Shown: positions 1 to 64,000 of the stretch, piece by piece
How the letters are laid out: every line of letters begins with the position of its first letter
Position numbering within the stretch: position 1 is the first letter of the stretch
DNA from: a virus
Strand: one strand, 5' to 3'
Length of the DNA: 64,000 nucleotides
IMG/VR virus record: IMGVR_UViG_3300028840_005153
Coordinates: 12,049 to 76,048 of that record
Translations under genes and position numbers: made by a program
The notes under the pieces: model-generated
What the model was told of the DNA's origin: nothing
The model's input: the letters and a program-made list of their open reading frames with translations, nothing else
Database searches by the model: none

Positions 1-100
1 AAATTGGAAGAAAAAAAATTCATTCAGGTTTTTTAACGCAGGATTTCTTTTTCAACGACGAATTAACTGAATACATTAAATTCATTGGGGCCTGGAAGAG

Positions 101-1669
101 ATGATTCGAAGACGCAAGGTTGATACTGATATTGAAAGAAAATTAATAATCGGATTAATTACTTCGACTGCTTTTTGTCAAGAGATAATTCCAAAGTTAA
201 AAATTCTTGGAATGGATACTTTTCAAATTTCTTTTGCTCGTAAGGTAGCTCAATGGGTTATTGATTACTACGAAGATATTGGTGAGGCACCTCAAAAACA
301 TATTCAAGATATTTTTAATACTGAAAAAGAAAAACTATCTGAAGAAGAAAAAGAACTCGTTTCTGATTTTTTAGATTTACTTTCTAAAGAGTATGAAAAT
401 GAAAGTCAATTTAATGTAGCTTATCTACGAAAGAAAACGCTTGAATATTTGAAAACAAGAACATTTGAAATTTTCTTTGAACGTGGATTGTCCTACGTTG
501 AACAGGGAAAACTAAAACACGCCGAAAGACTTTATTTAGATTTCACAAAGGTTCCAGAAGAAACAATTGAAACCTTTGACCCATTTAGTGAAAAGGAAGT
601 AAGGCTGTATGAGTTGGATGGTGAAGTCAATAGGCTTGTAGAAATGCCCGGAGATTTAGGAAAAGTAATTGGCGGACCACTTGAACGTAGTTGGCTTGTA
701 AGTTTGGCAGGTCCAGAAAAAAGAGGAAAGAGTTTTTTCTTGGAAGAGTTTGTTTTTCAGTGTTTGTTTGATGGGCTGAAAGTATTTTGGGTTTCGCTTG
801 AAATGAATAAGTATGTTTTAAAAGGAAGAATTTATACTCGAATTACTGCTGCCATTAAGGAACCTGGAAATATAATAATTCCAATTCCAGATTGTAAGAA
901 TAATCAGCAGGGAATATGTAATAAAAAGAAAAGAATTAATAACATTAAACTCGTAGATGAATTTGGTGCATTGCCAGAATTTGATCCGCGATCGAAGTAT
1001 TCTCCTTGTACTGTTTGTCGCACTATCCCTCGCCGCAAAGGGATTCCACCAAATAGGACATTTACTCCAGACTATTGGTTTGAAGAAATAAGAGTCGAAG
1101 AAATCACAACGAAGATAATAGAAAAAAGAACAAAGCAGTTTCGTCAAATGTTTGGTAGTAATTTGCGCTGCCGAGCATATCCAGCTTTCAGTGCTAATTT
1201 TGATGATATTCAACATGAATTGGATCTTCTGGAAATGGAAGGTTTTGTGCCTGATATTATTGCGATAGATTACTTTGATATTTTAGCAGAAGAAAAAGGA
1301 GTCAGATCAGATCGTGGCAGTATAGATAAAACTTGGAAGCGTGGAAAGAATTTGGCAGCCGAACGTGATTGCCTTGTGATAACTCCTGATCAGACAAATA
1401 AGACATCAAGAGAGCGCGAGACAATTCGTTCTACCGATACAACCGAAGACAAAAGAAAGGATGCTCATGTAGATTTGAAACTCGCTATAAATCAAACCAT
1501 GCAGGAAAACGACGATGGTGTCGCCAGGATTGGAGTTCTTTTTCATAGACATAGGAAAACTACTTCCAAACAGGCGATGGTTTTTCAATCACTGGAATTG
1601 GCTAATCCATTTATGGATTCAGTAATGTTGCTAAATCCGGGCGCTTTAAAGCGTGAAAAGATGGATTAA
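101..1669 (+). CDS. dnaB: Replicative DNA helicase (DnaB/SF4-like) with Cys-rich insertion
   Basis: Walker A-like GPEKRGKS, VSLEM motif, IIAIDYFD Walker B, C-terminal DnaB-like motifs; Cys-containing insert (CKNN..C, CTVC). Confidence 0.8.
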   Translation: MIRRRKVDTDIERKLIIGLITSTAFCQEIIPKLKILGMDTFQISFARKVAQWVIDYYEDIGEAPQKHIQDIFNTEKEKLSEEEKELVSDFLDLLSKEYENESQFNVAYLRKKTLEYLKTRTFEIFFERGLSYVEQGKLKHAERLYLDFTKVPEETIETFDPFSEKEVRLYELDGEVNRLVEMPGDLGKVIGGPLERSWLVSLAGPEKRGKSFFLEEFVFQCLFDGLKVFWVSLEMNKYVLKGRIYTRITAAIKEPGNIIIPIPDCKNNQQGICNKKKRINNIKLVDEFGALPEFDPRSKYSPCTVCRTIPRRKGIPPNRTFTPDYWFEEIRVEEITTKIIEKRTKQFRQMFGSNLRCRAYPAFSANFDDIQHELDLLEMEGFVPDIIAIDYFDILAEEKGVRSDRGSIDKTWKRGKNLAAERDCLVITPDQTNKTSRERETIRSTDTTEDKRKDAHVDLKLAINQTMQENDDGVARIGVLFHRHRKTTSKQAMVFQSLELANPFMDSVMLLNPGALKREKMD

Positions 1670-1696
1670 AAAAAATCACATTTGCTTTTAAAAAAT

Positions 1697-1705
1697 TGGT
1701 ATAAT
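1697..1705 (+). promoter_or_regulatory. Extended -10 promoter (TGGTATAAT)
   Basis: TGn-TATAAT in the intergenic gap upstream of strong RBS AAAGGAGG and ATG 1758. Confidence 0.5.
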
Positions 1706-1757
1706 TAGTTAGTTTAAGGCCACTCATTATTAACTAAATCCAAAAGGAGGAATCAAA

Positions 1758-2510
1758 ATGGCCGATCTTAAAACTTTGAAGAAAATGGTTAAGGCGCTCA
1801 ACAAACTGGATCTTCTCGAAGACGAAATTGAAATTCGTAAAGTCGAAGAAGATGAACTTCGAGAATCTTTCATTCAGGCCATCGAAGAAATTGATGACAA
1901 TGGTCAGACTAAAGAAGTAGATGATGAAATTCTCGATTTTTACGAAGACCTCCTCGATGAAGAAGAATCCGGCAAGAAGGAAGAGGAAGAGCCTAAAAAG
2001 GGCAAGAAAGGAAAGAAGGGAAAGAAAGCCAAAAAAGGAAAGAAAGGAAAGAAGGAAAAGAAGGAACCTGATTTTGACGAAGACGCTTTACGCGAAGAGC
2101 TCGAAGATATGGATATGGATGAGCTTGAAGAATATATCGAAGACAATGACATCAAAGTTAAGGTAAAGAAAAAAGATGAAGAGGATGATGTCATTGAAAA
2201 AATTATCGAGGCTTGCCGTCCTGCTGAAGAAGAGGAAGAAGAGGAAGAAGAGGAAAAGCCTAAAACCAAAAAGGGAAAGAAAGCCAAAAAGGAAAAGAAA
2301 GCCAAAAAAGGCAAAAAGGGCAAGAAAGGAAAGAAGAAAAAGAAATCGGCAAGTATTGATGAAGCTATTGAAAGCCTTGTCGAAGATGGGATCGCTATTA
2401 GCGAATTGGTTTCCGGTGTTGCCGAAGAACTCAATATTGATGAGAAAAAAGCACAACGGCAAGTGTTGAAAGCAATTGTTGAAATGGATGTTACTGTAAC
2501 AGTTGATTAA
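1758..2510 (+). CDS. Highly charged protein with alternating acidic domains and Lys-rich (KKGKK) tracts; putative nucleoid or replisome-organising protein
   Basis: Strong RBS; low-complexity KKGKKGKK and poly-E blocks; followed by a terminator. Confidence 0.6.
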   Translation: MADLKTLKKMVKALNKLDLLEDEIEIRKVEEDELRESFIQAIEEIDDNGQTKEVDDEILDFYEDLLDEEESGKKEEEEPKKGKKGKKGKKAKKGKKGKKEKKEPDFDEDALREELEDMDMDELEEYIEDNDIKVKVKKKDEEDDVIEKIIEACRPAEEEEEEEEEEKPKTKKGKKAKKEKKAKKGKKGKKGKKKKKSASIDEAIESLVEDGIAISELVSGVAEELNIDEKKAQRQVLKAIVEMDVTVTVD

Positions 2511-2559
2511 ATTGTAAAACTTCGGCCGAAAGTAATATATGAATTATTAATTCAACAAG

Positions 2560-2590
2560 AGGGAGTGGTTTCGGCCACTCCCTTTTTTTT
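2560..2590 (+). terminator. Rho-independent terminator
   Basis: AGGGAGTGGT-TTCG-GCCACTCCCT hairpin followed by a T run. Confidence 0.85.
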
Positions 2591-2610
2591 GAATTGAGGG
2601 GAGAATAATA

Positions 2611-3393
2611 ATGGCTAAAAAAGAAAAAGGTTTTTCGGTAGAAACTGAGTCTTTGAAAGATTTTCTTAGGAGAGTTTTCCTTAATGGTGCGGTTGATTCT
2701 TGCGTTTTAGAAATTGATGATGAAGGGTTTGCCGAAGTTTATGCAGTAGATGTTTCAAATGTTCTTTTCCTCTATGTTAGCGAAGACCTTGGTATCGAAG
2801 ATGAAATGGAAATTGGCCTTGGCAATCTTGATCTTTTGAATAAATTTGTTTCTACAATAAAGGAAGATAAAGTTTCAGTTAGTATAGATAAGAATCGCCT
2901 TGTAATTGCGAGAGATAAATTTGGCCGTTTGGATTATCTTCTTACTTCTGCTGAGCTTGTGCCTACAGCATTGGAAGAGAAAGAAGACACGATAGAAAAG
3001 TTAATGGACGCTTGTACTATTGAGGTTATATTGAATGCTGATTTTGCTGCTACACTCGCCAGTTATTACAGCATGGTGAAAGCGAAAGAAATAACTTTAA
3101 AATATATTGATGGGAATTTTTATGTTGTTGGAGGAACAGATACGGGTCACAAATATGAAATACCAATTGATGGAGAAGTAAATGCCGTTGAGGGTGAAAA
3201 CGAAGAGGATGATTTTACTGTTAGTGTTTATGGTGATTTCTTCCTGTCTATTCTTGGAGTTCTTGATTTTGATGAAGAGCCGAAACTTATGCTTGCACCA
3301 AATTCCCCGGCAGTAATTGTGCAAGGAGAAGATAATGAAAATGTATGGGGGATAGCGCCAATTTCTATTGAAGGGGGAGGCGATGAAGATTAG
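2611..3393 (+). CDS. DNA sliding clamp (PCNA/T4 gp45-like)
   Basis: 260 aa, very acidic, N-terminal AVDVSNV and C-terminal WGIAPI resembling PCNA (..D.S.V / YLAP); directly upstream of clamp loader genes. Confidence 0.7.
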   Translation: MAKKEKGFSVETESLKDFLRRVFLNGAVDSCVLEIDDEGFAEVYAVDVSNVLFLYVSEDLGIEDEMEIGLGNLDLLNKFVSTIKEDKVSVSIDKNRLVIARDKFGRLDYLLTSAELVPTALEEKEDTIEKLMDACTIEVILNADFAATLASYYSMVKAKEITLKYIDGNFYVVGGTDTGHKYEIPIDGEVNAVEGENEEDDFTVSVYGDFFLSILGVLDFDEEPKLMLAPNSPAVIVQGEDNENVWGIAPISIEGGGDED

Positions 3394-4309
3394 GAATTAT
3401 ATATGGTATGAAAAGTATCGGCCAACTTCATTAGCTAATCTGTCGCTTCCGGTAAAGGTAAAAAAGCAATTTAAAAAATATATCAAAGATAAACAAATTC
3501 CACACCTACTTTTCCATGGACCTCCTGGTTCTGGAAAGACAACTATTGCAAATATCCTTATTAAAAATATTCCTTGCCGTTCATTGGTTTTAAATGCTTC
3601 TTCAGTGGATCGTGGCATTAGCACCATCAAGGGCAAGGTGAAAGAGTTTGCTTCCAGTCAGGCTTTGAAAGATGAAATAAAAATTGTTTTCTTTGATGAA
3701 GCCGATGGTTTAACACCTGATGCACAAATGGGTTTGAAGAATACGATAGAAACTTATTCTGGAAATTGCCGTTTTATTTTTACTGCGAACAGATTGCATA
3801 AAGTTATTGATGCCATCCGTAGCCGTCCAATAATCTTTGAATTTAATCAGGTTGATAGAAAAGATTTACTCAAACAAATGACGCATATATTAGAGGAAGA
3901 AGATGTTGAATTTGAAGTAGAAGATATTGAAGAAATTATAGATCGTTTTTTTCCTGATGTAAGAACAATCGTAAATAATTTGCAAGCTGCTTCGTATTCT
4001 GGTAGTTTGGATATAGAAAATTTATCTTCCTTTGGTATTGAACCACATGAAATAACTCAGCTTATTACCGAAGGTAATCTCAAAGAGATAAGGGTGAAAG
4101 TAAATGGCTTGAGTGATTTTTCTTTTATCTATCGTTATTTGTTTGATGAGTATTTGCCTGAGCTTGATACGGAAAGTGGAATTGAATTTTCCTCTTCGAT
4201 AGTTAAACATTTAAGCCAGGATACTTTTGTTGCAGATCGTACTTTGAATTTCCTTGGCTTTTGTGTAGATGTTATGGATATCCTGGAAGTTTCGGAGATA
4301 AAATTTTAA
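3383..4309 (+). CDS. Clamp loader AAA+ subunit (RFC small subunit/T4 gp44-like)
   Basis: WYEKYRP, HLLFHGPPGSGKTT, LNASS.RGI, DEAD, RFIFTAN, AIRSR; ATG 3383 follows GGGGAGG. Confidence 0.92.
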   Translation: MKIRNYIWYEKYRPTSLANLSLPVKVKKQFKKYIKDKQIPHLLFHGPPGSGKTTIANILIKNIPCRSLVLNASSVDRGISTIKGKVKEFASSQALKDEIKIVFFDEADGLTPDAQMGLKNTIETYSGNCRFIFTANRLHKVIDAIRSRPIIFEFNQVDRKDLLKQMTHILEEEDVEFEVEDIEEIIDRFFPDVRTIVNNLQAASYSGSLDIENLSSFGIEPHEITQLITEGNLKEIRVKVNGLSDFSFIYRYLFDEYLPELDTESGIEFSSSIVKHLSQDTFVADRTLNFLGFCVDVMDILEVSEIKF

Positions 4310-4761
4310 TGGAATTTTTTGATTATATAAAAAACCTTTTCACCAAAGGAGAGGAGATTACTTCCACTTCAGAGTATCCAAATATGTGGATGGTAAATCG
4401 TTTTATTAGTGGAAGCCCTATCTCTTTTGAAATCGCACAGGAACTTAATCTTTATCTTTCACGCTTGCCTGATTGGGCTGCCGCGATGTTCTTATACCGT
4501 ACCATACCGAAGACTGAGAGGGCTCCTTGGCTTGTTTATAGTAAAAAGCAGGTGTTACCATACCCTGAAGAATTAATAGCTAAAATAAGCGGATGCCTTA
4601 ATTGTAGCACCATTTCGGCAATTCAATATATTTCTCTTTTGGAAAATAGCGGCGTTGATACGTATCAACTTTTTGGATTAAAGAGGAAACCAAATGGGAA
4701 GAAAACTTCGAAGAAGAAAAACACCTCAAAGAGTAAGCGTAAAAAGAAAAAAAATGAGTGA
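4309..4761 (+). CDS. Probable clamp loader small subunit (gp62-like)
   Basis: Overlaps the loader stop codon; MVNRFIS motif and size typical of gp62-like proteins. Confidence 0.55.
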   Translation: MEFFDYIKNLFTKGEEITSTSEYPNMWMVNRFISGSPISFEIAQELNLYLSRLPDWAAAMFLYRTIPKTERAPWLVYSKKQVLPYPEELIAKISGCLNCSTISAIQYISLLENSGVDTYQLFGLKRKPNGKKTSKKKNTSKSKRKKKKNE

Positions 4762-5137
4762 ATTTCTCGGCATGAAAAACCGAGAAGGAAATCTTATAAA
4801 AAAATATGAGAATATAATTGAAGGTAGGACTAACGAAGAGAGGAGAGAGATTGAACGTAAATTAATGAAGCCTGATGTTCTGCCGCCCTATGTTGGGCCG
4901 AAAGTAAATCGTGGCCCTTTAGCAAAAAGGACTGTTAAATTTTTCTTTCCTTCTTCAGATGATGTTGAAATACTTTCGCATCATGTTAAAATTAATAATT
5001 ATGTTGAACTTAATTCTTATGATGTAGACTTAATCATGCGCTTTGTGGAATTGTTGGAAGAAGGAACTCTTCGTTATGATAAAGATTCTAAGAGAATTAT
5101 TTTCGTCAGCGACCGTGGAGAAGAGTATCCGCTCTGA
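4694..5137 (+). CDS. Hypothetical protein
   Basis: ORF in operon with GAGG RBS. Confidence 0.5.
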   Translation: MGRKLRRRKTPQRVSVKRKKMSEFLGMKNREGNLIKKYENIIEGRTNEERREIERKLMKPDVLPPYVGPKVNRGPLAKRTVKFFFPSSDDVEILSHHVKINNYVELNSYDVDLIMRFVELLEEGTLRYDKDSKRIIFVSDRGEEYPL

Positions 5138-5153
5138 TGGTGTCAATATTTAT

Positions 5154-5624
5154 ATGATTAAAAATAGATTTATAAAGCGAAGAGTTTTTTGTTTTTGGTG
5201 CGGGAATGCTAATGTAATTGATGGTACTGAAGCAAATTTTCTTCATAATTTTAACACATATTATCAGAAGATGAACAGCGGTCATGCGACAATTTGTAAG
5301 CATTGCGGGAAAATTATTTATACCGCTTTATATAAAAATAAAATCATAAGTGGAAGAAGTGTTAAACATTTAAGGAGAAGAAAAATGATCCTTGAATCGA
5401 AGCAAAGTCATGAAGTTATTGATGCACAAAAATTCGTAGAATTTATTGTTTTGAAAAAAGCTGAATTGGAATTGCCTTTAAAAAAGACTTTTACTGATAC
5501 GGATACTTGTCCGTTGTGCGGAGGGCTTTTAGTTATTCATTTTGTGCCTATCAATTCTGAAGGAAATAAAGTAATTACGATGGGCGGATGTCAAAGTAAA
5601 GAATGTTTTTCCTGGAGGGAATAA
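5154..5624 (+). CDS. Hypothetical Zn-finger protein
   Basis: CFWC, CKHC, CPLC and C..C motifs; start uncertain. Confidence 0.5.
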   Translation: MIKNRFIKRRVFCFWCGNANVIDGTEANFLHNFNTYYQKMNSGHATICKHCGKIIYTALYKNKIISGRSVKHLRRRKMILESKQSHEVIDAQKFVEFIVLKKAELELPLKKTFTDTDTCPLCGGLLVIHFVPINSEGNKVITMGGCQSKECFSWRE

Positions 5625-5626
5625 TC

Positions 5627-7051
5627 ATGAAAAAGAAATCAACAAGGGAAGAGATTATCCATGAATCGAAGAAGTTTGTGGAAAGCAATAAAGGCTTGAA
5701 ACTCGATATGAATGCGAAAGTAAAACAGTATATTTCTCCTCGTATCAGTAGTGAATATATGGATTGCAGTATGCCAATGACTTTCGATAGTTATTCCCAT
5801 TGTAGCTTAGGATGCCTTTATTGTTTCGCTTATTTTTTCAAAAGTAATAATACTTCATTTAATGAAAATCTTCATGTTTCCGCAATGGAAAAAATGATTC
5901 CAGCAATTGAAGGTAAACCAAAATCATATAGAGAAAAGATTTTTCATAGACATTTTTATTCGAAGAAATTTCTTCTTCATTGGGGCGGCATGGCTGATCC
6001 TTTTTGTAACTTTGAAAGATCAAACAGGAGAGCATTTAATTTCCTGGAAGCTCTTGGAGCAAATAATTATCCAACTCTTTTTTCTTTCAAGGGTGCAACA
6101 ATTTTTCATCCAAGATATCGTAGACTTTTTGAAAAGTATTCGTCTCAACAAAATTTTGCTTTTCAAGTTTCTATTGTTACTGGCGATGATAAACTTTCAA
6201 GGGAAGTAGAAATAGGTGTTCCTTCTCCCACAAGAAGATTAGAAGCAATCAAAATGTTAAGTGAGATGGGATATTATACTATACTTCGTCTTCGCCCTTT
6301 TATTATTGGCGTCACAGATCGTAGTCTTGATGAATTACTTGGAAAGGCTTTGGAAGCTGGAATCAAAGGCGTCAGTATGGAATTTTTTGCGGTAGATGTT
6401 AGATGTAGTTCGGGAATGAGGACTCGCTATAAATGGCTTGCACAAGTAATGGGAGTCAAAGATTTACTTTCATATTTCAAAGATTTATCTCCATCAGAAC
6501 GTGGTGGATATATGCGATTAAATCGTTTAGTGAAAGAAATTTATGTCCGTAAAGTCTTTGAATTTTGCATGACACATGGATTAACTTTTGGTGTAAGCGA
6601 TCCGGATTTCAAAGAATTAAATTCTTCGGGTAGTTGTTGCGGTATGCCTGATGATTTTCCCGATAACCGTTTGCTTGAAAATTGGACACGTGGTCAATTA
6701 ACATATGCTTTGAAAGAAGCAAGAAGAAAATATCATTTGGAAAATAAGGATCAATATCTTCGGTTTAATGATGTCTTTCATAAGGAAGACACTTACCTTG
6801 ACGATATAGAATTAACAAATGATCACGTTGCTTGTGCTGAACTTACTGCCGCTGAAAGGAAGAGTTATACTTATCGAAGTTTAGCACAAAAGACTTGGAA
6901 TAATTTGCGCAGTCCTGGGAATCCAAGAAATTACTTTCATGGTAAAATACTTCCTGTCGGAATAGATCAAGATGGAAATCTCGAATTTAAATATGTTGAA
7001 CATGACTACGAAAAAAGATGGGCAAAAGACGGTCTTGATCTTTCGTATTGA
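5627..7051 (+). CDS. Radical SAM enzyme (spore photoproduct lyase-like clade)
   Basis: CSLGCLYC CxxxCxxC motif, GGMADPF, E.GVPSP..RL, RLRPFI; RBS GGAGG. Confidence 0.85.
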   Translation: MKKKSTREEIIHESKKFVESNKGLKLDMNAKVKQYISPRISSEYMDCSMPMTFDSYSHCSLGCLYCFAYFFKSNNTSFNENLHVSAMEKMIPAIEGKPKSYREKIFHRHFYSKKFLLHWGGMADPFCNFERSNRRAFNFLEALGANNYPTLFSFKGATIFHPRYRRLFEKYSSQQNFAFQVSIVTGDDKLSREVEIGVPSPTRRLEAIKMLSEMGYYTILRLRPFIIGVTDRSLDELLGKALEAGIKGVSMEFFAVDVRCSSGMRTRYKWLAQVMGVKDLLSYFKDLSPSERGGYMRLNRLVKEIYVRKVFEFCMTHGLTFGVSDPDFKELNSSGSCCGMPDDFPDNRLLENWTRGQLTYALKEARRKYHLENKDQYLRFNDVFHKEDTYLDDIELTNDHVACAELTAAERKSYTYRSLAQKTWNNLRSPGNPRNYFHGKILPVGIDQDGNLEFKYVEHDYEKRWAKDGLDLSY

Positions 7052-7770
7052 AAGTTAAAAACATGCGAAGAAGAAAAACGGTTTTAATAACTGGCCCTGC
7101 CGATATGAGGACTTGGCGAAAGGGTTGGATATGCCAATCAGGTCCAACTTGTTATGTTGGGAATCCACCGGAATATTGTATTCCGGAAAAGTATCGATGT
7201 TCTTTGAAAGAAGTATGGGCCATTATTCGTTGGGTAAAAGAGAGAATTGGAAAATTTAAAATCGAGAGGGGAAGAATAGTGCCTGAACAAAGAAGGATTC
7301 GCCGACGAAAGAAAAGCAAAACAAATTATCTTCCTAAGGATAATTGGAGTGCTATTTTTATTGAACCTTATGGGAGAAGATTTTATGATGGCTATATTGC
7401 TTTATTAGTTGGAGCAGAATATGTGGGTGATTATCCAAATGGGAATTACAATATCTTGGAAGAGCCGAGAATAAAACTTGATGATTTAAATGTTGTTTTG
7501 AATTATGTTAACAAGCAATTCCCTGATGGGTGGCGCGTCAATGGAAAAGAAGTCATTGCAGGTAAACCCGATCCTATTCGATTGCCTGAGAGGAAAATAC
7601 CTGAGTGGGAAAGGAAAGCAAAAGAGAGAAAGAAGGAAGAGGAAAGTAAAAATTATCAGAAACCTTTTTCAAAACCAAAAGGGATACGTGAAGCTTTAAT
7701 AGTAAAGGAAGAAAAGCCACGTCAAATTAAAAGAAGAAAGTCATTCAGAAAAATACGGAGAAGAAAATGA
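7048..7770 (+). CDS. Hypothetical basic protein
   Basis: ORF overlapping both neighbours; several RRRK motifs. Confidence 0.5.
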   Translation: MKVKNMRRRKTVLITGPADMRTWRKGWICQSGPTCYVGNPPEYCIPEKYRCSLKEVWAIIRWVKERIGKFKIERGRIVPEQRRIRRRKKSKTNYLPKDNWSAIFIEPYGRRFYDGYIALLVGAEYVGDYPNGNYNILEEPRIKLDDLNVVLNYVNKQFPDGWRVNGKEVIAGKPDPIRLPERKIPEWERKAKERKKEEESKNYQKPFSKPKGIREALIVKEEKPRQIKRRKSFRKIRRRK

Positions 7771-9167
7771 AAATCGCAGTTACTATTTACCCTCTTGATG
7801 GTATGGGTGGCATTATTCCCAATGTGGAAAATCAATTGTGGGGATTGAAAGAACTTGGACACGAAGTGGATTTTTATCTTCTCGGTTGGCAGAATAAATT
7901 TATGAAAGGAAAGTATTCAGATAATGAATTACTTTCGACAAAAAATAATGGATGGCGTAAAGGCTGTTTATATCCTGTTCATGGAACTAAGGGTTGGAAT
8001 TTTCCTCTGGAAAGAAAAATTCCATATAAGGGAAAAGAAAATATCAAAAGGGCAAAGCGAATACTTTCAAAGTATGATTTTATCATTTGGCAAATTCCTG
8101 TCCCCACAAGGCAAAAAGCAAACAGGGGAAATGTTGATTGGATAGAATTATATAAGGCAAACGAAGTAAATGTTCTTTATTGCCATGACTGTCATCTTAT
8201 TGAGAGATATCCTTATATCTACGAAATCAAAGATAATATTGTCGGTGTTGCGACTACTCATACTGCCGGATATGGTGTTATGAAACTTGGAGGGATTCAA
8301 AAAGCATTGATATTTAGTAGCCATAATATAAATAGCACTCAAAGATCGTACTCATATTATAGGAGAGAAAAAGGATTTCTTTCGTTACAGAATTTTAAAA
8401 ATACTAAAAATACTGATTTGCTTTTACGTTCAATACCATATATTTCAAAAGATATTTCAAAACATATGGCGGGAGGTGGCCGGGAACAGTTATATATGAC
8501 AAGCGAAGAAAAGTGCAAGCCTGAGTATTACTGCTCTCGAATTTATGATCCCGACCTTCCATTAAAAATACAGAAGAAGAAAATGAAAATATGGGATTAT
8601 GCGATAGAAAATAATTTGATTTGGCATGGGTGGGTTTCACCTGCCGAAAGAGATAAATTGCTGAGAAGTATTAGGACACTTGTTGATTTGAGTTGGGGAA
8701 AATATATCGAAGAGTATGGTGGAACTTTTAATCGTGTCTTTGTGGATGCTTGTATAAATGGAGCTATTCCAATCAGAGTAAAATATAATACCAATAAGGA
8801 AAGAAGTATAAATTCAATACTCAAAGAGAATGAACATTATATACCATTTCCTATCCCACCTAATGCTACTCCAAAAGAAATTGCTGAAGTTATAAATGAG
8901 GCTAACAATCTTGAAAGAAAAAAGTGGAAAGAGATATTGAGCAGTAATTATAAACTATTACTTAATTTTGATAGGAAGCATTGTGCTCAACAATTTATTA
9001 ATCTCGCAAAGAATAAACCGGCAGGATTTTTTAATGATGTAAAAATACTTTCACAAACTGATCCGAAGATAATTATAAAATCTAATAAGATGATGAAAGA
9101 GTTTTTTGGTCAGGAAAAAGTAACGATAAAAAAGAATAGCGGTATGAGGAAAATTTTGAGGAGCTGA
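7767..9167 (+). CDS. Glycosyltransferase (GT-B fold)
   Basis: MKIAV...GGI...LKELGHEVD N-terminus; K..DLLLRSI, HGWVS, F.RVFVDA..NGAIP C-terminal nucleotide-sugar-binding region. Confidence 0.7.
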   Translation: MKIAVTIYPLDGMGGIIPNVENQLWGLKELGHEVDFYLLGWQNKFMKGKYSDNELLSTKNNGWRKGCLYPVHGTKGWNFPLERKIPYKGKENIKRAKRILSKYDFIIWQIPVPTRQKANRGNVDWIELYKANEVNVLYCHDCHLIERYPYIYEIKDNIVGVATTHTAGYGVMKLGGIQKALIFSSHNINSTQRSYSYYRREKGFLSLQNFKNTKNTDLLLRSIPYISKDISKHMAGGGREQLYMTSEEKCKPEYYCSRIYDPDLPLKIQKKKMKIWDYAIENNLIWHGWVSPAERDKLLRSIRTLVDLSWGKYIEEYGGTFNRVFVDACINGAIPIRVKYNTNKERSINSILKENEHYIPFPIPPNATPKEIAEVINEANNLERKKWKEILSSNYKLLLNFDRKHCAQQFINLAKNKPAGFFNDVKILSQTDPKIIIKSNKMMKEFFGQEKVTIKKNSGMRKILRS

Positions 9168-9168
9168 A

Positions 9169-10167
9169 ATGTCTTTGAATAGTTTATACTGTTTAAAAAT
9201 TTGTCCAGTTGAAGGATGTAATCGTTTTTGTAAATTCTGTGGAGGTTATTCTATATGGAAAACAAAGGAAGACAGGAAGTATAAATTTATGGATTTGGAG
9301 TTAGCAGAAAAAATGGCGTTTTCTTTTGGTAATGAATACGAAAGTAAAAGGATAAGTATTGGGCAATTTGGCGAGCCTTTACTTCACCCAAATATCTTTG
9401 ATATAATTCAAGCCTTTAGAAGTTATGGCCCTTCGCATATGCAAACGATTTTCAGTAATGGTTTATGTTTGATAGAAAATGGAGCAGATTTTATCTGTGA
9501 AATTTTTGCGAAAGGTATAGATTTTCTTATCATAGATACCTATACGAAGGGTGAAGAGATTCGTAAGGTTGTTAAAAAATCAAAGATAAAGATGATAGAT
9601 TTTTACAAGGATAAACCAAAAAGTTTTCCAGGATTTATGTATCAAAAGCCTGGAAAGGAAAAAGTAATAGTTATCGTAGATGATCTTGGAAGTAAAGCTG
9701 GAATAGATAGGCGGAGAGGGATAGTCAATTCTGCTGGAAATTCTAATCCTAAAATTTTAAAAAAGTATGGGATATTTCCTATTGTTAATCCTATCGAAAG
9801 TAAATGCGTTCGGCCTTTTAGGGAGATGATTGTTTGCCATGATGGGGCTGTTCCTATTTGCTGTATTGATTGGAAGAGGGATTGCCTATTGGGAGTTTTT
9901 ACAAATTCTATCAGTAAAATTTGGAATTCAAAATCTTTTCAAGCCGTAAGATATTTGCTGTATAATAAAAAGAGAATTTTTAATCCTTGTTACAAGTGTG
10001 ATTTTAGCGGAGGTAACCGAAGAGGATTTTTAAAATGCCCTGAAGAAGTTGATTATGGTTATCTTGAAAGGATGCAAAAGCGTTCAAAGTATAAAAGCAA
10101 ATATTCAGTTGATCCTTTTTGGTATGATAAAGGGCTAAATGGAATTACTTCTTTTCTTAGGAGATGA
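9169..10167 (+). CDS. Radical SAM/SPASM-domain protein
   Basis: CNRFCKFC, GEPLLHP, SNG; SPASM-like CVRPF..GAVPICC.DW..LG..IWNS..C..C. Confidence 0.85.
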   Translation: MSLNSLYCLKICPVEGCNRFCKFCGGYSIWKTKEDRKYKFMDLELAEKMAFSFGNEYESKRISIGQFGEPLLHPNIFDIIQAFRSYGPSHMQTIFSNGLCLIENGADFICEIFAKGIDFLIIDTYTKGEEIRKVVKKSKIKMIDFYKDKPKSFPGFMYQKPGKEKVIVIVDDLGSKAGIDRRRGIVNSAGNSNPKILKKYGIFPIVNPIESKCVRPFREMIVCHDGAVPICCIDWKRDCLLGVFTNSISKIWNSKSFQAVRYLLYNKKRIFNPCYKCDFSGGNRRGFLKCPEEVDYGYLERMQKRSKYKSKYSVDPFWYDKGLNGITSFLRR

Positions 10168-13100
10168 CAATGGTAGATTTTTGCCACTTGCACAACCATG
10201 ATGAATATTCGGCATTGGATGGCTTTGGAACTGCGAAGCAATACTGTGAACAAGCGGAAAAAATTGGTTATGAATATCTTGGATCGACAAACCATGCAAA
10301 CATTGATGGGCTGATAAAATTTCAAAAGGAATGCAGGGAAAGAGATATTATTCCAGTCCTTGGTTGCGAAGGCTATATTGTTCCAGACCCATCGAAGAAA
10401 AATAAAGGTGATCGTCGTGGTCACATTTGTTTTTGGGTGAAGAATCAAATAGGATTTAAAAATCTTTGCAAACTTTTAACTCATGCAAATATGGAAGGCT
10501 TTTATTACAGGCCCCGAATGGGTTTCGAAGAAGTGTTGGATTTATGTGAAGGGCTTGTGATTTCTACCGCTTGCTCTCAGTCTTTTCTGAATCTTGAAGG
10601 TGGTAATGACTTCTTTTTAGATTTATATGAAAGAATTGAAGACGATCTTTATTTGGAAGTAATGCCACATGATTACAAAGGACAGTATAGGATTAATAAA
10701 ATTTGCAGAAGACTTTCGAAGAAATATGAAATACCTTTGGTGGCAACAAATGATTGTCACTATGTAAAGAAAAGTCAATGGAAAGGGCATGAAGTATTGT
10801 TAGCAATACAAAGGAGAGCAAAATGGGATGATCCTAACCGTTGGAAATTTGGTATAACAGGATTACACTTACGAACACCCGAAGAAATGTTTGACGCCTT
10901 TATAGAACAGGGGATTTTTACCAAAAGAGAAATTCGCAAGGCAATGGAATTCAGTTTGGAAATAGCAGAAAAATGTGAAGATTATACAATTCCAAAACTC
11001 GATATAAAACTTCCAAGAATTTCAGAAGCGGAGGGTAGAATTGAAAGCCGAATGCTGCGTCAAATTTGCGAAAGCAATTTTGAAAATATGTTTGGTGAAG
11101 ACATGCAAAATTATAAAGATGAAAGATATTGGAAAAGATACCGCGAAGAATTTAGAATTATCAGACATAAAAAATTCGTAAGATATTTTTTAATTGTATG
11201 GGAACTTGTTAATTGGTGCAAGATAAACGATGTCATGGTAGGGCCTGGACGCGGTAGTGTTGGTGGATCTTTGATAGCATATCTTATGGGTATAACAACT
11301 GTCGATCCTTTAAAATTTGGTCTCCTGTTTAGCCGTTTTATTAGCGAAGATAGAATTGATTATCCTGATATAGATTTAGACTTCGAGGATTCAAAAAGAC
11401 ATTTGGTCAGAGAACACATTGAAGATTTATATGGGGAGAAAAAAGTTGCAGGAATTTCTACTTTCATGCGTATGAAAAGCCGCGCCATCATTAAGGATGT
11501 TGGAAGAGTATTTGATGTACCAGATAAGGAAGCAAATGAATTAACTAAGCTAATTGATCCAAGCGAAGAAAATGCCATTCAAGATGCAATGCGTGAAACG
11601 GAAGAGGGAAGAGCATTTAAGAAAAAATATCCACTCGTAGTAAAATATGCTTTACAACTTGAAGGCCAAATAAAGGGCGGCGGACAACATGCTGCCGGAG
11701 TAATTGTAAGTGATGATGAAATAGAAAATGCGGGAAGAGGAAATATCGCAATAAGAAATAACGTTCCGGTTATAAATTGGGAAATGAGTGATACGGAATA
11801 TATAGGCTTAATGAAACTTGATATACTTGGCCTGAATACTCTTTCAGTTTTAAATGAAGCGCGTCGGCTAATAAAAGAAAATCATGAAAAGGATATTTTC
11901 TTTCCATCTATATCTTTGAAAGATAAGAGAATTTTTAAAGAGATAAGGAATGGAAATGTTGTTGGAGTTTTTCAATTAGGAACGTGGGCTATGACGCGCC
12001 TGATAGAGGAATTACAACCTACATGCTTCGAAGATATTGTTGCTTCAGTTGCTTTAGTACGTCCAGGCCCTAATGATTCAGGAATGACTGCTGATTATAT
12101 TAAAAGAAAAAATGGTTCAAAGTGGCACCATTTACATCCTGCATACGAAGAGATCACAAAAGAAACCTATGGAATAATTGTTTATCAGGAACAGGTAATG
12201 AGAGTAATTAGTGAAGTTGCTGGACTGCCAATAACAACTGCCGATAAGATTAGAAAAATTATTGGGAAGAAAAGGGATGTCAAAGAGTTTGCACCTTTCA
12301 AAAAGATGTTCATAGAAGGATGCTTGAATGAGAAAACTTTATCAAAGACTGAAGCGGAAAACTTCTGGGAAGCCTTGCAAAACCACGCTCGTTATTCTTT
12401 TAATAAAAGCCACTCTGTAGAATATGCTATGATTTCTTATTGGTGTATGTGGGTGAAGACTTATTATCCAACTGAATTTATTTGTGCTGTTTTAACTTAT
12501 GGCGCGGATTCAAAAAAGGAAGAAATTGTAGAGGAAGCATATCGTCTTGGATTAAATCTTATTTTGCCCAAAGTAAACAGTGAAACGCATCCTGTTAGAT
12601 GGAAAGCAAAAGGTAGGAAATTATATATACCATTTGTTGAAGTAAAAGGAATTGGTGAAAAAACCTGTTGGCAAATTAACACCGGAAAGCGTAATGGGAT
12701 GCTTCAGTTCTTTAATAAAAAGCAGTCAGCAAATAATACTGAACAACATAAGGGTTCGCTTGGTAAAGTATTGAAAGCAATTGGAGCCTATGGAAACAAG
12801 CCTGAAGATGATATTTCAAAATACTTTGATTTTAGAACTGAAGCAAACCCTCGCAAACAATATCCAAACCTTTACCGTTTATTTCGTGGGAATTTGGCAA
12901 TCGAAGATTTAGATGATGCGCTATTGGCAAGGAAAGTAAAGAAGAATTTCATTTTTAAATCAGAAGAAAAAAGTCGTGGTTATGTTCAATGTTCAAAGTG
13001 TGGATTAAGAAAAAATGGGACACCTTCGCCGATGATTGCCGGTCGCTATAATATTATGATTGTTGAATTATATAAACCCGAAAGTAAAAAAAATGTGAAG

Positions 13101-13493
13101 AAGAATATCAAAATATTGGAAGATGAATTTTCTAAAGTAGATTTAAAAATTGAAGACTTTTACAGAACTCATTTAATTAAATGTCCAATTGAAAAGAGTG
13201 AAGAGAAATATGTTGAAAAATGTTCACATCTTTTACTTGAAGAGATAAGAGATATTCGCCCGAAAGTTATATTATCTTTCGGTAAAATAACTATGAAATA
13301 TTTTCTTGGAAGGGATGATAGCATAACGAAGTTAAGCGGTAAAACAGAATGGAGTGAAGACTTCAATGCTTGGATTGTGCCATGTGTAGCGCCTTCGGCA
13401 GTAATACAAAATAAAGAAAATAAAATTCATTTCAAAAATGGGATAAGAAATTTTGCGAGAACACTTCGCATAATTGGTTCGAAATATTTTTGA
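10164..13493 (+). CDS. dnaE: DNA polymerase III alpha (DnaE) with C-terminal family-4 UDG-like domain
   Basis: PHP domain (HLHNH.EYS.LDG, ATNDCHY), GPGRGSVGGS, PDIDLDF, HAAGV, KLDILGL, YSFNKSH; last ~190 aa UDG-like (C..C, KCP, EI..IRPKVI..FG). Confidence 0.95.
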   Translation: MTMVDFCHLHNHDEYSALDGFGTAKQYCEQAEKIGYEYLGSTNHANIDGLIKFQKECRERDIIPVLGCEGYIVPDPSKKNKGDRRGHICFWVKNQIGFKNLCKLLTHANMEGFYYRPRMGFEEVLDLCEGLVISTACSQSFLNLEGGNDFFLDLYERIEDDLYLEVMPHDYKGQYRINKICRRLSKKYEIPLVATNDCHYVKKSQWKGHEVLLAIQRRAKWDDPNRWKFGITGLHLRTPEEMFDAFIEQGIFTKREIRKAMEFSLEIAEKCEDYTIPKLDIKLPRISEAEGRIESRMLRQICESNFENMFGEDMQNYKDERYWKRYREEFRIIRHKKFVRYFLIVWELVNWCKINDVMVGPGRGSVGGSLIAYLMGITTVDPLKFGLLFSRFISEDRIDYPDIDLDFEDSKRHLVREHIEDLYGEKKVAGISTFMRMKSRAIIKDVGRVFDVPDKEANELTKLIDPSEENAIQDAMRETEEGRAFKKKYPLVVKYALQLEGQIKGGGQHAAGVIVSDDEIENAGRGNIAIRNNVPVINWEMSDTEYIGLMKLDILGLNTLSVLNEARRLIKENHEKDIFFPSISLKDKRIFKEIRNGNVVGVFQLGTWAMTRLIEELQPTCFEDIVASVALVRPGPNDSGMTADYIKRKNGSKWHHLHPAYEEITKETYGIIVYQEQVMRVISEVAGLPITTADKIRKIIGKKRDVKEFAPFKKMFIEGCLNEKTLSKTEAENFWEALQNHARYSFNKSHSVEYAMISYWCMWVKTYYPTEFICAVLTYGADSKKEEIVEEAYRLGLNLILPKVNSETHPVRWKAKGRKLYIPFVEVKGIGEKTCWQINTGKRNGMLQFFNKKQSANNTEQHKGSLGKVLKAIGAYGNKPEDDISKYFDFRTEANPRKQYPNLYRLFRGNLAIEDLDDALLARKVKKNFIFKSEEKSRGYVQCSKCGLRKNGTPSPMIAGRYNIMIVELYKPESKKNVKKNIKILEDEFSKVDLKIEDFYRTHLIKCPIEKSEEKYVEKCSHLLLEEIRDIRPKVILSFGKITMKYFLGRDDSITKLSGKTEWSEDFNAWIVPCVAPSAVIQNKENKIHFKNGIRNFARTLRIIGSKYF

Positions 13494-13505
13494 TTAATTC
13501 TCTCC

Positions 13506-13521
13506 ATAAACTTGTTATAAT
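13506..13521 (+). promoter_or_regulatory. Extended -10 promoter ATAAACTTGTTATAAT
   Basis: TG-T-TATAAT; the same 16-mer recurs at 18922-18937. Confidence 0.6.
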
Positions 13522-13543
13522 AGAAGTAAAAGGAAGATGAAAG

Positions 13544-14032
13544 ATGAATAAATATCGTCAAGATTTAAAAATTAACAAGCATGAATTGGATGAGGAGTTA
13601 ATCGAGCAACCTCAGAGATATATGGAATACATCGAATTAGCTGCGGAAGCTGCTGCTGAAAAAGATGATGCGGCAGATGCACTTGAAATAACGAAAGCGA
13701 TTGTAGAAGATTTAATTCGGACTGACCCTGAAAAATTTGGCTTAGAAGAAAAACCAAAGGAAGGAGCAATTAAAGCGGCAATAATAAAACACCCTCGCGT
13801 TCAAAGAGCTAACAAGCGCTTAAGGAAAGCAAGGAAGACATTGAGAATACTTGAAGGCGCAAAGTCAAGTTTTGAACAGAGGAAGACAATGCTTTCCAAA
13901 CTTGTTGATTATAGGATTGCAGGATTTTATTCCGAACCAAGGATAAAAAGAACAACTCAGAATAAGATGGAAAAAGATACTGCAAAAGGCATAAGAGAAA
14001 CAATGAAGAAAAGAAAAATCAGGAGAAGATAA
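13544..14032 (+). CDS. UvsY-like recombination mediator
   Basis: Helical protein (DL.I....LDEEL..QP..Y...; FEQRK.ML..L) upstream of SSB and RecA. Confidence 0.55.
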   Translation: MNKYRQDLKINKHELDEELIEQPQRYMEYIELAAEAAAEKDDAADALEITKAIVEDLIRTDPEKFGLEEKPKEGAIKAAIIKHPRVQRANKRLRKARKTLRILEGAKSSFEQRKTMLSKLVDYRIAGFYSEPRIKRTTQNKMEKDTAKGIRETMKKRKIRRR

Positions 14033-14220
14033 TGAACCTCATTATCCAATTACTCCTATATGCTTTGGGAAGTGTAATTGGCTTTTTTCTCCTGTGCATA
14101 TTGGGATATATTTTTACGAGAATAATTATGGTAGCAATTATCACATCCATTCATGAACACCAAAACAAAAGGAGAGAAGAAAATGGCGCGAAGATTGAAG
14201 AGAGAAAAAGGAAAGGGTAA
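14032..14220 (+). CDS. Small membrane protein
   Basis: Long hydrophobic N-terminal segment; translationally coupled to upstream gene. Confidence 0.45.
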   Translation: MNLIIQLLLYALGSVIGFFLLCILGYIFTRIIMVAIITSIHEHQNKRREENGAKIEERKRKG

Positions 14221-15388
14221 AGCTTCAGACCGGAGAAGTAAATTCAAGAAGCTCCAAAACCGCGTCAAGAAAGGATATGACCGTAAAGATGGAGGTGGGA
14301 AGTCATATCTTAAAATGCCGGATAAAGTTAGTGAATGGCGTCCTGGCAATGGTTCTCATATTATAGATATTATTCCCTATGATGCCGGTAAGTTGGATAA
14401 ACTTGTTAATGAAGGGGATCCAACTTATACTCTCGAAGTTCATATTCATAGAGGAGTAGGCCCTTCCGAGGAATGGTATGTTTGCCCACAAGAAATGACT
14501 GGAAAGCCTTGCCCTATTTGTGAGCATAGGAAAAAGTTGCGCGATCAGGGCGCTGATAAGGATAAATGGAAAGAGTTATTCCCGAAGAAAAGGAATCTAT
14601 ATAATATTGTTTGTTATGATAGCCGTGAAGAAATAAAGAAAGGAGTTCAAATTTGGAACGTTCCTTATTTTTACTTTGAAAAAAGTCTTCTGGCAATTGC
14701 TAAAAAGCCACAGCGAGCAGGGTCGAAATCAAAGGTTGAACCGTTTGTTCCCTTTAGTGATCCTGATGAAGGGAAGTCAATTAATTTCACAATTGAAAAA
14801 CCAAAAAGCAAAGATGATTTTCCTTCATATGTTGGTCATTCCTTTGAAGATAGAGATTACGAAATAGAAGATAAGATTTTGGATGCGGCAGTTTGCCTTG
14901 ATGATCTTATCGTTATTGAAGATTACGATACTATTTCAGAAGCCTATTGGGGAAGTGAAGGGGAAAAGTCTTCGCGTCGTAGTAAACGTGGTAAAAAATC
15001 TGATGCTGCAAATGTTGATGAATTGCGGGATCTCCTGGATGAGGTAGAAGATATTGACGATTGGGATGACCTCGAAGAATTCATAGATGAAAATAATATT
15101 GAGGTTGGTGATGACGAAGATGAATTAGAAGATCAGTTTGATGACGAAGATGAATTGAAAGAAGCAATTATTGAAAGCCTTGAAGAAGCAATTGAAAATG
15201 CAGAAGAAGATGAAAAACCTACCCGTTCAAAAAAACGTTCAGGCAGTCGTAGTAAGGATAATGAATGCCCTGAAGGTGGTACGTTTGGGGAAGACATAAA
15301 TGAGTTTGATGAATGCGAAGATTGCAAATTGTGGAACGCTTGTTTAAAGGCAAGCAAGAAGGGACGTTCGCGTCGGCCTCGTAGATAA
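14183..15388 (+). CDS. Single-stranded DNA-binding protein (gp32-like) with long acidic tail and C-terminal Cys4 motif
   Basis: H..VG...YVCP....KPCPICE Zn site, aromatic-rich core, DPDEG motif, acidic tail; located between UvsY-like gene and RecA. Confidence 0.7.
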   Translation: MARRLKREKGKGKASDRRSKFKKLQNRVKKGYDRKDGGGKSYLKMPDKVSEWRPGNGSHIIDIIPYDAGKLDKLVNEGDPTYTLEVHIHRGVGPSEEWYVCPQEMTGKPCPICEHRKKLRDQGADKDKWKELFPKKRNLYNIVCYDSREEIKKGVQIWNVPYFYFEKSLLAIAKKPQRAGSKSKVEPFVPFSDPDEGKSINFTIEKPKSKDDFPSYVGHSFEDRDYEIEDKILDAAVCLDDLIVIEDYDTISEAYWGSEGEKSSRRSKRGKKSDAANVDELRDLLDEVEDIDDWDDLEEFIDENNIEVGDDEDELEDQFDDEDELKEAIIESLEEAIENAEEDEKPTRSKKRSGSRSKDNECPEGGTFGEDINEFDECEDCKLWNACLKASKKGRSRRPRR

Positions 15389-15402
15389 TCTTTGAAGAGG
15401 AA

Positions 15403-15433
15403 AGGGGGAGTAAAAACTCCCCCCTGATTTTTT
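15403..15433 (+). terminator. Rho-independent terminator
   Basis: GGGGGAGT-AAAA-ACTCCCCC hairpin plus T-rich tail. Confidence 0.75.
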
Positions 15434-15454
15434 ATTTCTACAAGAGGAATAATA

Positions 15455-16576
15455 ATGGCGAGAGTAATAAAGAGAAGGAAAAGAGTAATAAAGAGAAGGA
15501 AACTCGATTCTGTAAGTCGTGATATTTCAGGTAGAAAAATTAGCAGAAGAAAAGAACGAGTGGATTTTATTTCTTCGGGTTGTGCAACTTTAAACTTAGC
15601 TTTATCTGGCCGTATCGATGGTGGATGGGCGAGAGCGCGAGTTGTTAATGTTGTTGGTGATGGCAGTAGTGGGAAGACATTACTTGCGCTTGAGGCAGCT
15701 TTTTGGTTTTTCAATAATATGATTGGAAGAAAAACAAAAGTATTTCCAAAGCCTGTTAAGAAGATCCATATCGTTTTTGATAATATTGAAGGCGTTATGG
15801 ATTTTCCTATCGAAGAAATGTATGGCGAAGATTTTGTTAAGGCTGTTGAATGGAAGCGCTCCAGAACGATAGAAGCAATGGGTTCAAACACAAAAAAATA
15901 TTTGAAGTTAAGTCGCAAAAAAGGCGTTGCTGTTCTTTATATTGTAGATAGTTGGGATGCCTTAGAAGCAAGGGCAGGACTTGAACGTATAGAAGATGCA
16001 ATGGAAAAGGAAGATGGAGCAGTGAAAGGCTCTATGAATACTGAAAAGCAAAGATATGCTTCGCAGTATTTTGGACATATGTCAGGAGAAATGGAAGGTT
16101 GTGATTTTACTCTTTTCATTGTAAGTCAAGTTCGAACCAAAATAGGTGTCACCTTTGGAAAGAAAACATACCGAGCCGGCGGAAAGGCTTTGGATTTTTA
16201 TACTCATCAAGTGGCATGGCTGCGTGAGGTAGAAAAATTAAGCAAGGTGCGAAAGGGAAGAAAAATTGTTTTTGGAATCCGCAGTGAAGCTAAGGTTGAA
16301 CGAAGTAAAGTTGCTAAACCATTTAGGGATGCAGAATTTACTATCCTCTACGATTATGGCTTAGATGATATCGGTGCTTGTTTGAGATTCCTTTATGGTC
16401 CAAAAGAAAAAACAATCAAGTGGGACGGGGAGAAGTTTAAAACTCGAAAGCAGCTTATTAAATATATCGAAGATAATGATAAAGAAGATATACTGCGACA
16501 AGAAGTTCAGAATGAATGGGATAGCGTTGAAGATCATTTTATTGCAGAAATAAGGAAGAGAAAACCGAGGTATTAA
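15455..16576 (+). CDS. recA: RecA/UvsX recombinase
   Basis: ISSG...LNLAL.G...GGW..R, GDGSSGKT, IVDS, SQVR.KIGV.FG, GGKAL.FY, SKVAKPFR.AEF. Confidence 0.92.
   Translation: MARVIKRRKRVIKRRKLDSVSRDISGRKISRRKERVDFISSGCATLNLALSGRIDGGWARARVVNVVGDGSSGKTLLALEAAFWFFNNMIGRKTKVFPKPVKKIHIVFDNIEGVMDFPIEEMYGEDFVKAVEWKRSRTIEAMGSNTKKYLKLSRKKGVAVLYIVDSWDALEARAGLERIEDAMEKEDGAVKGSMNTEKQRYASQYFGHMSGEMEGCDFTLFIVSQVRTKIGVTFGKKTYRAGGKALDFYTHQVAWLREVEKLSKVRKGRKIVFGIRSEAKVERSKVAKPFRDAEFTILYDYGLDDIGACLRFLYGPKEKTIKWDGEKFKTRKQLIKYIEDNDKEDILRQEVQNEWDSVEDHFIAEIRKRKPRY
15461..15502 (+). repeat. Perfect 21-bp tandem duplication encoding RVIKRRK twice
   Basis: AGAGTAATAAAGAGAAGGAAA x2. Confidence 0.9.
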
Positions 16577-16577
16577 A

Positions 16578-16793
16578 ATGGAAAGAAAATCCATTGAAAT
16601 AAAAGCCGGAAAGAAATATAGGATTTTCTGGAGAGAAAAACACCATGAAAATAAAATAATTCATATTCTTGGGATCTTCGACAATGATTGGGTGGCTTTT
16701 AAATATTATTACGGTTCGAATTGGCGTTACGAATTTAATAACAAAAGTTATTTAAAATTGCTTTTTGAAGATGGGATTTTAAAAAAGATATGA
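16578..16793 (+). CDS. Hypothetical protein
   Basis: Short coupled ORF. Confidence 0.5.
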   Translation: MERKSIEIKAGKKYRIFWREKHHENKIIHILGIFDNDWVAFKYYYGSNWRYEFNNKSYLKLLFEDGILKKI

Positions 16794-17746
16794 GAAAAAT
16801 ACGCCGAAGAAAAAAGAATATTGAAAGTGAGACACGCCTTATTTTTGATGGGAATGCTTTGGGCTATGCTGCGTTTCACGCTTATGGTGATCTCGAAGAT
16901 GATCTTGGAAATCCAACTGCTGTCATCTTCGGCTTTATACGTTTAATACTTGCCATACAAGAAAAATTAAATGGAGATGAGTGGATTTTTTGCTGGGATT
17001 CTCGAAAGAGTTTCCGTAAAGATATTTATCCACAATACAAGGCAAGCCGTGAAGAAAATAAAACTGAAGATGAATTGGCAAAAAGAAGATCGGCACATGA
17101 ACAATTTACAAAACTTCGAAAGGAAGTAATTCCTGCTCTCGGTTTTGCGAATAATTTTATTTCCCCTGGATACGAAGGGGATGATCTTATGGCGGCAATT
17201 CTTGACGATGTTGATCCATATAAAAATATTCTTTGCACTTCTGATAATGATATGTTTCAATGCTTAGATGATTGTGATATTTATCATTTAGCAACGAAGA
17301 AAATGTTTACAAGAAATGATTTTATGAAGAAGTTTAAAATTTGGCCTGAGCAATGGGCTGAAGCGAAAGCAATTGGTGGATGCAATGGTGATGGCGTATT
17401 TGGGATAGAAGGAGTTGCTGATCCCAAAAAGAATACAAGCAAAGCATTGAAGTATTTGAATGACGACCTTAACAAAGGCATCATTTTAAACCGTATAGAA
17501 AGCACTGAGGGGCAAGAAATTATCAGAAGAAATTTAAGACTCGTAAAGTTACCCTTTGAAGGTAAAACACCTATAAAATTTAAATTAGGGCCAAATGAAC
17601 TTTCAAAAGAAAAGTTCGAAGAAGTTTTTGAAAAGTATAGATTCATATCGTTATTAGAAAAAAAGATGTTTCAGCGTTATATCAAAGCCTTTAAAATTAA
17701 GGATGGAGGAGAAAATGGCAGGACTATACGAAGAAGGAAGAAGTGA
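16790..17746 (+). CDS. 5'-3' exonuclease/flap endonuclease (PolI N-terminal/T4 RNase H-like)
   Basis: IFDGN, CWDS..SFRK.IYP.YKA.R, GYEGDD, SDND..Q, GGCNGDGV.GI.GV. Confidence 0.9.
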   Translation: MRKIRRRKKNIESETRLIFDGNALGYAAFHAYGDLEDDLGNPTAVIFGFIRLILAIQEKLNGDEWIFCWDSRKSFRKDIYPQYKASREENKTEDELAKRRSAHEQFTKLRKEVIPALGFANNFISPGYEGDDLMAAILDDVDPYKNILCTSDNDMFQCLDDCDIYHLATKKMFTRNDFMKKFKIWPEQWAEAKAIGGCNGDGVFGIEGVADPKKNTSKALKYLNDDLNKGIILNRIESTEGQEIIRRNLRLVKLPFEGKTPIKFKLGPNELSKEKFEEVFEKYRFISLLEKKMFQRYIKAFKIKDGGENGRTIRRRKK

Positions 17747-17936
17747 GCCGGTAGAAATTGATTTGAAAATTGTTCACCTAACTGATTCTGCTGTTTTACT
17801 TTCAGATGATTCATTAGAGGAATGGTGTCCATTATCTCTCATAGAAGATGGAGATCAAATAACAAGGAAAGATATTGGCAGAACGAAATCTTTGACTATT
17901 GAATCGTGGGTGCTTATAGATAAAGGATGGATATAA
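17703..17936 (+). CDS. Hypothetical protein
   Basis: ORF with RBS; start may be the downstream ATG. Confidence 0.45.
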   Translation: MEEKMAGLYEEGRSEPVEIDLKIVHLTDSAVLLSDDSLEEWCPLSLIEDGDQITRKDIGRTKSLTIESWVLIDKGWI

Positions 17937-18114
17937 TGAAATCGCAATTTGAATCTGAATTTTTTCTTGATGATTATTTTAGCATTCGAAGACAAATTGC
18001 TCCGGCAGTTCATTGGGAAAGAATAAAATCCGAGTTAAATTATCTACGAAATGAATTGGAAGACTTAAAGGAAATTTATTGTATTAATAGTGACTGCGAA
18101 GATGAGGAGCAATA

Positions 18115-18903
18115 ATGGCAAAGGGTTCAGGATTTGAAAGGGATCAGTGTAAGGAATGGAGTAGGTGGTTTTCTTCTGGTGAATCTGCTGATATTTTTTG
18201 GCGTACTGAAGGGTCAGGTGGTCGTGCTAAAAACAGATCAAAGTCATTAAAGAAAAAAGATCCAGAACGAGCCAAGGCATTGTTGAAATATAGTTATGGA
18301 GACATGACTTTTATTTTACCCGAAGGTGAAGACTTGATTGCTTCAATACTCTTCGAATTTAAGCGTGGTTATTCTGCCGGAAGAAAACTCAGCAATGAAA
18401 TTTTGGATCAGCTTGTCTATCAGATTGCGAAAGATTCTCGTAAGTCATCATTGACTTCTGAATGGCGTAAAAAATATGCGAATAAAATTCGGGCGATTTT
18501 TAAAAAGACAAGGGTGACAAGTAATCTCATAAGCATACTTGATTTTGTTGATGGGAAAGAAAAGAAAAGACCGCCGAAACTTTTGGAATGGTGGATAAAT
18601 GCCGAAGAAGAAAAGAAGGAAGCTCAAAGAAATCAGGTTGTCCTTGTTTTACGAAGGGATGGAAAACAGCCTGTAATTTTCGTAGATGAAGTATTTGGAA
18701 AAAATCTTTTCAATTATTGTGATGGCTTCAATAAATTCTGCTATGGAATTATCAAATGTGGTCCATACAATTTGATGTATTTTAGGCAAGAAGATTTTTT
18801 TAAATCCATACCTCCAAAAGTATTTTTAAAGGTCGCAGAAAAACGAGCCATGTTCGAAAGATTAAATAATCCAAGAAAAATCAAAAGAAGAAAATCTTCA
18901 TAA
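18115..18903 (+). CDS. Holliday junction resolvase-like PD-(D/E)XK nuclease
   Basis: KG.GFER N-terminus, WR..GSGG, GD, FEFKRGY. Confidence 0.7.
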   Translation: MAKGSGFERDQCKEWSRWFSSGESADIFWRTEGSGGRAKNRSKSLKKKDPERAKALLKYSYGDMTFILPEGEDLIASILFEFKRGYSAGRKLSNEILDQLVYQIAKDSRKSSLTSEWRKKYANKIRAIFKKTRVTSNLISILDFVDGKEKKRPPKLLEWWINAEEEKKEAQRNQVVLVLRRDGKQPVIFVDEVFGKNLFNYCDGFNKFCYGIIKCGPYNLMYFRQEDFFKSIPPKVFLKVAEKRAMFERLNNPRKIKRRKSS

Positions 18904-18921
18904 AATTACTTTGATTTTGAA

Positions 18922-18937
18922 ATAAACTTGTTATAAT
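18922..18937 (+). promoter_or_regulatory. Extended -10 promoter ATAAACTTGTTATAAT
   Basis: Identical to 13506-13521; intergenic. Confidence 0.6.
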
Positions 18938-18970
18938 ATTAAAAACAAACGCCAATAAAAGGTTTTAAAA

Positions 18971-19615
18971 ATGTTTAATGATTTTCAGAAAATCCTTATT
19001 ATCGCACCTCATGCTGATGATTGTGAAATCGGTTGTGGTGGAACAATTGCAAAACTCGTATCAGAGGGGAAAGACGTTTTATGTGGAGTTTTTTGTACTG
19101 TTCCAAAAGTGCTTCCTAATAGTGAATTAAATCAAACGTCCTGGTATCAAGAGCAAATAAAGGCTTCAGAAATTCTTGGAACTAAAGTTTACTTTTTTCA
19201 AAAAGCAATTTACGAAATGCGAATGTTGCCAAGTTATAGGCAAATAATTCTGGAAGACCTTGTTTTATTGAGAAAAAGATTTGAACCTGATGTTGTTATT
19301 ATACCTTCAACGTTTGATCTTCATCAGGACCATCAGACAGTTTGCCATGAAAGTATTAGAGCATTTAAAAAATATAGTATCCTTGGCTATGAAATGGATT
19401 GGAATCAAATAGGTTTACATCAATCTCAATTGTATGTAGAATTATCAGAAGAAAATATTCAGAAGAAAAAGGAAGCAATAGCAATCTTTGAGTCACAGAC
19501 TTGGAGAACATTTTGCGATCCAGAAATAGTGGAAGCAAATGCGCGATGCGCTGGATTACATATTGGCTCTAAATATGCAGAAAAATATGAGGTGATCAGA
19601 TGGATAAGTCGATAG
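18971..19615 (+). CDS. PIG-L/LmbE family N-acetylglucosaminyl deacetylase
   Basis: IAPHADDCEIGCGGT, D.HQDH, GYE, FESQ. Confidence 0.9.
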   Translation: MFNDFQKILIIAPHADDCEIGCGGTIAKLVSEGKDVLCGVFCTVPKVLPNSELNQTSWYQEQIKASEILGTKVYFFQKAIYEMRMLPSYRQIILEDLVLLRKRFEPDVVIIPSTFDLHQDHQTVCHESIRAFKKYSILGYEMDWNQIGLHQSQLYVELSEENIQKKKEAIAIFESQTWRTFCDPEIVEANARCAGLHIGSKYAEKYEVIRWISR

Positions 19616-20256
19616 CAATTTGGCAAAAGTATCCGAAAGAAATTATGGATCAAAGACTGGAATTTACGAAGCAAAGACTTCGCCCTTTGAAGGAAGGAAT
19701 TGGAAGGAATTGTACTATTGGACCTGAAGTAAAGATAGGTAAAGGGTGTGAAATTCGTAATAATGTTGTCATCCTTGGTCGAGTTACTATTGGTGATCAT
19801 TGCTTAATAAGAACAGGAGCGGTAATTGGTGAAGATGGATTTTCTGTAGAACGTGATGGCGAAAGAATTTTAAGGGTCGTGCATACAGGGGAAGTAGTAA
19901 TTGGAAACCATGTTGATATTGGATGTTATACTGTTATCAATAGAGCTACCGTAAATCGAACAACCATAGGTGATTATACGAAGATAAGTCATCGGGTAAC
20001 AATAGGACACAATAATCATATAGGAAAAAGAGTAATAATAAATTTAGGAACATTACTTGCCGGAAGTGTTATTGTGAAAGATGATGTTTTTATTGGCTAT
20101 CAAGCTACTGTTAAAGGTAAGTTGACAATCCATGAAGGCGCATTAGTCGGAATGTGTTCATGGGTTACGAAAGATGTTCCACCTGAAGTAATTGTAGTCG
20201 GGCGTCCAGCTAAATTTTTAAGGAGAGTAGAAGACGGATACCATGAAAGGAGGTAG
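19600..20256 (+). CDS. Hexapeptide-repeat acyltransferase (LpxD-like)
   Basis: Left-handed beta-helix repeats, IGEDGF, HTGEV.IG, IGHN, VGRPAK. Confidence 0.85.
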   Translation: MDKSIAIWQKYPKEIMDQRLEFTKQRLRPLKEGIGRNCTIGPEVKIGKGCEIRNNVVILGRVTIGDHCLIRTGAVIGEDGFSVERDGERILRVVHTGEVVIGNHVDIGCYTVINRATVNRTTIGDYTKISHRVTIGHNNHIGKRVIINLGTLLAGSVIVKDDVFIGYQATVKGKLTIHEGALVGMCSWVTKDVPPEVIVVGRPAKFLRRVEDGYHERR

Positions 20257-20315
20257 TTAACGGTATTTAATGGGCGAATTTTGTTTACTCACTAACACTA
20301 AAGGAGAAAAAGAAA

Positions 20316-20675
20316 ATGGCAAAAGCTACCACCAAGGCGAAAGCTACCAAAGGAAAGAAGACTAAGGAAAAGAAAGAAAAGAAAGTTGAACCTGTTTTTG
20401 AAAATGCTTCTACCGCAGAAGAAATGCTCGAAGAAATGCAGGATGTCATTGATGAGATGGAAGAAGCAATTGAGGAATGGGATGAACATGAAGGGACTAA
20501 AAAGCGTTCATCTGAAATTCGGAAGTATGCTCAGCATGTTACCAAAATGGCGAAGGGCATTCGCGTTCATGTTCAAAGTGTGAAGAACGCAGCGAAAGCT
20601 GATAAGATGAAGAAAGCCACGAAAGATAAAGGCAAGAAAGGAAAGAAAAGTAGCAAGGGCAAAAAGAAGAAGTAG
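20316..20675 (+). CDS. Histone H1-like (Hc1-like) DNA-binding protein
   Basis: Lys/Ala-rich tails around a helical core GTKKRSSEIRK...TKMAKGIR resembling Hc1. Confidence 0.55.
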   Translation: MAKATTKAKATKGKKTKEKKEKKVEPVFENASTAEEMLEEMQDVIDEMEEAIEEWDEHEGTKKRSSEIRKYAQHVTKMAKGIRVHVQSVKNAAKADKMKKATKDKGKKGKKSSKGKKKK

Positions 20676-20704
20676 GGGGATAACTTCACGCTTGCTCTAA
20701 GACG

Positions 20705-20760
20705 AGCCTGTGAGTCATCCCTGTAAGGGAAGAGATACTTTAGACTCACAGGCTTTTTTA
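20705..20760 (+). terminator. Terminator with long stem and branched loop
   Basis: AGCCTGTGAGTC/GACTCACAGGCT 12-bp stem plus T run. Confidence 0.7.
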
Positions 20761-20791
20761 TTTTCCCCACCCACTCAAGGCTTTCCATGTC

Positions 20792-21745
20792 ATGTTTAAA
20801 AGACTCACTATAAAATTCTTCCAATCCCATCGTAATTCTATTTTAAATTTTTCTCCTTTTTTCAATTGTATTTATGGAGAGAATTGTCATGGGAAAACTG
20901 CTATCTTTCGCGCAATCATTTGGCTTAAAGAGAATAAACCTATTGGATTAAAAAATTCATGGTTTTCAAAAGGCGAACCTACCGAAATTAGTATTCTAAC
21001 TGGCGAAGATATTCTTATTGAATTTCATAAACAGAAGAAAACAACCTATAATATCACTGGTTATCCTACACCTTTTAATCCTGGTCGTGGTTCGCTGAAA
21101 GAAGTCGAAGAGATTTTAAATCTTGGAGAGATGAATATTCAGCGCCAATTACAACCAACTTTCGTAATAACAGAAACGCCTGGAAAGATAGCTCAACGTT
21201 TAAATAAAGTTATCCAAGCAGAAGATGTTGATTCATGGGTTTCGGAAATTTCAAAGCAAATAAGGGACAATGATAAAAAGATAAAATTTTTAAAAAACGA
21301 TAGGGCTGAATTGAGAGAACAATTACGTTCGATACCTGATTTGAAATTGGTGAAAGATAAGATAGAGAAAATCCATAGGTTGGAAGATTTACTTAACAAG
21401 AAGGAAGAAAAACTTGGCTCCCTAAAGAAAGCTCGCAAGGAATACAAAGGCATTATAAAAGATATAGGCCAAATGCCTTTGGCAAAAATAAAACGCAAAT
21501 ATGAGGCAATGGTAAAGGATGCAGCTATACTTGAAAGATATGAAGAGTTATCAAATTGCCTTGCAGAATATAAAAAAATAGGAAATCAGTTAATTAGTCT
21601 TGAAGAAGAAAAATCTATGACAAGGAGGGATTATAATAAATTTTATCGAATGCTTGATGTCTGTCCTACTTGCGGAAGTAAGCTCGATGAAAAGAAAAGA
21701 AAACATTTAATCAAGGAGAGAGGAAATGGAAAGGACGAGAAGTAA
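20792..21745 (+). CDS. sbcC: SbcC/Rad50 N-terminal half (Walker A, coiled coil, Zn hook)
   Basis: F+SH, IYGENCHGKTAI, Q-loop, coiled coil, CPTC. Confidence 0.8.
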   Translation: MFKRLTIKFFQSHRNSILNFSPFFNCIYGENCHGKTAIFRAIIWLKENKPIGLKNSWFSKGEPTEISILTGEDILIEFHKQKKTTYNITGYPTPFNPGRGSLKEVEEILNLGEMNIQRQLQPTFVITETPGKIAQRLNKVIQAEDVDSWVSEISKQIRDNDKKIKFLKNDRAELREQLRSIPDLKLVKDKIEKIHRLEDLLNKKEEKLGSLKKARKEYKGIIKDIGQMPLAKIKRKYEAMVKDAAILERYEELSNCLAEYKKIGNQLISLEEEKSMTRRDYNKFYRMLDVCPTCGSKLDEKKRKHLIKERGNGKDEK

Positions 21746-22745
21746 AGTCAATTGGATTGCTCCTTCAACCCCTCATTATAAACATTTGGAAAGATGTGGG
21801 AGGGCCTGTTACCAGACACATGATACGACTACGGAATATAGTCATCTACGTTTTGTTCGTAACATTGTTTCCAGGAAACATTGGAGCGTTTTAGAGCATG
21901 GAGTTTTTGTTTTTAAAATTTCTCCTGTCTTTTTTTGTTACCTTAAAGATATCGAAGATCGACGTTTTATCAATATTACTTCGAATGATAAAAAAACTCG
22001 TTTTCTTGCTTCTGGTTCTTTTCGTGCTTGGATGGAATTGGCAGATCGAACGGGCAATATGGCAGATCGAACGGGCAATATTGCTGCACTCAAGGCTTGT
22101 CAAGTCATTAGTCGTTATGCTCCAGATATTTTTGGTCGTTTTGCTACGATTGAAAATAAATTTTCAAAAGATGATTGCGATATTAATATTCCATTTTTAA
22201 AAACAGGTATTAGTTTTCATGAATATGTAACTCATAAACATTATACGGTTTCAGTGAATACAAACCGTGGCGTCACACATGAGTTCGTAAGGCATCGGCC
22301 ATGTGCTTTTTCTCAGGAAAGCACTCGTTATGTTCGGTGTGATGAAAATAGCGAAAATTTTATTGAACCTGTTTTTTGGAAAAAATGGGATGGCAAAACT
22401 CGAGAAGTTTGGGAAGACCATATGCTTGAAACACAGGAAAGATATCGATTCCTGAATGGTGAACTTGGCTTGCCATATCAAGAAGCGAGAGAGATTTTAC
22501 CAAATGCTTTGAAAGCGGAATTGGTAATTACAGCAAGCCTTGCGGAGTGGCTTCATATTCTTATTTTGCGATCTGGAAATACTGCTCATCCTGAATTTAG
22601 AAAACTCGCAACTGAAATCTGGGAACTTTTTCTTGAAGAAGAGGATAACATTTTTAATGAGTGTTTTTGGAAAATGAGAAAAAAATATGATAATGTATTT
22701 TATTCTAATCAATATGAATGGGAAGATGTAATAGAGCCAATTTAA
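21726..22745 (+). CDS. thyX: Flavin-dependent thymidylate synthase
   Basis: GRACY, H.SVLEH, HEFVRHR..FSQESTRY, EAR.ILPN, AHPE.R. Confidence 0.92.
   Translation: MERTRSKVNWIAPSTPHYKHLERCGRACYQTHDTTTEYSHLRFVRNIVSRKHWSVLEHGVFVFKISPVFFCYLKDIEDRRFINITSNDKKTRFLASGSFRAWMELADRTGNMADRTGNIAALKACQVISRYAPDIFGRFATIENKFSKDDCDINIPFLKTGISFHEYVTHKHYTVSVNTNRGVTHEFVRHRPCAFSQESTRYVRCDENSENFIEPVFWKKWDGKTREVWEDHMLETQERYRFLNGELGLPYQEAREILPNALKAELVITASLAEWLHILILRSGNTAHPEFRKLATEIWELFLEEEDNIFNECFWKMRKKYDNVFYSNQYEWEDVIEPI
22039..22080 (+). repeat. Perfect 21-bp tandem duplication inside thyX (ADRTGN twice)
   Basis: TGGCAGATCGAACGGGCAATA x2. Confidence 0.9.
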
Positions 22746-22883
22746 CAAATTTAAATTTCGGGGATAGATTTACTTTGATCCTCAATGCCTATGGTGCCGC
22801 CTCAAAGTAAATTGAAAAGGGATAGTCCTGCTTCTATCCTCTTCCCCGATCCCCATTTTGAAAAATAAATAAGAAAGTAAAAA

Positions 22884-23792
22884 ATGGATTTGATAATTCT
22901 TGGCGATATTCATCTTCTTGAGAAAAACCCAATTGCTCGTAAAGATGATTTGACTTCAACACAATGGGTAAAATTAAAACAAGTCTTTGAACGAGCGTGG
23001 CTTCAACATCAAAGTAATGGTGCAATCGTTTGTATTCCAGGTGATTTTACAGATAAGCCACGATCTTGGAATTTACTTCGAGAGATAATACGCTTTTTGA
23101 AATTCTACCAATTGCCAGTCCTTGCCGTATTTGGACAGCATGATACTTATATGAACAGTAGTAAATTGAGGCCTTATACAAACTTAGGAATGTTAGCTGA
23201 ATTTGATTTGGTAAAAATTCTTGGAAGTAAACCTTTATCATTAGGTGAATATGATTTTTATGGTGCTTCATGGGGAGAAGATATTCCAGAAATAGAAAAT
23301 CCAAATAAAGTAAATGTATTATTGACACATCGTTCTATAGCAGAAAATCCATTATATCCCGGCCACAACTATATCGATGCAGAAGACTTTTCAGAAGAAC
23401 ATGACTTTGACATTATTATTTGTGGAGATATTCATCGCGAATTTATTATACAAAATTGTTGGAGTAATTGGATAGTAAATGCTGGACCATTATTAAGAAA
23501 AGAAGCAACGAAATATAATTTCTCTCATCTTCCTTGTTTCTATATTTATTCAAAAAATAAATTTTTCAGGACGAGTGTATCCTCTCAAAGAGGATTGAAA
23601 GTTTTAAGTCGAAAGCATATGGTTAAAGAAAATGAGATGCTTGTAGAACATTTTGATATTGAAATAAATGAAGATGAAGAATTAACTTTCAAACAGGAAT
23701 TGCTTTTGGTTATGCAAGAGTTCGAAGATGAATTTGAAACGGAATTTGTCATAGATATATTGGGCAATATAATGGAGGTGAAGGATGGTTGA
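22884..23792 (+). CDS. sbcD: SbcD/Mre11 metallophosphoesterase nuclease
   Basis: GDIH, PGD, GQHD, LTH, GDIH, NAG. Confidence 0.85.
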   Translation: MDLIILGDIHLLEKNPIARKDDLTSTQWVKLKQVFERAWLQHQSNGAIVCIPGDFTDKPRSWNLLREIIRFLKFYQLPVLAVFGQHDTYMNSSKLRPYTNLGMLAEFDLVKILGSKPLSLGEYDFYGASWGEDIPEIENPNKVNVLLTHRSIAENPLYPGHNYIDAEDFSEEHDFDIIICGDIHREFIIQNCWSNWIVNAGPLLRKEATKYNFSHLPCFYIYSKNKFFRTSVSSQRGLKVLSRKHMVKENEMLVEHFDIEINEDEELTFKQELLLVMQEFEDEFETEFVIDILGNIMEVKDG

Positions 23793-24042
23793 TATATTAA
23801 GGAAGATAAAAAGAATAAAAAATGAATTGGAAGATATTTCTGCTGAACATAAATCGGCAGAAAAAGAAAAAGAGAAAATTGAAAGAATACTTATTTCACT
23901 TGGAGTAGATAATCCGGATTTGGATTCGATAGATGAAGAGATTGAAAGGGTTGAGAGAAAAATTAAAAGTATAATTTCCAAGATTGAAAATACCATTGAA
24001 GATGTTGAAAAAATCTTGAGGGGTAGAAATGTTACAGATTGA
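23785..24042 (+). CDS. Small coiled-coil protein (possible SbcC middle segment)
   Basis: Heptad pattern; lies between sbcD and the SbcC C-terminal half. Confidence 0.55.
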   Translation: MVDILRKIKRIKNELEDISAEHKSAEKEKEKIERILISLGVDNPDLDSIDEEIERVERKIKSIISKIENTIEDVEKILRGRNVTD

Positions 24043-24655
24043 AAAAGATTATGAACGCTTAATTGGTAGGCGTGATAGAATCTTTGAAGATATGAAAAAG
24101 GTTAGTCTTCAAATTCATCAAGCAAAAAAGAAAAGTGTTCATTTATTTTGGGCGAAAAAGTTTTTACTCCTCACAGTAGAAAGACGCCAAAAAAGGATCA
24201 GCAATGCCGTTGAAAATTTAATAACTGAAACTTTAAGGAAGATATTTCCTGATAGGAATTTTACTTTCAAACTTATCTTTGAACAGAAACGCGGGAAGAT
24301 TGAATGCCGTCCTGTAATTATGGATGGCAGGAAAGAACATAATCCCGAAGATGATTTGGGCGGTTCAATTCTTGATATTATAAGTATGGCCTTTCGAATT
24401 ATTTTATGGAAGATGGATAGACCAAAAAAGAGAAATGTCATAATCCTCGATGAACCATTCAAATGGCTCGGCAAAGGAGAGAAAAGAGAAATGGCAGGTC
24501 GAATGCTTTATGAATTGAGTCATACTTTGAATGTTCAAATAATTCTTATAACGCATGAACCTGAGCTTATGCGTTTCGCAGATAAGAGTTTTCAAGTTGT
24601 GCATAATGGGATAGAGTCTCAAGTTTTCTCTGAAAGAAAAATCAAAAGAAGATAA
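24029..24655 (+). CDS. sbcC: SbcC/Rad50 C-terminal half (ABC signature, Walker B, H-loop)
   Basis: LGGS, IILDEPF, IILITH. Confidence 0.8.
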   Translation: MLQIEKDYERLIGRRDRIFEDMKKVSLQIHQAKKKSVHLFWAKKFLLLTVERRQKRISNAVENLITETLRKIFPDRNFTFKLIFEQKRGKIECRPVIMDGRKEHNPEDDLGGSILDIISMAFRIILWKMDRPKKRNVIILDEPFKWLGKGEKREMAGRMLYELSHTLNVQIILITHEPELMRFADKSFQVVHNGIESQVFSERKIKRR

Positions 24656-24675
24656 CATATAATTTTTAATTTCAA

Positions 24676-24936
24676 ATGGTGGAGAAGATAATGAATGTTG
24701 CTGAAGAATTATGCAAAATGGGGAAAGATGGATGGCGATGGAAAGCAAACAATGATCCTCATACGCCTGGATGTGAATTTTGTATTCTTGCTTATATTCC
24801 GCATATTCATAGGGTTTATGGGTACGGCTCAACACCGGAAGCGGCATTTACTATGTTGAAAGAGCAAATAGGAAAAAGAGAAAAAGTAATTCAACAGGTC
24901 AAAGATGAAAACGAAGCACATGAAAGAGGAGGGTGA
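24676..24936 (+). CDS. Hypothetical protein
   Basis: ORF in operon. Confidence 0.45.
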   Translation: MVEKIMNVAEELCKMGKDGWRWKANNDPHTPGCEFCILAYIPHIHRVYGYGSTPEAAFTMLKEQIGKREKVIQQVKDENEAHERGG

Positions 24937-24937
24937 A

Positions 24938-25789
24938 ATGTTGAATTTTGTTATGCTTGGAGTTGCCGGATTTGTTGCTCCAAGACATTTAAAGGCAATC
25001 AAAGCAGTTGGTGGAAATCTATTGGCAGCAATGGATCCACATGATTCGGTTGGAGTTCTTGATAGTTATTTTCCTAATTGCGCTTTTTTTACCGAGTTTG
25101 AACGCTTTGATAGATATTGCGATAAACTAATAAGAGAGGGTATTCCTATTGACTTCGTTACAATATGCTCTCCAAATTATCTACACGATGCCCATTGTCG
25201 TTTTGCTTTGAGAAATAACGCTGAAGCAATTTGTGAAAAACCTTTGGTAATTAATACCCGAAATATTGATAGCCTTATTGATTTGGAAAAAGAATTTGAT
25301 AGGAGAATAAATTGCATAATGCAATTGAGACTTCATCCTGATTCTCTTCGGGTAAAAACGAAGTATCGAAATCGCTCATCTGTTTTTGTGAATGTAGAAT
25401 ATAACGCTCCGCGAGGATTATGGTATAACTATTCATGGAAAGGTATCGAAGAAAAATCGGGTGGCCTTGCTACTAATATAGGAATTCATATCTTTGATTT
25501 ACTTGCATGGTTTTTTGGTAAGTGTGAAAAAGTTTCAGTTCTCGTAAAGCAGGAAAATACTTTGATGTGCAATCTTCGTTTTGAAAGATCAAATTGTGAA
25601 ATTCTGCTTTCTACTGAAGGGGATAAACCTGTAAGAATTTTTCAAGTTGGAGAGGATCTTCTGGATTTCACTCAGGCAATTACGAATTTACATACTCTTT
25701 CGTATGAAGAGATATTGAATGGAAATTCTTTTAGACCACAGGATGCAAGGGAGGGTATAAGGATAACAGAATTAATTAGGGAGTTTTAA
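24938..25789 (+). CDS. Gfo/Idh/MocA oxidoreductase, WbpB/WlbA-like UDP-GlcNAcA 3-dehydrogenase
   Basis: [24 protein letters not shown]...[48 protein letters not shown]. Confidence 0.88.
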
Positions 25790-25790
25790 A

Positions 25791-26234
25791 ATGTGGAATC
25801 CAAGTATTTGCGGCAAAGATGTTAAATATTATGAACCTTTAAATGTTTATGGAGGAGAAATTGGAAATAGATGTATGATTGGTGCTTTCGTAGAAATTGG
25901 ACCCGAGGTAGTAATTGGAGATGATTGTAGGATTCAATCAGGTGCTTTTATTCCACAAGGTGTAGTAATTGGTGATTCCGTCTTCATTGGTCCAAATGTG
26001 GTTTTCACCAATGTTAAAAAGCCAAAAGCAAAAGTAAAACAATTCTTTCAGAAGACAATTGTTGGAAATGGAACTGTGATTGGTGCTAATGCTACGATAT
26101 TGCCAGGAATTATTATTGGAAATTTTTCTACCATAGGCGCTGGAGCAATTGTTACAAAAAACGTTCCACCTCATTCTATAGTTATTTCACCTGAGGCGAA
26201 GATAATCAAAAGTGCTTTACAGAATAAATCATGA
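25791..26234 (+). CDS. Hexapeptide N-acetyltransferase, WbpD/FdtC-like
   Basis: [38 protein letters not shown]. Confidence 0.85.
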
Positions 26235-26250
26235 AAGGAGAATTAAAAAA

Positions 26251-26919
26251 ATGGAAAGAACAAATAACTTTGATCGAATGGGGGATTGGTGCAAATTTTC
26301 TGCTCATATGGTTGATAATTATTTAGCTCCGGTAGTGAAGAAATATGGGGCTGGAGGTATGTTTAATGATTTACTTCATTATACCGGCCTTCGTGTTATA
26401 TGTTGGAATATTCTCAAATATGCTCTTCGGTTGTGGACTGGAACAGGTAAACCGAAAGACTTTGAAAAAATTGCGCACTATTCCCAAATGGGATGGACAC
26501 TTAAAAATGAATTGGATTTGCAAGCTCCATTTTTTAAATCAGAAGATCCAGATCATGAATTTTTTATTTTGCGTGGATCCGAAAAAGATGAAGAAAAAGA
26601 TGAAGCAGAAAAAGCCATTATGGAATTGATGAATGAATTTCTTAAAAAGGAAGAAATGATAAATGAAATTAATGAAGCTCTCAAACTTCCGGTTAAGATT
26701 AAAAAGGAAGTAAAAGGACCAAAAGATGAAGCATGGTATCGAAGATCATCTATGAATAAAATTCATAAGATAAATTCTATTTCTATGAGAAACCATCAGA
26801 AGGAAGTAAATCGCTTTTGGGAATATTATTGTAATTTCATCTTTAATGAAAGACGTTCTACTGAATTTAAAAATTTGCGTGGTTATTTTTTTGAAAAATT
26901 TCTTTCAAAGATGGAGTAA
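26251..26919 (+). CDS. Hypothetical protein with DUF3310-like motif
   Basis: NILKYALR...GKPKDFEKIAHY. Confidence 0.45.
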   Translation: MERTNNFDRMGDWCKFSAHMVDNYLAPVVKKYGAGGMFNDLLHYTGLRVICWNILKYALRLWTGTGKPKDFEKIAHYSQMGWTLKNELDLQAPFFKSEDPDHEFFILRGSEKDEEKDEAEKAIMELMNEFLKKEEMINEINEALKLPVKIKKEVKGPKDEAWYRRSSMNKIHKINSISMRNHQKEVNRFWEYYCNFIFNERRSTEFKNLRGYFFEKFLSKME

Positions 26920-26925
26920 TTTTTT

Positions 26926-27372
26926 ATGTCTTTCCAGGAGAGAGTTTGTCGGGCAGCAAAGATTGAAGGCTTCAAAGATGATTATGATTTCTTTCGCTTT
27001 TATATTTTGCAAGGTTATCGTCTTGATACGATCTTAAAACATCTTCAATGGGTTCATTCTATCTATCTTTCATATGCAGGAGCTTATAAAGCATATGGAC
27101 ACGTTTATTCTGCTTTCATAGCGGAAAGAAAAAAGATGGAGAAGAAAATAAAAAAACCCACTTCAAGTTATCGTAAAAAATATGATAGTAAAAGAAATAG
27201 GATAACAAATTGTAAATGTCCTTTAGGGTATAGTAGCGTATCCAATGCCATTAGGTATTTACGCGGTCATGGACTTACGGAAGAAGAAATAGCAAGGACT
27301 TTCGGAGTATCTGTTAAGACGTTTTCCAGATTAAAGCGGCAGTATAATATTTCCCCACCTGTTAAGAATTAA
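26926..27372 (+). CDS. HTH-domain protein
   Basis: C-terminal GLTEEEIARTFGVSVKTFSR. Confidence 0.6.
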   Translation: MSFQERVCRAAKIEGFKDDYDFFRFYILQGYRLDTILKHLQWVHSIYLSYAGAYKAYGHVYSAFIAERKKMEKKIKKPTSSYRKKYDSKRNRITNCKCPLGYSSVSNAIRYLRGHGLTEEEIARTFGVSVKTFSRLKRQYNISPPVKN

Positions 27373-27560
27373 CAAAAAGTATTTTCTTATTTAAAAGCAG
27401 TAATTTACAGGTAAAGTGATAGTCAAATTTACTTTTACTTTTTTTGCATCTGGATGCTATCCCTTTATCAATTTAATTTAATAATGTAAGAAAAGATAAA
27501 AATCACCTGTATTTACAAATTGTTAATTGCTTCTTTTGTTTGGGCGGAAACGGAGCAGTA

Positions 27561-28112
27561 ATGAAAAAGATCATCTCGGTTATTCCACAACTCAAGCGCT
27601 CAAAACATTTTGCGGGAAGAAAAAGTTGGGTCGATTATTTTATGGCTCAAGCGTTTTTGGCAGCAGAACAATCCACTTGTCTTCGTAGAAAAGTCGGTGC
27701 TGTAGCGGTAAAAGAAAAAAGAATTATCGCAACGGGATTCAATGGTCAAGTAAGTGGAACTGTTCATTGTAAAAAATGTTTACGCGAAGAATTAGGAATC
27801 CCTTCAGGTCAGCGGCAAGAAATATGTCGCGCCCTCCATGCCGAACAAAATGTTCTTATCCAATGCGCAAAGTATGGCCCTCCTATCAAAGGCGCAATTA
27901 TCTATCAAACAACTAAACCTTGCATCACCTGTTTTAAAATGCTTTTAAACGCTGGAGTTGAAAGCATTATTTATGAACATGATTACCCTGATGAATTTAC
28001 AAATATTGAAATGTCAACCTGTGGATGGATGAAGATAAAAAGGGAAGATAATTTTTTCTGTTTACAACCGAGACCTGAATTTAAATTTACGGTGATGTGT
28101 GATGCTCAGTAA
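27561..28112 (+). CDS. dCMP deaminase (ComEB family)
   Basis: STCLRRKVGAV, ATGFNG, HAEQN, PCITC. Confidence 0.92.
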   Translation: MKKIISVIPQLKRSKHFAGRKSWVDYFMAQAFLAAEQSTCLRRKVGAVAVKEKRIIATGFNGQVSGTVHCKKCLREELGIPSGQRQEICRALHAEQNVLIQCAKYGPPIKGAIIYQTTKPCITCFKMLLNAGVESIIYEHDYPDEFTNIEMSTCGWMKIKREDNFFCLQPRPEFKFTVMCDAQ

Positions 28113-28524
28113 GAAAAAAGTATTAATAGGTGGAAGTCGTTCTATTTATGATCCGCGTGAATTGATTATAGCATTCAAAATAGTTTATCATGATGGGACA
28201 TTTTTAAAAGATAGAAAAGAAATTGGAACAGTTATTTCGGGCGGAGCAAGGGGAGTCGATAAGATGGGAGAGACTTTTGCTTCGCGTAATGCGATTAGTC
28301 TTATTATATGTCCTGCAAATTGGCAGCGAGAATCCAGTAGAAATTCGGTCAGTGAGGCGGATTGCGGTGTTTTACTTTGGGACGGTATTAGTCATGGAAC
28401 ACTAATGTTGATCGAAGAATTTACTTTGCAGAATAAACCATTTTACGTTCATTACGCGGTTCCAACGGCTTCATATAAAAATAAAGACATTGAAGATTTT
28501 TTGAAGGAGAATAAAAATGCCTGA
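28099..28524 (+). CDS. SLOG/YspA-like (DUF2493) protein
   Basis: IGGSR, VISGGARGVD, PA.W, WDG.SHGT. Confidence 0.75.
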   Translation: MMLSKKKVLIGGSRSIYDPRELIIAFKIVYHDGTFLKDRKEIGTVISGGARGVDKMGETFASRNAISLIICPANWQRESSRNSVSEADCGVLLWDGISHGTLMLIEEFTLQNKPFYVHYAVPTASYKNKDIEDFLKENKNA

Positions 28525-28822
28525 GGAGAAAGTGAAGCCGCAGAATTGTGAAACGTGTCACTTTGATAAAGATGATTGTGGAATGCCCGTACCATGTTGT
28601 GAGGTTGAAGATTACTTCGGAAAAACGGTTGACAGTTTAAGGGCTGTTGCGAAAACTTTTCTTGTAGCACAAACTCAGCTTATGAGAACGATAGAAAAAT
28701 CAAATAATGATCTTGAAAGGGCGATGCGTACAATTACTTTGAAAGAGGAAGCGTTCAAAGATTCAGTTGGGCAACTGAAAGACGCTTGCAATAATTGCAT
28801 AGGAAAGAAAGAAAAGGAATAG
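28517..28822 (+). CDS. Hypothetical Cys-containing protein
   Basis: RBS AAGGAG; CETC, CC, CNNC. Confidence 0.5.
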   Translation: MPEEKVKPQNCETCHFDKDDCGMPVPCCEVEDYFGKTVDSLRAVAKTFLVAQTQLMRTIEKSNNDLERAMRTITLKEEAFKDSVGQLKDACNNCIGKKEKE

Positions 28823-28847
28823 CGATAAAATTTTAATTATAAGGAGG

Positions 28848-29066
28848 ATGAAAATGTTTCGCCGCAAATTAGATATTCCAGGTCAACTAAAAACAGAAAA
28901 AAAGAAAAACCCAATTGAAGAGGAAAAAGAAATCGTAAGGGAGGCTTACCAATTTCAGAGAGAATTAGCACGAGAACAAATAGAAAGTCTTTCAGTTAAT
29001 TCTTTCACATCGCTCACAACGGCATCAATTGGTTATATTCCAACGGGCAATATTGGTACGAGATAA
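28848..29066 (+). CDS. Hypothetical protein
   Basis: RBS AAGGAGG. Confidence 0.5.
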   Translation: MKMFRRKLDIPGQLKTEKKKNPIEEEKEIVREAYQFQRELAREQIESLSVNSFTSLTTASIGYIPTGNIGTR

Positions 29067-29125
29067 AAGTATTAAATAATTTCGGGAAGTATATTTCGGG
29101 CATATGTAATGTATAGAAATTCCAG

Positions 29126-30013
29126 TTGAAGGCTTTCAAAATGAGTATTCGTAGAGAAAAGAAAATAGCTAAGGAGAGAGTGAAAAAGGGTATAGGAGAA
29201 AAGAAAACCCCTGCCCATGCACCACTCGGCTCGGGAAGGATCAAAAGAAGAAATAAAGCAGAACGAAAGAAGGGAATCAAATTCCTAAAGGAAAGAAGAA
29301 AGCAAAAGAGATTTGAGCGCAATATGGAAGCATATGAAATGCGTTTGAAAGGATATAAGTATAAAGATATCGCTGAACGCTTTGGGAAGACTTTGCCGCA
29401 GGAGGCTTATCAATGGGTTCAGCAAGCGATGGTAACTATACAGCAGGATACAAAGGAAGACGAAGAAAAAGTAAAGCAATTGGAAATTGATCGTATGGAT
29501 TGTCTTCTACATGGAATGTGGGATAGCGCAATACATGGACATGTCGGGTATGATAAAAAAGGCAACCGAGTAAAATTTCCTCCAAACCCAAAAGCAGCTG
29601 ATGCAGTATTAAAGATAATGAAACGCCGAAGCGATCTTCTCGGTCTTGATAAACCGAAAACTACTTTCCTTGGAAACGATGAAAATCACCCACTGATAGA
29701 AAACACTGAAGCGAAATTAATTTCTACTTTAACTAATCTTGCGAAGACTTGTCAAAAGGGAAAAGATGAACAGTTGCCTGAAAGTGAAATTACGGCAATG
29801 GAAGAAATGGTTCCAATTAAATCTACCAACATTAAAAAGGCAAGCTATAACGAAGAAACGGAAGTACTCACGGTCCAATTTAAAACAGGGAAGAGATATG
29901 AATATCTCGATGTTCCACCTAACTTATGGGACAAGTTTATGGCAGCTAAATCCCAAGGAAGTTTCTTCCATAAAGAGATAAGAAGAAAATTTGAATATAT
30001 CAAAGTAGATTAA
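29126..30013 (+). CDS. Putative terminase small subunit with C-terminal KTSC domain
   Basis: HTH (R..GY.Y.DIAERFG), LE..R.D.L...W..A..G, LKIM.RR..LLGLD.P; C-terminal KTSC pattern (MVPI.S.NI...Y......L.V.F..G..YEY..VP.......A.SQG.FF...IR). Confidence 0.65.
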   Translation: MKAFKMSIRREKKIAKERVKKGIGEKKTPAHAPLGSGRIKRRNKAERKKGIKFLKERRKQKRFERNMEAYEMRLKGYKYKDIAERFGKTLPQEAYQWVQQAMVTIQQDTKEDEEKVKQLEIDRMDCLLHGMWDSAIHGHVGYDKKGNRVKFPPNPKAADAVLKIMKRRSDLLGLDKPKTTFLGNDENHPLIENTEAKLISTLTNLAKTCQKGKDEQLPESEITAMEEMVPIKSTNIKKASYNEETEVLTVQFKTGKRYEYLDVPPNLWDKFMAAKSQGSFFHKEIRRKFEYIKVD

Positions 30014-30043
30014 GTTTCATCTATTATATAAGGGCCAAACTAA

Positions 30044-30199
30044 ATGAAGAAAAGTATTTTGAAGAATCAAAATGGTTGTTTCAATTTTGATTTCGCAATT
30101 ATCTTTTGGCTTGGAGCAGCGCTTGGAGCGGCAGTTTCAATTTTCATTTGGGAAATTCTTTGTTGGCTTTTTGAAAGTATGGCAATCATTTTGAAGTAA
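30044..30199 (+). CDS. Small membrane protein (51 aa, not in ORF track)
   Basis: MKKSILKNQNGCFNFDFAIIFWLGAALGAAVSIFIWEILCWLF... Confidence 0.45.
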   Translation: MKKSILKNQNGCFNFDFAIIFWLGAALGAAVSIFIWEILCWLFESMAIILK

Positions 30200-30218
30200 A
30201 TAAAAAAGAGGAGGGGAA

Positions 30219-30425
30219 ATGGAAGAGAAAAAGTATCATATCCTTTATGAAGAATTTAACACGATCGATTCACCACCCTTGAGATTAGTTGTTCGAGCGG
30301 AAAATAAAAATGAAGCAGAAATGAAAGCAAACAATTACGGCGTTCCAAGTAAACTTATTCAAGAGATAATTCAGGTCTGGCCGGAACCTGAAAAGAAAAC
30401 CCAAAAAGAAGAAGATGAGGTTTGA
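30219..30425 (+). CDS. Hypothetical protein
   Basis: RBS GAGGAGG. Confidence 0.5.
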   Translation: MEEKKYHILYEEFNTIDSPPLRLVVRAENKNEAEMKANNYGVPSKLIQEIIQVWPEPEKKTQKEEDEV

Positions 30426-30916
30426 CAAATGCGCAGTAATTTTTACAGCGTAGGAAGTGGAGCTCAATTTGATAAAACCTCTCAAAGTAAAGTATATGAA
30501 AGAAAAAAGATTGAAGATCATCTGGAGGAAAAATTCGGGCTGACAGAAAAAGAGAAAACCGAAATTCAAATAGGTAAACGGCTCGAAAAAATATATCAAG
30601 AAGAAAAGATTTTGATTTATTCAGATAACCCAAACGAGGCGCAATTGGGTCGAACAGTTTGTCTTCGCCGTATGCTTAAAGAAATGAGGGAGGGGAATAA
30701 TGGGCAACGAAGAAAAGATAAATTTTCCTTTGGAGGGGAAAGCAATAATCGAAACGCAGAAAATCTTCGAGAAATTATTTCTTTCGAAATTGCTAAAGGA
30801 AGGCTTGATAAAAAACAAAAAAGGGGAAATACGGCAAAGTATAAAAACACCTTATAGAGATAATCTCGGAGATGAATTGGCTCCTTTCCCTCCCGTAGTT
30901 TTAGAAAGGAAAGAAA

Positions 30917-31267
30917 ATGCCAATTCCAAATAAAACACCGAAGAAGATAAGACATTTCAGCAAGGAGAAATTTAACAAAACTCAAATGGAAGTATTCAGC
31001 ATTGCTTTTATGCTGCAAGGATTAGAAATAGAAACATTCAATGACTGTTTAAATTTCCTAATTGAAAATGGAGAGAAATACACTCAGGGCAAGTTTGAAA
31101 AAAGAAAAGAATATTTGGAAATCCTAAAACAATTGGGAGAGAATTTCGCACAACTAAAAAACGCATCAAAGCAATTTTATTCCGAAGCTGCTAAACTATA
31201 CGCCAATGAAGATGAACGTAAGCAAGCATTTTTAAACCTACAGGAAGACCTCAGTGCTTTAAAATAA
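30917..31267 (+). CDS. Hypothetical protein
   Basis: ORF with RBS. Confidence 0.5.
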   Translation: MPIPNKTPKKIRHFSKEKFNKTQMEVFSIAFMLQGLEIETFNDCLNFLIENGEKYTQGKFEKRKEYLEILKQLGENFAQLKNASKQFYSEAAKLYANEDERKQAFLNLQEDLSALK

Positions 31268-31291
31268 AGAGTAAAAGAGGGAGAGCAGTAA

Positions 31292-31750
31292 ATGGCAGCA
31301 AAAAATAAAACATACAAAGGAACGCTTGTTACGCTCTCAGCAATGGTAGATAAAACAAAACTTTCATACAATGCAATATGTTCCATTTTGAAAACAGTAA
31401 ATGGAAAACCAATTTATGATCAAAGCCTTGAAAGAGTAATTGGCTTCATAAAAAATGCTACTTTAAAAATCAAAGAAAAAAGAATCGATGCGGAGTTTAT
31501 TTTAAACGAAGAAGGAATGGAAGAAATAGAAAACAGCCTTCACTATAATTATGTTTCCGCCGGTTATTTGGTAAAAAAATCAGAGTATAATGTAAAAAGT
31601 AATTTAAGAATCATTCATGATTGCGAATTGGTTTTCTCTTCATTTCTTTCGTATCCAATAACTTTTGACCAATTAGAAGTTTTACCAAAAGAAAAATTCA
31701 ATTTAAAATACGAAGAAAAAGTAAATGACAAAAATTATAATCTTTCGTAA
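31292..31750 (+). CDS. Hypothetical protein resembling DUF2213/prohead protease fold
   Basis: GKPI....VIG.I.N....I.A...NEEG.E.I.....VSAGY pattern. Confidence 0.35.
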   Translation: MAAKNKTYKGTLVTLSAMVDKTKLSYNAICSILKTVNGKPIYDQSLERVIGFIKNATLKIKEKRIDAEFILNEEGMEEIENSLHYNYVSAGYLVKKSEYNVKSNLRIIHDCELVFSSFLSYPITFDQLEVLPKEKFNLKYEEKVNDKNYNLS

Positions 31751-32000
31751 TAAACAAAGGCAAAGGCAAGCTGAAGCTATAACAGAACACAAACAGAAAA
31801 ACGAAATGATTATTTCTACAATAGAAAAGCGTTTGACTGGTATGGTTTCAGCTTTAACATTTGAAAGCGAAGATGAACTCAAAAGGTATAAGGAGGCCAA
31901 AAGAGAAAAACCTAATGAAGTGCATATAGTAAAGAAGAATATTGAGAGGGGGAAAATAATCAAATATGGATACCGGGAGGATAAGAAAATATTTAAGTGA
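31725..32000 (+). CDS. Hypothetical protein
   Basis: Coupled ORF. Confidence 0.45.
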   Translation: MTKIIIFRNKQRQRQAEAITEHKQKNEMIISTIEKRLTGMVSALTFESEDELKRYKEAKREKPNEVHIVKKNIERGKIIKYGYREDKKIFK

Positions 32001-32334
32001 CAGCGGATACTCTTCCTATCAAATAAATAAATATCTCTTCACTCAGGAAAGTGAAAATGCTCTTCGTACGGTAGCAAAAGCGGCATACAGGGATGGCGCA
32101 AAACACATGATAGCTTTTATGTTGCGTAAAATTTTTGGTTTCAGTGAGAAGATAATGCATCCAAAAGAAAAACCAACAAACAATCCAGAAGAACAACCTG
32201 AAAGAAAAGATTTTAAACAACCATGCGATAAACCTGAAGAACAACCAAAGGGAGAAATTCCTTGCACCTGTGAAGAACATGATATCGTTCATTGGTACAC
32301 CTCAAAGATAATGCAGGAAGCAAAAATTAAATGA
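31966..32334 (+). CDS. Hypothetical protein
   Basis: Coupled ORF upstream of TerL. Confidence 0.45.
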   Translation: MDTGRIRKYLSDSGYSSYQINKYLFTQESENALRTVAKAAYRDGAKHMIAFMLRKIFGFSEKIMHPKEKPTNNPEEQPERKDFKQPCDKPEEQPKGEIPCTCEEHDIVHWYTSKIMQEAKIK

Positions 32335-33713
32335 CAGCTATACCCAAAAATACGGCTCCAGATTATCAGAAGTATTACAAGGGAAATCCGTTCACCAAAA
32401 AGAGTGTGATGCAAATTCTTGTAGAAGAATATGGAGTCGAACAAATTTTAAAAATGTTAACCGAAGAGGAAAGACAACTCCTCTTTTATTGTTGGCGAGT
32501 ATGGGGTCGCCCGGAGCAATTGTCTCCAACTTGGGAATGGATTGTCTGGATTTACCTTGCCGGACGTGGTAGTGGCAAAACAAGAAGTGGAGCTGAATGG
32601 GTCAGAGAACAAGTAAAACGCGGTCATAAAAGAATTGCTTTCGTTGCTGCTACTGCCGCTGATTACCGTGATACTATGGTGGAAGGTGATAGTGGAATAC
32701 TTGCTATTTCTCCACCGTGGGACATGCCTGATTGGGAGCCTTCAAAGAGGAAAGTCACTTTTAAAAATGGTGCCAAATGTTATTGCTTTTCGGCAGAAAA
32801 ACCTGATCGTCTTCGAGGTCCTCAGTTTGAAAAAGCATGGTGTGATGAATTGGCCGCATGGGGTCGTTTGCAGGAGACATGGGATAACCTCATGTTTGGC
32901 CTGCGTTTAGGAAGTAATCCACAAGCTATGGTGACAACGACCCCTCGGCCTCTTTCATTAATCAAAGAACTCGTAAATGATAGTCGCAATGCAGTTTCAC
33001 GCGGTAGCACTTACGATAACATCGCAAACTTGGCAGAGAATTTCTTTCGCTATATTATAAAGAAGTATCAAGGAACACGCCTTGGAAGACAAGAAATTGA
33101 AGCGGTTATTTTAGAAGATAATCCAAATGCACTTTTCAAAAGAGAACTCATAGATCAGCATAGAATTACTTCAGATCAATTACCTGATCTCGAAGATGTT
33201 GTCATTCCTTTGGACCCTGCTGTAACGGACGGAGATAAAAGTGATGATACTGGAATCATACCTTGTGGAATGGCAACAATAGATGATATGGAACATTACT
33301 ACATTTTAGGAGACTATACTATCCACGGTAAACCTCATGAATGGGGTGAAATGGCTTTGAAGTGTTATAGTCTTTTTCATGCGAATAAAATTGTGGGCGA
33401 AGTAAATAATGGCGGAGACATGATAGAGCATGTTATCCGCACTATTAAAAAGAATAAGAAAAAAGGTATTCATGTTTCCGGTTATAACGTACCATATGAA
33501 AGTGTTCGGGCAACGAGGGGCAAATGGTTACGAGCCGAACCAATTTCTGCTTTAAGCGAACAAGGAAGATTACATATTGTGGGAAGTCTTCCTAAGCTCG
33601 AAGATGAAATGTGTGAATGGCAGCCAGGAGAGAAAAGTCCTGATCGCTTGGATAGTATGGTTTGGGGAATTACTGCTTTGAGCGAAGGCGGAGATAAAAT
33701 TTTCGTAGCATAA
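32331..33713 (+). CDS. Terminase large subunit
   Basis: LAGRGSGKT Walker A, LRGPQF..AWCDE Walker B, TTTP, RQE, LDPA nuclease motif, SPDRLD. Confidence 0.95.
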   Translation: MTAIPKNTAPDYQKYYKGNPFTKKSVMQILVEEYGVEQILKMLTEEERQLLFYCWRVWGRPEQLSPTWEWIVWIYLAGRGSGKTRSGAEWVREQVKRGHKRIAFVAATAADYRDTMVEGDSGILAISPPWDMPDWEPSKRKVTFKNGAKCYCFSAEKPDRLRGPQFEKAWCDELAAWGRLQETWDNLMFGLRLGSNPQAMVTTTPRPLSLIKELVNDSRNAVSRGSTYDNIANLAENFFRYIIKKYQGTRLGRQEIEAVILEDNPNALFKRELIDQHRITSDQLPDLEDVVIPLDPAVTDGDKSDDTGIIPCGMATIDDMEHYYILGDYTIHGKPHEWGEMALKCYSLFHANKIVGEVNNGGDMIEHVIRTIKKNKKKGIHVSGYNVPYESVRATRGKWLRAEPISALSEQGRLHIVGSLPKLEDEMCEWQPGEKSPDRLDSMVWGITALSEGGDKIFVA

Positions 33714-33938
33714 AAAAAATAGCGCCGGATAGGTAATAGCGACATTGGGTTTGACTTCTTTCTGCGGCTGTCAAATCCTGGCTTGCGGTGTCGCAACCTC
33801 CTCTAAAAAATCCTGATTCGAAGCATTCCGCCCAAATGTCTTTGACAGGTGATCCGCCTATTCCGGAGGGTGGGATGGCGCGCAGTTCGTAACTGCCGCT
33901 GGGAACTAATTTTAAACGGGTCATTTAGGAAAGAAAAA

Positions 33939-34265
33939 ATGTGGAAGAAAATAGTTACAGGAATAGGAACAATAATTCTCATGGGAAGTATTGTTTCTGG
34001 ATGGGTTTGGGTTGATAGTTATTTTGCCAAAGCAAATATCGTAGAAATCATAGAAGCAAACGCTATCGATATTCGTATCAATACTTTGAAAGACGGCATC
34101 CGGTGGTATCAAGATCAAATGGCATATATAATGTCTCGATGCGGAAAAAGAAATCCAGAAGAATTACCGGAACATGCTTATAAAACCTACAAGGATTACG
34201 AAGAAAAGAAAAAAGAAATGGAGAGGGAATTAGAAGTTTTAATGCGAAAGAGGAATGGTATTTAA
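33939..34265 (+). CDS. Membrane-anchored hypothetical protein
   Basis: N-terminal hydrophobic helix plus coiled coil. Confidence 0.5.
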   Translation: MWKKIVTGIGTIILMGSIVSGWVWVDSYFAKANIVEIIEANAIDIRINTLKDGIRWYQDQMAYIMSRCGKRNPEELPEHAYKTYKDYEEKKKEMERELEVLMRKRNGI

Positions 34266-34280
34266 AAAGGAAGGGGAAAG

Positions 34281-34595
34281 ATGAAAATTGAAATTGAGAT
34301 ACCAGATTGGGCAGCTGAAAGGCAATTAACACTTTTGGCAGGAGTAGAATTGGTAGCGCGAAAAAGTCCAAGGGAAGATTACTGGGAAATCAAAGATCAA
34401 AGATGTAATTTTTGCGGCATGTGCTGTCATGATTTTCCAACCTCACCATACGGAAATGATGACGAAGGAAGATGTAAAAAAGTTTTCAATGATAATGGCA
34501 AATGGAAATGTATGGCTGGAACAAAAAGACCTTATAACTGCTTAATGGACCCATCAGAAGAAGACTTTTGTTGTATCACTTATATCAAAGGGTAA
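34281..34595 (+). CDS. CxxCxxCC (YkgJ-like) Cys-cluster protein
   Basis: CNFCGMCC, C, C....RP..C. Confidence 0.6.
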   Translation: MKIEIEIPDWAAERQLTLLAGVELVARKSPREDYWEIKDQRCNFCGMCCHDFPTSPYGNDDEGRCKKVFNDNGKWKCMAGTKRPYNCLMDPSEEDFCCITYIKG

Positions 34596-34606
34596 AGTGA
34601 AAAAGT

Positions 34607-37600
34607 ATGGGCACATATAACATAGAGTATTTTGAAAATTCCCGGATATTAGATGCCAATGAAGGCGATCTTGGAGCTGGAAATGATAATGAAACTATTG
34701 GTTATGTGGATCCCGGAACGCAGTTAATCCTTGCCGTAGCTGTAAGGGAGGGAGCTTGCCGCAAGGCAACAGGAAGCCAACAACTTCGATTGTATTTTGA
34801 TTGTGATCATACTGGTGATTGGGTAGCAGTCGCTACAGGTCAACATATTATTCCGGGAAGTAATACTTCGCTTGTAGATGGCGCTTCAGTTTCTCAGCAT
34901 GTAAATACAGGTCCCACAGGGGATTGTACTTCCGGCTTTGAAGCTACAGGAAAAGAAGTTGAAGGCGTAAATACTTCGGATGCTTTCGCAATATCTGCGG
35001 ATTATTATACAGAAGTTCATTTCGCAATCGACACTACAAATTGCCCACTCAGTGATGATATTACTTTCTGCATTTATAATGTTGATTCCGGTGTAACACT
35101 CACCAATTCAGCTGAAACCAGTCTTACTCTCGGAGCAAGCATTTCAATTCGCAATGCCCTAAGTGGTGTTCACATAAATGCTCCAACTGGAAACATAGAG
35201 AAAATTCCCACTGACACTTTCAGCTTTACTATTCAAGCCGAAGAAGATGGTGGAACTGCTCCGGCTAATTATATGCTGATCTGGGAATGGGATCAAGGGA
35301 CTGGTAATTGGCAACAGATTCCAACAAGTGGTTCCGCTTTAACTGCAAACGATACTTGGGAACAGGTCACTGTTACAGGACTACCTGAGAAGACAAGAAC
35401 AATCACTTGTAATACTCTCGGCACTTATCAAATACGCGGAAGAGTTTCGTATGGTGGTTTAACAAATGGTTTCGTTTCATCTGCTTTAACTGTTTCCGTT
35501 GTGGAATCCACTGGAACCACATATCAGGGCGCTTGCGCGGATGGCGTAGATATGTCAGATGTTTCATCTTTACTTCTTACGCTTGGTGCTTTATCTTCTG
35601 ATGGTATTGATCTTTCTGATATTCCATCTTCCCTTATGAAACTTTATGGAACGGCAGAGGATGGGTTTGATCTTTCTGAATTAATATCCGGTTCCATCCT
35701 TCTTCTTGCTTCCTCTTCTGATGGGGTTGTGCTATCAGAAGAAAGATCAATATCCCTTATGTTAAATGTTGATGCCGCAGATGGGATAAGTTTTTCGGAA
35801 GCAATCGATGTTATAAAAACTCTTGGCGGCTTTGCGGAAGATGGCGTGGATGTTTCGGATGCAAATTCCGTGATTGCTGCTATCATTGCTTCTGCCGAAG
35901 ATGGGTTGAGTCTGTCTGAAGATTTGGCAAGGGCATTAATCACCGCCGCAATATCTGAAGATATTGTAGATATTTCAGATATACCATCAAGCATCGCTTC
36001 TCTCTTTGCTTCGGTAGAAGATGGAGCGGATCTCAGTGAAGATGTTTCTGGATTTTTAAATCTTTTATCTTCAGTTCAAGATGGGGTATCATTCAGTGAA
36101 TTAATAGGAAGAGTAGCGACGTATCGTGGTGTTTCTTCTGACGGGATAAGTACGGCTGATGGGGATTCCAATATTGCAAATTTTGTATCGAATGTATTGG
36201 ACGGTGCAAATATTGGTGAGATTGTATCTTCAATAGCGAAGTTTTTCGTTCAGTCAAACGATGGGGTAAATCTTTCGGATGATTCCAACATTACTCTCAG
36301 TCTTCAGGTCGATGCGGCTGATGGAATTACTTTGATTGAGAGCGTTGATCCAATTCAACATTTCGGGGGGATTGCAGAAGATACGATGCGATTTTCTGAA
36401 ACCCTTCAGGGCCTTGGTTCTTTCTTTGGATCTTCTTCCGAATCCATGAATATATCTGACTATCCCCAAGCGATAGCGGATCTGCTCGTTCAGACGCAAG
36501 ACGGTTTTACTTCTTCTGATGTTGCTTCTGCGGTTTTGAATTTGGCGGCATTGATAGAAGATGGAGTTGTGATATCTGAAACAATAACTGCTGCAATTAT
36601 CTTGGGGACAATATCAGCAGCTATTTCTGATGGGATTGATTTTTCTGATCAACCAATAGTGGATGCCTTTTATAGAAGATTAGTTCAAGATGGAACGAAG
36701 ATATCAGACATCGACAGCATCCTTAAAACATTAAATGGATTGGCAGAAGATGAATCGATTTTTTCAGAAATATCAAGCGCTATTCAAAATATTCTGGCAT
36801 CATTAGGGGAACAGATTGTTCTTTCAGAAATATCAAATGCTATTCAAAGTATTTTGGTGGCGTCGGAGGAACAGATTGTTCTTTCAGAAATATCAAGTAC
36901 TATTCAAAATATTTTGGGATCTTCAGAAGAAGAAATTGTCCTTTCAGAAATATCAAGCGCCATTCAAAATATTTTAGGATCTTCAGAAGATCATGCAATT
37001 CTTTCAGACATAACGAGTGCTATTCAAAATATTTTGGGATTGGCAGAAGATCACACAATCCTTTCAGACATATCAAACGCAATTATAAGCATCCTTGGTT
37101 TGTCGGAAGATGGAACAATAATATCTGATTCCGGATTAATTCATGTTATACGGCATGGAATTTCTTCTGATTCTGCTGATCTTTCCGATGTTTCCTTGGT
37201 CCTTGCGGCATTTTCTTCGCTGATATCAAACGGGATTTCTGTTGGAGATATTCCTTCAGCCTTGGCGAAAATCTATGCTTCTTTGGCGGATCAAGTAGCA
37301 CTTTCAGAGACAATAATATCTGATGTACTCGCTGGAGGAATAATATATGGGTGGTTAGTGGATTCTATCCGAATCTCAGATCAATCAACAAATTGGGCTT
37401 CCTTTATTGCGCAGTCAGAAGAAAATGCCGTTATTTCTGAAACGATAAATGGAATTGCTTCTCTGATATCGGAAACTATTGATGGGATTGAATTATCAGA
37501 AGCAAATTCTATTATCAAGATGATACTGGCGGAAGCTGAAGATGGTTCTTCGATCTCTGAAGTCATTCAAGGATTGGTGAAAAAGTTCGGTTCTTTGGAT

Positions 37601-38107
37601 GATGGACTTTTGCTTTCGGATATATCTTCCAGATTTGCTTCTCTGATTGTGCAAGCAAATGATTATGCTTTGGTTTCGGATATATCTTCTTCCATTGCTT
37701 CATTGATATCCAGCTTGGCTGATGGGGCTTCCTTTTCGGATATCACAGATGGGGTTCGAAGGTATCTTGTCGGGGTTCTGGATGGTGTAGAAATTTCTGA
37801 ATCTATTATTGGGAGCTTAATTCTTCCTGTCATTTATGGAGTGGTGGCAGATGCTCTCGATCTTGGAGATTCATCTATTCCGACAATTAACTTTCAAGTT
37901 CAGTGTTCTGATTCAGCGAGTGTTTCTGATACAACGGCATCAATTATTCAGAAGATTGGAACGGTTTCGGAGATATTCAAGTTAAGTGATATTGTAGTTC
38001 ATTATCTTCCAAATGGAATCGTGAAGGTATCTGTTAGTTCAAAAAGAGCAAACATAATCATCACGGTCAGTAGGCCGGATGTAAATATAACGGCCAGAAC
38101 GGAATAA
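34607..38107 (+). CDS. Large acidic repeat protein, putative virion fibre
   Basis: Beta-rich N-terminal ~300 aa followed by about 40 repeats of ~20 aa (..DG...S[DE]...). Confidence 0.6.
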   Translation: MGTYNIEYFENSRILDANEGDLGAGNDNETIGYVDPGTQLILAVAVREGACRKATGSQQLRLYFDCDHTGDWVAVATGQHIIPGSNTSLVDGASVSQHVNTGPTGDCTSGFEATGKEVEGVNTSDAFAISADYYTEVHFAIDTTNCPLSDDITFCIYNVDSGVTLTNSAETSLTLGASISIRNALSGVHINAPTGNIEKIPTDTFSFTIQAEEDGGTAPANYMLIWEWDQGTGNWQQIPTSGSALTANDTWEQVTVTGLPEKTRTITCNTLGTYQIRGRVSYGGLTNGFVSSALTVSVVESTGTTYQGACADGVDMSDVSSLLLTLGALSSDGIDLSDIPSSLMKLYGTAEDGFDLSELISGSILLLASSSDGVVLSEERSISLMLNVDAADGISFSEAIDVIKTLGGFAEDGVDVSDANSVIAAIIASAEDGLSLSEDLARALITAAISEDIVDISDIPSSIASLFASVEDGADLSEDVSGFLNLLSSVQDGVSFSELIGRVATYRGVSSDGISTADGDSNIANFVSNVLDGANIGEIVSSIAKFFVQSNDGVNLSDDSNITLSLQVDAADGITLIESVDPIQHFGGIAEDTMRFSETLQGLGSFFGSSSESMNISDYPQAIADLLVQTQDGFTSSDVASAVLNLAALIEDGVVISETITAAIILGTISAAISDGIDFSDQPIVDAFYRRLVQDGTKISDIDSILKTLNGLAEDESIFSEISSAIQNILASLGEQIVLSEISNAIQSILVASEEQIVLSEISSTIQNILGSSEEEIVLSEISSAIQNILGSSEDHAILSDITSAIQNILGLAEDHTILSDISNAIISILGLSEDGTIISDSGLIHVIRHGISSDSADLSDVSLVLAAFSSLISNGISVGDIPSALAKIYASLADQVALSETIISDVLAGGIIYGWLVDSIRISDQSTNWASFIAQSEENAVISETINGIASLISETIDGIELSEANSIIKMILAEAEDGSSISEVIQGLVKKFGSLDDGLLLSDISSRFASLIVQANDYALVSDISSSIASLISSLADGASFSDITDGVRRYLVGVLDGVEISESIIGSLILPVIYGVVADALDLGDSSIPTINFQVQCSDSASVSDTTASIIQKIGTVSEIFKLSDIVVHYLPNGIVKVSVSSKRANIIITVSRPDVNITARTE
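36761..37100 (+). repeat. Near-identical 60-bp tandem repeats (in-frame 20-aa units)
   Basis: CTTTCAGA(A/C)ATATCAA...ATTCAAAATATT recurring every 60 bp, about 6 copies. Confidence 0.85.
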
Positions 38108-38170
38108 CAAAAAGTTGATTCCGGCATGTGTATTAAACCAATGAAGTAAATAAGAAAAAGGAGAAGAAGA

Positions 38171-38674
38171 ATGAAACAAGGAATGAGAGTCGGCGGTGTT
38201 TTTACGGTTAAATGTTTTGGCCCGGATGGGAAATTGAAGTGGGAAGATATTGCGAAGAATTTGATCACTAACGAAGGCTTGGATCACATTCTTGATGTTC
38301 TTCTCACTGGATCCGGGGAAAGCCAAGTTGATCCGTGGTATGTCGGTTTGAAAAATACCGGCACTCCGGCGGCTGGAGATACATTGGCTGCCCATGCAAC
38401 GTGGACGGAAAATGCCAACTACACCGGTGACCGGAAAGAATATGTTGATGTTGCTTCTTCCGGTCAAAGTATTACCAACGCGGCCAGCAAAGCTTCATTT
38501 TCTATCGACACCAACTCCCAGACGATTGCTGGAGCTTTTCTTTGCTCCGCCCAGACCGGCACATCAGGTATTCTTCTTTGCGTGGCAGATTTCACCGGCG
38601 GTGATAAATCGGCGGATAGCGGAGATACTCTGGAAGTGACCTATGTTATCTCAGCTGCGGATGATGGATCCTAA
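38171..38674 (+). CDS. Putative virion structural protein (paralog of 52762..53337)
   Basis: NLITNEGLD.IL, WYVGL, WTE, N.ASKA.F, D.L.VTY.ISA.DD. Confidence 0.6.
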   Translation: MKQGMRVGGVFTVKCFGPDGKLKWEDIAKNLITNEGLDHILDVLLTGSGESQVDPWYVGLKNTGTPAAGDTLAAHATWTENANYTGDRKEYVDVASSGQSITNAASKASFSIDTNSQTIAGAFLCSAQTGTSGILLCVADFTGGDKSADSGDTLEVTYVISAADDGS

Positions 38675-38728
38675 TTAACTTCAGAAGAAAATTCTTTCGT
38701 TAATTGATAAAAATAAGGAGCAGGGGAA

Positions 38729-39058
38729 ATGGCAATAAAACTTGAAACGTCTGCACGAGAAGAGGGAACTTACGTCATCACTTGTTCTTTTACAGATGAA
38801 GAAGGACAGGATGTCGTTCCAAATAATAATCTTGTTTGGACTTTGAAAAATCGTGCAGGAGAAGTAATCAATGAAAGAGAAAATATATCCATTTCCCCTG
38901 CTACTTCTATCACAGTAGTATTGTATGGAAACGACCTTTTACTTCCAGATGAAAAAGATTTCTTTCGTATATTTTTAATAGAAGGAACTTATAATTCTTC
39001 ACTTGGAAATGACTTGCCAATTAGGGAAGCAGCAGAATTTCCAATATCCAATATTTAA
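38729..39058 (+). CDS. Putative virion accessory protein
   Basis: Beta-rich small ORF with RBS upstream of portal. Confidence 0.5.
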   Translation: MAIKLETSAREEGTYVITCSFTDEEGQDVVPNNNLVWTLKNRAGEVINERENISISPATSITVVLYGNDLLLPDEKDFFRIFLIEGTYNSSLGNDLPIREAAEFPISNI

Positions 39059-39154
39059 ATTGACTTCCATTGTTTCCACTTAAATTTTGGAATGGGAACA
39101 AATAACTTTTAAAGAAAATAAAAGAACGAGTGGGAACATTAAAGGAGAGAAACA

Positions 39155-41242
39155 ATGGGAATCATTTCTACCGTTCGTGATTTATTTACACGAAATATGG
39201 CATTCAGTGATGCTTATGTTGCAAAAATGGGACAGCCTAAATTTAAAAGCTGGAGCGTTCAAAAAGCAGTCAAAGACGGCTATATCGCTTCAGGATGGGT
39301 TTATCGTGCTGTCCGCCTTATTACTGATGCTGCCAGTTCCGTTCCATGGAAAGTAATGGGCGAAGATGGAGAGTATATCTCTGACCATCCTCTTCGAAGA
39401 CTTTTTAAATATCCTAATCCGCATATGTCTTCGCGCCAATTGATGCGGTTAATAATTTCATGGCTTGAACTGAGCGGGAATTCTTATCTTTATAAAAACA
39501 AAATAGGAATGTCTACGAAAGAGCTTTGGCCTATTTCTCCCGACCGGATTGCTCCAATGCCTTCAAAGACAATAGATGAATGGCTCAAAGGCTATGCCTT
39601 GGATGGGAAAAATGCTATCGCATATGAGCCAGAACAAATTATTCATCTAAAATTTATGGATCCTGGAGATCCTCTTCTTGGAATCTCTCCTCTGGAAGCG
39701 GCACGTCGCGCGGTAGATGTTGATGTGGATCAACAAGGATGGACGAAATCTGCGATGCAAAATCGCGGTGTTATGGATGGCATTTTTTCTTTTGAGAAAA
39801 CTTTCAAGAATATGAAAGAAGCGGATGAGGTAAGTGAACGATTAAATGAACGTTATGCAGGAAAGAAAAACGCAAGGAAGATCGGAGTAATTGGCGGAAA
39901 AGCAAGTTATAACAGGATAGGCATGACGGCTATTGAAATGGATTATATGAATAGTCGTAAATTTAACAGGGAAGAAATTCTTATCATCTTCGGCGTTCCG
40001 CCTATTTACGCTGGAGCAATGGAAAGATCAACATATAATAACTACACAACAAGTGAACTCGTTTTTTGGTTTTCTACTGTCATTCCTCTTCTGGATGACA
40101 TATCAGACATGCTTAGTTTTTCTCTTCAAGATGAATTGGCAGATGGAGAGAAAATAGCGGCAGATATTTCCCAGGTTCCTGCTATCCGTATGGCTATGGA
40201 AAAGAAAGCACAAACGGCAAAAGTCCTACATGATATGGGTGTTCCTTTCGAACAAATAAATCGCGTTTTCGAATTTGGTTTCGAAGAATTTGAAGGTTGG
40301 GATAAATCTCTTATTAATACTTCGACTAAAAATAAAAAGGAAGAAGTTAAAGAACTCATAGATACAAAGGAAGGTCGTGCAGCATTAGTGCAAATTATAA
40401 ATGCGGATGGTAATTTTATCAAAGCAAGTGAAAATGGAGTGCGCTCATTGCCGCTTGATTTAACTAATTCAATGCGTTCAATAAAAAAAATTAATAAGTT
40501 TACTCTCGTAGAAAAAAGAAATTTCGAAGATGAAACAATTGAAAGAGAAAGAATTATCAAAGAGGAGATAGCTCCTAAAATTATTAATATCTTCGAAGAC
40601 ACTCGTGATGAAATTGCAGAAAGCATGGCAAGGACGGGGACAGATAAAGTAAAAACGGCTCAAGCTATTATCTTCGACCATTCAAAAGATTTCGAAGATG
40701 TTTTGCGCGAAATCTATATGGATTTTGGTTTGAAATTTGGGAAAGATATTGTAGTTCAAAGACAAGAAATTTCGGATGAACTTGAAGCAATGCTTAATCA
40801 ATATTTAGATGAAGAAGCGGTTTTGTTCGAAGAAGTTTCTGCAATCAATAAAACTTCTTCGAGCCTCATTACGGATTTAATAGAAGATAGCCTTGAAAAT
40901 GGAATGTCCACAACGCAATTACAGCAAGCCATTATGGACGTTGGAGTTTTCTCTCCCGGTCGAGCTTTAACTATCGGTAGAACCTCACTTGGAACTGCTC
41001 AATCAATTGGGCAATGGCATTCCGCTTATCTTACTGGAGCAACTCATAAAACATGGATAACGGCAGTATTTGATGTCCGAGAAGAACATACCGAAAGAAG
41101 TGGAGAGAAAGTTAGGATCAGTGATACATTTTCTCCGAAATTTGGTATGTCTATCGGCCCTCGCTGGCCTTTAGATAATCGCTTGGTCGCGGCGGACAGG
41201 GTTAATTGCCGCTGTTCGATGAGCTTTAGCATAGAGGATTAA
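39155..41242 (+). CDS. Portal protein fused to MuF-like head morphogenesis domain
   Basis: HK97-type portal motifs (VYRAV..I....SSVP, PNP.MS, L.GNSY, IIH.K, G.SP, FGVPP); C-terminal KTW.....R..H....G, P.D....VNCRC. Confidence 0.88.
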   Translation: MGIISTVRDLFTRNMAFSDAYVAKMGQPKFKSWSVQKAVKDGYIASGWVYRAVRLITDAASSVPWKVMGEDGEYISDHPLRRLFKYPNPHMSSRQLMRLIISWLELSGNSYLYKNKIGMSTKELWPISPDRIAPMPSKTIDEWLKGYALDGKNAIAYEPEQIIHLKFMDPGDPLLGISPLEAARRAVDVDVDQQGWTKSAMQNRGVMDGIFSFEKTFKNMKEADEVSERLNERYAGKKNARKIGVIGGKASYNRIGMTAIEMDYMNSRKFNREEILIIFGVPPIYAGAMERSTYNNYTTSELVFWFSTVIPLLDDISDMLSFSLQDELADGEKIAADISQVPAIRMAMEKKAQTAKVLHDMGVPFEQINRVFEFGFEEFEGWDKSLINTSTKNKKEEVKELIDTKEGRAALVQIINADGNFIKASENGVRSLPLDLTNSMRSIKKINKFTLVEKRNFEDETIERERIIKEEIAPKIINIFEDTRDEIAESMARTGTDKVKTAQAIIFDHSKDFEDVLREIYMDFGLKFGKDIVVQRQEISDELEAMLNQYLDEEAVLFEEVSAINKTSSSLITDLIEDSLENGMSTTQLQQAIMDVGVFSPGRALTIGRTSLGTAQSIGQWHSAYLTGATHKTWITAVFDVREEHTERSGEKVRISDTFSPKFGMSIGPRWPLDNRLVAADRVNCRCSMSFSIED

Positions 41243-41272
41243 AAAAATCTTTTTAAAAGGAGAAGAAAAAAA

Positions 41273-42481
41273 ATGAAAAACAAAAAAGTATTGAATCGAA
41301 GTAAAGTTGTTGGAATTCGCGGTATGGAATTCCGCCCTATTGGGGAAGTGCGTTCAGTTATTGAAGAGGAAGGCATTGTTGAAGCTTACCTTACGAAATG
41401 GAATACTGTCGATTCATATAATTCTACTTTCAAGCGTGGTGCTTTCAAAAAGACTTTTAAGGAACGGCAAGGAAAGATCCGTCTTCTTTTTAATCATCAA
41501 ACACTTTGCGGGAAAGTCCTCGAAGCAAAAGAAGATTCAGTTGGTCCTTTTGTTCGTTGTCAATTCAATATGGATACTACTGCCGGGAAAGATGCTTTTG
41601 CTCATGTTCGCGCCGGAGATGTTGATGCTTTTTCTTTCGGTTTTAATGTTACCAAATCAGGAAAGCGTGAAGGTATAAGAGAAATTCAAGAAGTAATTTG
41701 TATGGAATGCGGTCCTGTTATCTTTCCGGCAAATGAAGAGGCTTCCATCGTTGCTTTCCGCACTTCACTGGAAGAAGCTGGACGCATTGTTATTGACCCT
41801 GATGAAGAGGAGGGAGGTGAAGAAGAAAGAGCAGAAGACTTTGATGATACACTCGAAGATAATCTTCTTATGGGAATGGGATGGCGTTTGATTACTGCGC
41901 TTGATGAAACGCTTGATTCGTGTTGGTGGAATAGCTCTGATTCTGATGAAGTAATTTCAAAGTTGGATGAAGCAATTGCAAAGTTTCAATCTTCTTATCT
42001 TCAGTGGGCGAGAGATTTTACTTCTCGTTTCTGGGATGGTGAATCGCGCAGTTTTCCTTCGACAAACATGCTTATCAGCATGATGAGTAAATATGGCGGC
42101 GATCTGGAAGATATTGCCAAACGTACAAGTTTTAAAATCGAAGAACTCGAAGAATTGCGTCATGGCAATATTCTACCCATTGAAAGCCGAAGTAAACTGG
42201 CAGAATTGCCTCAACCTGTATCCGACGCGCACCATCAGCGTCGCTGTGAAAAGATCGAAGAATTGTGCACTGAATTTCGTGCACGAGGTTTCAGCAAAGT
42301 AGAAAAAATGCGATTCGGCGCTTTGCTTGGCTTAACCACAATCGAAGATGTTCGTTCTAACCCGGAAGAGATCGATGATGAAGCTGCTTCAGAATTGCGC
42401 AATCTTTGCGAAACCCTGGAAAACTTTTCTTTTACCACTCACAAAAAAGAAAAAGAAAACACTCCTGATCCGGAGAAGTAA
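41273..42481 (+). CDS. HK97-type prohead protease with long C-terminal extension
   Basis: D.Y...F..GAF, LLFNH, FSFGF, E..PV.FPANEEA. Confidence 0.85.
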   Translation: MKNKKVLNRSKVVGIRGMEFRPIGEVRSVIEEEGIVEAYLTKWNTVDSYNSTFKRGAFKKTFKERQGKIRLLFNHQTLCGKVLEAKEDSVGPFVRCQFNMDTTAGKDAFAHVRAGDVDAFSFGFNVTKSGKREGIREIQEVICMECGPVIFPANEEASIVAFRTSLEEAGRIVIDPDEEEGGEEERAEDFDDTLEDNLLMGMGWRLITALDETLDSCWWNSSDSDEVISKLDEAIAKFQSSYLQWARDFTSRFWDGESRSFPSTNMLISMMSKYGGDLEDIAKRTSFKIEELEELRHGNILPIESRSKLAELPQPVSDAHHQRRCEKIEELCTEFRARGFSKVEKMRFGALLGLTTIEDVRSNPEEIDDEAASELRNLCETLENFSFTTHKKEKENTPDPEK

Positions 42482-42592
42482 TTACTTCCACCAATCGGAG
42501 CCGTTTCATTTTCAATTTTGCTGAGCCGGCAGGAAAGTTTTTACAACAACCAAACCAAACTAAATCATTTTTTTTAAAAGGAGAAGTAAAAC

Positions 42593-43795
42593 ATGAAAGA
42601 AGAAATTCGCAAACTTACCGATTCCATCAATAAGCAGTTCACCGAGTACCGTGAAGTAAACGATCAGCGGCTCGAAGAACTCGAAACCCGAACTCAGGCA
42701 ACTGCCGAAACCACCGAAAAATTGACAAAGATTGAATCTGATCTTACCGAGACGCGTGAGCAGCTTACTGAGGCTCTGAAGAAAATGAATCGGCCGAAAG
42801 TTGAAACGCGTGAAGGCAAGGTAGAAGAAGTTACCGAAGAGGAATTGGAGCGTCGTAGTGCTTTCATTTCTTATCTTCGTCATGGTCTCGAAGACATGCA
42901 GGTCGAAGAAAAACGCGCTTTGTCTTCGGCTTCCGATGCGGATGGTGGCTTCCTGGTGCCTCCTTCTTTCGAATCCGGCATCATCATGAACGCTTACGAT
43001 CTGGCGGAATTCCGGCCCCTCGCGCAAGTTGGCACCACCGGAAGGGATATGGTTTACCTTGGTGCTTTGAGTAAACCTTCCGTTGCATGGGGTCGCGCAA
43101 ATTTGGCCGTTTCGGCAGGGGATCTTACTGCCGGAGCGCGTCGCTTGGCGATTCATGATCTTCGAGCGCTCGTTCTTATTCATAATAATACTCTGGATGA
43201 TTCCGATGCAAATATTATCGGAGAAATTCAAGACGCTTTCGGTCGTGCATGTGCGGAAGCAGAAGATGATGCGTTCCTGGTTGGAGCAGGTGATGACAAC
43301 CCGATGGGTGTCATGCAGAATACTACCGTTCAGGCCAACTATGCCGCTTCCGGTGTTGCTGCTGCCCTTTACGATTCCAGCAATAATGGCATTGATGCTT
43401 TGATTACTTGCTATTACAAAATCAAGAAGACTTACCGAAAAAATGGTACTTTCTTCTTCAATAGCAATACGGAAGCAGTTATTCGAAAGCTGAAAGATAG
43501 CGATGGTCGTTATCTGTGGCAGCCTCCTGTCCTTGCAGGTGATCCGCCTACTCTCCTTGGAAAACCTGTTATTAATCCAGAAGGCATGGCTGATATTGCT
43601 GCTGGAGCTTTCCCCATTGGTTTCGGAGATATTCGTGCAGGATACAAAATCCGTGACCGGCAAGGCCTCGTGGTTACTCGTCTTCCGGAGCGTTATGCGG
43701 AATACGATCAGACAGGCTTCATTGTGAAGAAACGTGTCGGTGGCATGGTTACTTTGGCCGAAGCCTTTGCTTGTGTGAAGATCGCCGCGAGCTAA
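42593..43795 (+). CDS. Major capsid protein (HK97 fold)
   Basis: Coiled-coil delta domain, DGGFLVP, E..AFL.G.G...P.G, LKD.DGRYLWQP, LLGKPV, FGD. Confidence 0.95.
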   Translation: MKEEIRKLTDSINKQFTEYREVNDQRLEELETRTQATAETTEKLTKIESDLTETREQLTEALKKMNRPKVETREGKVEEVTEEELERRSAFISYLRHGLEDMQVEEKRALSSASDADGGFLVPPSFESGIIMNAYDLAEFRPLAQVGTTGRDMVYLGALSKPSVAWGRANLAVSAGDLTAGARRLAIHDLRALVLIHNNTLDDSDANIIGEIQDAFGRACAEAEDDAFLVGAGDDNPMGVMQNTTVQANYAASGVAAALYDSSNNGIDALITCYYKIKKTYRKNGTFFFNSNTEAVIRKLKDSDGRYLWQPPVLAGDPPTLLGKPVINPEGMADIAAGAFPIGFGDIRAGYKIRDRQGLVVTRLPERYAEYDQTGFIVKKRVGGMVTLAEAFACVKIAAS

Positions 43796-43911
43796 ATCCA
43801 GTATTGGTAATGGTTAACGGGAAGACTTTGGTTTTACTTTCCTCTTCCCGTTGTTTAAAATAATCTTTCAAATAATCTTCTATCAAACATTTTAAAAAGG
43901 AGAAGTAAATC

Positions 43912-44283
43912 ATGAAAATGGATCTTGCGAATTATACTTTCGCCGAAGCGATCGCTGCTGCTTCCAAAACTGCTGCTGCTTATAATGGTACGACCGTTGA
44001 TCATAAAAATGGTCCGGCGGCAGCTTTTATTCTCAACGTTGGAACGTTTGCTACTTCCTGCGTTATGAAATTGCAATACTCTGAAAACGACAGTGATTGG
44101 ACTGATGAACCGGACACTACTGCCGGGAATACTGTCAGCGTTACTTTGACAACTGCCGGAACGGGCATTGTCTACGTTCCAAATCCGCGCGCTCGTTATT
44201 CCCGCGTGGTTCTTACTCTTGGAGGCACTTCGGTTGTTTCGGTTGTTTCTGCTGTTGGACCGAAACCTTCGGTTGGCCCGTAA
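43912..44283 (+). CDS. Putative capsid decoration protein
   Basis: Small Ala/Thr-rich protein immediately after the capsid gene; strong RBS. Confidence 0.55.
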   Translation: MKMDLANYTFAEAIAAASKTAAAYNGTTVDHKNGPAAAFILNVGTFATSCVMKLQYSENDSDWTDEPDTTAGNTVSVTLTTAGTGIVYVPNPRARYSRVVLTLGGTSVVSVVSAVGPKPSVGP

Positions 44284-44412
44284 GAAGTAAATTGAGTTTC
44301 CCGTGTCCAAGTGTTTAACCCTTCCTCCTTGGGAACACGGGACGGCGTCCGAGCGTTTGCCTCGGCGCTCGGACGCCATTTACTTCTTCAGAGGTAGATA
44401 AGGGAGAAAATC

Positions 44413-44841
44413 ATGCCAGAAGATTTCGGGCCTCAAAAGATTAGTGTTAAGATGTTGAAAACTATGCCTGGAAGTGAAGACGGTTGCGAAGTAAAAATCT
44501 ATGAAGAGGGACAGTATTACTTCATGGATAGAAGTTTGGCAAATGTCTTTATTGAAAATGAATGGGCTCAACGTCGAGTGCGTAAACTTGAAAGGGTTGA
44601 AAAGGAAAAAGCAGAAGCAATAATCGAAGTAAAAGAAGAAAAGCCGAAAGAAGAAAACCTTTCAAAACCACCTTCAATTCAGGATTCAAAACCTCGCGAA
44701 TGGATTGGACGCACTTTGAGAGCCGTTGAAACAGGCGAATTAAAAATGGTTGAATCGGCAAGGGGAAACCAAATTTTCTTCGAAGGCGAAGATGAAGGGG
44801 TTGACTATCGAACGGTTCGGAAAACAATGGAGGCAATTTAA
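44413..44841 (+). CDS. Hypothetical protein
   Basis: ORF in head-tail region. Confidence 0.5.
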   Translation: MPEDFGPQKISVKMLKTMPGSEDGCEVKIYEEGQYYFMDRSLANVFIENEWAQRRVRKLERVEKEKAEAIIEVKEEKPKEENLSKPPSIQDSKPREWIGRTLRAVETGELKMVESARGNQIFFEGEDEGVDYRTVRKTMEAI

Positions 44842-44844
44842 AAA

Positions 44845-45405
44845 ATGACTCTCGAACTCGTTACTTTCAATAAAGTTAAAGATTTCCTTCAACTTGAGAG
44901 AGAGGAGAGTAGTTATCCAGAATTAGCTATCATTGCGCCTTCGGTTGTTTCAGCGATAGAAAATTTTATTGGAAGATTTTTAGAACAAAAGGAAAGAACC
45001 GAAGAGTTTTTAATTGGAAGTATTGCTACCCGTTTCATTGATTTAAAAGGCATTCCAATTGTTTCCGTTTCTTCTGCTTCAGTTACTGAATTGGGAGATA
45101 GTGATACGCTTACTGAAAATGAAGACTTTATAATTTCAAACGGTGGCATTGAATTACTTTATACTTCCTTTAAAAGATGCAAAGTTTCCGTTACTTATAC
45201 TGGAGGTTATGCTGCCGATAATGTTCCAGAAGATATTCAAAGGGCGGCATTACTTCAGACAGTTTATGAGTATCAATCAAAAGATTATGTTGGGGCAAGT
45301 TCAGTTACAACTGAAGGTGGTTCAATTCAACGCCCTCCAATTGGTTTGTTGAAAGAGGTTCGAAGACTTTTGGATAACTACAAGCATCCGGCGCAAATAG
45401 TATGA
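44845..45405 (+). CDS. Head-tail adaptor (gp6/gp15-like)
   Basis: LVT..VKDFL, IENFIGR, VTYTGGY...VPEDI..A, V..LLD.YK. Confidence 0.8.
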   Translation: MTLELVTFNKVKDFLQLEREESSYPELAIIAPSVVSAIENFIGRFLEQKERTEEFLIGSIATRFIDLKGIPIVSVSSASVTELGDSDTLTENEDFIISNGGIELLYTSFKRCKVSVTYTGGYAADNVPEDIQRAALLQTVYEYQSKDYVGASSVTTEGGSIQRPPIGLLKEVRRLLDNYKHPAQIV

Positions 45406-45995
45406 TACAAGCGGAAATTAAAAATCTTCGAGAGATCGATGAGTATTTGGATACACTTCCAGAGGAAACCCTTGGAGATGTTAAAAGGGTTTTTGGAAAG
45501 TATATTCTAAAGGCTCACGCTATTGTTCAAAGAAATACTAAATGGAGGTTAACGAAAAGAACAGGTGCCTTATCAAGAAGTATTCAAACTCAAGTTAGTG
45601 GCACAAGCCTAAAAGATGTCAATGCTTCTATTTTTTCAAAATTCAAAGTAGGTGGTGCGGAAGTAATTTATGCGCCAATTCATGAATATGGCGGAACAAT
45701 CAATGCGATAAATAAATACGTGAGAGTTCCTGGTGGCCCATATTTAAATATTCCAACCGCTTCAAATAAAACTCCGGCTGGAGTTATGATTCTTTCGGCA
45801 AGGGAAGTATTTATGGCGACCGGTTATGTTCGAAGAACAAGCACAGGAAAGTATGGAGTTTTCATTATGAATACAATGATGTTTGTTCTTGTAAAAAGAG
45901 TTCATATCCCACCTCGTCTTGGAATGCGAACGGCAGTAGATCGGCAAATTTCTCCGATGCTTAGGGAATTGGTCGACACAATAGGAGAAGAGTAA
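45402..45995 (+). CDS. Neck/tail completion protein
   Basis: RTG.L.RSI, YA.IHEYGG.I, V.IPPR. Confidence 0.7.
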   Translation: MIQAEIKNLREIDEYLDTLPEETLGDVKRVFGKYILKAHAIVQRNTKWRLTKRTGALSRSIQTQVSGTSLKDVNASIFSKFKVGGAEVIYAPIHEYGGTINAINKYVRVPGGPYLNIPTASNKTPAGVMILSAREVFMATGYVRRTSTGKYGVFIMNTMMFVLVKRVHIPPRLGMRTAVDRQISPMLRELVDTIGEE

Positions 45996-46492
45996 TGGGC
46001 GATACACTTGTTACAACAATCCTTGACGAAATAGAAAATCGCCTTGGAAACATTACTACTGCAAATGGTTATTTTTCTTCCGTTGATGGCGTTATCGATC
46101 GTGGGAAATTAACGCCTTGGGATGGGAAAGACCTTCCAGCGATAAACCTTTGGTCGACTGGTTTTGATAACGGAAGATCAGAGTATGGAGATGAATTAAG
46201 ACAGATCAAAGTATATATTGAAATTCATGATAAAACTCGTGATGAAAATTTTGTAGATGTTGCCAATAAACTCGCGGCCGATGTAGTCACGGCAATATGC
46301 CGTTCAACTGCCGCTCCAAAAGTTTCAGATGATCCTTCTCATGATCTTGGAAGTATAGTCGAAGATATACTTCTTGATGCTGTAGATATGATAATTGGAG
46401 AAGGGCAAGCACCCTTTTGTGGAGCACTCTGCCGCTTTACAGTAACAGTTCGCGCAAGTCTTATGGACATGTTTAACATAGTAAACATATGA
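45995..46492 (+). CDS. Tail terminator-like protein
   Basis: I...L..IT.ANGY, LPAI; gene position. Confidence 0.6.
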   Translation: MGDTLVTTILDEIENRLGNITTANGYFSSVDGVIDRGKLTPWDGKDLPAINLWSTGFDNGRSEYGDELRQIKVYIEIHDKTRDENFVDVANKLAADVVTAICRSTAAPKVSDDPSHDLGSIVEDILLDAVDMIIGEGQAPFCGALCRFTVTVRASLMDMFNIVNI

Positions 46493-46697
46493 TAAAATAC
46501 GGCACGATGCTTACTTACCCTCCTCTTCAAAAGGAAAGACTTTATCGAATTTTAAAGGGACAGTATTGCGGAGGAGTAATTACGAATAGGGAAGATATTG
46601 TTGTTCGAACTGCGCCATGCTTTTTTTATATGGTAGGAATAAAAATTAAATTTATCGAGGCCTATAAAATAACCCGAGTAATAAAAAGGAGGAAGGG

Positions 46698-47900
46698 ATG
46701 GGAAAGAAAAAAGCGAAACAAATTAAACTTTCGGTGTGCATGATTGTCAAAGATGAAGAAAAGAATTTACCTCGTTGCCTTCAAAGTTTTATGCCCATCA
46801 ATAGTTTTTGTGATCAATTGATAGTGGTTGATACTGGAAGTAAAGATTCAACAATCGATATTGCTAAAAGCTATGGAGCAGAGATTCATCATCTTCATTT
46901 GGAAGAATGGAATTTTTCAAAAGCAAGAAATCATTCAATATCTTTCGCAAAAAATGACTGGATTCTTATTATTGATGCAGATGAAGAAGTTATTGGTGAA
47001 GTACATGAATTTCGTAAATTGAAAAAAGAATTGGCGAGCCTTAAAAATATTCATGCTGTAAGTCTTCGTTTAGTAGATATGATAAGTGGTAAACCACCTA
47101 TGAATGCAAATTCTCTTCGATTGTTTCGAAGAAATTATATTCATTATGAAGATATTGTTCATAACCGTCCGGTTGTTAGTGGCGGCAATCGGGCGATTGC
47201 ATATTCTGGAAATTTACATATAAAACATTATGGCTACGATTTATCTCCAGAAGAAATGAAAGGAAAATACAATCGTACTGTAAGTCTTCTGAAGAGGAGA
47301 TTGGAAAAAGATCCAGAAGATATTCAAGCATATTTTTACCTAAGTCAAGTTTATGGTTTTTACAATGATGAAGAAAATTGCCTCAAATGCAGTCGGCTTT
47401 ATTTGGAAGGCGTTAAACGGCAAAAGTTGGAAAGGAAAGATATTAATGAATCTGTATATGCTTTGATAATAAATATGCTAATCAAGAAAGGAGAGATGAG
47501 AGAAGCATTTCAATATTTAATTCAGGCAATAACTTTGATGCCGCTTGATTTAGACATCGCCTACGCTCAAATACTTTATGGAGTTAGAGCAGATGACCAT
47601 TTCCAAATACTCACTGGAGTTTATAGATTTATTCAAAATTACGAAAACTTTAATAGTGAAGAAAATGTTGTTGATAGAGGAAGCCGTTTTGTTTTTAATT
47701 ATACTAACCATCATCTTGGAATGGTGCTTTACTACGGAAGTCATTTCTTCATGCATTATGGTATGAATTGCCTTCAGGCATTTGATAATATTTTAACGCA
47801 AACCAACTCCCTTAAAGAGGAAGAAAAGTCTTTGAAGGAGAGTTTGCTTGAAATAGGAATTAACTGGACACGTAAACAACATCAAACAAAGGAGAAGTAA
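46698..47900 (+). CDS. GT2 glycosyltransferase with TPR-like C-terminus
   Basis: LSVCMIVKDEE..L.RCL.S, VVDTGS.D.T..IA, FSKARN, WIL.IDADE, VH, I.HYGY. Confidence 0.9.
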   Translation: MGKKKAKQIKLSVCMIVKDEEKNLPRCLQSFMPINSFCDQLIVVDTGSKDSTIDIAKSYGAEIHHLHLEEWNFSKARNHSISFAKNDWILIIDADEEVIGEVHEFRKLKKELASLKNIHAVSLRLVDMISGKPPMNANSLRLFRRNYIHYEDIVHNRPVVSGGNRAIAYSGNLHIKHYGYDLSPEEMKGKYNRTVSLLKRRLEKDPEDIQAYFYLSQVYGFYNDEENCLKCSRLYLEGVKRQKLERKDINESVYALIINMLIKKGEMREAFQYLIQAITLMPLDLDIAYAQILYGVRADDHFQILTGVYRFIQNYENFNSEENVVDRGSRFVFNYTNHHLGMVLYYGSHFFMHYGMNCLQAFDNILTQTNSLKEEEKSLKESLLEIGINWTRKQHQTKEK

Positions 47901-47902
47901 AA

Positions 47903-48928
47903 ATGGCTCAATCTAAAAATGCTTTGATTCAGATTGAAACCGGTCAAAACCTTGTAGCTTCCCAGGCGATGTCCGATTCCGGAGATCAAACAGTATTTAA
48001 TGTTTCCGGCGGAACTATCTTTTCTGGGAAATCCGGTTATTCTGCTTCGGTTAAACCGAACGGCATTGTTACCGGATCAAATCTTCTTTCAACTCATGCC
48101 AGTAACGATACCGTTACTATCGCCGCTTTTACTGCTTATTCGAAAGGAGTATTGCAATCTGTAAGCGCGACCACTGGAACCATTACGAGGCCTACAACTG
48201 ATAATCTTTCACAAGTTTTTTCTGTGACAATGGCTTCTGATGGTTCTATTGAAACGGTTGAAGGCACTATCGGTACGGATACCAATTTCTCTGAAACTCG
48301 TGGTGTCGCCGGTGGACCACCTCTTATCCCTGTCAATTCGGTAGAAATTGGTCAGGTGCGAATTATTTCCAATACGGCAGCTACTATTACTACAGATGAA
48401 ATCAAACAGGTTCCTTCTGTTCATACTGAAATTTCTACTTATCCAAATTGGACTGTCAATAATATCGGCGAAGGAAGTAATGCTTCTGCTTCCGCGAAGA
48501 AAAATGCTTTTGTAGAATTTGATTCAGCTCTTCCTAATGACCATGTTGGTAGCATTCCTAAAAGTGTTTACATTGAATATTATTCGCCGATTTTTTCTTC
48601 TTTGCAATTGTCGAAAGAATTTGTTCCGGTTGAAAATTCTCATTCTGTCTCTTCAGAAGAGTTTTATGGGAATAAATCAATTGCTTCGGTTTCGTCTTCT
48701 ATCGGGCAGGGTTCTTTTCAGGTTGTTGCCAGTGATGGTATCACTGATACGCTTGTCAGAGAAAAAGATGAAATCCTTACTGTCAAATTCTTTCAGGATC
48801 GTAACAAGGCTCCTTACCTTCTCACTCAGGGAACCGTTGGCTTGTCTCGTTCTTTCCCTGTTGACGGTCAGGCAATGATTAATGCGACAATTTCTTCGGA
48901 AGTAATTTCTGCTGAATTTTCCAGCTAA
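47903..48928 (+). CDS. Putative major tail tube protein
   Basis: Ser/Thr-rich; strong RBS; directly upstream of chaperone and tape measure. Confidence 0.6.
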   Translation: MAQSKNALIQIETGQNLVASQAMSDSGDQTVFNVSGGTIFSGKSGYSASVKPNGIVTGSNLLSTHASNDTVTIAAFTAYSKGVLQSVSATTGTITRPTTDNLSQVFSVTMASDGSIETVEGTIGTDTNFSETRGVAGGPPLIPVNSVEIGQVRIISNTAATITTDEIKQVPSVHTEISTYPNWTVNNIGEGSNASASAKKNAFVEFDSALPNDHVGSIPKSVYIEYYSPIFSSLQLSKEFVPVENSHSVSSEEFYGNKSIASVSSSIGQGSFQVVASDGITDTLVREKDEILTVKFFQDRNKAPYLLTQGTVGLSRSFPVDGQAMINATISSEVISAEFSS

Positions 48929-48956
48929 TAATTAAATTCCCAAGGAGGGACGAGGC

Positions 48957-49454
48957 ATGAAGTTTAACGAAGAAGTTTTCAATCAGAAGATTGAAGGTGT
49001 AAAACTCAGGGAAGATACTATCGAAGTAATCAATCCTTCTCTTAAAAAATTGTTTACTCCAGAGGAAGGGGAAGATGAAAATTCCCCTCCCTTCTGGAGG
49101 TGCCGTCAATTAACCGCGATAGAAATTGCCCTTGTCAATCAACAAGTAGAAAATTCAAAGAATACAGATCAACTAATCGAAAGGCTTTGGAGTAATTATT
49201 CGAAAGAAAAGATAAACGCAATCAAAAATATTATAGGTTTTGGAGAGCCTGAAATAGATGCTTCTGGAGAACCGGAAGTACTTCCAGAAGATTATATTCG
49301 AAGAATGTATGTTGCGCTTTATGGACTGATTGATCCAAAGCCTACTGATATTCAATGGGTTAGAAAATTCGCAAGAAATTGGCCTCAAGAATTCATGATG
49401 ATTTCTACGAAGATTTTAAGTTTGACAGGGTTTGGTGCAAGTTTGGGGGAGTAG
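48957..49454 (+). CDS. Tail assembly chaperone (gpG-like)
   Basis: Position; ends in slippery heptamer T TTG GGG. Confidence 0.6.
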   Translation: MKFNEEVFNQKIEGVKLREDTIEVINPSLKKLFTPEEGEDENSPPFWRCRQLTAIEIALVNQQVENSKNTDQLIERLWSNYSKEKINAIKNIIGFGEPEIDASGEPEVLPEDYIRRMYVALYGLIDPKPTDIQWVRKFARNWPQEFMMISTKILSLTGFGASLGE

Positions 49455-49639
49455 CAAGGCTCTGGGCGATGCCGCGAGTTCAGGCTGCAATGGAGTATTG
49501 CCAAAGAGCCATTTATGGAGGGGGAATAAGATTCCTCTACGAAGTAATTCCAGACTTGCTTCCTTATAATTTTTTAACTCCAATAGAAATTCAATTGTGG
49601 ATTAAATTCGATAAAAAACGGGGAGAGAAAAATGGCTGA
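49442..49639 (+). CDS. -1 frameshift extension of tail chaperone (gpGT-like)
   Basis: The -1 frame is open from the slippery site into the tape measure start. Confidence 0.6.
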   Translation, partial: FGGVARLWAMPRVQAAMEYCQRAIYGGGIRFLYEVIPDLLPYNFLTPIEIQLWIKFDKKRGEKNG

Positions 49640-52370
49640 CGTTAGGAAGACAATTGAAATTCTCTTTCGTGGTGTAGATCAAACTTCAAATGTCGTCCAA
49701 GATATTTCTGGAAACATTGATAGTTTTGCTTCCAATGTTGGTAAACTCTCCGGTCCATTGGCTGACCTCGCCAACAAAGCACTCCTGACTGAAGGAGCAG
49801 TATTAGGCCTCGCGGGTGCTTTTGTTGGCGTGGCTTACCATGCCACCGAACAGTTTGAATCTGCTCAGCTTGATCTTCAAAAAGTAATGACTGATACCGA
49901 AGGTAATGTAGATGATTATAATGAAGAGATTTTTCGTTTATCTTCTACATATGGTCGTTTAGCAGGGGAAGTACTCGGCGGCGTTACGAATTTCAAATTG
50001 GCAGGTTTTACAATGGAAGAATCTGTTGGCTTGATGGAGGAGTCAACAAAACTTCTGATAGCAGGTGATATTGATGCCGCTCAGGCTACGGAAATATTGG
50101 TCGCAACGCTGAAAGGTTTTAAGGCTCCTGCTTCTGAAGCCGCAAGAATAACCGATATTTTAAATGAAGTATCAAATAGATATGCTACCAATGTTCAAGA
50201 ACTCGGCATTGGTATGGCTCATCTTTCCCCTATTGCTTCCCTCATGGGTTTCTCTTTCGAAGAAACTGCCGGTATCCTAACTCCAGTTATTGAAATTTTT
50301 CGTTCAGGTAGTGAAGCATCAAATGCTTTGAAAGTTGGTTTGTTAAAACTCCTTGATGATGCTAAACCCGTTAGGGATGCGCTTGCCAATTTGGGTGTCG
50401 CACAATATGATGCCAATGGTCATCTTCGATCGGGTAGGGATATTCTCTTTGATGTTGGAAACGCATTTCAGTATGCGAATGAAAATGATAAGTTATTTCT
50501 TGCAAGCCAATTAGTCGGCGTAAGACAGGCCGGTCGTATGATCGAAGTATTCAATGGCCTTTCAAAATCTACCGAAATCACTGCTGTAGCTTTGGGCGCT
50601 GCCGGTTCGGCAATGAAAGAAGTAAATATCAGATTATCTTCGATAGAAGTAGCAGGTGATCGTGCCGCTGTAGCTTTCAATAATTTACTCATTGCAGTTG
50701 GCGAGTCAATGAAAGAAGATTTAACTTCGATGATAAATTCTTTCACTGAACTTGGCATTGCAATTACAGGCGCAATTAATGAAGGGAAATTTGATAATCT
50801 TATTGGAATAATTATTCCAATAGTAAATGATATTGAAAATCTCTTTTTAAATATGGCGGAAAATATTGGGGATGTACTTTCCAATATTGATTATGACAAT
50901 TTGGCGGCAGCTATTGGAAATCTTCGAAACGAAGTAATAGAAGCATTTCAAGCAATTTTTGGAGATATTGATTTAAATACTGCTCAAGGCTTAGAAGATT
51001 TTATTCAGAAGTTAATTGATGGCTTTACAGCTTTGACCAGAATAACAACTGAAATCATAGATATTTGGCAACCACTTTTGGAAATGCTTGGAAGAGGGAT
51101 AGATACTTTTGTTGAAAGCGATAAAGAGGTTCAAGACTTCGCTGGAACAATTCTCGGGCTTGGTCAGATCGTAGATAAAATTGTTAAAAATATTGACATC
51201 TTTACAGGCTCGCTTAATCTTCTTGGGATAAGTCTTTCGGTTATTGCGACAGGGAAAATTAGTTCAGCAGTGATAAATAATTTTTCTTCCATTGCTACTG
51301 CTGCAACGAAAGCAGGAACGGCAACTACTCTCCTTGCTGGAGCTGGAGCTTCTTTTGGAACAGGTTGGATGGTTGGTTCTACTCTTCGCCTTGCTTTTCC
51401 GGTCATAGATGAATGGACTCAGAAGATGTGGGCGGGAATAGATTCAGTTGTGAATTTCACAGGAACACAAGGTGAACAACAAGAATCACTTGAAGAAACG
51501 AAGGCAAGACTTCAAGAGAATTTAGAAAAAGTTGAAGAGTACCGAAAGAAAATAGAAGAAGCGGATGGTGGAAAGATTGAAACAATCATAGAAGTAGTAG
51601 CGACTGGAGCGGATGCAGAAATAGTAAAAGGAATGTTGGATGGCAGTATTGATCGCGAAACTGGTTTGCCAAGTTGGGCTGCCGGTCTTGAAGTTCCTTG
51701 GGTTTTTAAACCCGAAGTAAAAGATGAAGATATTGAACAGTTTAAGAAAAAAGTTGGAACGGACATACTTGAGTGGTGGGATGAAAAAGGTGAATACCAT
51801 ACGATGGTTGTTGATGCGGATACAAGTAAAGCAAAAGAGGAACTTGAAAGTATTCCAACTGAAAAGGAAGTATTGCTTAGAATCGATAGGGAATACGATC
51901 TTGCTCTTGAAAAGATAAAACAGGATTCTGAAATTATTCAAGCGCAAATGGAATTCGAAGCAAAATTAAATATTGCGCAAATTGAAGGTCAGGTAGAAAT
52001 AATCAAAGCAGCATTTGATTCAGTAAATGTAGGCATTGAATCGACTGGTGAATTAATTGGAAATATGCTTGGTATTTGGTCCAATGCTTCTTTGAGTGAT
52101 AAATATGATCTTGAAAGAATGATAGAACGCGAATACGACTTACGCGAAAGAGAATTTGACTTGCAGGAAAAACTTGCAAATTCCAAGATACAACTTGAAT
52201 CGGCAAAAGAGAAATTCTTTTTAGGCGAAGGTGGGGAAGCAATTATTACTATTGAAACGAGCGAAGTATATCCTGAATTGGATATGGTTATGCTCGAACT
52301 AATAAAACGGGCTCAAGTCAAAGCAACTGCTCTCGGTTTGGCTACCTTATTAGGTGTTCAAGAAGCATAA
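49632..52370 (+). CDS. Tail tape measure protein (TP901 family)
   Basis: FE.A...L.KV, A..I.DILN..SN..ATNV.ELG, GFSFEETA......E....GSEA.NALK. Confidence 0.9.
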   Translation: MADVRKTIEILFRGVDQTSNVVQDISGNIDSFASNVGKLSGPLADLANKALLTEGAVLGLAGAFVGVAYHATEQFESAQLDLQKVMTDTEGNVDDYNEEIFRLSSTYGRLAGEVLGGVTNFKLAGFTMEESVGLMEESTKLLIAGDIDAAQATEILVATLKGFKAPASEAARITDILNEVSNRYATNVQELGIGMAHLSPIASLMGFSFEETAGILTPVIEIFRSGSEASNALKVGLLKLLDDAKPVRDALANLGVAQYDANGHLRSGRDILFDVGNAFQYANENDKLFLASQLVGVRQAGRMIEVFNGLSKSTEITAVALGAAGSAMKEVNIRLSSIEVAGDRAAVAFNNLLIAVGESMKEDLTSMINSFTELGIAITGAINEGKFDNLIGIIIPIVNDIENLFLNMAENIGDVLSNIDYDNLAAAIGNLRNEVIEAFQAIFGDIDLNTAQGLEDFIQKLIDGFTALTRITTEIIDIWQPLLEMLGRGIDTFVESDKEVQDFAGTILGLGQIVDKIVKNIDIFTGSLNLLGISLSVIATGKISSAVINNFSSIATAATKAGTATTLLAGAGASFGTGWMVGSTLRLAFPVIDEWTQKMWAGIDSVVNFTGTQGEQQESLEETKARLQENLEKVEEYRKKIEEADGGKIETIIEVVATGADAEIVKGMLDGSIDRETGLPSWAAGLEVPWVFKPEVKDEDIEQFKKKVGTDILEWWDEKGEYHTMVVDADTSKAKEELESIPTEKEVLLRIDREYDLALEKIKQDSEIIQAQMEFEAKLNIAQIEGQVEIIKAAFDSVNVGIESTGELIGNMLGIWSNASLSDKYDLERMIEREYDLREREFDLQEKLANSKIQLESAKEKFFLGEGGEAIITIETSEVYPELDMVMLELIKRAQVKATALGLATLLGVQEA

Positions 52371-52382
52371 GGAGAAGCAATC

Positions 52383-52739
52383 ATGGTTCACGTTCAAACT
52401 ACCGTCTATGATTCGCAAGGTTATTTTTCAATGGAAGAAAATCGTGCGGAAAGTATTCTCCAAAAAGCAAGTGTAAGACTTCAAAGAGATAAACTTCTCG
52501 ATGGAAGTACTTTCTTAAAAAATCATGGTTATGCAGAAGGAGATCGGGACTTTACTTTCATATCCAAAAACACCATTGAGAACGCTCAAGTGGCCGTCCT
52601 TTGGTATATCGTAAAAAACCATGCACAAGTTATGCTTTCTTGCAGGGAAGGCTTATATTTGGGCGTCATAGAACGTCTTAGCACTGATCGAGGAAAAATA
52701 GAATTCAAATTTGTTCCAGATACGAAATATTCATCTTAA
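52383..52739 (+). CDS. Putative distal tail protein
   Basis: Position after tape measure; R...LDG motif. Confidence 0.5.
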   Translation: MVHVQTTVYDSQGYFSMEENRAESILQKASVRLQRDKLLDGSTFLKNHGYAEGDRDFTFISKNTIENAQVAVLWYIVKNHAQVMLSCREGLYLGVIERLSTDRGKIEFKFVPDTKYSS

Positions 52740-52761
52740 TTAAATTTGGAAGGAGAGTAAA

Positions 52762-53337
52762 ATGTTTACTTCGAGACCGAAAGTTACTATGACGCCTCAA
52801 TTAATTAAACAAGCGGAAGTAAAGCATTTCGCAAATCTTTGTCGAACCCAATGGATGGTTGATCATATTAGGAATGATAAGGTTATCGATAGAGAATTTG
52901 TAAAAAATATTGTTACAACTGAAGGCCTGAATAGTCTTCTGAATATTATGTTTAAATCAGGAACTCAAATTACTTCCTGGTATATTCTTATCTTTGAAAA
53001 TGATTACACTCCACTTGCTACTGACACTTATGCATCCCCCGGATGGACTGAAACAATTGCTTACGATGAAACAACGCGACCCCAATGGGTAGGCGGAACC
53101 GTAGCTTCGGGATCAGTAGATAACTCAGCAAGTAAAGCTACATTTACTATGAATGCTACAAAGACAATTTATGGCGGAGCAATTGTCGGTGGCGGAACTC
53201 TTCCATCCACAAAAAATAATACAGGTGGAGGCGGAACCGCTTATGCAGCGGTGAAGTTTACTTCTTCGAAAGCTGTTGTTGCTACTGATGTCATAAAGAT
53301 TACTGCGACCATTTCTGCTTCTGATGACGCTTCATAA
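52762..53337 (+). CDS. Tail protein (paralog of 38171..38674)
   Basis: NIVTTEGLN.LL, WYI, WTE, DNSASKA.F, D.I.IT..ISA.DD. Confidence 0.6.
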   Translation: MFTSRPKVTMTPQLIKQAEVKHFANLCRTQWMVDHIRNDKVIDREFVKNIVTTEGLNSLLNIMFKSGTQITSWYILIFENDYTPLATDTYASPGWTETIAYDETTRPQWVGGTVASGSVDNSASKATFTMNATKTIYGGAIVGGGTLPSTKNNTGGGGTAYAAVKFTSSKAVVATDVIKITATISASDDAS

Positions 53338-53351
53338 TGGAGAGTAATTAA

Positions 53352-54041
53352 ATGACTGAGTACCAGGAAACATTAGCGATGGATATTTTAGTTGGAGATT
53401 CCATGTTTGGTGGATACTGTTACGAAGACAGTATTGGCGCTGATATTAAGGTAGGAATCTCTTCCGTTGATCCATTTAATTTCTCCGAATGGGAAAGAGA
53501 AAATAAAAATCCAAGAACGATATATACTGCAAAACTTGAACAACCTGATGGGACAGTTTTGCTTGATTTGAATTTGAAGAATTTTAATGCGAAGTTAAAT
53601 AAGGATAGTAAAAATTATCTTTCGATAGTTTGTGCAAATGAAGATGATTTTTCTTCCATAAAATCTTGGATAGCTGCTGGAAGTGTTTTTGTTGTTTTGC
53701 GGAAAGCATTAACAATCAATGGTGTTGAAAGTCTTTCAGAAATAATTGCAAGGGTAGAATGCGATACTCCAAGATTAGATAAAGGTTCGACAAGCTCTTC
53801 AGTATCTCTTTCCGGTTATTGGTCTGAAAGTTTTTCTCCAAAAAATATTTCCCTTCCCTCTCCTTCTATCAAACGTAGTGTTGGCGGTCGTTTTATGATG
53901 ACTTTTTCTGAACCTCATTTATATTTGCGTCCTGGTGATACGGTGAGTGTACCTGAAGAAGTTGATTTCATTGTTAGTTCCGTTTCATATTCTGCTAATG
54001 AATCCAATATTTCTATGACAATTTCGGAAGAGAAGATATGA
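53352..54041 (+). CDS. Tail protein
   Basis: C-terminal LRPGD.V motif shared with the next gene. Confidence 0.55.
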   Translation: MTEYQETLAMDILVGDSMFGGYCYEDSIGADIKVGISSVDPFNFSEWERENKNPRTIYTAKLEQPDGTVLLDLNLKNFNAKLNKDSKNYLSIVCANEDDFSSIKSWIAAGSVFVVLRKALTINGVESLSEIIARVECDTPRLDKGSTSSSVSLSGYWSESFSPKNISLPSPSIKRSVGGRFMMTFSEPHLYLRPGDTVSVPEEVDFIVSSVSYSANESNISMTISEEKI

Positions 54042-55432
54042 CAATTTGGGAAGAATTAAATCCAGCAGGATCAGCGTATGATTTATGGTGGATCTTTTCC
54101 AATGGTGATAAAACTATTACAAGGGATTGGAGAGCTGATTATTATCAATGCCAAAATGATGTAACACTCGTATATAGCCGTGGGAAGAGATATGTTGAAA
54201 TATTGGTCGGTGGAGGTTCAGATTCATATGGTGGAGTAGCAGTTGGAGCGGCTGATAATCTTATAGCCACTTTGGTTTCGCAGGTCGGAGTAGATCAGTA
54301 TCAATGGGCATATCTTCCAGACGGAACGAAGATGAATAATAATTCTGCTACTTCTTTCGGGGCATCATGGGGTCCGGGAGACGTCATTGGTATCGCTCAT
54401 GAGTATCCAGAAACATCAGGCCAAACAGGGAAGGTTTGGTTTTCAAAAAATGGAGTATGGCAAGGAAGTGGAGACCCTGCCAATGGGACAAATCCGGCTT
54501 TCACTGGAACTCGTGCGTGGGGCTGTTATGTTACCGTGAGTGGTCAAAATTATTCAGGGATCAGTTATACCATAAGGGGAACTCAAGCCGAATGGGATTA
54601 TCTTCCGCCTTCAGGTTTTAATGATTGGGAAGGAGATGCAGTTAATGACTTTTGGGATGTCTCTATTGACTTTGATATTTTAGCCTATGGTGGTATCGGT
54701 TTAGCAGAACAAGTTTATGAAGAGTCATTGTCTTTTGATATGCTTGCCGGATTTACTTCTTCACGATTCAGATTAGTTGAAGATTCAATACCTGCCAATA
54801 TTTTAATTGGAGAAGATTTCTCTCCCACTGTTGAAAGAAATTTGTCATTTGCTGCTCCTATAAAATCTAAATTAGAAGATTTTGATTTATTTAATTATTC
54901 TTCATGGTTTGCAAATGTAAAACATCTCACCACTTTGAAATATTATTTGACTTTGAAAAATAATGCCGGAGATGAAGGTGTAGATGTTCCAATGATAGAT
55001 TTTAATATGACAATCAGAGGAGAGAATTATTCTTTTATAACAACAAACATAAGCTATCAAAGTATTGATGCAATTTTGCAAAATACAAAACTGATGGAAG
55101 TGTCTTTTGTATATTTCTTAGAGGGGTCGGAGAATTTAAGAGTCAAACTCTTTGATGGTGAAATTGAAAGAATAAACTTTAATCAATACAGAACAATCTC
55201 TTTGACTTCTTGGTTCCGCTTTCATACAAAGGTTGACGCACAAAATTTTAATGTTGAAAGAATATCTTTGATAGATGATGGCGTTTATAAAATCAGAATT
55301 GTTAACCCTGACCCTTTTATGCGTCCTGGTGATCAAATAACAGACGAAGAAGAAAATACTTATATAATAAATGTGATAAATTACTCCTACGGGCCTGGAT
55401 ATTTTATTTCGGAGATAATTAGTAATGGGTAA
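54038..55432 (+). CDS. Tail protein with N-terminal SPRY/B30.2-like domain
   Basis: GK.YVEI, GDVIGIA, VWFSKNG.W, Y.PPSGF; C-terminal MRPGD.I. Confidence 0.65.
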   Translation: MTIWEELNPAGSAYDLWWIFSNGDKTITRDWRADYYQCQNDVTLVYSRGKRYVEILVGGGSDSYGGVAVGAADNLIATLVSQVGVDQYQWAYLPDGTKMNNNSATSFGASWGPGDVIGIAHEYPETSGQTGKVWFSKNGVWQGSGDPANGTNPAFTGTRAWGCYVTVSGQNYSGISYTIRGTQAEWDYLPPSGFNDWEGDAVNDFWDVSIDFDILAYGGIGLAEQVYEESLSFDMLAGFTSSRFRLVEDSIPANILIGEDFSPTVERNLSFAAPIKSKLEDFDLFNYSSWFANVKHLTTLKYYLTLKNNAGDEGVDVPMIDFNMTIRGENYSFITTNISYQSIDAILQNTKLMEVSFVYFLEGSENLRVKLFDGEIERINFNQYRTISLTSWFRFHTKVDAQNFNVERISLIDDGVYKIRIVNPDPFMRPGDQITDEEENTYIINVINYSYGPGYFISEIISNG

Positions 55433-57323
55433 AGCACGAATCATAGAGTCTTACAGCGATTGTAGATATAAAATCGAAGTAATCTTTGATACTACTAACA
55501 CCGATTTACGAATACAAGCCTTGGAAGAAAAACTTGTTGACTTACAATGGAAATTAACTGCTGATTATTTAAAACAAGGAGATGAATATAAGACAACTGA
55601 ATTGAAGATATTATATGTCAACAAGGAATTAGAATTTCTTCGAGCAATTCCAAGAACAACTGAAGTCACCGTTTGGTGCGTAGATTATTCGAAAGAATTA
55701 ACTGGAGAAATTGGAACGATAGAAACTCATGGTGAAGTAGGATTTTCTCCTTTTCACCAATTGTTAGTAAAACCTGGATATGGTGGAAAGCATATCTACG
55801 ATCCAGAGACTGATGGAATTTTAGCTACCGTTCCAGAGCAATTGCCTGAACAATGGCTTTACAATACGATGGCTTTACCTGGATGGCAGAAGTGGCAACC
55901 GATGTTTCGTGTTGGAAAGATATTGTATATTGATGGCGAAAATGATACTGCTCATGTTGAATTAGATGACGCTTATTCTTCAGCAGTAATAGATGATAAT
56001 AAATTAAATATTGGGAAAGATGAATATAAAATTTTAAATAATGTTCCTATTGAATATATGAGTTGCCACTCAGATGCTTTCGAAGTAGATGACAGGGTTA
56101 TTGTGCAATTTTCTGGCAGATCATGGACTGGAGATAAAAAGATAATTGGATTTGAAACTAATCCACAGGAGTGTCCCATTTATCTTCGGCTCAAAGTTAA
56201 TGGGCACCGGCATCGATCTACTATGAGTGGGAAAACTCTTCGAATTGTTCAGGAAAATCCTCAGACAGGTCAGATGGAACAAGTGGGCAATCCCATCACT
56301 GCATCAGTAAATGAAAATGGAGTTGCTGGGCCTTTCCCCGGAGTAGATCTGGGCCGTCCGTTTTATGCGGAACTATATTACAGAGGTTCTGGTTATTGGG
56401 CGGGAAGGCCGATCACGTGGTTCAATTACTTCCAGCTTGCAACGGAAGCTGAACATGACCATCATTTAAATATCTCCTATTTTCAAGGTGGAACGCATAG
56501 CATTGCTCAATATCTTGAAGGGACATATCTCAATTTCATTGAGGGTGATTACTTCTCTGATGGTAGCAGCACGAATGATTATCAGTACGGATATAGTTGG
56601 TATGTGGATAGAGTGGAGTGGTTGAGAAGTGAAGAAGGAAGTCTTCACAATGTTGAACAAATAAAAGTGGATACGCCATCATACGGAACTATTCGTGCTT
56701 ATGAAATAAATTTCATCTGCAAGAATATAAGATACCAGAAGAAATCATGGCAGCTCGATGATGCTTGTGTGGCGACCTATAATTCATACCCACGATGCGT
56801 TTGGTATGAAGGTTTGACTCACGCACAAAAAGAGAAGATATGGGAGATTAAAGCTCATTGGGGATATACCGGCTATGAATACGATTGCCCTCAGATCGAT
56901 GGGGATCCTGGATGGGCGTGGTTGGGTTCACATATCGGAGATAATTCTGATGGAGCTTGGCAGATAGAAGGAACAAACCTCTTTTCTCATTTCCCTGAAG
57001 AAGATATATCTCCGCAGGATATATATGATTTTTGGTCAACAAACCCCATATATGGTTTCACCGGTAGTTATGCGGAACATTATGAAAGTGATGGAAATTG
57101 GGATCTCTATACTTGCCCGTTTATAATAACAAATGAGTATGGAGAGATAATGACGGAACCACCGGATTGCACTATATATGGGGCGCTTGGAATTTATTGT
57201 TTGGTTTATTATACCTATGATGAAGAAAATCAATTTACTTATCGTGAAGTGATCCAGACAGCGGATCAGGCATACAAAACATTTCGTTTTGAATGTGTGG
57301 AATTGCCGAAAGAATTTTGTTAA
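55425..57323 (+). CDS. Tail tip/receptor-binding protein
   Basis: Last large tail-module gene; conserved-looking N-half (PGWQKW.P.FRVG, C...F..DD.V.V.F), aromatic-rich C-half. Confidence 0.55.
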   Translation: MGKARIIESYSDCRYKIEVIFDTTNTDLRIQALEEKLVDLQWKLTADYLKQGDEYKTTELKILYVNKELEFLRAIPRTTEVTVWCVDYSKELTGEIGTIETHGEVGFSPFHQLLVKPGYGGKHIYDPETDGILATVPEQLPEQWLYNTMALPGWQKWQPMFRVGKILYIDGENDTAHVELDDAYSSAVIDDNKLNIGKDEYKILNNVPIEYMSCHSDAFEVDDRVIVQFSGRSWTGDKKIIGFETNPQECPIYLRLKVNGHRHRSTMSGKTLRIVQENPQTGQMEQVGNPITASVNENGVAGPFPGVDLGRPFYAELYYRGSGYWAGRPITWFNYFQLATEAEHDHHLNISYFQGGTHSIAQYLEGTYLNFIEGDYFSDGSSTNDYQYGYSWYVDRVEWLRSEEGSLHNVEQIKVDTPSYGTIRAYEINFICKNIRYQKKSWQLDDACVATYNSYPRCVWYEGLTHAQKEKIWEIKAHWGYTGYEYDCPQIDGDPGWAWLGSHIGDNSDGAWQIEGTNLFSHFPEEDISPQDIYDFWSTNPIYGFTGSYAEHYESDGNWDLYTCPFIITNEYGEIMTEPPDCTIYGALGIYCLVYYTYDEENQFTYREVIQTADQAYKTFRFECVELPKEFC

Positions 57324-57342
57324 AAAGAGATAAGGAAGAAAA

Positions 57343-57912
57343 ATGAAACCGGAACTCGTAACGCATTTAATTTCAGGCGGAATACTTCTTACATTGACAA
57401 TCATTTTTGGAATTATTGCTTATTTTCTTAAAAGGTATATTGATAAGCAAGACGAAGAATTAGATTTTTTAAAGAAAGAAAATTCAAAGATGATGCAAAA
57501 AGTAGACGAAGGATGCAAGGAAATTATAAGAGAACTCGAAAGGGAAAAGCAAAAACTTCTGAAAGAAGTTGCCGATAAGGATGCATATATAGATCAAAGG
57601 GTTGAACGCAGGGTTCGCCTTGAAGATTGCCTTTGTCAAAGCGAAGAAATTCAAAACCGCTTTGCTACTGGAGATAAACTCTTCATAGAAATTAAAACCT
57701 GTTTAAATAAATTAAGTGGACAGTTTCAAAATAGTTTACAAGGGATTCATCAATATACTTTGATTATGTCTTCGACAATGTTGTCTTTGTGTAAAAGTTT
57801 AGGAGAAAATATGGAATGTAAGGAATTGGAACAGCTTCATACTGCATTGCAGCATAAAAAGATTCAACATATTGTAGAACAAGTGGAGAAGAAAAATGCT
57901 ACCAATAATTGA
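57343..57912 (+). CDS. Membrane-anchored coiled-coil protein (lysis module)
   Basis: N-terminal TM helix. Confidence 0.5.
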   Translation: MKPELVTHLISGGILLTLTIIFGIIAYFLKRYIDKQDEELDFLKKENSKMMQKVDEGCKEIIRELEREKQKLLKEVADKDAYIDQRVERRVRLEDCLCQSEEIQNRFATGDKLFIEIKTCLNKLSGQFQNSLQGIHQYTLIMSSTMLSLCKSLGENMECKELEQLHTALQHKKIQHIVEQVEKKNATNN

Positions 57913-58312
57913 GTTGATAAGGCTCGAAGAGAATTTAGAATTTGGAACATTTGGAATTTTAAAAATTCAAAAGGAAGTATTTTGTTTTACTTTGGAACCG
58001 CCTGATACTTTGAATACCCGAAGTGAATCTTCTATTCCTGCTCAGCAGTATATCTGCAAAAGACATATCTCTCCAAAATTTGGTGAAACCTTTTGGATCA
58101 AAGATGTTCCTGGCCGTAGCTTTATCATGTTCCATTGGGGGAATTGGATTAAAAATACTCTTGGATGCATTTTACTTGGATCTACGATTTTAAAATTAAA
58201 AAACGAAACGAATCAAAGAGGAGTAGGAAATAGCGGAAATACTTTTAAAGAATTTATGGATTTACTTGAGGGCTTCAATAAAGCCCATTTAACCATAACG
58301 GAAGTATTTTAA
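57896..58312 (+). CDS. DUF5675-family putative endolysin
   Basis: GTFG.L, C.TLE.P, S.IP...Y, VPGRS.I.FH.GN....T.GCILLG. Confidence 0.7.
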   Translation: MLPIIELIRLEENLEFGTFGILKIQKEVFCFTLEPPDTLNTRSESSIPAQQYICKRHISPKFGETFWIKDVPGRSFIMFHWGNWIKNTLGCILLGSTILKLKNETNQRGVGNSGNTFKEFMDLLEGFNKAHLTITEVF

Positions 58313-58324
58313 AAGGAGAAAGTT

Positions 58325-58741
58325 ATGAAAAAGTTTTTTATTCTTTTCCTGGCTATCGTTGCTTTGTTTTCTTTTTCTTTCAATGTTGTAGCGCAAGAAA
58401 CAATGACAATTACTCTTGGATGGGATGCTGATCTTTCCGTAATTGAACCTGATTTACAAGATTATAATATTTATTACAAATTGGATGCTGATACGGGATT
58501 TACTTTTCATGATACAGTTAGAATTGATAGATCATCTACAGAAACAAGAATGACTTCGCAAGTTCCTCTTACTGTTCCTACTGGATATGAAGGGAATATT
58601 TGCTTTTATGTAACGGCAGTTGATACAAGTCAAAATGAATCTAAGCCTTCAGAAGAAGTTTGTGTCCGTTATGATAAAACACCTCCTGCGCCTCCAAGTG
58701 GTGTAATCGTAGATATTACAGTTGTCGAAGCAATTCAATAA
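58325..58741 (+). CDS. Secreted fibronectin type III-like protein
   Basis: Signal peptide; L.WD....DL..Y.IYY, F.VTAVD...NES..S.EV. Confidence 0.7.
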   Translation: MKKFFILFLAIVALFSFSFNVVAQETMTITLGWDADLSVIEPDLQDYNIYYKLDADTGFTFHDTVRIDRSSTETRMTSQVPLTVPTGYEGNICFYVTAVDTSQNESKPSEEVCVRYDKTPPAPPSGVIVDITVVEAIQ

Positions 58742-58786
58742 TTCGAAGAGCAATTCAATAATTTGAAGAAAAGAAGAAAGTGAGAC

Positions 58787-59134
58787 ATGATGGCTAATCA
58801 AACTGGAGCGCTTCAGACAATCCTACTTTACCTTAAAGGCGCGAAGTCTTCGAAGACAATTACCCTCAATGGAATCCTTACTACTCTCATTGCTGCCGGT
58901 GCTATTTATTATGGAGTTGACCTTGACCCTGCTACGGTAGCGATTTTGGTTTCAGTTGTTTATACGATCTTGAATTGGGTTTTGCGTTTTACTACCAATA
59001 CAAGCCTTCCAGAAAAAGCACTTCAGAAGCAATTAAAACGACCTGAGTGGATTTCTGTTTTGGCGACAGAAATTATAAACCAATTGAAAAGAGAAAAAGC
59101 TGAGGCAATGGCTGCTCAGAAAAGTAAAAGGTGA
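58787..59134 (+). CDS. Putative holin
   Basis: SKT...N, two TM segments, N..LR..T. Confidence 0.6.
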   Translation: MMANQTGALQTILLYLKGAKSSKTITLNGILTTLIAAGAIYYGVDLDPATVAILVSVVYTILNWVLRFTTNTSLPEKALQKQLKRPEWISVLATEIINQLKREKAEAMAAQKSKR

Positions 59135-59763
59135 TAGAAATGTTTTATACTGATATGAAAGATTTTTATGAAAATGGTGGTGGTTTCCGGCAGGGAGATA
59201 TTGGATTAACTTTTAACCCTGATCAAAGAATTATTGGAAAAGTAATTCTTCACCATCAGAATTGGATTGCTCCAGATAGGAAAAGTGGTTTCAGTCATGC
59301 CTTATTGGTTATAAATAAAAATGGCGCAACATTCGAATCGGGAATAAAGCTCAAAGGTAAATCATTTCATAGGATTGGTAGTCAAGATTTATTCAAAGCA
59401 TATGATGGCTACAAAATGATGGTTATCCGCCATGAAGAGATGACAGATAAAAAATTCATAGAAGTATTTCCAAAATTTTCTGAAGAATATAATGAAATGA
59501 TTTATCCCTATTGGAGATTGCCATTATACTTCATACCTCCAATTGCTCGTCGTTTTAATGTTATTCACCCTGTAGTATGCTCTGAATTGGTAGCGAAATT
59601 TTATACTTTGATAAAAGATAAGGATGGGAAACCATTTATGCGTTTCCACCTTGGTGTTTACCCTGATTACCTTGCGGATATGGGAGACTTAACATATGGG
59701 CAAAAAAGATTTCATATTGTCTTTCATGGCAAAGTCTATCACCCCGTGAAGGGTCATTCTTAA
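59131..59763 (+). CDS. Permuted papain-like (NlpC/P60, YiiX-like) enzyme
   Basis: GDI, SHA (His) precedes CSELVA (Cys). Confidence 0.7.
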   Translation: MIEMFYTDMKDFYENGGGFRQGDIGLTFNPDQRIIGKVILHHQNWIAPDRKSGFSHALLVINKNGATFESGIKLKGKSFHRIGSQDLFKAYDGYKMMVIRHEEMTDKKFIEVFPKFSEEYNEMIYPYWRLPLYFIPPIARRFNVIHPVVCSELVAKFYTLIKDKDGKPFMRFHLGVYPDYLADMGDLTYGQKRFHIVFHGKVYHPVKGHS

Positions 59764-59813
59764 TTTGTAAATGGTTTTTATGCCTTTAAAAGAGAAAAGC
59801 CAAAATAAAAGAA

Positions 59814-60053
59814 ATGCCGCGTTTCGATGATGATATAAATGGTTGTGAAGTAATTAAAGGAAACCGTGAAGGCCCGATAGAAAAGTCTTCGGATTCATGG
59901 GTTCCTATTTCTGTCGCGGCATTTCTTTTTGGCTATAGTCGCGTGACCGTTTTTAATCTTCTGAAGACAAAGAAAATCAGGGGATTAAAATACCCATCGA
60001 GCCCAATTTTGGTGAATTTGGAAGATGTTGCCGCCCTAATCCTTTCTAAATAG
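59814..60053 (+). CDS. Small HTH DNA-binding protein
   Basis: AAFLFGYSRVTVFNLL...KI. Confidence 0.6.
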   Translation: MPRFDDDINGCEVIKGNREGPIEKSSDSWVPISVAAFLFGYSRVTVFNLLKTKKIRGLKYPSSPILVNLEDVAALILSK

Positions 60054-60133
60054 GCCTCCACAAGTATTCTTTCCGTAATCCCCTATATTTAAAGCGTTTA
60101 CAGCCCACCGTATCATAGCCTTTTTTTAGCCGT

Positions 60134-60157
60134 TTTTATGCGCATATGCGCATAAAA
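60134..60157. repeat. Perfect 24-bp palindrome TTTTATGCGCATATGCGCATAAAA
   Basis: Read directly; lies in a T-tract-rich non-coding region. Confidence 0.9.
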
Positions 60158-60312
60158 GGCATTTTTTAGCCTAAAATTCCATTTTTTTTGCCTAAATATC
60201 CATTTTTTTGGATATTGGGTTTTTTGCTGTAAAAATAGGCATTTACAGCCTGATGGCATATACCGTAAACGCCATAAATGCCTTAAATAACAATAAATAG
60301 TGCCGATTTTGC

Positions 60313-60341
60313 TTGTAAAACCCTATAGCCTTTAATATTAT
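60313..60341 (+). promoter_or_regulatory. Sigma70-type promoter (TTGTAA-17 bp-TATTAT) for leader and putative early operon
   Basis: -35 at 60313-60318, -10 at 60336-60341, 17-bp spacer, AT-rich upstream. Confidence 0.6.
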
Positions 60342-60364
60342 TTAGTTGGTTCTTTTAAATAGCT

Positions 60365-60948
60365 TTAAGGGTAAACGGCAAGGGCAGCGTTAAACGGCTC
60401 CCGGCTCCGGCGGTCAAACAGTAAAACCAAAGGGCAAAAGTCGGGCGCAATATAGCAAAGCCTACCCTTAATAAAATGCTCCTCCAAAACATGCCTTGAG
60501 AAGAGTAACTGCCAAACGTAGCTAATTTGGCTCCTTGACAAATAAAGAAAAGAGAAAAAGTAAATGGCTTCCATAGCGTTTACCTTTTGGTGCTTTTGCA
60601 CTTGCGCATCGGGGAGGACCGCGATGGCAATACTTTTCTTTCCACAGGACCCCAATTCTCTCCTCCAACTTTAGCAAGTTACTTGCTAAGGATTCCACGT
60701 TCACCACGTGGTGAGGATATGGCTCCTGGCAATTTCTACTTTCCTTATCAGCAATAAAAATCCACGGAGAAAAATTTACCCGAAATGAACCAATGGTTTG
60801 AAGACGTCGAGTAAAACCATTCGGGATCCAATATAGGTGCGGGTCTATATTACGGCCGTCGATAGGCAAGTTACTTGCCTTCGTAGAAGTCAGGCTCGTG
60901 GGAAGTAGAATAGCAAATCCTCCTTTAAGACGTGGCTTCGGCCACGTC
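60365..60948 (+). ncRNA. Putative long structured leader or ncRNA
   Basis: No credible + strand ORF; many complementary segments (see findings). Confidence 0.5.
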
Positions 60949-60951
60949 AAA

Positions 60952-61020
60952 GATCGAAACCGGGAAAGTTTCTTTCCCGGTCTATCCATGGTGGTGCATG
61001 GGTACTGATGAAGATCAGCC
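60952..61020 (+). ncRNA. Type II hammerhead ribozyme HH1 (predicted cleavage after 60982)
   Basis: GATC-GAAA-C[CGGGAAAG/CTTTCCCG]GTC[TATCCATG-GTGGTG-CATGGGTA]CTGATGA-A-GATC. Confidence 0.88.
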
Positions 61021-61047
61021 AATTATCTTTCAAAAGGAGGAGTAAAA

Positions 61048-61452
61048 ATGACGAAGCGAAGCGAAGCGTGGAGCGGCATGAATTGGATAAGGCAAGAAAA
61101 AAGACTTGCGATATATCTTCGAGATGGATGCGCTTGTATGTATTGCGGATCTACTGTAGAAGATGGAGCAATCATTACTCTTGACCATATCAAACCACAT
61201 ATCAATGGCGGTAGTAATAGCGAAAGAAATTTGGTCACATGCTGCAAAAAATGCAATTCCTCTCGCGGAAATCGTAAGGTCGAAGACTTTGCGGCGGATG
61301 TTGCTAAATATATCAATCACGGTATCACGGCGGAAGATATATTGGCAACAATCAGAAGCAATACAAGAAAGTCCCTGAAAAAATTCAAAGCGGAAGCTAA
61401 AGAATTGATTTCAAGGCGTGGTTCCGCTGCTAAAGTATTAGCCAAAATTTAA
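61048..61452 (+). CDS. HNH endonuclease
   Basis: RDG..CMYCG, LDHIKP...GGSN...NLVTCC..CN. Confidence 0.9.
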   Translation: MTKRSEAWSGMNWIRQEKRLAIYLRDGCACMYCGSTVEDGAIITLDHIKPHINGGSNSERNLVTCCKKCNSSRGNRKVEDFAADVAKYINHGITAEDILATIRSNTRKSLKKFKAEAKELISRRGSAAKVLAKI

Positions 61453-61453
61453 A

Positions 61454-61525
61454 CCCGAAACGGGGGAAGTAATTACTTCCCCGTCGATAGTGGGTGGTGC
61501 CACTATCCTGATGATGGGAGCCATC
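61454..61525 (+). ncRNA. Type II hammerhead ribozyme HH2 (predicted cleavage after 61485)
   Basis: CCC-GAAA-C[GGGGGAAGT/ACTTCCCC]GTC[GATAGTGG-GTGGTG-CCACTATC]CTGATGA-T-GGG-A-GCCATC. Confidence 0.9.
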
Positions 61526-61562
61526 ACAGTTAAATAATCTTTTTTAAAAGGAGGAGTAAAAA

Positions 61563-61865
61563 ATGAAACATTTTAAAATCGAAGTCGTTTACGTTTCCTC
61601 TGGTCGGGCACTTCAAACCGTTTATGCCTTCGGCAAAAAACAAATGGTTGAAGCCGTCGAAGAAATTCTTCTGGAAATGAAGAATTACACTCCTAATCGT
61701 GTTATTTACTGCGAGACGGTCGACAAAGATTGGGAGTCAATTAAGGCGGAAGAAGTTTGGCAATATGAGAAGTCTTGCAAATGCTTTCGCAAACTTAACA
61801 AAAGCGAAATGCAGGACTGGCTCGATGCAAATGGTCAGTGTGAAAAAACCGGCGGATGGGCGTAA
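61563..61865 (+). CDS. Hypothetical putative early protein
   Basis: RBS AAAAGGAGG. Confidence 0.7.
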   Translation: MKHFKIEVVYVSSGRALQTVYAFGKKQMVEAVEEILLEMKNYTPNRVIYCETVDKDWESIKAEEVWQYEKSCKCFRKLNKSEMQDWLDANGQCEKTGGWA

Positions 61866-61896
61866 ATAAAATCGGGGTCGAAGCAATTCGACCCCA

Positions 61897-61965
61897 TTCG
61901 AAACGCGTCAAAGTAATTTGGCGCGTCGGTAGGAGGTGGTGCTCCTATCCTGACGAGAAGCCATC
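61897..61965 (+). ncRNA. Type II hammerhead ribozyme HH3 (predicted cleavage after 61927)
   Basis: TTC-GAAA-C[GCGTCAAA/TTTGGCGC]GTC[GGTAGGAG-GTGGTG-CTCCTATC]CTGACGA-GAA-GCCATC. Confidence 0.9.
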
Positions 61966-61994
61966 GCAGAAAATCTTTTAAAAGGAGGAGTAAA

Positions 61995-62282
61995 ATGAGA
62001 GAATTTACAAAAAATGACTGGTTGTGCTACGAAGGTTGTGAAAGCCAAATACCAATGATTGGCGAAGTAAAAGTAAATTTCAATGGTAAAATCTACGAAG
62101 GGGAAGTGGTCGTAGATGGGAGCCATGTTGAAATTTATACTTACCACAACGGAAGCGAAGATGCCTTATGGTATCAGATAACTTTTCCTTCGTATCTTTT
62201 TGCAATCAATGCAGCTATGCAATCAATCGAAAATAAAACCCTTTCAGATGCAATGCTCAAGGAAATGGGTTTTAAATCTTAA
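61995..62282 (+). CDS. Hypothetical putative early protein
   Basis: RBS AAAAGGAGG. Confidence 0.7.
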   Translation: MREFTKNDWLCYEGCESQIPMIGEVKVNFNGKIYEGEVVVDGSHVEIYTYHNGSEDALWYQITFPSYLFAINAAMQSIENKTLSDAMLKEMGFKS

Positions 62283-62283
62283 T

Positions 62284-62358
62284 TCCCGAAACGGCGGAAG
62301 ACTTTACTTTCCGCCGTCCACCGGAGGTGGTGCTTCGGTGCTGACGATGGGAGCCATC
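62284..62358 (+). ncRNA. Type II hammerhead ribozyme HH4 (predicted cleavage after 62318)
   Basis: TCCC-GAAA-C[GGCGGAAG/TTTCCGCC]GTC[CACCGGAG-GTGGTG-CTTCGGTG]CTGACGA-T-GGGA-GCCATC. Confidence 0.9.
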
Positions 62359-62388
62359 GTAGATAATCTTTTTAAAAGGAGGAGTAAA

Positions 62389-62574
62389 ATGAGTGATCTT
62401 AAATTACCGGAAGGCGGATCTTATTATTGCGCGGATTGCTATCGGAAATTTAAATCTTTGAACCATTTTAACCGATATCGCAGTCGTTGCGCTCCACTCC
62501 TTTTTGGGGTGGATGGTAGAAAACGTCTTACAGTTAAGAAGATCAACGGGATGTGGAAACTTGCTAAAAAGTAA
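62389..62574 (+). CDS. Small hypothetical putative early protein (61 aa, CxxC)
   Basis: ATG 62389 after AAAAGGAGG; YYCADC. Confidence 0.65.
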   Translation: MSDLKLPEGGSYYCADCYRKFKSLNHFNRYRSRCAPLLFGVDGRKRLTVKKINGMWKLAKK

Positions 62575-62575
62575 A

Positions 62576-62647
62576 TTCGAAACGGTCGAAGATATTACTT
62601 CGGCCGTCCACCGGAGGTGGTGCTTCGGTGCTGAAGAGATAGCCTTT
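62576..62647 (+). ncRNA. Type II hammerhead ribozyme HH5 (predicted cleavage after 62608; short stem II)
   Basis: TTC-GAAA-C[GGTCGAAG/CTTCGGCC]GTC[CACCGGAG-GTGGTG-CTTCGGTG]CTGAAGA-GAT-AGCC. Confidence 0.8.
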
Positions 62648-62674
62648 GGAAACAATTTTAAAAGGAGGAGAATT

Positions 62675-62947
62675 ATGCAAACTCAAGTCACAGTAGAATT
62701 GAGGACCAGGAGTGGCCGGAAAATTACTGAAGACAAAGTCGCTTGCATGGAACAGATAGGATTGGAAATTATCTTTTCCGGAGCCTTTAAATTTAGCGAT
62801 GATTCGGTTACAGTTTTCCGGGCGAAGAAAACTTTTTCCTCGGTCTTTAATGCTGAGCAGTTTTACTTTGAGGTCCATCGTTGCGGTGGCATTAGCAAGC
62901 GGATGCTCAAGGCGCTCGATTTTATCTACGAAGATGCTTGCATTTAA
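62675..62947 (+). CDS. Hypothetical putative early protein (90 aa)
   Basis: ATG 62675 after AAAAGGAGG. Confidence 0.65.
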   Translation: MQTQVTVELRTRSGRKITEDKVACMEQIGLEIIFSGAFKFSDDSVTVFRAKKTFSSVFNAEQFYFEVHRCGGISKRMLKALDFIYEDACI

Positions 62948-63019
62948 TTCGAAACGGGGGAAGTAATTACTTCCCCGTCGTCGCGAGGTGGTGCTCGTGG
63001 CCTGATGATGATAGCCATC
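62948..63019 (+). ncRNA. Type II hammerhead ribozyme HH6 (predicted cleavage after 62979; short stem II)
   Basis: TTC-GAAA-C[GGGGGAAGT/ACTTCCCC]GTC[GTCGCGAG-GTGGTG-CTCGTGGC]CTGATGA-T-GAT-AGCCATC. Confidence 0.82.
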
Positions 63020-63045
63020 AGAAACATTTTAAAAGGAGGAAAATT

Positions 63046-63387
63046 ATGAAAAGCGAAATGACGCAGGAAGCCTTGAAAAACGTAGTTTTGGCGAATGTCT
63101 ATGAGTGGTCAAGAAAAGAATTAAATTCATCCAATGTTAAACCAGTCAGCAAATGGGTGAAAGACTTTCTTTATAACCATTGGGAAAGGGTTCCTAAATT
63201 TCATAGTATCGAAGTATATGGCGATGATAAAAAGCATCTTCTTACCGAAGATTTTTCTATCAATTTTGCTGCCAAGCTCGAACGTGAAAAAATAACTCTT
63301 TTTATTCTCTTTGATATCATGGGACATTCTCTTCTCGTAAATACCGAGGGCTATAATTACTGTCGTTATACACGCCTTTTTTACTAA
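63046..63387 (+). CDS. Hypothetical putative early protein (113 aa)
   Basis: ATG 63046 after AAAAGGAGG; C-terminal VNTEGYNYCRY. Confidence 0.65.
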   Translation: MKSEMTQEALKNVVLANVYEWSRKELNSSNVKPVSKWVKDFLYNHWERVPKFHSIEVYGDDKKHLLTEDFSINFAAKLEREKITLFILFDIMGHSLLVNTEGYNYCRYTRLFY

Positions 63388-63458
63388 CCCGAAACGGGGA
63401 AGTAATTACTTCCCCGTCGGCAATAGGTGGTGCTATTGCCCTGATGATGGGAACCATC
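63388..63458 (+). ncRNA. Type II hammerhead ribozyme HH7 (predicted cleavage after 63418)
   Basis: CCC-GAAA-C[GGGGAAGT/ACTTCCCC]GTC[GGCAATAG-GTGGTG-CTATTGCC]CTGATGA-T-GGG-A-ACCATC. Confidence 0.9.
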
Positions 63459-63489
63459 GCAGATAATCTTTTTTAAAAGGAGGAGAATT

Positions 63490-63825
63490 ATGAGTGATCT
63501 TATTACTGCTGACAAGGCTGAAGACATTGCTACTGATCTTTATTCCTGGTCTCAAAGTGCCGTTGGTGACTTGGCAGGATGTGACGAAGTAATGGCAGAT
63601 GATTTTTGGGAAGATCCAAATGTAATGGGTGATCTTCTTGGAGATCGCATCTTCGATGCTTCGATATCTTTCGTACGTAAATATGACAAGTCGTTAAGCG
63701 GTAAGCCTTTTTTCAAAGTAGTAGATGAAATCTTCGTAGAAATTTGCAAGGCAATGCTCAGAAGATATAACGATCAGGCATTGGTCAAAGCAATGGATGT
63801 CCTCATTCAACGTCATAGTAATTAG
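63490..63825 (+). CDS. Acidic hypothetical putative early protein
   Basis: RBS AAAAGGAGG. Confidence 0.7.
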   Translation: MSDLITADKAEDIATDLYSWSQSAVGDLAGCDEVMADDFWEDPNVMGDLLGDRIFDASISFVRKYDKSLSGKPFFKVVDEIFVEICKAMLRRYNDQALVKAMDVLIQRHSN

Positions 63826-63839
63826 CAAAGGAGAAGATC

Positions 63840-64000
63840 ATGCTCGGTTACGCCTTAAAACTTAAATCGGGGAAATGGGCAACTGAAAGAAAAACTGGTG
63901 ATGCAGTTTGGTTCATTAATCGAGAGATCGCAGAATATGTTAATTGGCTTAAATTAAATGATGCAGCCGAAGTAGTAGAAGTAAGATTGGAAAGGGATTG
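63840..64000 (+). CDS. Hypothetical protein (runs off window end)
   Basis: ATG after AAGGAG; open to end of window. Confidence 0.5.
   Translation, partial: MLGYALKLKSGKWATERKTGDAVWFINREIAEYVNWLKLNDAAEVVEVRLERD

Follow-up and report, generated by a model that had tools for sequence, protein, structure and literature searches.

A large and regular array of type II hammerhead ribozymes that probably divides a long phage transcript into short messages

In 2011, Perreault et al. described type II hammerhead ribozymes, the pseudoknot that forms between their loop I and 3′ tail, and clusters of these ribozymes on either side of single phage genes, and they also put forward the idea that hammerheads process a long phage transcript (PMC3088659). 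The triple clusters examined in that study, from C. scindens, A. caulinodans, and A. tumefaciens, cut in vitro (PMC3088659, Figure 3); cutting of these prophage clusters was complete during in vitro transcription, and one also cut in E. coli. The cleavage rate of a type II pseudoknotted hammerhead exceeds 1.2 per min in 0.5 mM Mg (PMC3088659), and three type II hammerheads of Desulfovibrio vulgaris have been caught cutting (PMC8782182). The role of bacterial and phage hammerheads was still considered open in a 2019 review (PMC6765202). The array described below is an addition to this known phenomenon rather than a new one, with a layout known in phages since 2011. Our full-text literature search yielded no description of arrays of this size, and Weinberg et al. 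2015, which lay outside the search, may show larger clusters.

The window, a 64-kb stretch of DNA, ends where a 76-kb IMG/VR phage record ends. A sequence-only reading of this DNA had proposed seven type II hammerheads, one ahead of each of seven genes. Indeed, all seven elements match the Rfam Hammerhead_II model (RF02276) on the plus strand with 41.4 to 49.8 bits, compared with a gathering score of 37 (Rfam 15 cmscan), and chance can be excluded because the per-match E-values are 1e-5 to 1e-8. HH7 was removed by the fast filters when the whole window was scanned and was recovered in a 6-kb scan; this cmscan search of the 64-kb window revealed no hammerhead matches beyond the seven.

The CUGANGA, GAAA, and GUC segments are intact and correctly ordered in all 11 complete copies of the record (seven in the window and four at the contig start, described below), and positions 1.1-2.1 and 10.1-11.1 are likewise paired in every one. 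A regular-expression and fold parse assigns to each window copy an 8-bp stem I with the loop GUGGUG, a loop-closed stem III of 7 to 12 bp whose hairpin folds at -11 to -16 kcal/mol, and an open stem II of 2 to 4 bp, wherein the closing of stems I and III by loops is the type II topology. An extra U between A9 and G10.1, treated as an insertion by the Rfam alignment, is carried by five of the seven window copies and by 8 of the 11 complete copies. Thus, the scores, core, stem order, and covariation (see below) agree with the proposed topology and invariant core, and the identity of the seven window elements as predicted type II hammerheads is confirmed by covariance-model scores together with covariation. 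The parse also reproduced exactly the seven cleavage sites and seven gene starts that had been proposed (coordinates below), as well as the sizes of the predicted products (503, 442, 391, 290, 371, and 439 nt). Six stem I sequences were recovered as first read, with two corrections: stem I of HH4 is identical to that of HH5, and stem II of HH5 and HH6 is only 2 bp (UC/GA).

All of these features lie on the plus strand. An ORF-free leader (60054 to 60951; ORF listing), which presumably holds the operon promoter or promoters, precedes HH1; no plus-strand ORF of at least 40 aa occurs between 60053 and 61008, and a GC hairpin (60930 to 60949) stands directly before the ribozyme. HH1 (60952 to 61024; 41.4 bits) has stem II GAUC/GAUC, a predicted cleavage site 3′ of C60982, and a hairpin with the potential to hide the core at 61005 to 61018. 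Gene 1 (61048 to 61452) encodes a 134-aa HNH endonuclease (Pfam PF01844, E=2e-12; PHROG HNH families), and HH2 (61453 to 61526; 47.1 bits; cleavage predicted 3′ of C61485; core-hiding hairpin 61508 to 61529) begins 1 nt past its stop codon (61450 to 61452). Gene 2 (61563 to 61865; 100 aa) is followed by the extra hairpin that had been noted ahead of HH3, a GC-rich structure at 61873 to 61896 (sequence and hairpin scan) between the stop codon and the ribozyme. Similar hairpins also precede three copies at the contig start. HH3 itself (61896 to 61966; 46.4 bits; cleavage predicted 3′ of C61927; stem II UUC/GAA; core-hiding hairpin 61950 to 61969) precedes gene 3 (61995 to 62282; 95 aa), and HH4 (62284 to 62359; 49.8 bits; cleavage predicted 3′ of C62318; core-hiding hairpin 62341 to 62362) precedes gene 4 (62389 to 62574; 61 aa). 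HH5 (62575 to 62648; 44.0 bits; cleavage predicted 3′ of C62608), which has A at N7 and a weakened pseudoknot (tail GCCUUU), is followed by gene 5 (62675 to 62947; 90 aa), HH6 (62947 to 63020; 41.7 bits; cleavage predicted 3′ of C62979; core-hiding hairpin 63002 to 63021), gene 6 (63046 to 63387; 113 aa), HH7 (63387 to 63459; 43.0 bits in the 6-kb scan; cleavage predicted 3′ of C63418; tail ACCAUC; core-hiding hairpin 63441 to 63462), and gene 7 (63490 to 63825; 111 aa). Gene 8 (63840 to 64000), incomplete at the contig end, follows after a 14-nt gap with no ribozyme of its own (ORF listing and parse). Searches of Pfam and PHROGs assigned no family to the six small window genes other than the HNH gene, and among the genes of the entire array they name only the HNH endonuclease, an AAA ATPase, and DUF3150.

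Every copy lies in an intergenic gap on the gene strand, within a cassette that reads, in order, upstream stop codon, 1 to 30 nt, hammerhead, A/U-rich spacer, AAAGGAGG, and start codon. Most ribozymes start 1 to 2 nt past the stop codon. This architecture, as originally perceived in the window, recurs in eight related records, wherein the stop-to-ribozyme and core-to-start distances are kept and the AAA ATPase is 45 to 55% identical; the common layout is a stop codon, a ribozyme, a spacer of 26 to 48 nt, a Shine-Dalgarno site, and a start codon.

The array does continue past the window, with one cut and four complete copies at the other end of the record. The cut copy lies at G000:C1:1-27, and the complete copies are at positions 479, 1716, 3281, and 4424 of the same contig. 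Scores of 52.6, 43.8, and 33.3 bits were obtained at the contig start, the copy at C1:479 being unreported by the Rfam search though its parts are complete, and two of the four complete copies exceed the gathering score. Because the contig start begins inside a hammerhead and holds four more, the array comprises at least 12 copies, which form a single cluster of ~7.6 kb, all on the gene strand, in units of one to three genes. The proposal of one hammerhead before each gene holds for the seven window genes but not for at least four genes within the array as a whole, among them gene 8, which would share a message with gene 7 because no ribozyme precedes it. The array genes without a ribozyme of their own would be released within two- or three-gene units. 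The phage origin that had been proposed is supported by the fact that the window lies in an IMG/VR virus record, which CheckV judges to be 95% complete. The array follows a 0.9-kb non-coding stretch and is itself followed by helicase and primase genes, and the label “early operon” is drawn only from this position.

Scans for sigma-70-type promoters found sites to be no commoner in the leader and between genes than in shuffled sequence, and a scan for intrinsic terminators between genes likewise gave no excess over shuffles. One terminator match was discarded because it consists of a core-tail hairpin followed by the U-rich spacer. A search of sequencing runs with window positions 60900 to 63900 returned no RNA run and only two DNA metagenome runs (sediment and seawater), which may be where the record came from and whose contigs, when compared with the contig start, break at the repeated cassettes, none passing base 1.

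To judge the structural model, we compiled 54 distinct copies from this phage and the eight related records. Stem III was misaligned by MAFFT, and only its five outer pairs were used for the model and the counts. Among these copies, 97.7% of cells pair, compared with 63% in shuffles and at most 41% with slid partners, and 14 of 16 pairs show compensatory double changes. In this genome taken by itself, double changes affect all eight pairs of stem I and none is broken. These compensated changes argue that the hammerhead structure is under selection. The pseudoknot that had been proposed between loop I and the 3′ tail is borne out in the same manner, wherein loop and tail covary: the duplexes of 47 distinct loop/tail pairs have a mean of -4.34 kcal/mol for cognate compared with -2.71 kcal/mol for non-cognate partners, and 0 of 2000 permutations were as good. 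Matched loop/tail classes include GUGGUG/GCCAUC, CUUUAGCAA/AGCUAAA, and UUGAUUA/AAAUCAA. The predicted pseudoknot has 5 to 6 bp in eight copies of this phage and ~3 to 4 contiguous bp in the three copies in which N7 is A.

The phage clade carries 5 to 15 ribozymes per record, with 14 to 15 in one relative. In this phage and in seven related records, a hammerhead occupies the two slots that precede the AAA ATPase and DUF3150-like genes (L103 being represented by its AAA ATPase slot). The corresponding slots contain a rearranged pistol-like ribozyme in L105 and, in L104, a covarying, unclassified long hairpin. For the L105 elements, the best scores with the pistol model RF02679 are 29.1 and 27.1 bits, below the gathering score of 34.5; six copies have P2, P3, the UUAAG...GCG loop, and the GU cut site, and these parts covary, whereas a GCAAGA loop complementary to UCUUGU resides in a hairpin downstream of P2, not upstream. 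These elements would be expected to work like a pistol but are not canonical RF02679 members. For the L104 hairpin, which fits no known ribozyme class, a relaxed-E-value Rfam search gave only spurious microRNA matches; an RNase III site and an undescribed ribozyme are both conceivable. RNA cleavage is the property that hammerheads and pistols share, and the finding that other elements, including a different ribozyme class, fill the same slots in relatives supports the view that the slot serves for RNA cutting. We found no cultured phage with an AAA ATPase more than 30% identical to that of this phage. The sole genome match is an 83-kb contig binned with a Desulfobacteraceae MAG, which is a weak hint at the host because the contig is probably the phage itself.

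We consider it probable, with good though not full confidence, that working type II hammerheads in an intercistronic cassette cut one long RNA into short, hairpin-ended messages. From the motifs, their conservation, covariation, and placement, which we observe directly, we infer co-transcription, in vivo cutting, the end chemistry, and an effect on message stability, as follows. The block of small genes would be read as one long RNA that starts after the 0.9-kb non-coding stretch and continues past the end of the record into the AAA ATPase and DUF3150-like genes. Each hammerhead would fold co-transcriptionally, with the loop I/3′-tail pseudoknot holding stems I and II side by side, and would cleave 3′ of C17. 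With just 2 to 4 bp in the open stem II, the two products should separate at once. The upstream message would end with the stem III hairpin and one C carrying a 2′,3′-cyclic phosphate, and the downstream message would carry a 5′-OH on its first nucleotide, which is also the first paired base of the stem I hairpin. The outcome would be messages of one to three genes, each with its own strong ribosome-binding site, and hairpins flush with its two ends should protect each message against end-dependent RNases and make it independent of its neighbors. Any benefit of 5′-OH and hairpin ends depends on the RNases of the host. Self-cutting of a polycistronic RNA into single-gene mRNAs with hairpin ends, as proposed from the window, is a reasonable interpretation that gains strength from the retention of the same slots across the clade and from their occupation by a second ribozyme class in one relative.

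In this phage, the leftover CUGANGA would pair with the tail to form a second 5′ hairpin, which may either lock the product or, before cutting, compete with the active fold and set the rate. This core-hiding hairpin, wherein the tail is paired with CUGANG, occurs in all 11 complete copies as well as the cut one, with predicted energies of -2.7 to -10.8 kcal/mol, whereas 37 distinct copies from related phages essentially lack it. When the pseudoknot is left out, all 11 copies have as their minimum-energy fold the inactive one, with the core paired to the tail, and it is 2.4 to 9.7 kcal/mol more stable than the active secondary structure. A crude energy sum places the active and inactive states within a few kcal/mol of each other. 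Disturbing the pseudoknot by deletion slowed cutting 20- to 100-fold in the experiments of Perreault et al. (PMC3088659) and, by analogy, the interrupted pseudoknot in the three N7=A copies could slow cutting to the same extent. Since the inactive fold is favored and the pseudoknot is interrupted in these three copies, some copies may cut slowly or conditionally. Furthermore, because most ribozymes begin so close to the stop codon, a terminating ribosome would cover stem II and GAAA and could hinder folding.

These observations are consistent with a fairly unlikely alternative in which cutting is regulated or graded. Each ribozyme would then be a two-state element whose tail pairs either with loop I to give the active pseudoknot or with the CUGANG core to give the inactive form, and temperature, Mg, a protein, the ribosome, or transcription speed would set the fraction cut at each junction and thereby the ratios or timing of the products. 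In addition to the presence of the hairpin in every copy here and the closeness of the two states, the catalytically free N7, which is U, A, or C, always has a matching base in the tail, namely A (once G), U, or G, and where N7 is A this matching costs the integrity of the pseudoknot, as if core pairing weighed more. However, copies with the same N7 share their entire 3′ module, so only about three independent N7 changes are represented. The hairpin may also form simply after cleavage as a product lock or 5′ cap, neither a ligand pocket nor a protein site is evident, and related phages do without the hairpin. We hold only tentatively, and with more doubt than confidence, the wider reading that an uncultured marine-sediment phage clade uses interchangeable RNA-cutting cassettes in which cleavage itself is selected, and that the combination found here of hammerheads with an N7-covarying core-hiding hairpin makes cutting switchable or rate-tuned at each junction separately.

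It is improbable that the array represents mainly selfish or structural repeats, namely a mobile cassette of ribozyme plus ribosome-binding site that spreads by copying or gene conversion, wherein RNA cutting is incidental or benefits the cassette rather than gene expression. Stem identity is 0.50 within the genome (up to 0.86 in one relative) compared with 0.34 for the same slot across genomes, the extended Shine-Dalgarno sequence AAAGGAGGAG occurs 11 times on the plus strand and 0 times on the minus strand of the record, which by count only is about the number of cassettes, and assemblies break at the cassettes. Yet the slots are long-kept and refilled by other RNA classes, real genes obtain their ribosome-binding site from the cassette, and the stems in this genome have diverged under strict compensation, which argues that their structure is kept by selection. 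Most improbable of all is that cutting is followed by ligation, such that gene units circularize or splice via chimeric hammerheads made of one 3′ half and the 5′ half of the next copy: hammerheads are capable of ligating, loop I and the tail (all of the tertiary elements) sit on the downstream product, and the chimeric stem II of the HH5-HH6 unit equals the cognate one, but in four of the six window units this stem consists of no more than the single G-C pair or of G-U wobbles, the ends cannot be held together by so short a stem II, and circular or spliced products were sought in such clusters by Perreault et al. and none was found (PMC3088659).

Returning to the processing of a long transcript, the locus is a large and very regular example of a phage hammerhead array that probably chops its transcript into short messages. 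The clade amounts to a clean natural experiment in which ribozymes are fixed relative to stop codons and ribosome-binding sites. Slots persist while sequences turn over, and sister phages use a different self-cleaving class or a plain long hairpin; this pattern argues that the cut itself is the selected function. The clade also supplies matched constructs for studying effects on message stability, translation, and stoichiometry.

With the RF02276 family, the copies share the core, the permuted topology with an open, short stem II, and the pseudoknot, down to a match with the loop UGGUG and the tail AGCCA of the family consensus. They differ in that most carry the extra U after A9 and that every copy of this phage has, after the tail, a core-pairing sequence absent from the family consensus. 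The prophage clusters of Perreault et al. likewise place several hammerheads of the same orientation between phage genes and were assigned the same proposed RNA-cutting role, whereas three clustered ribozymes were tested there and at least 12 are present here, with 14 to 15 in a relative. Here, in addition, the cassette is fixed and tied to the stop codon and ribosome-binding site, and slots are conserved throughout a phage clade while the class of element is replaced. A further comparison is with pistol ribozymes, which are found near phage genes (RF02679; Harris et al. 2015, PMC4604425). In L105 they take these intercistronic positions, although they belong to another ribozyme class and the L105 copies are sub-threshold, with the pseudoknot-loop hairpin downstream rather than upstream. 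Locus L076, an unrelated array, likewise has pistols next to hammerheads.

The likeness to phage T7 would be an analogy of function and not of membership. In T7, RNase III cuts the polycistronic early RNA between cistrons, and hairpin ends stabilize the messages. Intercistronic cutting and hairpin ends, both predicted here, are the shared features, and the long hairpins of L104 sit in the slots where this phage has ribozymes. In contrast, T7 processing needs a protein and none would be needed here, and the predicted ends are 5′-OH and 2′,3′-cyclic phosphate rather than the 5′-P and 3′-OH of T7. Synthetic insulators of the RiboJ type consist of a hammerhead and a hairpin ahead of a ribosome-binding site. 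The cassette of ribozyme, hairpin, spacer, and strong ribosome-binding site is their natural counterpart, in which the ribozyme would strip the upstream context to leave a hairpin and then an exposed ribosome-binding site, the core-tail hairpin corresponding to the added one. Unlike these insulators, the array is natural, is proposed to bring 12 repeats onto one transcript, and is of type II rather than type III, and each hammerhead is proposed to shape the 3′ end of the preceding message as well.

An Rfam scan of the whole window, together with a closer scan of 6 kb, yields seven matches to Hammerhead_II (RF02276), all on the + strand and scoring 41.4 to 49.8 bits relative to a threshold of 37 bits, and no further hammerhead matches in the 64-kb window. 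These seven elements (HH1 to HH7) fall at exactly the places named in the sequence-only reading, and parsing each copy into its parts reproduces without error all seven cut sites and start codons assigned there, along with the six stem I sequences and the six fragment lengths. As had also been claimed, five of the six internal copies start 1 to 2 nt after the upstream stop codon, and an extra hairpin is present ahead of HH3. Judged from these matches, the assignment of the seven elements as Hammerhead_II is secure. Each copy contains C-GAAA-C, followed by a stem III hairpin with a folding energy of −11 to −16 kcal/mol and GUC. Next are an 8-bp stem I with the loop GUGGUG, the CUGANGA core, a stem II strand of 2 to 4 bp, and a tail that reads (A)GCCAUC or a variant thereof. 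An A/U-rich spacer and AAAGGAGG then lead to the start codon, which is located 36 to 48 nt from the core.

We built a covariance model from 11 copies of the ribozyme in this phage and used it to search nine related loci, which were found via the AAA ATPase at 45 to 55% identity. Hammerheads are present in seven of the nine, with 5 to 15 in each and always on the gene strand. The sequence-only reading held that the stems change sequence and keep their pairing, and this pattern extends to the relatives. Among 54 distinct sequences, standard pairs occupy 97.7% of cells versus 63% when shuffled and at most 41% with slid partners, and compensatory double changes are found in 14 of 16 pairs. In this genome alone, both partners have changed in all eight pairs of stem I, with no pair broken. 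Separate support exists for the proposed pseudoknot between loop I and the 3′ tail. Cognate loop I/tail duplexes come to −4.34 kcal/mol versus −2.71 kcal/mol for non-cognate ones, none of 2000 permutations matches the cognate stability, and several of the matched loop I/tail classes are wholly different in sequence.

The window ends where its record ends (it spans bases 12049 to 76048 of a 76,048-bp IMG/VR virus record with a CheckV completeness of 95%), and the earlier question of whether the array continues past this point is answered by additional copies at the other end of the record. There, the record opens with the 3′ half of one more hammerhead (27 bases), and complete hammerheads follow on the gene strand at bases 479, 1716, 3281, and 4424. 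All 12 copies reside on the gene strand within ~7.6 kb, and none occurs in the remaining genome. The assembly ends inside a cassette, likely because contigs break at such repeats, as do the public contigs of two metagenome runs that carry this DNA. Given that a 99%-complete relative has hammerheads at both record ends as well, the two end clusters here are most simply viewed as one array.

This array bounds at least 17 genes, which include an HNH endonuclease, many small genes without a family, an AAA ATPase, and a DUF3150-like protein; helicase and primase genes come after it. The claim that one hammerhead precedes each gene holds for the seven window genes and fails for four other genes of the array that have no ribozyme of their own, three of them at the record start and the fourth at window position 63840. 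Thus, each released unit would comprise one to three genes. At four hammerheads, an extra GC-rich hairpin separates the ribozyme from the preceding stop codon (window 61873 to 61896, and 1686 to 1716, 3253 to 3276, and 4400 to 4424 of L011, the start of the same record), which would leave the upstream message with two 3′ hairpins after cutting. An ORF-free stretch of ~0.9 kb with several hairpins (window 60054 to 60951) lies ahead of the first hammerhead, and no promoter was identified within it. Two hairpins in this stretch, at about 60676 and 60866, carry the loop motif GCAAGUUACUUGC, and an 11-bp palindrome is located at 60133 to 60158.

In every relative, no more than a few bases separate the upstream stop codon from the start of the ribozyme, and the next start codon, with its Shine-Dalgarno site, is positioned 26 to 48 nt after the core. 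The slots before the AAA ATPase and DUF3150-like genes (the latter checked for orthology at 31 to 44% identity) are occupied by a hammerhead in this phage as well as in seven related records, except that the DUF3150 slot of one record (L103) was not seen. Ribozyme sequence is not conserved slot by slot, with a stem identity of 0.34 between genomes at a given slot versus 0.50 within a genome, so the slot persists and its occupant is renewed by within-genome copying. The value rises to 0.86 in one relative, a phage present as near-identical copies in three IMG/VR records from different samples (L098, L099, and L100), whose hammerheads differ very little among themselves, a similarity that points to a recent spread of the cassette or to gene conversion. 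Another record, L107 (JASFHE010000001.1, 83,343 bp), is binned in a Desulfobacteraceae MAG and encodes the AAA ATPase at 50% identity. Because it is about as large as a related 83-kb phage record, L107 is probably a phage genome that was binned with a possible host.

The covariance-model search revealed no hammerheads in two relatives, L105 and L104. L105 (IMGVR_UViG_3300014204_000018) carries six intercistronic pistol-like elements between 8480 and 13560 (near 8510, 8830, 9906, 11447, 12527, and 13462), in slots orthologous to the hammerhead slots of this phage. These elements score 27 to 29 bits as pistol ribozymes, below the Rfam threshold of 34.5, and they contain a GU cut site along with P2 and P3 stems that covary (P2 is CCCU/AGGG, once CCCG/CGGG). 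A conserved loop, GCAAGA, is complementary to an internal UCUUGU and is found in a hairpin downstream of P2 rather than upstream. From its sequence, the element resembles a pistol in which the first hairpin has been relocated to the 3′ side. L104 (IMGVR_UViG_3300033148_005588) has eight copies of a ~100-nt cassette between 6800 and 11860, in the ribozyme slots of related phages. The cassette forms a 60-nt imperfect hairpin with an outer helix that covaries (UUAACC/GGUUAA vs UUGACU/AGUCAA) and a folding z of −4.5 to −5.0 relative to shuffle controls, and the hairpin is followed by CUCCU, which is able to pair with the Shine-Dalgarno site. This hairpin has no Rfam match to a known ribozyme class, and it could act either as a target of RNase III or as a self-cleaving RNA of a kind not yet described.

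That one slot can be occupied by either of two unrelated self-cleaving classes argues that the selected function is the cut, and this replacement of hammerheads by pistol-like elements is the best evidence available here for such a function. A record from an unrelated high-GC phage or prophage, L076 (IMGVR_UViG_2744054895_000001), has a run of nine consecutive intergenic gaps (3742 to 9597) filled first by two canonical pistols (67 to 68 bits) and then by seven type II hammerheads, indicating that the design recurs outside this clade.

Cutting 3′ of C17 would leave the stem III hairpin at the 3′ end of the upstream RNA, followed by a single nucleotide with a cyclic phosphate, and the downstream RNA would start with a 5′-OH at the base that opens the stem I helix. 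Since only the 2 to 4 bp of stem II join the products, they would be expected to separate, making religation unlikely. Flush terminal hairpins, as well as the lack of a 5′ phosphate or a 3′-OH tail, hinder the end-dependent RNases of bacterial mRNA decay, and the released messages may be protected from such enzymes, depending on the host. The stop codon lies directly against the ribozyme, so that a ribosome terminating there would sit on stem II and the GAAA bases, and cutting would have to precede or alternate with upstream translation. The standard reading, wherein one long transcript cuts itself into gene-length messages, appears somewhat strengthened by the sequence comparisons.

In every copy of this phage, the bases directly 3′ of the tail can pair back onto CUGANG (C3 to G8) to give an inactive fold; among the pairing tail bases, the final CAG lies outside the pseudoknot. 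All 11 copies are predicted to form this core-hiding hairpin (−2.7 to −10.8 kcal/mol), which spans window positions 61005 to 61018, 61508 to 61529, 61950 to 61969, 62341 to 62362, 62631 to 62649, 63002 to 63021, and 63441 to 63462 for HH1 to HH7, respectively, and is essentially absent among 37 distinct copies of relatives. The catalytically free core base N7 is U, A, or C, and its partner is always A (once G), U, or G, respectively; in copies where N7 is A, namely HH5 and those at record bases 479 and 4424, the matching change interrupts the pseudoknot. Fold prediction favors the inactive fold by 2.4 to 9.7 kcal/mol when the pseudoknot is left out, and a crude pseudoknot energy term brings copies with a 6-bp pseudoknot to parity while the others stay inactive-leaning. 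Given that shortening such a pseudoknot from six base pairs to four made cutting ~20-fold slower (Perreault et al. 2011, PMC3088659), the junctions here may be cut at different rates. The hairpin might act as a brake or a switch, or it might cap the 5′ end of the product.

Natural type II hammerheads with a loop I/tail pseudoknot were already described by Perreault et al. 2011, who reported that prophage hammerheads flank single genes or short gene blocks and that triple clusters cut completely in vitro, and who proposed the processing of long phage transcripts to gene-length messages (PMC3088659). Cutting by type II hammerheads has been caught in vivo in Desulfovibrio vulgaris (PMC8782182), and a 2019 review regards the biological role of hammerheads as still “largely elusive” (PMC6765202). 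In literature searches that did not cover Weinberg et al. 2015, we found no published description of arrays of a dozen copies or of slot replacement. Two results worth following are the occupation of these slots in sister phages by RNA classes other than the hammerhead, and the lineage-specific core-hiding hairpin. Compared with these known systems, the array examined here is a large and very regular addition to an already known phenomenon.
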